A stretch of DNA of 31,845 nucleotides from a virus. Its lineage: Duplodnaviria > Caudoviricetes. Position 1 is the first letter of the stretch. Each line of letters begins with the position of its first letter. Location: positions 1 through 31,845 of the IMG/VR virus record IMGVR_UViG_3300042347_000063, one strand, 5' to 3'. Shown piece after piece: positions 1-31,845 of this stretch. The notes beneath the pieces are model-generated. The model saw only the letters and a program-made list of their open reading frames with translations. It made no database searches and was not told the origin of the DNA. A program made the translations under genes and the position numbers.

Positions 1-422
1 ATTCCACGCTCAACTGGGCATTCGCCGATTTCACCTGCAGAAAGGTTAAGTGCCTGTCCGTTTGATGAGTTCTTTGTTCCTGAAAGTTGTGCGTCGCCAT
101 ATGCTAGTGAGAGAAGCAAGTTCTCTAGTGTAGCCTCAGCGAAAGCAGTTGCAAGATTAACCTGCATTCCTTGCTTGTAAAGTTTTGCAACGTCAAGAAG
201 TTGGTCTACCTGAACTTCACCGAAGTCTGGTTGGAACTGCAATTCAAGACCGTTCATGGTGTAACCTACGTTTGTATAGGTTGCATCATCTGCAAGAGTC
301 TCACGAAATGATTCGCTTGATACTGCTGTTTCCAGTGTTCCTGGAGTAAGTGTTGTGTCTGCAATAAAAAGTGCTGCAGCGCCAACGATAATGTTTGTTG
401 AACTTCCACGACTATAAGCCAT
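1..422 (-). CDS. Major tail tube protein (5' part; runs off the window edge)
   Basis: Not in the ORF track because it is truncated. Manual translation from ATG at 420-422 (SD GAGGTGA upstream) gives MAYSRGSSTNIIVGAAALFIAD...NVGYTMNGLELQFQPDFGEVQVDQLLDVAKLYKQGMQVNLATAFAEATLENL. The IIVG / GYT.NG.EL / V.VDQ / EATLENL pattern is typical of siphovirus tail tube proteins, and the gene follows the head-tail connector genes. Confidence 0.8.
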   Translation of the reverse strand, partial: MAYSRGSSTNIIVGAAALFIADTTLTPGTLETAVSSESFRETLADDATYTNVGYTMNGLELQFQPDFGEVQVDQLLDVAKLYKQGMQVNLATAFAEATLENLLLSLAYGDAQLSGTKNSSNGQALNLSAGEIGECPVERG

Positions 423-484
423 TTGTTCACCTCTTTCTTAAGAATAGTGTATTAAGTTGTACGGCGTTTGTTTCCTCAAAGTTA

Positions 485-493
485 ATTATAACA
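485..493 (-). promoter_or_regulatory. Extended -10 promoter (TGTTATAAT) for the major tail gene
   Basis: TGnTATAAT about 60 nt upstream of the tail ATG; same motif as before most genes here. Confidence 0.6.
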
Positions 494-498
494 GCCTT

Positions 499-1080
499 TT
501 AAATGATTTGTTTTGTAGCCAGTTTTTCGGGTACCCAGTCATTTGTGGTCAAATCTGGCATCTGGTGGTAGTCAAAATCAATAATAATCTTATTACCTCC
601 ATACGTACGGGCTGTCCCAAAATCAATAATATCTCTAGTTTCTTCTAGTTGATAGACCTTAAAATTATGAAAATAGAACATGCTGTCTATTAGGTCTGGA
701 TTGGCATTTGTGCCTAGATTTACCTGCCTATTTGAGCACCAGTTATTAATCTCTTCTGCTGTTTCGTCATATCTGTCCATAAGGCGAAAAACAGCCTCTT
801 GAATTTGTATCATATTTTCTACTGAGTTTTCTGCTGTAGCATAAAAATAGTACAGAAGTTGCTCGCATTTAATGTGTGGAAAACCTTTACGATTCATCTT
901 GATCAGTCTGTCCCAAGTCCCCATTACTCCGCCTGCTGGAAAAGACTGCTGAAGGTCTGAGAGGGCAGTTGGGCTAGATGGGAAAAGGGGTACCTCAATG
1001 TTTGAAAGCAAAGGTATGTTTGCTTCTAGATATTTATTAATCCATAGAACTGGTGTGTTTAGTAGTGTGTCGTTGGCCAT
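499..1080 (-). CDS. Putative tail terminator / tail completion protein
   Basis: 193 aa, directly upstream of the tail tube gene, coupled to the previous gene by a TAATG overlap. The call rests on gene order. Confidence 0.5.
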   Translation of the reverse strand: MANDTLLNTPVLWINKYLEANIPLLSNIEVPLFPSSPTALSDLQQSFPAGGVMGTWDRLIKMNRKGFPHIKCEQLLYYFYATAENSVENMIQIQEAVFRLMDRYDETAEEINNWCSNRQVNLGTNANPDLIDSMFYFHNFKVYQLEETRDIIDFGTARTYGGNKIIIDFDYHQMPDLTTNDWVPEKLATKQII

Positions 1081-1757
1081 TATGTTCCTGTCATCCCTGC
1101 GCTAGCAATCCATCTATACCCTGTTTTGTACCCTGTAGATCTACCCATTCTTTTGCCTTGCTGTAGGTTAGATTTATATACCATAGGGTTCTCCAGATAT
1201 GCTGCGACTCCTGTACTTCTTAAAAATGCTTGACTTAGGTATCTAGCAAAAAACATGTTAAATGTTTTTTCAAAACCACCTTGTGCTGCAACTCCTCCAG
1301 GGTTATTAACATTAATTGGACCTGCCGTAAAAATCATATCTCCATTATCTTCAAAAGCAAGAACATTAGACACTCTTGGCTTTATAACAACTGGTATTCC
1401 AAACTCAATAATTCTAGCCTTGTCATAAAATGGTACTCTAGATCCATCTTTAATTGTTTGAGATTGACTAAAAGATGCACTGAAGTTAATTCCATAGCCA
1501 GTGGATACAGCATTTACGCTAAACAATCTTCCTGAAGACTGACCTACCTGATTCCACTCATACATATGGTGAAGAGTTTGAGGACTAACAGATGCATTTG
1601 AGTCAATAAATTTCTCTAATATGTTCTTTACCTCTATACCAAGATTTCTAAAGAACAATATTTTTCCTGCTTTTGCTCCATCAAGAAATCCTTCTGAATA
1701 CTGAATAATATTCTTCATATCTTTTTGAAATTGTATATTGTTAATTTTAAGTTTCAT
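1080..1757 (-). CDS. Putative neck / tail completion protein (HK97 gp10-like position)
   Basis: 225 aa in the connector cluster; contains a 'ARIIEFG' motif like the A..vEfG motif of gp10-like proteins; TAATG coupling. Confidence 0.5.
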   Translation of the reverse strand: MKLKINNIQFQKDMKNIIQYSEGFLDGAKAGKILFFRNLGIEVKNILEKFIDSNASVSPQTLHHMYEWNQVGQSSGRLFSVNAVSTGYGINFSASFSQSQTIKDGSRVPFYDKARIIEFGIPVVIKPRVSNVLAFEDNGDMIFTAGPINVNNPGGVAAQGGFEKTFNMFFARYLSQAFLRSTGVAAYLENPMVYKSNLQQGKRMGRSTGYKTGYRWIASAGMTGT

Positions 1758-2203
1758 TAGATATCACTAGCCTGATTTTCAGATCTACGCACTGTCAACT
1801 TGTAATACTCTACACTACCAAAAGGCCCAAGGGTTGGTTCGTTAGTCGCTATTTCGTATAGAGTAGATCTTCCTGCTCGTGGTCCAGAAGTTTCTAGATA
1901 TATTGGGTTTTCCCATCTATCACGAATATTGGTAACAAGTACATTAGTAATTGCATTCTTATCTTCAGAATCTGAAATTCTAATATCTGTCTTCACTCTA
2001 CCAAGCAAAATTGAATCCTGTGTAATATTTACATTAGGCTTTACTTCTTCTTTAAAGGCTGCTCCGCCACTTGAAAAGTTACAGGCTACTGTCTTACTTA
2101 AAACCCAAGTCTTTTTTAGATTTCCGTAGGCACCCTGATCAACTAGCGGATAATATATATCTGCAAGAAGTGGATACATAAAGTCAGTAATATCGCACTG
2201 CAT
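1757..2203 (-). CDS. Putative head closure (stopper) protein
   Basis: 148 aa, beta-rich, with 'DQGAYGNLKKTW' resembling the D..G.....W motif of SPP1 gp16-like stoppers; follows the adaptor gene. Confidence 0.55.
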   Translation of the reverse strand: MQCDITDFMYPLLADIYYPLVDQGAYGNLKKTWVLSKTVACNFSSGGAAFKEEVKPNVNITQDSILLGRVKTDIRISDSEDKNAITNVLVTNIRDRWENPIYLETSGPRAGRSTLYEIATNEPTLGPFGSVEYYKLTVRRSENQASDI

Positions 2204-3174
2204 TATAAAACTCCAAGTTTGGTAATAGACTGCACATACTTTGAGAGTATCTTGTCTACTAATATATTTCCTGTTCCGTCCAAAACTGTTTTATCAAACT
2301 GAATCTTAAACTGATCTGTATTATATGAAGTAACATATCTCTTATAGTAGTCTAACTTTCCACACTTAATATCTTCAATTAACATTTTTGTAGCGTCCTG
2401 AATATCATAAGGAACAACCCTATATCCAGTCTCTAGCAGGAATAGATAGTCATATCCTTCATTAAATGCAACTCCACCACTAATGGTATAAATATTTCCA
2501 CTGTCTTCTGTATCAAACAAAGCAAATGAATCTGATGGGGCTACAAACATTCCAGACTTTTTACGTTCAGCCCTATTGACTGCATCTGTATACGCTACTG
2601 GATCTTTTGTAATTGCTGTCTTATCTTTGGTTATTAAATAGTTCCACTCTCCAAGTGCTGGTCCATCTTCATTGTCAACGTCATACACTAGTTCTGCATT
2701 TTCATATACCTTCAAAACTTTATTTGTTCTTTCCCATAGTGGAATATAGTCTGTTCCTTGTCCAACAGTCTCTAGATAGGTTTTCTTGTTATAAAATCCA
2801 CCTGTAATATTATCAATAATTGTTCTAGCAAGACCTTCATATTCTGTGTACTGGGCTATCTCTGTTGCAGTGGTTCCAAGCGTTGCTGGATCTATATATG
2901 GTCTCATTATCTCTAAGTTATCTTCTACAACTGGCTCATCAGATATAACACCTTCAGATATTTCTTCATAAATTGCAAGAGAGTAAGACTTATCGTACTT
3001 TGAAAATATTACTGGAAGTTCAAGAGTTACCTTAGACTGAGATGTTGATAGAATAGCCTCTTGTGTAATGTCTTGATTTTCAACATCCTCAATCACAAAA
3101 ACATATGAGGTCAGTGGCTCTGGTACTGTGTATGTAATAGAAATTGGATATGGGGGAAGTCTAAGAATTTGCAT
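2203..3174 (-). CDS. Head-tail adaptor protein with N-terminal extension
   Basis: 323 aa; 'ARTIIDNITG' and 'ETGYRVVPYDIQDATKMLIEDI' match the adaptor pattern (A...I...TG; Y..GY...P.DI..A...L); gene order after the capsid gene. Confidence 0.65.
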   Translation of the reverse strand: MQILRLPPYPISITYTVPEPLTSYVFVIEDVENQDITQEAILSTSQSKVTLELPVIFSKYDKSYSLAIYEEISEGVISDEPVVEDNLEIMRPYIDPATLGTTATEIAQYTEYEGLARTIIDNITGGFYNKKTYLETVGQGTDYIPLWERTNKVLKVYENAELVYDVDNEDGPALGEWNYLITKDKTAITKDPVAYTDAVNRAERKKSGMFVAPSDSFALFDTEDSGNIYTISGGVAFNEGYDYLFLLETGYRVVPYDIQDATKMLIEDIKCGKLDYYKRYVTSYNTDQFKIQFDKTVLDGTGNILVDKILSKYVQSITKLGVL

Positions 3175-3176
3175 AA

Positions 3177-3512
3177 TTATTTACCATAGTACCTTGCTAC
3201 TTCTTCTGGAGAAGCAATTCTTACAGCCTTATGGGTTACCCATTTGTCTGCATCTTCTCCAGTAACAATGTTATACCCTATCTTTAGGGTTCCTAGTCCG
3301 TTCCAAAAAATATTTCTTGTTGAATAAACCGCTGAGTTTTTTTCTTTTTTTTGTGGCTTTGAGTCAACACTTTCATTTGGTGTCCAACTAGCCAAAATTT
3401 CAAGAATTTCTAATTTTGTTTTAGAGTCAAACAATTCAATGTTTTTCTTTTTTGCATAGGCCTTTAACTCCATAACAGTTTTCTTAGACAATTCTTCCAT
3501 TGTAAAACTCAT
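3177..3512 (-). CDS. Small protein with an N-terminal Rho-N / HeH-LEM-like helical domain
   Basis: 'EELSKKTVMELKAYAKKKNIELFDSKTKLEILEIL' fits the L...tv.eLk..Ak..gI......K.eli pattern, common next to capsid genes. Has its own TGGTATAAT (3537-3545) and SD. Confidence 0.65.
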   Translation of the reverse strand: MSFTMEELSKKTVMELKAYAKKKNIELFDSKTKLEILEILASWTPNESVDSKPQKKEKNSAVYSTRNIFWNGLGTLKIGYNIVTGEDADKWVTHKAVRIASPEEVARYYGK

Positions 3513-3548
3513 GTTATCTCCCTATGCTCAATTGTAATTATACCAGAG

Positions 3549-3776
3549 TTATCTTCTTAAAGATCCTCTTAAAGTTTGTGGCCTTCTTATTCCTGAAGGA
3601 GTTCCAGACATTATTATATTTGTACCAAAATTAGCGGTAGGGGTACAGCCCAAAGCATTTGTTTCTGTGATAACCCCATTAGGTCCTGTTATAACAGTTC
3701 CCGTTGTTCCTCCCGCTGCAACAACACCTCCACCAGTATGTGTGTGCTCTTGTGTTGGATTTCCTGGATAAGACAT
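3549..3776 (-). CDS. 75-aa protein paralogous to the N-terminal arm of the major capsid protein
   Basis: SD AAGGAG upstream of the ATG; 22 of 49 residues identical in an ungapped manual alignment with capsid residues YPGSPT...TANFG. Confidence 0.75.
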   Translation of the reverse strand: MSYPGNPTQEHTHTGGGVVAAGGTTGTVITGPNGVITETNALGCTPTANFGTNIIMSGTPSGIRRPQTLRGSLRR

Positions 3777-3793
3777 TTATCTCCTTTATATGA

Positions 3794-3828
3794 CTAAGAG
3801 GGACAGATTTTACTCTGCCCCCCTTAAG
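3794..3828 (-). terminator. Stem-loop after the major capsid gene (terminator or mRNA-stabilising hairpin)
   Basis: Minus strand CTTAAGGGGGGCAGA-GTAAAA-TCTGTCCCTCTTAG, about 17 nt after the capsid stop; no U-tract. Confidence 0.6.
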
Positions 3829-3845
3829 CCATTGCTAAGTATTAA

Positions 3846-4988
3846 TTAGGAATTTGCTGCTGCATCTGCGTAAGCAACTGCATCAAGTTCTTCCCACTGA
3901 ATACCAAAGCGGATGAATACTGTGTATTCGATTGTGTCCTTCTTGTTGATGTATTCACGATTTACTGTGATATCACGCTGGAAGCCCCATACACGGTTCT
4001 GTGGGAATGTCAAGTCGACATATCCTGCAGGGTAGTAAGGTACTTCCATGACTTCTACTCCGAGAACACGAGTTGTACGTGCTCCACCGAATGTCTGTCC
4101 TGCGCCATCAAGGTATGACTGACGATTTGCCTCTGTGCCTGGACCCTTGTTAACAAAGGCTTCAGCGATTGCATCTGCAAGTGTACCGTTGTTCTTAACG
4201 ATTCCCTGGAATGCATCTGTACCTGCGTAGAACTTAAGATTGTTCTTAAGTGCACGGTACTTACGTGGCATTGCAAGAATAATATCCTGCATTACGTTTG
4301 TTGTCCAAGCATCATCAGCGACTGTTACTGCTGCTTCGTGAGCATCAGAACCATCTCCTGCTAAGTGGACGAAACCTTCCATAATTGAAAGGAAGTTGCC
4401 TGTTGAACCATCGCCGTTAATTGCGAGGTCTTCAATATCGTTAGCGAAAGCATTGGTCATCAAGCGAACTAGATGATCTTCAAGTGCTGCACCTTCAATA
4501 TTATCTTCAAGCGCTTCTGCTGAAACTTCCCAGTCAAGACGAATCTTCTTTGTAGTAAGTTCGACCTTTGTGAAAGTTGCACCAGCATTTGTGAAATCTG
4601 GCTGTGCCTGAGCAGCAGCACGGATTACACGCTCACCAACGTTGACCTTTTCAAGTTCCATGGTGTTTGCACGCATTGTAACTTTACGACCATCCTTGGC
4701 GAGAACTGTTGCATCCCACACGTAGTCGATGAAGCGACGAGCCTGCTCTGGTGCTAGAATACCACCTGGTGTTCCAGTTGGGTTTACAGCATTTGCGCCA
4801 GATGTTGATCCGAAGTTCGCTGTAGCAATGTTACCAAGCGAAGCAGCGGGTGAAAGATTACCGTTGGCATCTGTGGTTGTTGCACCACCGATAGCACCAG
4901 ATGCGAATGCACCGTCGCCGTTATGGGCGTGTGACTCGGTTGGTGATCCAGGATAATTCTTTACGATATCTGTATTTTGTTCCGACAT
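3846..4988 (-). CDS. Major capsid protein (HK97 fold)
   Basis: Start refined to ATG 4986-4988 (SD AGGAGGTGA). Motifs 'GGILAPEQARRFID', 'EVSAEALEDNIEG', 'DIEDLAINGDG' and 'LGVEVMEVPYYP'; lies after the protease/scaffold gene. Confidence 0.92.
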   Translation of the reverse strand: MSEQNTDIVKNYPGSPTESHAHNGDGAFASGAIGGATTTDANGNLSPAASLGNIATANFGSTSGANAVNPTGTPGGILAPEQARRFIDYVWDATVLAKDGRKVTMRANTMELEKVNVGERVIRAAAQAQPDFTNAGATFTKVELTTKKIRLDWEVSAEALEDNIEGAALEDHLVRLMTNAFANDIEDLAINGDGSTGNFLSIMEGFVHLAGDGSDAHEAAVTVADDAWTTNVMQDIILAMPRKYRALKNNLKFYAGTDAFQGIVKNNGTLADAIAEAFVNKGPGTEANRQSYLDGAGQTFGGARTTRVLGVEVMEVPYYPAGYVDLTFPQNRVWGFQRDITVNREYINKKDTIEYTVFIRFGIQWEELDAVAYADAAANS

Positions 4989-5017
4989 ATTGTTCACCTC
5001 CTAGTGATTTTATATCT

Positions 5018-5566
5018 TTAGTTTAATAGGTCGGTTGATTTGAGGAAACGACCGCCCCATAGGGATTTCTGAACCTTTACAGGCTCAAACTGCACGATCT
5101 CGCCTAGATCGCCAGACTTGCGGAAAGCGGTGTCTGCAACTACGGCATCAACTCGCTTGCCAAACTCATTGAAGTTTCCTTTGATACTGTTAACTTCTCC
5201 AGTTACATTATCAAGAGACTTCGTTACTGCTGCTACCTGCTCGTGAAGAGACTTAACGGTTGCAGCGAGATCGCCAAAGGCATTAGTAAGAGAAGCGTTA
5301 ATTTCAGCAAGTGCCTTAGCAACTTCTTCTTTAACATCAGCAACTGCATTAGCAACTGCTTCTTCTGTCTTCTCTTCTTCTACTGGTGCTTCCTCTGCAT
5401 CAGTAGATTCTGCACTACCATCAACTGCTTCTGCTGCAGGTGCTTCTTCAGCAACTACCGCTTCTTCAGCGACTGCAGGAGTTTCAACAACTTCTGCTGG
5501 CTGTGCCTCTGGAGCAACCTCTGCATTTTCAACTGGAGTATCTAATACTTCTGTTGCTTCTGTCAT
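5018..5566 (-). CDS. Nested in-frame scaffolding protein (182 aa, internal start)
   Basis: SD AGGAGGT (5574-5580) 7 nt before an in-frame ATG (5564-5566, MTEATEVL...), exactly where the acidic/coiled-coil region starts. Confidence 0.65.
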   Translation of the reverse strand: MTEATEVLDTPVENAEVAPEAQPAEVVETPAVAEEAVVAEEAPAAEAVDGSAESTDAEEAPVEEEKTEEAVANAVADVKEEVAKALAEINASLTNAFGDLAATVKSLHEQVAAVTKSLDNVTGEVNSIKGNFNEFGKRVDAVVADTAFRKSGDLGEIVQFEPVKVQKSLWGGRFLKSTDLLN

Positions 5567-6319
5567 GTGGTTTACCTCCTTGTTAATCTTAGAAGTTCTA
5601 ATGCCTTTAGCACTATCAACTAAGAATTTTATCATGTCTGCTTTTTCAGAATCAGTTTTTTCAACAAAACCAATATTCTGCATCTCTTCTCCAGATACAG
5701 GACTAATCTGTGTTTCTTCTTCTGAGGTAACTACTATACCAGATTCCTTATCGTAAAATACGTTTTCTAGAACTGTTTCATCACCCTTAATAACATCAAC
5801 ACCATCTACTTTTTCAACAGACATTATGCTGGCAAATTGGTTGGCTGGGCTATCAACTAATGACAACTCAATAAGATCATAGTCTTTAATAATTCTAATT
5901 TGTTCATCTGACTTTTCGTCATAAGCATCGTCCCACTTGTTCATTCTTCCACCAATAGAAAAACCAGTATAAGTTCCATCTAGAACTTTTTCCCATGCAT
6001 CTTGTGCACCCTTAGAGATGTATGCAGAAACATAAACACCCTTATAAAACTTCTTTGATTCTGGATCAAAATACTTTTCTTCTTTAAATGAAACCATCTT
6101 GCCTACTGCTGATGGTTGATGCATTTCTCTAATATTCCCACGGAATTTTGCAAATGCATTCATAGATGCTTCTGTAGTAACAATATCGTTTTGCTTATCT
6201 AGGTTATCTAGAGATGCAAAACCTGAGACGATTCTTCGTCCTTGGTCTACTTTGGTAAGGGGCATTGATAGACGAACATTGTCGCCATCAGTCACCCAAG
6301 AAGCCTTATTTATTTTCAT
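5018..6319 (-). CDS. Prohead maturation protease (HK97-type) fused to a C-terminal scaffold
   Basis: 'RRIVSGFAS..NLDKQNDIV', 'REMHQ', 'YTGFSIGG' and 'ELSLVDSPAN' are herpes-like/HK97 protease motifs (catalytic His and Ser), followed by an E/A-rich linker and a coiled coil. Confidence 0.9.
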   Translation of the reverse strand: MKINKASWVTDGDNVRLSMPLTKVDQGRRIVSGFASLDNLDKQNDIVTTEASMNAFAKFRGNIREMHQPSAVGKMVSFKEEKYFDPESKKFYKGVYVSAYISKGAQDAWEKVLDGTYTGFSIGGRMNKWDDAYDEKSDEQIRIIKDYDLIELSLVDSPANQFASIMSVEKVDGVDVIKGDETVLENVFYDKESGIVVTSEEETQISPVSGEEMQNIGFVEKTDSEKADMIKFLVDSAKGIRTSKINKEVNHMTEATEVLDTPVENAEVAPEAQPAEVVETPAVAEEAVVAEEAPAAEAVDGSAESTDAEEAPVEEEKTEEAVANAVADVKEEVAKALAEINASLTNAFGDLAATVKSLHEQVAAVTKSLDNVTGEVNSIKGNFNEFGKRVDAVVADTAFRKSGDLGEIVQFEPVKVQKSLWGGRFLKSTDLLN

Positions 6320-6359
6320 ATCACTTCCTATTATATCAAATGTTTATAGAGTTTCTCAA

Positions 6360-7958
6360 TTATTGAGACGCTCTGCCTTCTCCTTGTGCATTTCTTCCAG
6401 AAACGGTTGCTGTACCATCAGATTGGCTGTTTGTTCTTTCTGTATCCCGTTGGCGATTGCCAGCCAAATTTGCTCTCGTGTCAGTTGCCTGCCTTGCTGA
6501 CATTTGGAATGGCTCTTCTCCATGACTAACCTGTGGCAAGTCAAGAACTTCACGGGCTTCGTTGGGAAGCATAATCTGAGTCTTAACGTATCTTTCAAGA
6601 ATTTGAGACTGTGCAATTTCGTCTGTAAGCGTCAACTCGTTAAACTTGAGTTCAAGAATGTCTGTCTTTTCACGGATTATCTTATTGACTATCTTTTCTA
6701 AGTGATGCTGGGCTGGTCTTGCAACCTGCTCCTTAAAGGTACGATCCTGTGCAAGTGCTGCTGCAATAGCAGAAGAGTCTGCGCCTCCAAGTTTAGATAT
6801 TGGTACCTGATGAGCAATTAAAATGTCATCACGATTTTGTTTTCTATATTCTTTAAATGATCCATCCTGGATACCATTTTCAATTGGCTCCATTTTAAAC
6901 TCAACCTTATTCTGATCTGTATCTCCAGGAAGTGGGATATATAGAGTTCTATGAGATTGAGACTTTAAACCTGTCTGCAAGAATCTGAACATTTTGTCTT
7001 CTGCATCGCCAGATAGTTGTGCTCCCTTTAGGGTAATCACATATCTTGGTACCGCCTTGTTTTCAAAATAATCAATGTTGTACTGTGATGCTAATTTATC
7101 TCCAATAAGAGATGGCAGAGCAGATACAATATCTGGAACACCATAAAAAGTGTTTAGTGGAGAGTATTCTTTAATATGAATAATCTCATTTGGACGAGAG
7201 TCATTTGTTACTGGGTTAGGATTGCTTGCTCCAAAGTTGCGGAAGTAAACAACCTTTTGGCCAATGATTTGCAAGAATCCATCATGCAGTCTACGTACAC
7301 GAACTGTCGTTGCAGGTATGTGTCCTATGTATCCAATATCTCCTTCAACATTTCTACCTACCTCAATAAAGCCATTTCCTGTTGCTTGAACATCTGTAAA
7401 AACTTTTTCCATAATCTTTGTAAATGAGTCATCATCATTTAGGCTTTCTAGCCAGTCACGGATCTCAATCTTCATTCTTTCTACACGCTTACGAGCACGC
7501 TTGACTTTATCCTCATCTTCACTCATTTCAAAGCGAAGCGATGTGCTATCTGTCATAGCAAAGTGGTAACCCAATCCAACAATATTTTCTACCTTAGCAT
7601 CAATTGCTGCGTGGTTAGCAAATGATGTATCATAAAAGTTTGCTAACTCATACATGTTGTATGGCGGAGTAATAACATCAAACAAACCATAACCATTACG
7701 ATATACAGTTCCAGGGTTAATCTGTTTAGATCCAGAGTCTTGTCCATAAGGCATTGCATTTGCTGCATCTAAGTATGCGTCATCTCCAATTGCCTTATTA
7801 ACAACTCTTGAAACTCTTCTTTTAAAATTTTGGTCTAACCCAGAATAATCTTTAAGCATTTCCCAAGACTTGATAAACGGGTCTTGGTCTTTAAATAAAT
7901 CTTCTTGTTCTTCTTGTGTATTTAGACTTGCGCCAATATATCTTTTTTCTTCACTCAT
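6360..7958 (-). CDS. Portal protein
   Basis: 532 aa; 'DVQATGNGFIEV', 'NEIIHIKEYSPLNTFYGVP', 'YFENKAVP', 'AHQVPISKLG' and 'MLPNEAREVLDLP' are HK97/PBSX-family portal motifs. Confidence 0.93.
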   Translation of the reverse strand: MSEEKRYIGASLNTQEEQEDLFKDQDPFIKSWEMLKDYSGLDQNFKRRVSRVVNKAIGDDAYLDAANAMPYGQDSGSKQINPGTVYRNGYGLFDVITPPYNMYELANFYDTSFANHAAIDAKVENIVGLGYHFAMTDSTSLRFEMSEDEDKVKRARKRVERMKIEIRDWLESLNDDDSFTKIMEKVFTDVQATGNGFIEVGRNVEGDIGYIGHIPATTVRVRRLHDGFLQIIGQKVVYFRNFGASNPNPVTNDSRPNEIIHIKEYSPLNTFYGVPDIVSALPSLIGDKLASQYNIDYFENKAVPRYVITLKGAQLSGDAEDKMFRFLQTGLKSQSHRTLYIPLPGDTDQNKVEFKMEPIENGIQDGSFKEYRKQNRDDILIAHQVPISKLGGADSSAIAAALAQDRTFKEQVARPAQHHLEKIVNKIIREKTDILELKFNELTLTDEIAQSQILERYVKTQIMLPNEAREVLDLPQVSHGEEPFQMSARQATDTRANLAGNRQRDTERTNSQSDGTATVSGRNAQGEGRASQ

Positions 7959-8346
7959 CTAGAGCACCCCTACCAAACTTGTCAACTGTTTGCTGTGCAG
8001 CATGCCAAGCGCCTAGGTCATTCATAGAAGGAATAAGTCCCTGCTTAAGTCTATCTAACTGTTCTGAGTGCTCTTCATCTGTAATTCTTGTAAGTCCCGC
8101 AACAAATACTGCTTCACCATCTCCTGGGTCACCAAAGTGTTTTGCTGCATTTTTTAATTCTGTAATCTTAGATATATCCCCACGCATGGATTCAATGTTT
8201 AGAACATTGCCTTCTCCGTCTGTAAACCACTTACCACTTGACTTTTTATATACATACAGACCCCAGTCATATTGCTTCTCAATGACCTTTCTTCGGACAT
8301 TGCTGACTATAGGTTTACCAGTTTTTTGGCTAATTAATGGATTCAT
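7951..8346 (-). CDS. Hypothetical phage protein upstream of the portal
   Basis: 131 aa, overlaps the portal start by 8 nt; TGGTATACT (8354-8362) 7 nt before its ATG. Confidence 0.7.
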   Translation of the reverse strand: MNPLISQKTGKPIVSNVRRKVIEKQYDWGLYVYKKSSGKWFTDGEGNVLNIESMRGDISKITELKNAAKHFGDPGDGEAVFVAGLTRITDEEHSEQLDRLKQGLIPSMNDLGAWHAAQQTVDKFGRGALDE

Positions 8347-8364
8347 AACCTTTAGTATACCATA

Positions 8365-11300
8365 TTAGACTGGAGTCACGACAGAAGTTGACCACTCAAC
8401 AGCATCATAAATCTTGAGTTTATCAGAGTCTAAAATCATTCCTTCTCCATCATCCACAATAATCTTATTTGTTCCAATATAGGTTTTATATATTTCTGAA
8501 GGGTTTACTCCGTAGGTTGAAGAGGTTGATATTACGAGCATACCGTTCCAGGAGTAGTTGGTTTCCCAATACTGCCAATCAAAATTAACACCATCTTCAG
8601 ACCTTACATTTGCCCATGGCCTTGTGATAACACTTTGGATTTGCTGAAGATCTGTGGCCTGATAATAAGAAATATTATTAAATACCCCTGGGCCATTAAT
8701 ATTTATTGATCCTAGGAAAGAGTCAAAAATTAGCGGGGATCCAAAAGATATTCCAATAATGGTCCATTCTTTAATAGTTATAACTGGCTCTCTAACTATG
8801 GAACCATTTATGTAATAAGATATTCCGTTAACTTCTTCTCCCGTTGAATTATTAATTGCATATATCTTTGCTCTGCTGCCAGAAGGATTGGTTATCTTTG
8901 TGTAAAATTTAATTGTTTCATTTTTATGGTTAATTTCAAATAGTTGTACTGGGTCTAAACCAAAAGAGACGCTATCATTTCTATACCAAGCCTGGAAAGC
9001 ACTAATACGATAATTGTTTGCAAGTGTTGTATTTACTGGAAGAGATATTCCTCGATCTACTGAAGCAGAAAATTCTCCTCTTACCTCAATTCCAGAATTT
9101 TTTGTCATGTATAGATATGGGGTGCTTCCTTTATAAATACTAAAAGGATTTTTAGACTTGTAGTCATAATAAATTCCTGCTCTTTTGTATGGAAATAGAT
9201 CGTTTCCAAACTTTGTTCCAACAGGATTAAAAGAGTTATCATTTAATACTTGAGAGGCTAATGACAAAGTTCTTAGTGTTATTGGCTTTGTTATTGTTCC
9301 ACGAACATTAAATTCTAGCCTATAAACTATTGCTAGTTCATTAAAATCTACAGTTTTACTTGGATATATTAGCGTATTATTTACAACTTCAAATCTTGTT
9401 GTTGACCACTGGGGATGGCTATCCATATCTAAAATTTTTGTTTCTATTGGCCTATCAACAGTTAGGAAATTGCCAACTGGTGAGTTGGCCCCTTCTGCTA
9501 CATATTGAAAAGTTATATAACTTCTAACAGCAGCATCATCAGTGTTATATATATTTGCTAGAACTGATTGCTCAGCCATATCTAAGTAGTCTTCCCATCC
9601 AGTCTCAGCCTCATCTGCTAGATCTGCATATGTTCTTTGTGTTGGTAAAGAATATTGCTCATATAGGTCTAGATAGGAAAAAGACTCAACCCCAACTCTT
9701 TCCTGTACAACTGTAGATGGCTCTGGATAGTCTACATTGAACTGAATAAAGTCTAGGTCATAATATTCGTTTCCAACATCATTTTTTACATACTGGGCAA
9801 AATAAGAAAGTGGCATATAATCTTCCCAATATCCAGATATACCGATATCTAAAAAGAATGTGTTATATGATTCGTTTGGAAGCAAGGTATAACTTGCTGT
9901 ATGAACAATAAGTTCATCTCCAGAAGTAATTAGGGCTATGCCATTAGGCATAAAATGATCTGAAACCTGACCAACATTAAATGCAGTAGATAAGCCAACA
10001 GTGTAAATATATCCAGTAAAAGTTTTATTTTCTGTTTTGTCTCCAGCAATATATAAAGTTAGTCCTTTTCTGTTTCCAAAAAATGTTGCAACATTTCCAC
10101 CAAATGTTTCAATAAGGCTGTCTATGTTTATTCCAACTGCTCTTTTTGTATTTAATACAAGGGAATCAGTTGTAAATAGCAATTCTTCTTCGCCATTGTA
10201 TGTCAAATAATACTTTACTAACAGACCTTCTTTTATTACGCTCATTCTATTTCCAGTAAGGGCATCCTGTATATCAAAAAGTATTTGCTCTTGTGGATTG
10301 TCATCTATTGCTTGTATTACTAAGTATATTCCGTGCACTTCATCATTTAAAATATCTAATGTTGAAAAATTCATATATCCGTCTATATCGTCCCAACTAC
10401 TATTAGGTTTTAGACATATAAAGTTTGTATTTCCAGACTGAATAGCCTGATTATCGTCATAAAATTGTGTCAAAGTCTTTGTACCAATAGATATATCTGG
10501 AAGACTATAAGATGGGGTATCTAGAGATGTTGCTGTAGTTACAAGGTTGTCAAATGTTCCTTGCTGCCACTTTGCAAAGTTTGGATAAGAATAGTTAGCC
10601 GTATAGTCAGCAAAAGAATAATCAATGAAAGCAGATGTTCCTCCATAGGCAGAGTTAATACCTTCGGGAGACTCTACTCCTTGTCCATATACCCATCTAC
10701 GCTTAGCAACAGTAACTGGAACCTGATATGAATAAATTGCTATACAGTCAAGTTCTATTTCTGGAACATCTGAGTACGCATAAAACCCAAGCCAGTCTTG
10801 AGAGTCTCCGTTTGCACTATTAACTATTGATGGAAGAGGTATTGAATTGGTGCTAAAAGATAAAGATAGAACCTCTTCTCCATTAATCAATAGACTTGCA
10901 GAATCTTTAATAATACGAATATCAATAAGCATTGGTCTATACCATTCACCAACAAAATGTGACCTAAATGCATTTCCAATTTTTAATGTTATAAATCCTG
11001 ACTCAACATATAATCCGTCTGAAGATGCTATTGGACCAAAAATCTTTCGTGGTTGTAGTGTATCAGAATTAATTCTAGCCCAAAACTCAACAGTATATTC
11101 CCCATATCTTCCCAATTCATTTAAAAATCCTTGTCCTGGAATAAGCAAAGATGGATTCTCTCCATTAGGGACAATCTTTGTTGCACCAGTTGCTCCATAT
11201 ACAAGCGGAATACTTGTATTTTTTGCAAACAAAGAAGTTTCAGACGCAAGGTAATATCCGTTTACTCCAGTTAAGCCATATGGAAGTGCATCAATCGCAT

Positions 11301-11961
11301 AGTCTTGGGTTATAGCAATATCTGTAGGAAATGACTCAACAGAACTCCCTAAAGATGTAGCATGGAACTCTTCTGCCCACTGCCCAGCACTTATTCCATT
11401 AACATAAAATTCATAGTCTGAAGAAGATGCTCCTCCAGTAATAGTAGATATTTTTATAACAATTCTAAAAGTTGCTACCTTATCTGGAATAGGAAATGTA
11501 GAAGATAAAAAAGACCAACGATTATATAATGGGTCAACAAAAGTTTCTAATTGCTCTACAACAGAAGACGTTGCTGGATCTGTGTACTCAAACCCAATAG
11601 ATACCGAACTTACATAAATACTATTTGAATAAAAATATGAACCAACTGAAAATGATCCAAGTTCAGAACTCATATTAGAAAAATTACTTAGGTTTGGACT
11701 AACTAGTTTAATGACTCCAGTTGCCCCACTTGGAACCGTACCAAGAATGCTAGTTGACAAACTATCTTCAAAAGGAGCATCTACGGCACCACTACCAGGA
11801 TCTGTATTAACAGTTGCTCCAGTAGTTGTCCACTGAGATTCAACATTTCTTTTGGCTTCTGTAATCAAACTTACATAGTCAGCCTTGTCATCCAGTGCCC
11901 ACAAGACTAATGGGTGTTCTGAGAAGATCTTCTCTGCATACAAATTTGATGGGTTAGACAT
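8365..11961 (-). CDS. Large virion/tail structural protein with LamG/ConA-like beta-sandwich segments
   Basis: 1198 aa; N-terminal 'YAEKIFSEHPLVLWALDD' and 'YTVEFWARI...DCIAIYSY' resemble LamG-like domains of phage tail proteins; SD AGGAG and TGCTATAAT promoter (11979-11987). Confidence 0.55.
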   Translation of the reverse strand: MSNPSNLYAEKIFSEHPLVLWALDDKADYVSLITEAKRNVESQWTTTGATVNTDPGSGAVDAPFEDSLSTSILGTVPSGATGVIKLVSPNLSNFSNMSSELGSFSVGSYFYSNSIYVSSVSIGFEYTDPATSSVVEQLETFVDPLYNRWSFLSSTFPIPDKVATFRIVIKISTITGGASSSDYEFYVNGISAGQWAEEFHATSLGSSVESFPTDIAITQDYAIDALPYGLTGVNGYYLASETSLFAKNTSIPLVYGATGATKIVPNGENPSLLIPGQGFLNELGRYGEYTVEFWARINSDTLQPRKIFGPIASSDGLYVESGFITLKIGNAFRSHFVGEWYRPMLIDIRIIKDSASLLINGEEVLSLSFSTNSIPLPSIVNSANGDSQDWLGFYAYSDVPEIELDCIAIYSYQVPVTVAKRRWVYGQGVESPEGINSAYGGTSAFIDYSFADYTANYSYPNFAKWQQGTFDNLVTTATSLDTPSYSLPDISIGTKTLTQFYDDNQAIQSGNTNFICLKPNSSWDDIDGYMNFSTLDILNDEVHGIYLVIQAIDDNPQEQILFDIQDALTGNRMSVIKEGLLVKYYLTYNGEEELLFTTDSLVLNTKRAVGINIDSLIETFGGNVATFFGNRKGLTLYIAGDKTENKTFTGYIYTVGLSTAFNVGQVSDHFMPNGIALITSGDELIVHTASYTLLPNESYNTFFLDIGISGYWEDYMPLSYFAQYVKNDVGNEYYDLDFIQFNVDYPEPSTVVQERVGVESFSYLDLYEQYSLPTQRTYADLADEAETGWEDYLDMAEQSVLANIYNTDDAAVRSYITFQYVAEGANSPVGNFLTVDRPIETKILDMDSHPQWSTTRFEVVNNTLIYPSKTVDFNELAIVYRLEFNVRGTITKPITLRTLSLASQVLNDNSFNPVGTKFGNDLFPYKRAGIYYDYKSKNPFSIYKGSTPYLYMTKNSGIEVRGEFSASVDRGISLPVNTTLANNYRISAFQAWYRNDSVSFGLDPVQLFEINHKNETIKFYTKITNPSGSRAKIYAINNSTGEEVNGISYYINGSIVREPVITIKEWTIIGISFGSPLIFDSFLGSININGPGVFNNISYYQATDLQQIQSVITRPWANVRSEDGVNFDWQYWETNYSWNGMLVISTSSTYGVNPSEIYKTYIGTNKIIVDDGEGMILDSDKLKIYDAVEWSTSVVTPV

Positions 11962-11996
11962 AATTCTCCTATCCCACTATTATAGCAGGCTAGAGT

Positions 11997-14030
11997 CTAA
12001 TATAACTTAATCTCACAAGCATCTGTAGAACAATATTTTTCTGACTCAGCATCAAGGTTATCATTGCCATCATAAATAGCAGACCAATCAATTTTCCCAA
12101 TCTTTCCTACATATGAGTTATATTCTTCTCTTGTGATTTCTGTATAAGGTTGCTGTGGATAAACCTTATCTCCCATTGGTAGGAAGGATACTGCCTTTAA
12201 CTGTCCCTCATACATGTTTAAGGCAGGAGCAATAAATTTCTTCTCATTTTCTTTGTCAAATGACAGAGTTACAGAAACACCATTATCTGACCAATACTTC
12301 TGGGCTGTTGCTGCCAAACCAATCTTTTCAAATAAACTTACCTGCTTCTCAGAACGCTTATGTCCTGATGCAACTGGGAAATAAACTACTTGTGTGTTTG
12401 CTGATACAAGGTCTGGTTCAACTTTATATCCCGCTGCTTTAAACAGGTGAAGCATTGGATCAGTATCGCCAAAGCGAATAGCACGAAGATAAAATTCTCC
12501 TCCAGGACCCCAGTGAACTCCAGGGGTAGCGCCAGAAAGCAATGACACAGATCCTGATGGCTTAACGGTGGTTACACGAACGGACTCACGAACACATAGC
12601 CATTCTGAATATGAGTGATCATATTGACGAATTGTGTTGTATCCTTCATCCATCCATTCACGGGTTGTCGGCAATCCGTGCTCATCAGCAAAGGCTGCAA
12701 TGCCTGTAAGTGATGTGCCAATACGACGATTTCTTTGCATGATACCGTTTGTCTGTTGCCAATGTGTTGGCATAAGAGTTACAGTCTTTCCATAAAGATA
12801 AGCAAACTTTAACGTTTTTAGGAAATCTTCTTTAGAGTCATGACGATTTAAATGTACCTCTACAAGAGTACAAAGTTCATATGATTCCAATGGCTGCTCT
12901 GCACAAGGATTGAAGCCCATGATACGAGCATCTTTATAGTCTGGAGCATCTGCAAGACGACCGTAATCTCTAGCAACACCAAGCCAGATAAAACCTGGCT
13001 CTCCATTGTCTGCAATTAAATCTACATAGTCTTCATATTTTGTTCCAACCTTAGCAGCAATTGAGTTATTGCTCATCCATGCCCAACCTGGCTTTTCTGG
13101 ATCATATGAATTTCTTTCTGGAAACACTTCTGGATTCTTAAGATTAATAAAACCACTATCTTCTGGTGTACCAAGTGCAAGGGTAGCAGAACGACGAACA
13201 TTTCCAGAAACAACGCAAGTACCAATAAGATTTACAATATCTACAATAGCACGGCTATCAAGTAGTTCTCCCGCTCTAGAGCCTACGACATTACGAATGC
13301 GGGTATGCAGATCAATAAGTGGTGCTGGACCGCTAGCAACCCCTCCAAAGCCCTTAATGGGTGCTCCTAGAGGACGGATTAGGTCATAATTAAACTCCTG
13401 TACCGCTTGATTTTGACGAAGAAATGAGTTGATCAAAAGACGAACAGACTCTACCCAGCCTTCACGGGTATCAGGGATTTCATAGACTGAGGCTGGCTCT
13501 GAAGGTGCATAAATAGACATTTGCTTGTCTTGTCCAAGGGTGTCAAATCCTACACCAATACCAAGCATAAGAGCATCCATAACCCATGCAAATAGGGCAC
13601 CTGGATCATTACGATCAATGTCACGAGTAGAAACCATTGCACAGTTTTGGAGGGATGCTGAGTTACGCTTCTCCATAGTCATAGGTGTACCAAATGCCCA
13701 GAGACCACGGCCTGGGGGGGTCCACTTTAACTCAAACATTCTTTGAAATGCTTCTTGAGCGGACTTCTGAGCCTTGTTGTCATTCCACGGAAGTCGATTA
13801 TCTTTAGCGTGGTTTTTCTGTACTGAATACATGCCCTCAATTACACGACGACAAACTTCATGCCAGCGTTCCTTTGTTCCGTCCTCTTTAACACGGGAAT
13901 AGGTACGAATAAACGTAATCTCTCCAAGTGAGTTAGAGCCTGCATCTGAGAATCCAAATGGTGCTGGAATCAGTTGATATTTATTAACAAAATCTTCTGA
14001 TAGACGAAATGAAAATACGCTTTCTGACAT
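11997..14030 (-). CDS. nrdJ: Class II (adenosylcobalamin-dependent) ribonucleotide reductase, monomeric RTPR-like type
   Basis: 'RTYSR', 'PPGRGLW', 'LQNCA', 'GNVRRSA', thiyl-radical loop 'NPCAEQ', 'ELCTLVE', 'TTVKPSGSVS' and C-terminal 'CSTDAC' redox pair. No NrdB partner and no intein seen. Confidence 0.92.
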   Translation of the reverse strand: MSESVFSFRLSEDFVNKYQLIPAPFGFSDAGSNSLGEITFIRTYSRVKEDGTKERWHEVCRRVIEGMYSVQKNHAKDNRLPWNDNKAQKSAQEAFQRMFELKWTPPGRGLWAFGTPMTMEKRNSASLQNCAMVSTRDIDRNDPGALFAWVMDALMLGIGVGFDTLGQDKQMSIYAPSEPASVYEIPDTREGWVESVRLLINSFLRQNQAVQEFNYDLIRPLGAPIKGFGGVASGPAPLIDLHTRIRNVVGSRAGELLDSRAIVDIVNLIGTCVVSGNVRRSATLALGTPEDSGFINLKNPEVFPERNSYDPEKPGWAWMSNNSIAAKVGTKYEDYVDLIADNGEPGFIWLGVARDYGRLADAPDYKDARIMGFNPCAEQPLESYELCTLVEVHLNRHDSKEDFLKTLKFAYLYGKTVTLMPTHWQQTNGIMQRNRRIGTSLTGIAAFADEHGLPTTREWMDEGYNTIRQYDHSYSEWLCVRESVRVTTVKPSGSVSLLSGATPGVHWGPGGEFYLRAIRFGDTDPMLHLFKAAGYKVEPDLVSANTQVVYFPVASGHKRSEKQVSLFEKIGLAATAQKYWSDNGVSVTLSFDKENEKKFIAPALNMYEGQLKAVSFLPMGDKVYPQQPYTEITREEYNSYVGKIGKIDWSAIYDGNDNLDAESEKYCSTDACEIKLY

Positions 14031-14091
14031 TTATTATTTACCTTTCATAGCAAAATTAAGTGAGTACTTCATAGTTTCTGAAGTAGTCTTA

Positions 14092-14100
14092 AGTATAGCA
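14092..14100 (-). promoter_or_regulatory. Extended -10 promoter (TGCTATACT) for nrdJ
   Basis: Just downstream of the terminator and about 60 nt upstream of the nrdJ ATG; the leader holds a TACTTCA...TGAAGTA hairpin and SD GAAAGG. Confidence 0.6.
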
Positions 14101-14106
14101 TAGATT

Positions 14107-14138
14107 TAAAAAGAAAAACACGCTCAAAAAGAACGTGT
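14107..14138 (-). terminator. Intrinsic terminator after the sulfotransferase gene
   Basis: Minus strand ACACGTTC-TTTTT-GAGCGTGT followed by TTTTCTTTTT; a second AT-rich hairpin lies at about 14155-14185. Confidence 0.6.
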
Positions 14139-14207
14139 AAATCTTTTGTTTAGGGTTAGTACTTTTGTTTTTTTAAAGTATTAACTACTAATATAAATAT
14201 CTATAAT

Positions 14208-15047
14208 TTAAAAATCTTTCCCTTTAACTTTCATCAAAGAGTTATCTCTCCAAAATTCCATATTAGAGTACTTGTGTTTAATGTAGTCAGAAAGAATGTC
14301 TACTGATGTTGACGATATTGACAAAGACTCTCTAACATCGTGCAAGTTCTCAGGATAGCCAAGATCTATATCGTTATCTAACTCTATCTTTTTTATGTTA
14401 TTAAAGTCATGTTTATATTCTGGTAACTCTAAAAATTTATAGATACCAGACATTGTTTCTTGTGGTTTTAATACAAGATCATTGTATTCAACAATATGAA
14501 AAATATCCTTGTTTTCTAGATAGAATGCGGATGCAACAGAAACTAGTGCTCTGTCTATATCCCCATTTATTTGCATAAGATATTCACATATACAGTCTTC
14601 ATCAGAACGATAAATATTAACAAAAGCATTATTACTTATAACGTCATTTCTTAAACGATCAGAATCCAGTTTAATAAATGAAGCAAGAATTTCTAAAATA
14701 TCACGAACTGTGACTATAATCTTAGGACTTTTTGTAATATATTTTTTTATTAAATCAAGATTTCCTGGCATTCCCCAGTCTTTTTGCCTATCAACTATTA
14801 TAGGCTTTTCTACATTTTTATAAAATGTATCAAAGAAAGAATAAAGTAGTTCTGACCCTCTGTCCTTATTTTCTTCATTTCGTTTTATACTATTTAAATA
14901 ATTATACGACTTAGAATACTCCCACATCAAATCAAGAAGTGGGCTGAGTGGTGTGCTATAAATATTTGGATTTTGATTTAATATTGCTGATAATAGTGTA
15001 TTTCCACTTCTTGGTAAACCCGCTAAAAAATAATAAGTTTTTTTCAT
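14208..15047 (-). CDS. PAPS-dependent sulfotransferase family protein
   Basis: N-terminal 5'-PSB loop 'GLPRSGNTLLSAILNQNP', 3'-PB-like 'KIIVTVRDILEILASF', and 'VEYNDLV..P.ETM..IY.FL'. AT-rich, with its own leaderless promoter. Confidence 0.85.
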   Translation of the reverse strand: MKKTYYFLAGLPRSGNTLLSAILNQNPNIYSTPLSPLLDLMWEYSKSYNYLNSIKRNEENKDRGSELLYSFFDTFYKNVEKPIIVDRQKDWGMPGNLDLIKKYITKSPKIIVTVRDILEILASFIKLDSDRLRNDVISNNAFVNIYRSDEDCICEYLMQINGDIDRALVSVASAFYLENKDIFHIVEYNDLVLKPQETMSGIYKFLELPEYKHDFNNIKKIELDNDIDLGYPENLHDVRESLSISSTSVDILSDYIKHKYSNMEFWRDNSLMKVKGKDF

Positions 15048-15121
15048 AAAAAAAGTATATCATACGGTCAACAATTTTTATAATTATTGCCATTAACATT
15101 TTTATTTTAGTGGATTATTTT

Positions 15122-15469
15122 TTACAAATCTTCTACTAAGTCCCAAGATAGGGTTTCTTCATTCCAAATATAATTTTTTCCATCTGCTGGACGCCTAACG
15201 GGAGGTCTCCATAATGATCCTTCACGAATAGTCCAAGAAGGATATGGCTTAGGTTCAATAAATATATCTTCTTCTTCGTTATAAGAATAACCAATGCCTG
15301 CATATATGCCACGTATGTTATTATTATAACTTGTACGCTTACATACCTGTCCTCTAAAGTTTCCATACCAAGTTTCAGGATCTACTCCATCAATCAACTC
15401 TGTTTCATCAAGTCCAACGATTACATCAGTGACAATATTATTTTCATCTAAAAAAGCATAGTGTGCCAT
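15122..15469 (-). CDS. Small partner protein of a glycine-rich gene (MAH[YW]A family, copy 1)
   Basis: 'MAHYAFLDENNIV...KRTSYNNN.R..YAGIG..Y.EE.D.FI.PKP'; paralog of 23193-23492; TAATG-coupled to the Gly-rich gene. Confidence 0.8.
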   Translation of the reverse strand: MAHYAFLDENNIVTDVIVGLDETELIDGVDPETWYGNFRGQVCKRTSYNNNIRGIYAGIGYSYNEEEDIFIEPKPYPSWTIREGSLWRPPVRRPADGKNYIWNEETLSWDLVEDL

Positions 15470-16317
15470 TATGAGAAAGTCACCGTTCCTGTTCCGCTAG
15501 TGATATATACGACTCTATTTGAACCTTGAATAGTGTTTGTTGAACCGCCTAGTCCAGATAAAGATGCTTGGTAATCAGCAGGGAATCTAAGCGCAACAAG
15601 TCCAGAACCACCAGTTCCTCCACGAGTCCAGTAGTCTCCACCTCCGCCTGCTCCACCTCCATATGTTCCAGCACCGTTTCCACCCTTACCATTATTACTT
15701 GCACCGCCACCGCCACCGCCACCAGCACCGCCACCGCCTGCTGCCATAGTTCCTCCGCCAGCATAATATGTTCCACCTCCACCGCCACCACGATGATCAC
15801 CTGTTATAGAATTAACAACACCAGCACCGCCACCACCTGCAATAGTGTCAGAAGACTGTGCACTACCTCCTGCTTGACCTGCACCACCGCCACCGCCACC
15901 GCCGTAACTTGTTCCACCACCTCCGCCAAATCCATGTCCTGCTGCGCCACCACCACTTGCTCCACCGAATCCACCGCCACCGCTGCCAGTGCCACCAGTT
16001 GTGCCTCCGTTTGCAGTTATACCATTAAATGAAGAACTACCTCCTGAAGATACGGTTGCGCCACCTGCACCGATTGAAGCAGAATATCCTACGCCAGTTA
16101 ATAGTGTCTGTGTTGCCAAAGCAGCAGCATTTTGTCCAGATAGTGAGCCAATTGCAGATGAACGAACTCCGCCTCCGCCTGCTCCACCAAAGCCTTGACG
16201 ATCAGATCCGCCACCGCCACCTCCGACGATTACAAACTCAACAGTTAATGCTGGCTTTGCACGAAATCTGCCAAAACCTCTAACTGAGCCTGATCCAGTA
16301 GAACCCATCATAGGCAT
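15469..16317 (-). CDS. Glycine-rich-domain virion protein (putative fibre/adhesin)
   Basis: 'VEFVIVGGGGGG...GGAGGGG...GGSGLVALRF' is the typical phage Gly-rich domain architecture; follows a tail fibre gene. Confidence 0.75.
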   Translation of the reverse strand: MPMMGSTGSGSVRGFGRFRAKPALTVEFVIVGGGGGGSDRQGFGGAGGGGVRSSAIGSLSGQNAAALATQTLLTGVGYSASIGAGGATVSSGGSSSFNGITANGGTTGGTGSGGGGFGGASGGGAAGHGFGGGGGTSYGGGGGGGAGQAGGSAQSSDTIAGGGGAGVVNSITGDHRGGGGGGTYYAGGGTMAAGGGGAGGGGGGGASNNGKGGNGAGTYGGGAGGGGDYWTRGGTGGSGLVALRFPADYQASLSGLGGSTNTIQGSNRVVYITSGTGTVTFS

Positions 16318-16331
16318 ATTATGTTCTCCCT

Positions 16332-18356
16332 TTATGCAAACTTACCTTGAGTTTCAAGAACAGTAAATGTTGCATTTGCTGTTTTGATAATTGTAAACGA
16401 ATAAACATCAATAGACGATGCATTTCCTGCTGTTATTGCTGATGGAACCTTTGGTGTAACGTTAGTTCCATCAATTTGAATAGTACTTGGATAGTAAGGT
16501 GTTGCTCCGTTAGTATTCATCCAAACAAGGGTAATTGCATCACCTGTTGCCATTGCATTATTTAATGTTGTACCGCTTGAATATCTGAAGTTTAGAGTGT
16601 GGTTGGCGGTTGCGTTAGATGTGTAGTACCAGATTGAAGCAGTAGCCACATCAAAGTTAATGGTTCCAGTTGCAGCAGAAGCCACAACGTTTACGTCTTC
16701 TTCTAATCCTCTAACAACTGTGTCGGTAAGAGTTCCACCTGTAATAGCAGGAGTTGCTATTGTTGGACTTGTTCCAAACACTAGAGCACCTGAGCCTGTC
16801 TCATCTGTAATTGCAGCAGCAAGGTTGGCACTTGATGGAGTTCCAAGAAGTGTAGCAATGCCAGTTCCAAGAGATGTGATGCCAGTTCCACCGTTTGCAA
16901 CAGGAAGTGTTCCAGTTACGCCTGTGCTTAAAGGAAGCCCAGTTACGTTTGTCATTGTTCCAGATGCTGGTGTTCCAAGTGCTGGAGTGGTTAATGTTGG
17001 TGATGTTAAAGTTTTATTAGTTAATGTTTGAGCAGTATTTAGATCTACAGTAGTTCCAGTATTAATACTGAATGCTGTTCCAGTTAATGTTAATCCTGTA
17101 CCAGCAGAGTATGTGCCTGCACCAGAGAATTGGCTAAAAGCAATTGCATCAGTTCCAATTGTTGCTGGCTGATTAACTTGCACCCAGCCAGTACCACCGT
17201 TTATAGTACCAGAAGATACGAAAACAAAGTCTCCACTATCTACTTCTGAAGCAGTATCAAAGTCTGTGGCACGTGTAGGTTGTCCAGAAGCAGCAACTAC
17301 ATAAATACCATTTTCAGATTGTGTTGTTTGATTCTTAACGAGAACACGATTTCCAGTTGCAAGAGTTACACCATCAAGTGTGTCCCCATTTTCAAGGGCA
17401 GTTGATAAAGCAACATTTGCTGTTGTTGCAGCAACTACTGAAGGGTGAATATGCAATCCTTCTGTTACAGCATCTACATAAGCCTTAGTTGCTGCGTCTG
17501 CTGAATCAGTTGGAGTTCCAAGACCAGTAATCTTGCTTGTGCCCATTGCAATTGCACCTGTCATTGTGCCACCAGCAAGTGCTAATTTATTGTCTAATTG
17601 TGTTTGAATTGCTGAGGTTACTCCATTAAGGTAACCAATTTCTGTATCTGATACATCTGCAACTCTAAGTTGAACTGTTCCTGTTTCATCAGGGAATGTG
17701 ATTGTGCGATCAGATGTTGGATCTGTAACTACAAGGGTAGTTTCATTGTCATTATCTGTTGTTCCTTCAACAATAATTGAAGTTCCAGGAACCAAAAGAT
17801 TCTTGTTTGAATCAAGTCCTGCTACACCAGATATTGCACCAATATCTGAAGTTTCAATATACCCACCTAAAGATGTATTTACTGATTCTATTAAAGCAAC
17901 TGTTCCATCTGCATCTGGGAAGGTAATAGTTCTATCTGCTGTAGGGTCTCCTGCAGAAAGTACTAACTCGTAGGAATCTGCTGTTGTACCTTCCATTGTA
18001 ATGGAACCTGTAAACACTCCAATATCTGTAATATCTGAAAGGTTTCCAGTTGTAATAACTGTTCCTGTTACATTTGGAATTGTTATTGTACGATCTGCAG
18101 TAGGATCTGTTACTTGGAGAGTGGTCTCAAATCCGTCAGATGTAGCACCTTCAAAAGTAATACTTGAACCAAATGCTGGGTTGACTGTTGAGTTAGCGTC
18201 AACAAAGTAGTCTAGGTCTGCCCAGTGATTTACTCCGTCACCGATCTTAAACTTATTTGTGTCTGACTCCCAGCCCATCTCTGCAGCATTTAATACTGGG
18301 TTAGCAGAAGTCCACTGAGAAGCAGTTCCTCTGCGCTGTTGCATTCTTGTTGCCAT
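16332..18356 (-). CDS. Tail fibre protein with an Mtd-N/hyaluronidase-like N-terminus
   Basis: N-terminus '[43 protein letters not shown]' is the major tropism determinant N-terminal-type motif; three TADRTITxP repeats; 'DAATKAYVD' neck motif; Thr/Gly-rich. Confidence 0.8.
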
Positions 18357-18397
18357 TTATAACTCCCTTAGTGGTGTATTCATATTATATCAGATAA

Positions 18398-18856
18398 TTA
18401 ATTAAAATTATCTACTGCTTCTCCGCCTACCCAGGTTTCTTCCCAAGATACTGTATTATATAATCCAGCACTAACAAGATATCCTGGTTCGTTATATGCC
18501 CCGCCACTAACGAAAGTACTTACAATAAGACCAGAGCCATCAATTGATGTATCGTGAATATGGTCTTGAAGTGTTTCTGCATCTTCAAGAGTTGCAATAG
18601 CAACCCATTGAGATCCGTAATAAACATGAACTCGTTCTGTTAATGTGTCAAACCACAGATTTCCATTTGATGGAGATACTGGAGGTGTTGCACCAACACT
18701 TACTCCTGCTGCAGACGCAACTGAGTCAACATATAGTTTTGTTGTTGCATGTGTATTTTCAGTAGGAGTAGCAACTGTGACAGTTCCGCCAAAAGTACCG
18801 CCTTGGGCTACATCTAGCCCATGCTTTACCTTAAAGTCTCTATTAGTTGTTGTCAC
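18398..18856 (-). CDS. Short fibre-associated protein
   Basis: N-terminus 'DFKVKHGL' shared with the 18876-20735 fibre; 'HATTKLYVD' and 'PPVSPSNGNLWFDT' fibre motifs. Confidence 0.65.
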   Translation of the reverse strand: MTTTNRDFKVKHGLDVAQGGTFGGTVTVATPTENTHATTKLYVDSVASAAGVSVGATPPVSPSNGNLWFDTLTERVHVYYGSQWVAIATLEDAETLQDHIHDTSIDGSGLIVSTFVSGGAYNEPGYLVSAGLYNTVSWEETWVGGEAVDNFN

Positions 18857-18875
18857 AGTTGACTCCCGTCTTTAA

Positions 18876-20735
18876 TTATGCTTCGATATAGGTCTTGCTT
18901 ACCTTAACAAAAGTATCTGCTGCTGCAGCAGTAACCTGAAGAAGAACATTGCCAGCGTCATAGACAGCATTTGTTGTTCCTAGTTCACCATTGCTTTGCA
19001 CATTAGCATATTCTGTTAGATAAACATTGTTTGATCCATCCACAGCAACAAGCATCTCAATTACTTCAATGTTGCCAGACTTTTTCATCTGAACAACATA
19101 CTTAGCAGCAGAATATGTTGTTGCTGACCATGTATCAATTGTTGTTGCTGATGTTCCAGCAGTTGCTAGAGCAGATCCAACAAGAGCATCTGGAAGTGTT
19201 ACAGATCCAACGCTTACACCGCTAAATGCTGGTGTTGCTGTTGAATGAAGGTCTTGTGGACCAGATAGTGTAATTGCACCAGTTGATGCACTTGCAGTAA
19301 TCTGATTTGCTGTACCAGTGATAGAGAGAACACCAGTGTTTTCAATTGTGTCAGCATTTACCTGAATACCAGTTCCAGCACCAACATTAAATGTATTTCC
19401 ATCCAATGTCATACCAGCGCCACCAACGTATGTACCAGCGCCTGAGAACTGTGTAAATACTATTGCATCTGTTCCAATTGTTGCTGGCTGATTTGTTTGT
19501 ACCCAGCCAGTTCCAGCATTTGCTGTACCTGAATATACGAATACAAAATCGCCAGAATCTACCTCTGATGCTGTATCAAAATCTGCTGCACGGGTTGGCT
19601 GACCTGAAGCCTGAACTACGTAAATACCGTTTTCAGATTGTGTTGTCTGGTTCTTAACAAGAATACGGTTGCCAGTAGCAAGGGTAATTCCATCAAGAAC
19701 ATCTCCGTTTTCAAGAGCATTTGCAAGATTAACATTTGCAGTTGTTGCTGCGACTGCAGACTCATGAATGTGCAATCCTTCTGCAACTGAATCTACATAA
19801 GCCTTTGTTGCAGCATCTGCTGCATCAGTTGGTGTTCCAAGGCCTGTAATCTTGTATGTTGCCATACTAACAGCGCCAGTTGGTGCTCCAACAGCATTTA
19901 GTGCAAACTCTGAAGGGTCTACAGAAATTGCTCCAGTATTATCATCATAGTCAAGACCATTGCCTACAGAGTTTCCAACAGCATCTTGTGCTCTTTCATC
20001 TGTAAAGTACTTGTTTGTTGAACCTTCTGCAACATCATCAGATCCAAGGGTGCGTGAACCACCAAGAGAAACTGAAGTACCGTTGATTGTAATTGCAGAG
20101 TTTGTAAGTGAGTTATTTGCAATGTTTGAAAGTGTGTTGTCTGCACCAGAAATTGTTTTATTTGTTAAAGTCTGGCTATCTGATGAACCTACTACTGTTC
20201 CAGTTGGAATTGCCTTTTGAGCAGCAGATCCGTCAATGTTTCCAGAGGAATCTGATACAACAAAACTAGATGCTGCAATGCCAGAAACTGTATTATTATC
20301 AACACTTATTGTTTTATTTGTTAGTGTTTCAGTGCTTGATGCAGTAATGAATGAGCCTAGATCCGAAGTAAGTGCTACTGTACCAGTTGCGTCTGGGAAT
20401 GTGATTGTGCGGTCTGCTGTTGGGTCTGTTACTGCAAGAGTTGTTTCAAAGTCGTTTGCTGTTGTACCTTCAAAAGTAATTGAAGATTCAAAAACTCCAA
20501 CTGCTGGGGCTGCTGCCCACTTGATACCATTTGTTGCATTAGAATCTGCTGTAAGAATATGTCCATCAGTTCCAACTGCTAAACGGGTAACAGTATCTGC
20601 AGCAGAGGCAACAAGGATATCACCTTTTACATCTACCAGTGCTTCTGTTAGTATATCGTGTCCATTAACGGTCGCAGTTGATCCCTCAACTACCAGTCCC
20701 GCTTTTACTCTAAAATCTTTTGTTACTGTTGCCAT
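18876..20735 (-). CDS. Tail fibre protein
   Basis: 619 aa; shares the [10 protein letters not shown] repeat and a ~150-aa 'KITGLG...[16 protein letters not shown]...QFSGAGTY' domain with 16332-18356; 'AEGSTNKYFTDERA' motif. Confidence 0.8.
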   Translation of the reverse strand: MATVTKDFRVKAGLVVEGSTATVNGHDILTEALVDVKGDILVASAADTVTRLAVGTDGHILTADSNATNGIKWAAAPAVGVFESSITFEGTTANDFETTLAVTDPTADRTITFPDATGTVALTSDLGSFITASSTETLTNKTISVDNNTVSGIAASSFVVSDSSGNIDGSAAQKAIPTGTVVGSSDSQTLTNKTISGADNTLSNIANNSLTNSAITINGTSVSLGGSRTLGSDDVAEGSTNKYFTDERAQDAVGNSVGNGLDYDDNTGAISVDPSEFALNAVGAPTGAVSMATYKITGLGTPTDAADAATKAYVDSVAEGLHIHESAVAATTANVNLANALENGDVLDGITLATGNRILVKNQTTQSENGIYVVQASGQPTRAADFDTASEVDSGDFVFVYSGTANAGTGWVQTNQPATIGTDAIVFTQFSGAGTYVGGAGMTLDGNTFNVGAGTGIQVNADTIENTGVLSITGTANQITASASTGAITLSGPQDLHSTATPAFSGVSVGSVTLPDALVGSALATAGTSATTIDTWSATTYSAAKYVVQMKKSGNIEVIEMLVAVDGSNNVYLTEYANVQSNGELGTTNAVYDAGNVLLQVTAAAADTFVKVSKTYIEA

Positions 20736-20748
20736 TTTATCTCCTTAG

Positions 20749-21195
20749 TTAAGCCTTCAGACCAATACGCAAATAGCGCAAGGTAATCGGGGTTTGTCCA
20801 CCCACTGGAACTACAGTTAATGAAACTGTATCTCCTGCTCTAGACACGGAGATGGTGCCAATATTCCCATCATTGTCTACTGTGCCATATTCACTAACAC
20901 TTACATCTGTATTGTCAGGGACTATGGTTAATTCTGTAGCGTAATACTTATTAGCGCCACCAGAAGTCTTTTTAATTGAGACCATGTACTTTACTGATCT
21001 CCACTCGCTGGCTGAAAAGTTATCAAAAATTGTTGAGTTCTCAATGCCGTTAATTGTAACCTCATTGTTACCATCTGAACCAAGATCTGTTGATCTTGCA
21101 GAGGTACTGTCAATCAAATCTTCATAGTTTGTTTGAGTAGGTCTATCTCCAGTTTGAAATAGAGACTTTATGCTTGAGATTGATAATTTAGCCAT
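20749..21195 (-). CDS. Virion structural protein
   Basis: N-terminal 'KSLFQTGDRPTQTNYEDLIDS' anchor motif; the C-terminal domain resembles the C-terminus of the 619-aa fibre (D.F....RS.KY.V.IKK...E...EYG). Confidence 0.65.
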   Translation of the reverse strand: MAKLSISSIKSLFQTGDRPTQTNYEDLIDSTSARSTDLGSDGNNEVTINGIENSTIFDNFSASEWRSVKYMVSIKKTSGGANKYYATELTIVPDNTDVSVSEYGTVDNDGNIGTISVSRAGDTVSLTVVPVGGQTPITLRYLRIGLKA

Positions 21196-21216
21196 ACAGG
21201 AATTATATCACATATT

Positions 21217-21441
21217 TTAAAGTATATAGTTACTGTAACCAATAATTTGTAGGGGAATTGGGGGGACAACTCCTGGACCACCTGCTGGAATCATAACAGA
21301 TGAAAACCTAATTCTAAAAGGAAGAATTTCATCAATCCTTACGCCTCTATCTATAGTTTCAAAAGAAGTATTTAGGTAATTTTCTATCTCAATACGTCTT
21401 GTACTTACTGGTTGTTTTCTAGATAATGATACCGTTGCCAT
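21217..21441 (-). CDS. Hypothetical small protein
   Basis: 74 aa; TAATG-coupled to the upstream gene. Confidence 0.6.
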   Translation of the reverse strand: MATVSLSRKQPVSTRRIEIENYLNTSFETIDRGVRIDEILPFRIRFSSVMIPAGGPGVVPPIPLQIIGYSNYIL

Positions 21442-21857
21442 TATGCAGTTACATCCTCTAAGACTGTCACCTTACCCTGAGCAACGGTCCAAACAATAGC
21501 GTCTGAAGGAAGAGATAGTTCAATGTCAAAAATATCATTTGTTTGAAGACTAGCAGTTTGTGCTGCTGTTAGAGAAACTGTAAACTCTCCATCTTCATCA
21601 TCAGCATCTGCTGCAGGTGTTAATGTGTATATAAGTGTTGCAGTGTCTGTTATCTGACCAGGGACAACTGGGCTTGTTGTTGGTCTTTTAATCTGCATAG
21701 ATATTGTCCAGTCAGGTATGTTTAATGGCTGACGAGCATCATCTGTTACGTATACCCGAAATGCTGCGGTATCACCTTTTACAAATGTCCAATTAACAAA
21801 TGGTGGGGCCTCTCCAATGTCATATGTTCCAGAACCACTACCTCTATAAGTTGCCAT
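21441..21857 (-). CDS. BppU-like beta-sandwich baseplate/structural protein (paralog 1)
   Basis: Start refined to ATG 21855-21857 (TAATG overlap). Contains 'VNWTFVKGDT..F.V', 'VSLTAAQTASL', 'FDIEL' and 'TVAQG.V.V..DVT'. Confidence 0.6.
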   Translation of the reverse strand: MATYRGSGSGTYDIGEAPPFVNWTFVKGDTAAFRVYVTDDARQPLNIPDWTISMQIKRPTTSPVVPGQITDTATLIYTLTPAADADDEDGEFTVSLTAAQTASLQTNDIFDIELSLPSDAIVWTVAQGKVTVLEDVTA

Positions 21858-22387
21858 TACGATAACCCTGCTTTCAATGATCCCCAAGTTCCGTTACCCT
21901 TTGGCTGACCCACAAGAATAATTCCACTTGATGCGTTTTTCTTTAAAACAATTCCTACTGCTCCAGAACCTGTAACTGGAATTGTCGCTGTTAATCCACC
22001 ACCATTAGCAACATATAATTTATTACCAACATTGTAAGCGTTAGTATTAATATTTGAAAATACACCAGACAATAAAACAACTCCATCGGAACTGTTTGAT
22101 ATTGCTGTTGTTGCTAGTCCTACTACTGGAAATGTTGATAAGTCATCAGAGTCACATTTTGTAACTGCAGGTTTAGATGTTCCATACCCTGAAATATAAA
22201 CTGGATCACCTTTAGCAATAGAGGATCCACTATTATTTGTTACTTCAAGTGTGTGGTATGCGGGACCAATGGTTCCTAATAAAGACTCAACAGTTTCAGC
22301 CAATGACTGAATATCCTCGTGAACATTTACTGGATCACTGGATAGTGGATAAGGTATATCATAGTTTGTTGTTGAACCTGTAGCCAT
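21857..22387 (-). CDS. Minor virion protein with a DUF2190/cement-like C-terminal domain
   Basis: Start refined to ATG 22385-22387. The N-terminal 'TTNYDIPYPLSSD' anchor is typical of actinophage minor tail proteins; 'NNSGSSIAKGDPVYI...GLATTAI...LYV...GGLT' follows. Confidence 0.55.
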   Translation of the reverse strand: MATGSTTNYDIPYPLSSDPVNVHEDIQSLAETVESLLGTIGPAYHTLEVTNNSGSSIAKGDPVYISGYGTSKPAVTKCDSDDLSTFPVVGLATTAISNSSDGVVLLSGVFSNINTNAYNVGNKLYVANGGGLTATIPVTGSGAVGIVLKKNASSGIILVGQPKGNGTWGSLKAGLS

Positions 22388-22473
22388 AGTATTTACCATT
22401 ATACCACTTCATGCTTACAGTTTTATAACAATTTAATAAAAATGTCAAAAGTTGGACTTTTGGGGCAAAAACA

Positions 22474-22482
22474 TGTTATACT
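22474..22482 (+). promoter_or_regulatory. Extended -10 promoter (TGTTATACT) for the lysozyme-like gene
   Basis: About 50 nt before the ATG; the leader contains a CACCAG-ATAA-CTGGTG hairpin and SD AGGAGG (22519-22524); divergent from TGGTATAAT at 22398-22406. Confidence 0.6.
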
Positions 22483-22532
22483 TGGTAGTAACACCAGATA
22501 ACTGGTGCTTTTGTTTCTAGGAGGTTTATTTG

Positions 22533-23105
22533 ATGAGAAGAGACAAGAAGGCTTGGATTGGAATCCTATCATTAGTTGGATTACTAGCACCTATAAGTAA
22601 TTCTGCTAACGCAATATCTAATACAACTGAAAATAATTTATTGAGTAATAAGTCCGTGACTGCCCCTGCCGACCCTAAGTCGGCCTTTTTGGTTTCTAAG
22701 CCAAAAAAAGTTTCAGTTTTGGCAAAGTATAAAAATGCTTCGTCTTTAACAGATTACGAACTCGTTGAATTATTGAAGGCTGTAGGCTTTACTGGAAAGG
22801 GTCTAAAGACTGCTTGGGCTGTAGCCAAGGCAGAATCAAACGGAAGACCTTTTGCATTTAATGGAAATGCTAAGACTGGAGACAGTTCTTACGGGGTATT
22901 CCAAATAAATATGATCGGAATCTTGGGACCTGATCGTAGAGAAAAATTTGACCTAAACGCTAACGCTGAGTTATTTAACCCAGTAAAAAATGCAAAAATT
23001 GCATTCCACATGACCAAGGGTGGAACAGACTGGAAGTCTTGGAAATATGCTAAAACTGCCCCTGTACAGAGATGGTTAAAGAAATTTCCACATGAGCACC
23101 TATAA
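22533..23105 (+). CDS. Secreted lysozyme-like / lytic transglycosylase (SLT-type) protein
   Basis: Signal-peptide-like N-terminus (MRRDKK-hydrophobic-ANA), catalytic 'AVAKAESNG', 'SYGVFQIN', 'LFNPVKNAKIA', 'DWKSW'. Start is ATG 22533 (or TTG 22530). Confidence 0.85.
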   Translation: MRRDKKAWIGILSLVGLLAPISNSANAISNTTENNLLSNKSVTAPADPKSAFLVSKPKKVSVLAKYKNASSLTDYELVELLKAVGFTGKGLKTAWAVAKAESNGRPFAFNGNAKTGDSSYGVFQINMIGILGPDRREKFDLNANAELFNPVKNAKIAFHMTKGGTDWKSWKYAKTAPVQRWLKKFPHEHL

Positions 23106-23116
23106 CGATTAAAGTA

Positions 23117-23160
23117 AAGAACCCCATTGGATTTCTCCTTTGGGGTTTTTTATTTTATTT
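23117..23160. terminator. Bidirectional intrinsic terminator between convergent genes
   Basis: AAGAACCCCA...TGGGGTTTTT stem with a T-tract on + and an A-tract before it; sits between the convergent stops at 23105 and 23193. Confidence 0.75.
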
Positions 23161-23192
23161 TGTATTTACTAGAGGATAAACACTTTTATTAT

Positions 23193-23492
23193 TTATTCAG
23201 TAATGCTTAGAGAATGTTCAGAGTTAGGGCATTCCCAATTGCAAGTTATCTCATCTAACTGTGCCTCTTCATGACATTTAGGAGGTATAAAAGCATCAAG
23301 ATCTTCACGATACTCCATACCTATACCTGCATATCTAACTCTAAAGTTATTATTGTATGATGTTTTTATCCAACGACCGCCAATGTTGTCTATAAGCCAT
23401 TGGTAACCTTCATCACCGTTAGGGTCATTATTATCACCAACAGTTACACGAAGTACAATGTTGTTATCATCAAGTTCTGCCCAATGTGCCAT
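23193..23492 (-). CDS. Small partner protein of a glycine-rich gene (MAH[YW]A family, copy 2)
   Basis: 'MAHWAELDDNNIVLRV...WIKTSYNNNFRVRYAGIG..Y.EDLDAFIPPK'; paralog of 15122-15469. Confidence 0.8.
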   Translation of the reverse strand: MAHWAELDDNNIVLRVTVGDNNDPNGDEGYQWLIDNIGGRWIKTSYNNNFRVRYAGIGMEYREDLDAFIPPKCHEEAQLDEITCNWECPNSEHSLSITE

Positions 23493-24559
23493 TATCCACC
23501 AACCGATGCTCTTGTATAACGGACAATAACAATTCCGCTAGATCCAGCAAATCCATCACCAGCATTACTGCCTGAGTATCTTGCTGTAGTAATAGACCCA
23601 CCTGCTCCACCGTCTCCAGTGTTACCGCCTCGATTACCACCACCAATTCCATAAGTGGTTCCGATACTAAATATATTTACGCCAGAGTTACCAGCAGTTC
23701 CAGGTGTAGTACCACTACCGCCACCTGCTCCTGGGTATCCAGCAGTTCCATTACCACCTTGTGATCCTGTACCACCAGATCCTGTTGCAGATCCGTCATT
23801 GCCAGGTCCATATTGGTTATTCCATTGACCGCCAGCACCACCGCCACAACCTCCGCCACCACCATTGCCACCAGCCTTGTCTCCGCCATGTCCACCGCCT
23901 GTTGCACTTAGACTAAAACCAGTTGTTGGATTTCCGCTACCTGGGCCGCTGCCTCCCTGAACTGGGGCACTTCCACCGCCACCAATTGTAATGTTATATG
24001 TTCCAGAAAGTGTTTGAGCATTAGCATTTCTGTATCCGCCAGCGCCACCATTGCCACCTTGAAATGCTTGACCATATCCAGTTCCATTATCAAAATTAGA
24101 AAAGAAACTCCAGTTACCAGCACCGCCACCTCCGATAAGAGCGTAATCGGCTACTACAGATCCATTGGTTACTGAAAGAGATCCATTTGATGTAAATGTT
24201 CTATAATAATAAGTTGAATCTGAAGTCAAGGTTCCGCCAGTGACTACTGGTGGATTTATAGGGGTAACCGAATTACTTGCTGCAGATGAGTCTGAGGCTG
24301 CCCCATAGTTTGTTGTTCCAAAAACTGAAAAAGTATAAGCGGTACCATTTGATAATCCAGAAACCGTGATTGGGGAGCCTGATCCTGTTCCTGTAAAAGA
24401 ACCTGGAGAAGAAGTTGCTGTATAAGAAATTGTGCCCTTACCAATGTAAGAAGAAGAGGTAAAGTTTACAGTAGCCTGTGCATTTCCTGAAGATGCTGAC
24501 CCAATTACAGGAGAACTAGGTTTTTTACCACCAGAACTATTATTTCCAATTATTGGCAT
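23492..24559 (-). CDS. Fibronectin type III plus glycine-rich-domain virion protein
   Basis: FN3-like 'P..P.IG.A..GNAQATV.F...YT.TS.PG...SPITVSGLSNGTAYTF.V', then a Gly-rich domain ending 'GSSGIVIVRY'. Confidence 0.75.
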   Translation of the reverse strand: MPIIGNNSSGGKKPSSPVIGSASSGNAQATVNFTSSSYIGKGTISYTATSSPGSFTGTGSGSPITVSGLSNGTAYTFSVFGTTNYGAASDSSAASNSVTPINPPVVTGGTLTSDSTYYYRTFTSNGSLSVTNGSVVADYALIGGGGAGNWSFFSNFDNGTGYGQAFQGGNGGAGGYRNANAQTLSGTYNITIGGGGSAPVQGGSGPGSGNPTTGFSLSATGGGHGGDKAGGNGGGGGCGGGAGGQWNNQYGPGNDGSATGSGGTGSQGGNGTAGYPGAGGGSGTTPGTAGNSGVNIFSIGTTYGIGGGNRGGNTGDGGAGGSITTARYSGSNAGDGFAGSSGIVIVRYTRASVGG

Positions 24560-25284
24560 TAGGCACTCAAATCACCGACAAGAACCCAAGTATTTGTGTC
24601 ACGTTTAATTAACGTGGCAGATGACCATTGTGTTCGTAACTTTAAACCAGGGGTAGCATTAATTGTTACACCACCAGTAGCGACGACAGTCGTTTGTCCA
24701 AGGCCTGTTTGAAGTATATTTATTTGGGCACCAATTGGATAGGCAACAGATGAATTTAATGGCACAGTAAAGGTATTGCTAGAACCATTGTTCATTTCAA
24801 CTAATTTTCCATTATCTGCAAGTACTGCAGTATAGGTAGTTCCAGTTTGTGCATTAATTGAAAGATTAATAATTGGAGCAGTTAATGTTTTGTTAGTTAG
24901 AGTGTTAGTGCTAGAAGCAGTTACCTCTGGAGTTGCCCACTCAAGACCAGTTGCTGTTGCACTGTTTGCTGTAAGAACCCTTCCATTTGAACCTACCGTC
25001 AAAACAGATAAAGTGTTATCTGCTGAGGCAGACAATAAATCTCCCTTAGCATTAAAACTTGTTTCCTGGATTGCAGTTCCTCCTGACAAGGAGTCAATCT
25101 GATCCTGAAGGTCATTTATTGTATATGCTATAGATGGATTTACTAATTCTGCTGGATCTGTTTCTGCTGTATCAAATGTATATGAACCATAATGGTATAC
25201 ACGTAGTGCAGCCTGAATATCTGCTTGGTCTGAAAGACCTGGAATTTTTGTAGGTACTAAACTACCAATTGATTCTGCTGCCAT
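24559..25284 (-). CDS. Tail fibre-associated protein
   Basis: 'AKGDLL.ASADNT...L.VG.NG.VLTA.S..ATGL.W' motif shared with the 619-aa fibre; C-terminal 'INAQTGTTYT...W.LVGDL' domain. Confidence 0.65.
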   Translation of the reverse strand: MAAESIGSLVPTKIPGLSDQADIQAALRVYHYGSYTFDTAETDPAELVNPSIAYTINDLQDQIDSLSGGTAIQETSFNAKGDLLSASADNTLSVLTVGSNGRVLTANSATATGLEWATPEVTASSTNTLTNKTLTAPIINLSINAQTGTTYTAVLADNGKLVEMNNGSSNTFTVPLNSSVAYPIGAQINILQTGLGQTTVVATGGVTINATPGLKLRTQWSSATLIKRDTNTWVLVGDLSA

Positions 25285-25313
25285 ATTTTCACCTCATCAA
25301 GATTATACCATAA

Positions 25314-25892
25314 TTAGATAACTACAGTTATAAACAGATGTACCGTTACCTCTCCTGTTAGGTTAGACCAAGCGCTGCTTGCATACCTTGCTGCATTAAG
25401 ATTGACTACTAAGTTTGTTCCAGATCCTGCAAGTGCGGGTATCTCAACCGAAGAAGCAATTGGAGCAGTATTTTCAATACTATACTGAACATTAAAGTTA
25501 GATGCTGTAAGAGGAGTTCCAGAAACTGTAACTATGTTGGCTATAGGAATAGATATTGATGCTTCTCCTGAAGCAAATGTTACTGTATGTCTTTTTGAAT
25601 AGAGTGTTGGAGAAATTCTTAAAACTTGTGTCCAAGTATTTCCACCAGTTTCAGAAATGTATTGATAAAGATATCCATAGTTTGCTCCAGGTGCTGAGTT
25701 GATATACATATCATATAGATTAATTGTTTCACTAAAAATAGCACCGTTTGTTGTTAGAGAATTTGGTTCTCCAGTTCCAACAAAAAATTTACTACCACGT
25801 TGTCCTGTTGGACCAATATCAACTAACAGTTCTACTACTTCTGGTGGCCCAAGAACAGTAATATCATCATTTGATAGCAAAACATCTGGCAT
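25314..25892 (-). CDS. Virion structural protein (tail/baseplate)
   Basis: 'GPTGQRGSKFFVGTGEP...DMYIN...LYQY....W' is a motif of actinophage minor tail proteins. Confidence 0.55.
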   Translation of the reverse strand: MPDVLLSNDDITVLGPPEVVELLVDIGPTGQRGSKFFVGTGEPNSLTTNGAIFSETINLYDMYINSAPGANYGYLYQYISETGGNTWTQVLRISPTLYSKRHTVTFASGEASISIPIANIVTVSGTPLTASNFNVQYSIENTAPIASSVEIPALAGSGTNLVVNLNAARYASSAWSNLTGEVTVHLFITVVI

Positions 25893-26239
25893 TATACTGC
25901 TCCAGAAATATCGTCTGTTACAGTAATTGTTCCAGTTAGAAGTGTATAAATCTCAATACCATTTTCAATTTCAACATCGTATACGTATGTTCCTGGTTCT
26001 AGATCTCTACCAACAGTTGGAGTAATTGTGCAGGTAACTATGTCAGAAATCTCATTAACAACAGCATTAGCAGTGTATTGAGTTCCTTGGGGACCTCTCT
26101 GATTAGCAATTGTAAAACTGGCATTATAGTCTGTTAGTTCAAATGAAGATCCATCATTTGCATTTTTAGGACGGGCTACAAACTCAGCAGTGTCACCACG
26201 GTAATAGTTAAAATCATAAGTACTTGGAAAAGCCATCAT
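25892..26239 (-). CDS. BppU-like structural protein (paralog 2)
   Basis: 'YDFNYYRGDT..F', 'L.PGTYVYDVEI', 'TLLTGTITVTDDIS'; SD AGGAGG and TGGTATAAT (26254-26262). Confidence 0.6.
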   Translation of the reverse strand: MMAFPSTYDFNYYRGDTAEFVARPKNANDGSSFELTDYNASFTIANQRGPQGTQYTANAVVNEISDIVTCTITPTVGRDLEPGTYVYDVEIENGIEIYTLLTGTITVTDDISGAV

Positions 26240-26262
26240 TATCCTCCTAGTTCATTATACCA

Positions 26263-26997
26263 TTAAGAAATTGATATATATATACCCTTTAAGATAATGG
26301 TAGATTCATTATCTGTTCTTGCTTGAATTATGCCACCTTCTGATCTAATTTTAGATATGTCGACATACAGGGTTTGGTTAACAGACATTTCATATGGATA
26401 CTTATACTTTAGCATTCCTATATATGCTGTTGGGGATTCTACTTTTGGAATAAAGGTTCTAATCCAGGCCTCTGTATTATTTACATCAGTAGTTAAAACA
26501 ATGTCGTACCTTATATCTATTTTGGCACCAATTTTTAATTGTTTAAAATTAATTCTTTGAGTTACTGGATTCCACAAAGATACAGAATTTGCTGGAAGAA
26601 ACCTTAATATGCTGGAGTCTTCATCATCTTTCATAGTAATATTAACCCATCCATCATCACCCCTGGTGGGGCCAAGAAGAATCAATCTCTTATCTTTATT
26701 TTCATAATAAGCCCAACCTGGATACTGTCCTGATGGAGAATCATAGCCTTGTGCTCCCCTGCCAGGCTCTCCCCGCTCTCCTTTAGGTCCTGCCTTGCCT
26801 TCTTCGCCCCTTGGTCCTTGAGGGCCTGTATCACCCTTCTCACCTTTGTCGCCCTTATCACCTTTAGGGCCTACTTCTCCCTTTTCCCCTTGAATTCCAG
26901 GTACGGCGACATACTCAACATTGCCCTGATTACTTCCTTGGTTAGATTTTATTGCCTCTGAATATTTTGGCTTAGGAAAATCCATACTCTTTGCCAT
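26263..26997 (-). CDS. Collagen-like (Gly-X-Y) virion protein
   Basis: About 16 consecutive Gly-X-Y triplets (GIQGEKGEVGPK...GERGEPGRG), then a globular C-terminal domain. Confidence 0.8.
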   Translation of the reverse strand: MAKSMDFPKPKYSEAIKSNQGSNQGNVEYVAVPGIQGEKGEVGPKGDKGDKGEKGDTGPQGPRGEEGKAGPKGERGEPGRGAQGYDSPSGQYPGWAYYENKDKRLILLGPTRGDDGWVNITMKDDEDSSILRFLPANSVSLWNPVTQRINFKQLKIGAKIDIRYDIVLTTDVNNTEAWIRTFIPKVESPTAYIGMLKYKYPYEMSVNQTLYVDISKIRSEGGIIQARTDNESTIILKGIYISIS

Positions 26998-26998
26998 C

Positions 26999-27088
26999 TT
27001 ATGGCTTCTTTACTTTAAAAACCTTTTTGCCAATTTTAATAATTGGAGGCAAATTTGTTTGTGGAACTGTAACCTTAACAACTGGCAT
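26999..27088 (-). CDS. 29-aa basic micro-protein (MPVVKVTVPQTNLPPIIKIGKKVFKVKKP)
   Basis: Below the ORF-track cutoff. Fills the gap exactly: TAATG overlap with the upstream gene, stop 1 nt before the collagen ATG. Confidence 0.6.
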   Translation of the reverse strand: MPVVKVTVPQTNLPPIIKIGKKVFKVKKP

Positions 27089-27492
27089 TATAAACTACCT
27101 CCTGGAGTAACATCTCCTAATACACATATGGTTCCAAGAACTGGGGTCCATACGGTATCTTCTGTCTCTCCTTGGGCTGCTGGAATTATTACTTGCAAAT
27201 CAAATGGTAGTTCTGCAACTACAGACCTATAGGCAATTCCCCAATTTTTAGATATATCTGCTGATATAAAGATAGATGCTTCTGATCCATCAACTATAAC
27301 GTCTAATTCGTCCAGAACATCTCCACTAGAGTCATAGGCTGTTGCAGAATATGTCCAACCATCCGTATCCCAATAGGTTACTTCATCATCTTCAAGAAAT
27401 TGAACAAGTAGTGTGGATGAGTCTCCTCGGACGACTGTCCATTGCACATGGGCTGGTGTTGCGCCTAGTTTTTCGGTTGCTGGAGTACACAT
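27088..27492 (-). CDS. BppU-like structural protein (paralog 3)
   Basis: 'VQWTVVRGDS..L.V.F', 'FDLQV', 'WTPVLGTI.V.GDVT'; leaderless TGGTATAAT (27500-27508). Confidence 0.6.
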   Translation of the reverse strand: MCTPATEKLGATPAHVQWTVVRGDSSTLLVQFLEDDEVTYWDTDGWTYSATAYDSSGDVLDELDVIVDGSEASIFISADISKNWGIAYRSVVAELPFDLQVIIPAAQGETEDTVWTPVLGTICVLGDVTPGGSL

Positions 27493-27509
27493 ATCATTGA
27501 TTATACCAT

Positions 27510-27568
27510 AAAATAAGGCTGGACACTCAGGAGCAGTGGGGTGGGTAGAAAGATCCTGAGTGCCAGCA
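27510..27568 (-). ncRNA. Candidate small hairpin RNA with a C/U-rich loop
   Basis: 14-bp GC-rich stem with one bulge (27554-27567 pairs with 27518-27532), 21-nt loop UCUUUCUACCCACCCCACUGC, TATAAT (27575-27580) 7 nt upstream, and CUUAUUUU after the stem. Confidence 0.5.
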
Positions 27569-27627
27569 CTTTAGATTATATATGATTATTTTAAATAGGT
27601 TAAGATATATAAATTTATAACAAAAAG

Positions 27628-28161
27628 TTATTCAAAAAAATTTAAATTAACTACGCATCTTGAAATATCCGTTGAACTGGTTCCAGTGTGCAGGAGGTCT
27701 GAATCAAATATTAGCAACCTATTTTCTACAGACTCTACTGTTGGACCATCTTTAAAAAGTGTCAGTCCATCATTTGTATTGACGTAGTAGACTGCTGTTT
27801 TTAAATTTTTAGGAGTATTTGGAAGATCTGTATGATATCCGTAAATTATTTTTTTAGGTGTTGGGGGGGTTAGATTTGATTTTATTCTTACAAGCGCTTT
27901 AGGGTTAATTATTTCTAGCATTGGAGAAAAAAGTTCAAAACAGTAATTTGATTGAGGATACATATTACCATAAAATGTATGAGTAAACTGAAAATTATAC
28001 TTTGACCCATCCTCACCATCTTCAAATAAAACATTTTCAGTTTTTGAAACTTTGTTGTCATTATAAAACCATGGGAACATATCTGACATTAATGTATTTT
28101 TTATTTCATTAAACTCTGCCTTTGGCAAAAAGTTATCAATTACTTTATAGTTTATTTCCAT
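27628..28161 (-). CDS. 2OG-Fe(II) oxygenase superfamily protein
   Basis: 'VIDNFL', HxD ('HTD'), 'TAVYYVNTNDG.T', 'NRLLIFD..L.H.G', distal 'R' in 'SRCVVNLNF'; AT-rich; leaderless TGATATACT. Confidence 0.85.
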   Translation of the reverse strand: MEINYKVIDNFLPKAEFNEIKNTLMSDMFPWFYNDNKVSKTENVLFEDGEDGSKYNFQFTHTFYGNMYPQSNYCFELFSPMLEIINPKALVRIKSNLTPPTPKKIIYGYHTDLPNTPKNLKTAVYYVNTNDGLTLFKDGPTVESVENRLLIFDSDLLHTGTSSTDISRCVVNLNFFE

Positions 28162-28385
28162 AGTTTTAGTATATCACAAACTTTTTAAAAGCAAATATAT
28201 AGCCAGAGTACTAAAAAAATCTATATTATTAAATTGTTATCAACTTGTTATATTCCATATTTACTAAATGTCCGTTTTATCCTATTAGGCCAGGGTATTG
28301 ATAGTGTATACTTAAAATATATAAAGAAAAGAATATACTGTAAAAGTAATATACTTATATATAGTATATATTATATATAGAAGAA

Positions 28386-28598
28386 TTACTTATTATGATC
28401 TTTAATGTGTTCAATCAAAAGATCAAACATCTTGTCAGTCTTATCCTCAAGACGATTAACAGAGTCTTTTAGCGATGATCCAGAGTTTGGCTTAAGTTCG
28501 CTTAGGTAGTGTTTAACTAAAAACTTAACTCCGCCGACAAGAATACCAAAAATTGTCAAACAAGTTAAAGCAAGTCCAGCCCAGTCTTGAGGAGTCAT
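28386..28598 (-). CDS. Small single-TM membrane protein (holin-like, actinophage DUF2746-type)
   Basis: One hydrophobic helix followed by 'ELKPNSGSSLKDSVNRLE'; PNxGSSxxD is characteristic of actinophage small membrane proteins. Confidence 0.55.
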   Translation of the reverse strand: MTPQDWAGLALTCLTIFGILVGGVKFLVKHYLSELKPNSGSSLKDSVNRLEDKTDKMFDLLIEHIKDHNK

Positions 28599-28628
28599 AA
28601 GGTTTATTATATCATTATTTAAGATTAG

Positions 28629-29075
28629 TTATTCACAAATATATGTAAATGACATATGGAATTTATCTGCTGTTGATAGTACAAATGGAGAGTTGTGGTC
28701 AAATGGCTCATCCTTTGCAGAACTTCCAATATTCCATATAGACATTCCAGTTGAACCTGTAGATAGGTGTCCCTTAATGCTGTAATGGTCTACACCTTGA
28801 TTTACAACATCATGAATAGATCCACCGTAAACATCTGTATGATATTTTGAATTAAAAGGAATTGTTAAAGAATATTGTCCAGTTCCAAAATTACTTACAT
28901 TAGTAAATAAAACATCAATCTGTACTGTAACAAGATTTCCAATTTTGATATACGATCCAGTTGTTGGGGTATTTGTAAAGGCAAGTCCTGTTCCAGACCA
29001 TACTGGAGAATAAGATTTAATTTGGGTTGTAAGTCCATCAGTATCACCAAAGGCTGGATGGGTAAAACGTGCCAT
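28629..29075 (-). CDS. Fibre C-terminal-like beta-domain protein
   Basis: 'YSPVWS...G.YIKIGNLVTVQI...G.Y.LTIPF' resembles the C-terminal head domain of phage tail fibres. Confidence 0.55.
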   Translation of the reverse strand: MARFTHPAFGDTDGLTTQIKSYSPVWSGTGLAFTNTPTTGSYIKIGNLVTVQIDVLFTNVSNFGTGQYSLTIPFNSKYHTDVYGGSIHDVVNQGVDHYSIKGHLSTGSTGMSIWNIGSSAKDEPFDHNSPFVLSTADKFHMSFTYICE

Positions 29076-29359
29076 TACGACCCAGACTCTAGGTTAGTTT
29101 TTATTACTGCAACTTTCATTTCGTTTACAGATGCTATCGCATAAAGTTCGTCTCTACCTGGAAGTTCAAAAGAAATAGAGTGGTTTGGCATAATTCTAAA
29201 CCCATAGTTGGTGTCTGAAATTTCACTATCTCCACCGATATAAATATATCCAGAAGCATTTACATTTTGAAGCGTAATGTCGATTCCTGAATGAGTTCCG
29301 TTTGGAGTCAAGCGGGTAGCAGAAGTATTAGATAGAGTAGTTAGTGAGTGCATGGTCAT
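29075..29359 (-). CDS. Small beta-sandwich hypothetical protein
   Basis: 94 aa, 'ITLQN....IYIGG......GF.I.P......L...DELYAI'; leaderless TGCTATAAT. Confidence 0.7.
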   Translation of the reverse strand: MTMHSLTTLSNTSATRLTPNGTHSGIDITLQNVNASGYIYIGGDSEISDTNYGFRIMPNHSISFELPGRDELYAIASVNEMKVAVIKTNLESGS

Positions 29360-29513
29360 ATATGTATTATAGCATTATTAGTCTTAAATTCGGCGGGATA
29401 CCAATCGAGCCGAAAATAGAGGTTATCAAACCCTCCTATAGACAACATATGGGATACACTCCCAAGTATGTCTAGAAGTGGCTTCAAACCCTTATATGGG
29501 CTATAATAGATCT

Positions 29514-29597
29514 ATGGACATGGTTTTAGTATTTGTTGCTCCAATAGTTATTGTTGCAGCCTTAGTGATGTGGATGTTTGAAAATGTCAACAGGTGA
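29514..29597 (+). CDS. 27-aa hydrophobic peptide (MDMVLVFVAPIVIVAALVMWMFENVNR)
   Basis: TATAAT (29502-29507) 6 nt before the ATG (leaderless); a single TM helix; overlaps the next gene start. Confidence 0.5.
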   Translation: MDMVLVFVAPIVIVAALVMWMFENVNR

Positions 29598-29784
29598 TGC
29601 AAAGCCATGGGATCTTATCAATGGTTCTAAGAGAGCGCCAGAAGATATTGCTGCTGAGCGTTTGGCGATATGTAAGGGATGTGAGTTTTTTCGTAAAGGA
29701 AACCAGAGTTGTAAGAAGTGTGGTTGTTTTATGAAGTTGAAGACTCTTATAGATAAGGCTAAGTGTCCTATTGATAAATGGTGA
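29584..29784 (+). CDS. Cys-rich small protein (DUF6171-like, putative metal-binding)
   Basis: 'RLAICKGC...CKKCGCFM.LKT.....KCPIDKW' pattern; ATG 29584 is preferred to TTG 29578. Confidence 0.75.
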   Translation: MSTGDAKPWDLINGSKRAPEDIAAERLAICKGCEFFRKGNQSCKKCGCFMKLKTLIDKAKCPIDKW

Positions 29785-29855
29785 TTATTCGCCAGAAACC
29801 AGTGAATGGTTTGTGTACCGTCGCAAATTTAAAAATAACAGAAAAGGATAAAAAA

Positions 29856-30602
29856 ATGAAACCAATAACAGTATACTGGTCTCCGTATTTAGATAGTCAA
29901 CAAGAGCAGGACTGGTCATTTTTATATCCCAAACCAATTAGCCTATTTTCTGATCATTTAAAAAATAAAGACAAGTCAAGCAAAAATCATTTTTTTCAAT
30001 GTCCTGCAACATCTTCAAAGATTAAAAAAACATTGGTTTTTAACTCTCCTATGACTTTTGGATATGATTACGACTTTTCTGAAAATAAGACAAATCTAGA
30101 AATTAATACCAAAGAGGCCATCCTCATGTATGGTATCAGGGATGACATGCTTACTACTGGACCTAATTTTAAACTTGCGTTAAGTTACTCTTTTTTTGCT
30201 GATCAGAGTTTAGAGGTTTCTTATACATCCCCCTTTTTCCATAAAGCAAAATATATGGAAAGTTGTTCTACAGTACCTGGAAATTTTAACATTGGAGAGT
30301 GGTATAGACCATATAGTGTTGAGTTACAAACCTGGTCAAGGAAAGGATCAATTAATTTTGTTGAAAATGAGCCTTTGTTTTATGTTGAGTTTAAAACAGA
30401 CAGACCGATAATACTTAAAAGATATAGCCAGAGTGACCTACTTATAAAATATTCTCATGCTAATGTAAATACTACTAACTTGTTTGGTATTGGGCAAACC
30501 CTAAAGTCCAGATATGAAAGATTCAGATCTATTGGTATGCGTGAAAAAATATTAAGTGAAATCAATAAAAATATTATTGATGAAGAGTATATGACTTTAT
30601 AA
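29856..30602 (+). CDS. Hypothetical protein (CPA-motif family, often found with phage 2OG-oxygenase clusters)
   Basis: Start refined to ATG 29856 (SD GAAAAGGA). Contains 'FFQCPA', 'PF.H', 'VPG.FNIG.WYRP' and 'EPLFYVEF'; function unknown. Confidence 0.65.
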   Translation: MKPITVYWSPYLDSQQEQDWSFLYPKPISLFSDHLKNKDKSSKNHFFQCPATSSKIKKTLVFNSPMTFGYDYDFSENKTNLEINTKEAILMYGIRDDMLTTGPNFKLALSYSFFADQSLEVSYTSPFFHKAKYMESCSTVPGNFNIGEWYRPYSVELQTWSRKGSINFVENEPLFYVEFKTDRPIILKRYSQSDLLIKYSHANVNTTNLFGIGQTLKSRYERFRSIGMREKILSEINKNIIDEEYMTL

Positions 30603-30609
30603 CAAAAAG

Positions 30610-30753
30610 TTATATGTCTAAAACCTCTTCGTCCAAACCTTGTTCAACAGGTATTATGATAGGCTCACCTAGGTTGTTTGTTGCTACTATAGGAGTGTGT
30701 TCGTATTGGAATTCTGGATCCCAGGCATTTTCAAAATTGTCTAATATTCCCAT
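30610..30753 (-). CDS. 47-aa acidic micro-protein (MGILDNFENAWD...)
   Basis: Below the ORF cutoff; TATAAT (30761-30766) 7 nt before the ATG, matching the leaderless pattern. Confidence 0.6.
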   Translation of the reverse strand: MGILDNFENAWDPEFQYEHTPIVATNNLGEPIIIPVEQGLDEEVLDI

Positions 30754-30894
30754 ACCGTCCATTATACCCCAAATCTGAAAAATTTTGTAAAAACCAAAAT
30801 AGCAAAAATCTGAATATTTTTCTCAGATGTATGATACATATAATAGAAAAAATAAATGTAAATAATTAGTGAGCACACACTGGAGAGATCTATT

Positions 30895-30954
30895 GTACTA
30901 GTGCCATCAAATTATAGGACACTAGTACGCCTAACTTTCTGGATACTAGTGCCA
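30895..30954. repeat. Three ACTAGT-centred repeats at exact 24-bp spacing, middle copy inverted
   Basis: ACTAGT at 30897, 30921 and 30945; TACTAGTGCCA twice directly, with GGACACTAGTAC between them. Confidence 0.8.
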
Positions 30955-30962
30955 CCATTTTT

Positions 30963-31142
30963 TCATGATTGTGTGGCACCCTGTAGGTAGCCGTCAATTG
31001 ATAATAAATCGCATGTAATTTTTACACGCTGGCTAGGGTGCAATGTTGATTGAAATAAATGCATAAAGTCGTAGACCTCTTGCTTAGATTGTAGATTGAT
31101 ATTGCGAGTGTTACCCGACATTGTTGTTATTGTTACTTTCAT
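30963..31142 (-). CDS. 59-aa early hypothetical protein (MKVTITTMSG...)
   Basis: Manual translation; ATG directly follows the upstream TAA; SD-like AGGA. Confidence 0.65.
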   Translation of the reverse strand: MKVTITTMSGNTRNINLQSKQEVYDFMHLFQSTLHPSQRVKITCDLLSIDGYLQGATQS

Positions 31143-31313
31143 TTAATTTCCTACACTTTCTAATAGTTCTGCCATAGCGATTTGGATTTGATTGTATGCG
31201 TTAGCACAATCGTAGCAATATGTTTCTGTAGGGATACCGCCGAGCATGAGGGCAGCGATTCCGCTATAGACTAGTTCTGTGTTCTCACAATGGATAACTT
31301 TGCAAATGTTCAT
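31143..31313 (-). CDS. 56-aa early protein, putative zinc finger (CxxxxC...CxxC)
   Basis: MNICKVIHCE...TYCYDCANAY...; ATG abuts the upstream stop; SD AAGGA. Confidence 0.65.
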   Translation of the reverse strand: MNICKVIHCENTELVYSGIAALMLGGIPTETYCYDCANAYNQIQIAMAELLESVGN

Positions 31314-31409
31314 TTATTTATTTTCCTTTTTATTGAGTAGGGCTAGGGCTTGTGCAAGGCTTTCCTTGCGTTGCGCTTCTACATGCGCCTTGAATTCGTC
31401 TAGATTCAT
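31314..31409 (-). CDS. 31-aa helical early peptide (MNLDEFKAHVEAQRKESLAQALALLNKKENK)
   Basis: ATGA overlap with the upstream gene; stop abuts the next ATG. Confidence 0.6.
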   Translation of the reverse strand: MNLDEFKAHVEAQRKESLAQALALLNKKENK

Positions 31410-31585
31410 TTAGACACTTTCCAATCTCTCCACATTGGGAGTCTTTCTGGGTCGGTATCATCGTACCAACGCTCAATGTTATTTTCACAATCTTGGCAGA
31501 AAGTGTATTGTGTATCTGCAACCTCTGAGATAGCAGATTTCATAGGGTTATGCTCAACGCATTTTGTTATTTGTAGTGTAGTCAT
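31406..31585 (-). CDS. 59-aa early protein, putative zinc ribbon (CxxH...CxxC)
   Basis: MTTLQITKCVEHNP...TFCQDCENNI...; SD GAAAGGTGG; first gene behind the TTGACA promoter. Confidence 0.7.
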   Translation of the reverse strand: MTTLQITKCVEHNPMKSAISEVADTQYTFCQDCENNIERWYDDTDPERLPMWRDWKVSK

Positions 31586-31622
31586 TTTAGACCACCTTTC
31601 TTTTATTTAATCTTACTCCGTA

Positions 31623-31651
31623 AGTCTAGCATGGATTTCTTGTACTGTCAA
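31623..31651 (-). promoter_or_regulatory. Strong sigma70/sigmaA-type early promoter
   Basis: TTGACA (31646-31651) - 17 nt - TAGACT (31623-31628), with a TGn extension. Confidence 0.8.
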
Positions 31652-31718
31652 GTATACTGGCTAGTAGTCTCAACCTTTGAGACGCTTACTTTCTTTTATT
31701 TAATTTTCTATACTTAGA

Positions 31719-31747
31719 AGTATAGCACAAAAATGTCAAAAAGTCAA
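31719..31747 (-). promoter_or_regulatory. Second strong sigma70/sigmaA-type early promoter
   Basis: TTGACT (31742-31747) - 17 nt - TATACT (31719-31724), with a TGn extension. Confidence 0.8.
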
Positions 31748-31778
31748 GTTTAGACACGGACAAATCGGACATTTCTAG

Positions 31779-31794
31779 TGTGATTTAGACCACA
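31779..31794. promoter_or_regulatory. CRP/GlxR-like binding site
   Basis: TGTGA-TTTAGA-CCACA: one mismatch to TGTGA-N6-TCACA, upstream of the early promoter. Confidence 0.5.
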
Positions 31795-31813
31795 CAAAAA
31801 ATTCGAAAAAAAG

Positions 31814-31834
31814 TTATCCACAGGGTTATCCACA
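31814..31834 (+). promoter_or_regulatory. Two tandem perfect DnaA boxes
   Basis: TTATCCACA at 31814-31822 and 31826-31834, same orientation, 3-nt spacer. Confidence 0.75.
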
Positions 31835-31845
31835 GATGACCAGTC

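Follow-up and report, generated by a model that had tools for sequence, protein, structure and literature searches.

A free-standing copy of the arm of the major capsid protein, encoded directly after the capsid gene in a lineage of lake phages

The window analysed in this study is a fragment of a virus record with a length of 31.8 kb (31,845 nucleotides). Its head module is located on the minus strand and comprises, in this order, a portal gene, a protease-scaffold gene, the major capsid protein (MCP) gene, an ORF of 75 aa, a gene of 111 aa and a weak match to a head-tail adaptor. The following features are of importance here:

6360-7958, minus strand: portal gene of the head module.
5018-6319, minus strand: prohead protease-scaffold gene (phrog_9427, PF04586), whose C-terminal tail carries conserved K-S motifs.
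3846-4988, minus strand: MCP of the HK97 fold (P0002, 380 aa; phrog_1623, E 6e-73; 43% to MCPs of Streptomyces phages; Foldseek).
4743-4958, minus strand: MCP residues 11-82, the enlarged N-terminal arm and source of the duplication, following the conserved Lys10 (putative K|N maturation site).
3791-3832, minus strand: GC-rich hairpin after the MCP stop, terminator-like and with a weak U tract; it occurs in genomes both with and without the ORF.
3781-3785, minus strand: Shine-Dalgarno sequence AGGAG of the ORF, recognised from the sequence.
3549-3776, minus strand: the 75-aa stand-alone paralog of the MCP arm (P0001), identified by homology, family and selection.
3717-3773, minus strand: tip of the ORF (approximately residues 2-20), YPG-spacer-HxH-x-G-x-G, which co-varies with the tip of the cognate MCP arm.
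3537-3545, minus strand: extended -10-like site TGGTATAAT, just past the ORF stop and before the next gene, of presumed function.
3177-3512, minus strand: conserved downstream gene of 111 aa with a weak Rho_N-like N-terminal domain, located directly after the MCP in relatives lacking the ORF.

The MCP was assigned to the HK97 fold by its structural model and by its position after the portal and prohead protease genes. An AlphaFold2 model from 103 sequences reached a pLDDT of 68 (42 in an earlier run with 42 close sequences). In Foldseek it matched HK97-fold capsids, the best hit being DT57C/T5 (E 2.8e-14), with P4/P2 and HK97 also among the best. PF05065 is precomputed on many MCP homologs; the Pfam search of P0002 itself gave no match and sequence searches of the PDB revealed no relative of the MCP. 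The nearest annotated MCPs belong to Streptomyces phages such as BillNye, with 43% identity over residues 75-366. Moreover, WhiB, a marker of actinobacterial phages, is present in all five long contigs of relatives (90-114 kb). From WhiB and the kinship with Streptomyces phage MCPs we infer an actinobacterial host. MCPs of this lineage are also found on contigs of metagenome-assembled genomes with unrelated labels (L353-L359, among them Aquiluna, Polynucleobacter and Flavobacterium), which are probably mis-binned phage DNA. In some relatives the Rho_N-like N-terminal domain of the 111-aa gene is missing or replaced by acidic low-complexity sequence, and a similar-looking gene is located 3' of the MCP in BillNye. 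Further along the window, a lysozyme-like SLT_3 gene (22530-23105, plus strand) lies opposite to the surrounding minus-strand structural genes, and the structural region at 11997-15047 (minus strand) contains a B12-dependent ribonucleotide reductase and a sulfotransferase.

Within the arm the AlphaFold2 model has a pLDDT below 50 at residues 1-40, 45-54 and 70-78; this is described as usual for N-arms (bioRxiv 10.1101/2022.09.09.507160). The distance from the conserved Lys to the GGxLxPEQ motif is about 65 residues in this lineage vs about 15 in BillNye-like MCPs. Therefore, the sequence comparison indicates that the ORF is a copy of the canonical arm together with an enlargement specific to this lineage. 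A sister group of MCPs (L296-L345, e.g. L320, L333 and L338) has a separate, shorter enlargement of the N-arm and extended C-termini (373-420 aa), and lacks a free copy of the arm. In a more distant set of 88 loci (1.5-kb flanks, 5 kb for BillNye) a search with the arm profile matched only MCP arms (22) and found no short ORF frame. Lys10 is nearly invariant in 42 MCPs and, by eye, also present in distant relatives. In HK97 the MCP is cleaved at K103/S104 (PMC10275583). In 70 distinct protease-scaffold tails of our lineage Ser follows 151 of 259 lysines vs a background of 7%, mostly within two conserved motifs. Two such K-S motifs, both strongly conserved, are located in the C-terminal tail in the window (5018-5150, minus strand) together with a WGGRFL motif; they are candidates for self-cleavage sites and for a capsid-binding end, respectively. 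By analogy to HK97 and these K-S motifs, the MCP is likely cut at K10|N11. The mature MCP would then begin with NYPG at the very position at which the ORF product, after removal of its Met, begins with SYPG. The common start would speak for the ORF product as a mimic of the mature arm and against a protease decoy.

The ORF runs from 3776 to 3549 and the MCP from 4988 to 3846 on the same strand, with the YPG of the MCP starting at 4955. A preliminary description of this DNA had proposed that the ORF aligns without gaps to the capsid N-terminus, and we found exactly this alignment with 22/49 identities. BLASTP extended the match to 30/74 (E 1e-13), reaching PQTLR in the ORF and PEQAR in the MCP. 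The similarity also withstands composition-shuffled controls: the local score of 142 compares with shuffled means of 36 and 34 (maximum 72 for the mean of 36), and none of 10,000 shuffles of the ORF and none of 10,000 of the arm reached it. A profile-profile comparison of the ORF family with the MCP gave a probability of 99.4 (E 5.7e-21) over MCP residues 11-82. Longer family members (78-85 aa) retain a GPNAVNPSGTP stretch that is partly lost from the ORF in the window, from which it follows that the whole arm was copied. The Shine-Dalgarno sequence and the arginine-rich tail reported earlier are likewise general: an SD-like motif precedes the ORF in 95 of 96 pairs of MCP and ORF, and the last 12 residues contain on average 4.2 R/K and no D/E. 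This basic tail follows an Arg that replaces the MCP-invariant Leu78 in most ORFs, which is a sign of functional divergence. Because of this replacement the 3' end of the ORF would not be able to dock exactly as the arm does. The ORF lacks the HK97 core and is thus not a full-length MCP paralog of the T4 gp24 type. It also lacks the leader and the Lys of the putative cleavage site and starts one residue past the latter, so that it does not resemble a delta-domain, a scaffold or a protease substrate. In a clade of short-form ORFs additional cysteines that are absent from the arm occur, two in 18 and one in 13 of 81 distinct sequences; they are possibly disulfide or metal ligands.

The family comprises about 200 protein clusters. 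Searches identified 39 family proteins among 40 candidates and a profile 213 among 2368, of which 120 were inspected. The ORF was present in 201 (redundant) of the loci L001-L265 plus the window; 111 of these are distinct at the DNA level and yield 96 distinct complete MCP-ORF pairs; the remaining fetched loci are led by an MCP without the ORF, represent matches to MCP arms or end at contig edges. L098 was left out of the pair counts, as the N-terminus of its MCP could not be read in frame, perhaps owing to an assembly error, and L109 was left out of the trees. In all pairs the ORF is located directly 3' of the MCP, 63-78 nt past its stop. Neither Pfam for P0001 nor the PHROG families for 120 members gave a match, GenBank phages and Rfam yielded none either, and the ORF matches no described cement or decoration family (beta-tulip, Ig, Soc, gp4) by sequence or profile. 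The best hit in an Atlas search was unnamed (score 0.86), and the PDB search returned nothing but a designed repeat protein, of which no stretch passed by itself. A search of 1.84 billion proteins for fusions and distant homologs gave 16 matches, namely four family members, two partial chimeras, one frame-broken MCP start and nine multi-stretch repeat matches; two of the latter were inspected and judged unrelated.

The preliminary description had named a dN/dS near 1 as evidence against a functional paralog. As dN/dS climbs with synonymous saturation, we relied on 31 disjoint, unsaturated pairs (pS 0.05-0.35), in which pN/pS was well below 1: the ORF reached 0.19, the arm 0.21 and the core 0.13. 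The ORF differences in these pairs amounted to 344 synonymous changes at 1705 sites and 196 non-synonymous changes at 5186 sites. Over all 1195 pairs with pS 0.05-0.5 the median dN/dS was 0.34, with 58 pairs at or above 1, and it rose with the pS bin from 0.12 over 0.13 and 0.20 to 0.43. The ORF is a real gene under purifying selection, and together with its place in the head module it thereby shares two features of the minor capsid protein class. When 42 ORFs were placed in one tree with their 42 arms and with 17 arms from genomes lacking the ORF, the ORFs fell on one side of a branch with an SH-aLRT support of 99; a tree of 26 pairs supports the ORF branch with 100/98, with only 74 usable columns. 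The subtrees of arms and ORFs mirror each other. These trees fit a single old duplication of the MCP arm. Repeated duplication, with non-HxH arms grouped with their own ORFs, is disfavoured (AU p 0.04).

The ORF is optional. Among 80 MCP-led loci 25 contain it, 50 do not and 5 were too short to be scored. L032 and L033 lack the ORF next to an MCP that is 100% identical to that of the window, and no copy was detected elsewhere in the five contigs without the ORF that were searched as a whole, one of them complete. On a core tree of 124 rows its presence changes 13 times, 8 of these changes being forced by supported branches. Alleles are exchanged as well: between the window and L009 the core has a pS of 0.03 and the ORF of 0.46. 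Absence or frameshifting in relatives had been named beforehand as observations against the reading. The ORF is indeed absent from about two thirds of the scorable close relatives, but in the four junction pairs examined it is cleanly deleted and not frameshifted.

A further claim of the preliminary description was that the hairpin between the two genes would keep the ORF product sub-stoichiometric. The hairpin (about 3791-3832) itself is real with -29.4 kcal/mol, a z score of -3.57 and none of 200 shuffles as stable, and a strict terminator scan did not call it. However, it is not specific to the ORF, as its strength is alike in variants with (median -25.5 kcal/mol, n=99) and without the ORF (-24.6 kcal/mol, n=35). 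Hence, the hairpin is a general terminator-like element after the MCP which did not arise for the ORF; it may still limit its expression. The ORF represents a clean cassette of SD, reading frame and stop between the tail of the hairpin and the TGnTATAAT site of the next gene. The latter site is found in 97 of 99 variants with and in 35 of 35 without the ORF; upstream of the ORF a TATAAT site was found in none of 99 variants. The codon adaptation of the ORF to the MCP set is 0.31, the lowest of 10 genes of the module, vs 0.70 for the MCP. Parts of the region are contained in 24 metatranscriptome runs, mostly labelled as freshwater or lake. In four of these runs contigs cover MCP and protease and nothing below about position 3810; most of the pieces stem from relatives, and the next gene is uncovered as well.

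The two copies agree at their tips. In all 96 pairs the tip type and the spacer from YPG to HxH are the same in the ORF and in the arm of its own genome (61 with a five-residue spacer, 28 with a four-residue spacer and 7 without HxH). Pairs fetched later agreed in 11 of 11 cases; for 8 of the 19 new ORFs the fetched DNA did not include the arm. On two trees from whose alignments the tip had been left out, tip type changed four times, each time jointly in both copies. Within an otherwise five-residue clade, L171 shows a shared deletion of one residue in both copies, and HxH-tipped ORFs are nested in the non-HxH clade (the P0094 group and P0070). At the residue two positions before HxH, Glu/Gln in one copy is never paired with Val/Ile in its partner; 14 pairs differ there via a third class. 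The middle and the 3' part share the phylogeny of the tip and thus served as internal control. Amino acid identity over the first 20 residues or so was 0.55 for cognate vs 0.44 for non-cognate combinations, compared to 0.23 vs 0.22 in the middle and 0.45 vs 0.44 in the 3' part. Synonymous (third-position) identity at shared residues of the tip was 0.54 vs 0.52. For the whole ORF the score was 129 with its own arm and 111 with other arms (69 pairs, not corrected for relatedness). Moreover, all 84 MCPs accompanied by the ORF have the K-NYP tip vs 32 of 40 without it. Sign tests on independent pairs comprised 2-3 pairs and were not significant. These comparisons suggest that the tip of the ORF and the tip of the arm in the same genome change together, on the basis of about four independent events. 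The preliminary reading is thereby partly supported: the ORF is a conserved, selected paralog of the arm that co-varies with it. Recent gene conversion as source of the matching tips is disfavoured by the lack of a cognate synonymous excess; an old conversion whose synonymous sites are saturated is possible.

We see about an even chance that the ORF encodes a minor capsid protein of low copy number which occupies arm sites left vacant, perhaps those of the portal vertex. We read the low copy number from the codon adaptation of the ORF, the lowest among the module genes, and from the lack of an upstream TATAAT site in 99 variants. According to this reading, the ORF would be transcribed at a low level by read-through of the hairpin. 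Cleavage of the MCP after Lys10 would give mature arm and ORF product the same beginning. The free arm would then dock in arm-binding sites of the shell that were left empty, the surroundings of the portal vertex being their most plausible location. If both tips docked in equivalent sites, a change in one would compel a change in the other. The basic tail may contact DNA or an acidic surface. In T4 the mature N-fist of 25 residues is described to touch four subunits after expansion (PMC9958956). Contacts lost with the missing penton at the portal vertex are reported to be supplied by PVP in P74-26 (PMC12407722) and by gp57 in crAss001 (PMC10172136), and the head completion protein of DT57C is described as a dodecameric adaptor, not as a filler of the portal vertex (PMC10713586). 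Placing the ORF product at the portal vertex specifically is a guess from geometry and such precedents, which we make tentatively and regard as possible at best. An arm-derived protein that follows the tip of its original residue by residue, and does so throughout a large family of phages from lakes, would illustrate a simple origin of accessory capsid proteins. The coupling also points out which part is functional in an arm that is otherwise unpredictable.

The same coupling and low expression would be predicted if the free arm acted only transiently, occupying arm sites of capsomers or proheads during assembly or expansion without being kept in the virion. The dispensability of the ORF fits such an assembly modulator, and the N-arm of HK97 is described to move into sites that the scaffold occupies at first (PMC10275583). 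We nevertheless consider it unlikely, since the ORF has neither a scaffold-like helix nor a cleavage site and its start at the presumed mature terminus better suits a component of the mature shell. Another reading makes the ORF product a decoy for an intracellular factor that recognises the arm tip, either a host defence sensing capsids or a capsid-hijacking factor of a satellite. CapRel is reportedly a defence of the former kind. A decoy has to match the epitope of its own genome, as the tips do, and its patchy presence and swapped alleles would be in line with this function. The ORF is apparently late and less expressed than the MCP it should shield, however, conservation extends over its whole 70-85 aa and not the tip alone, and signs of diversifying selection are absent; this option therefore appears quite improbable to us.

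Cement genes are typically encoded immediately 3' of the MCP. A general cement or decoration protein paired with MCP arms at many or all quasi-equivalent sites would explain this location of the ORF, HxH could form a shared metal site, and LP2 of phage Milano is described as high-copy (PMC10491603). Against a cement, to which we assign only a small probability, speak the lowest codon adaptation in the module behind a strong hairpin and the loss of the ORF beside identical MCPs. Furthermore, a separate candidate cement gene of 180 aa is located far from the MCP (21857-22399, minus strand), as judged from a weak match to Phage_cement_2 (PF09956) with an E of 6e-8, above the cut-off. The matching tips could also reflect a silent DNA cassette that donates sequence to the arm by gene conversion, or an extension of the MCP by read-through or frameshifting. 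Both are largely refuted and very improbable. The former conflicts with purifying selection at the protein level, the SD motif in nearly all pairs, the same codon at only 8 of the 22 residues shared in the window and, again, the absence of a cognate synonymous excess. The latter would need a conserved frame and an open spacer. The MCP-ORF gaps fall into all three frames (35/33/28 of 96), which excludes a conserved read-through fusion, and the gap in the window contains an in-frame stop. The preliminary description also proposed that the ORF product might lure the prohead protease as a decoy. It shares sequence with the region beside the putative cleavage site; we give this role next to no weight, given that leader and conserved Lys are missing.

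The preliminary description knew of no such system, and we found no stand-alone paralog of an MCP arm in open-access full texts; subscription papers and supplements could be relevant here. Closest among the described cases is LP2 (gp128) of Agrobacterium phage Milano, a 38-aa copy of the capsid-binding strand of LP1 (gp16) (PMC10491603). Similar to our ORF, LP2 is a small free copy of the N-terminal binding strand of a capsid protein, and it occupies quasi-equivalent sites. In contrast to the ORF, it copies a decoration (linking) protein instead of the MCP and is described as disulfide-linked as well as abundant (PMC10491603). A PDB sequence search revealed no relationship between the two. T4 gp24 is likewise an MCP paralog encoded downstream of the MCP and specialised for particular sites, but it is described as a full HK97 fold and as essential, bypass mutants aside, whereas the ORF consists of the arm only and is often lost (PMC9958956). 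A further small accessory capsid protein of actinobacteriophages is gp4 of Patience and Adjutor, which is unstructured when free and stabilises asymmetric gaps. Unlike the arm copy, gp4 becomes helical on binding and forms bridges across split hexamers, and the available sections of the report do not present it as a paralog of the MCP (PMC11965321). PVP of P74-26 and gp57 of crAss001 are also small and compensate for contacts lost where the portal replaces a penton (PMC12407722, PMC10172136), and the N-arm of PVP joins beta-sheets of the MCP and touches DNA (PMC12407722). These known fill-ins are not described as copies of the MCP or its arm in the available parts of both reports.

A parallel may exist in T4 itself. 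The hypothetical protein gp61.1 (54 aa; L493:2467-2631) aligns to residues 57-93 of gp23 with 17/37 identities (E 6e-9), spanning the maturation site and the N-fist region. By this alignment, gp61.1 appears to be an independent free copy of the mature N-terminal tip of an MCP. It differs from the ORF in that it has no similarity to P0001, is encoded far from gene 23 and includes the cleavage site; the available text of a review on the T4 head does not mention '61.1' (PMC9958956). That tailed phages repeatedly evolve 'spare arm' proteins, free copies of the mature arm which complete the network of arms at the site where a portal takes the place of a penton, with the copy here locked in step with its original at the His-x-His tip, which possibly binds metal, and with gp61.1 as an independent case, is a speculation we rather doubt. 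If true, however, spare arms would be an unrecognised convergent answer to the mismatch of symmetry at the portal vertex; how shells compensate for the subunits missing there is only now becoming clear. An uncultured lineage is hard to test directly, whereas the parallel of gp61.1 is testable in a model phage.
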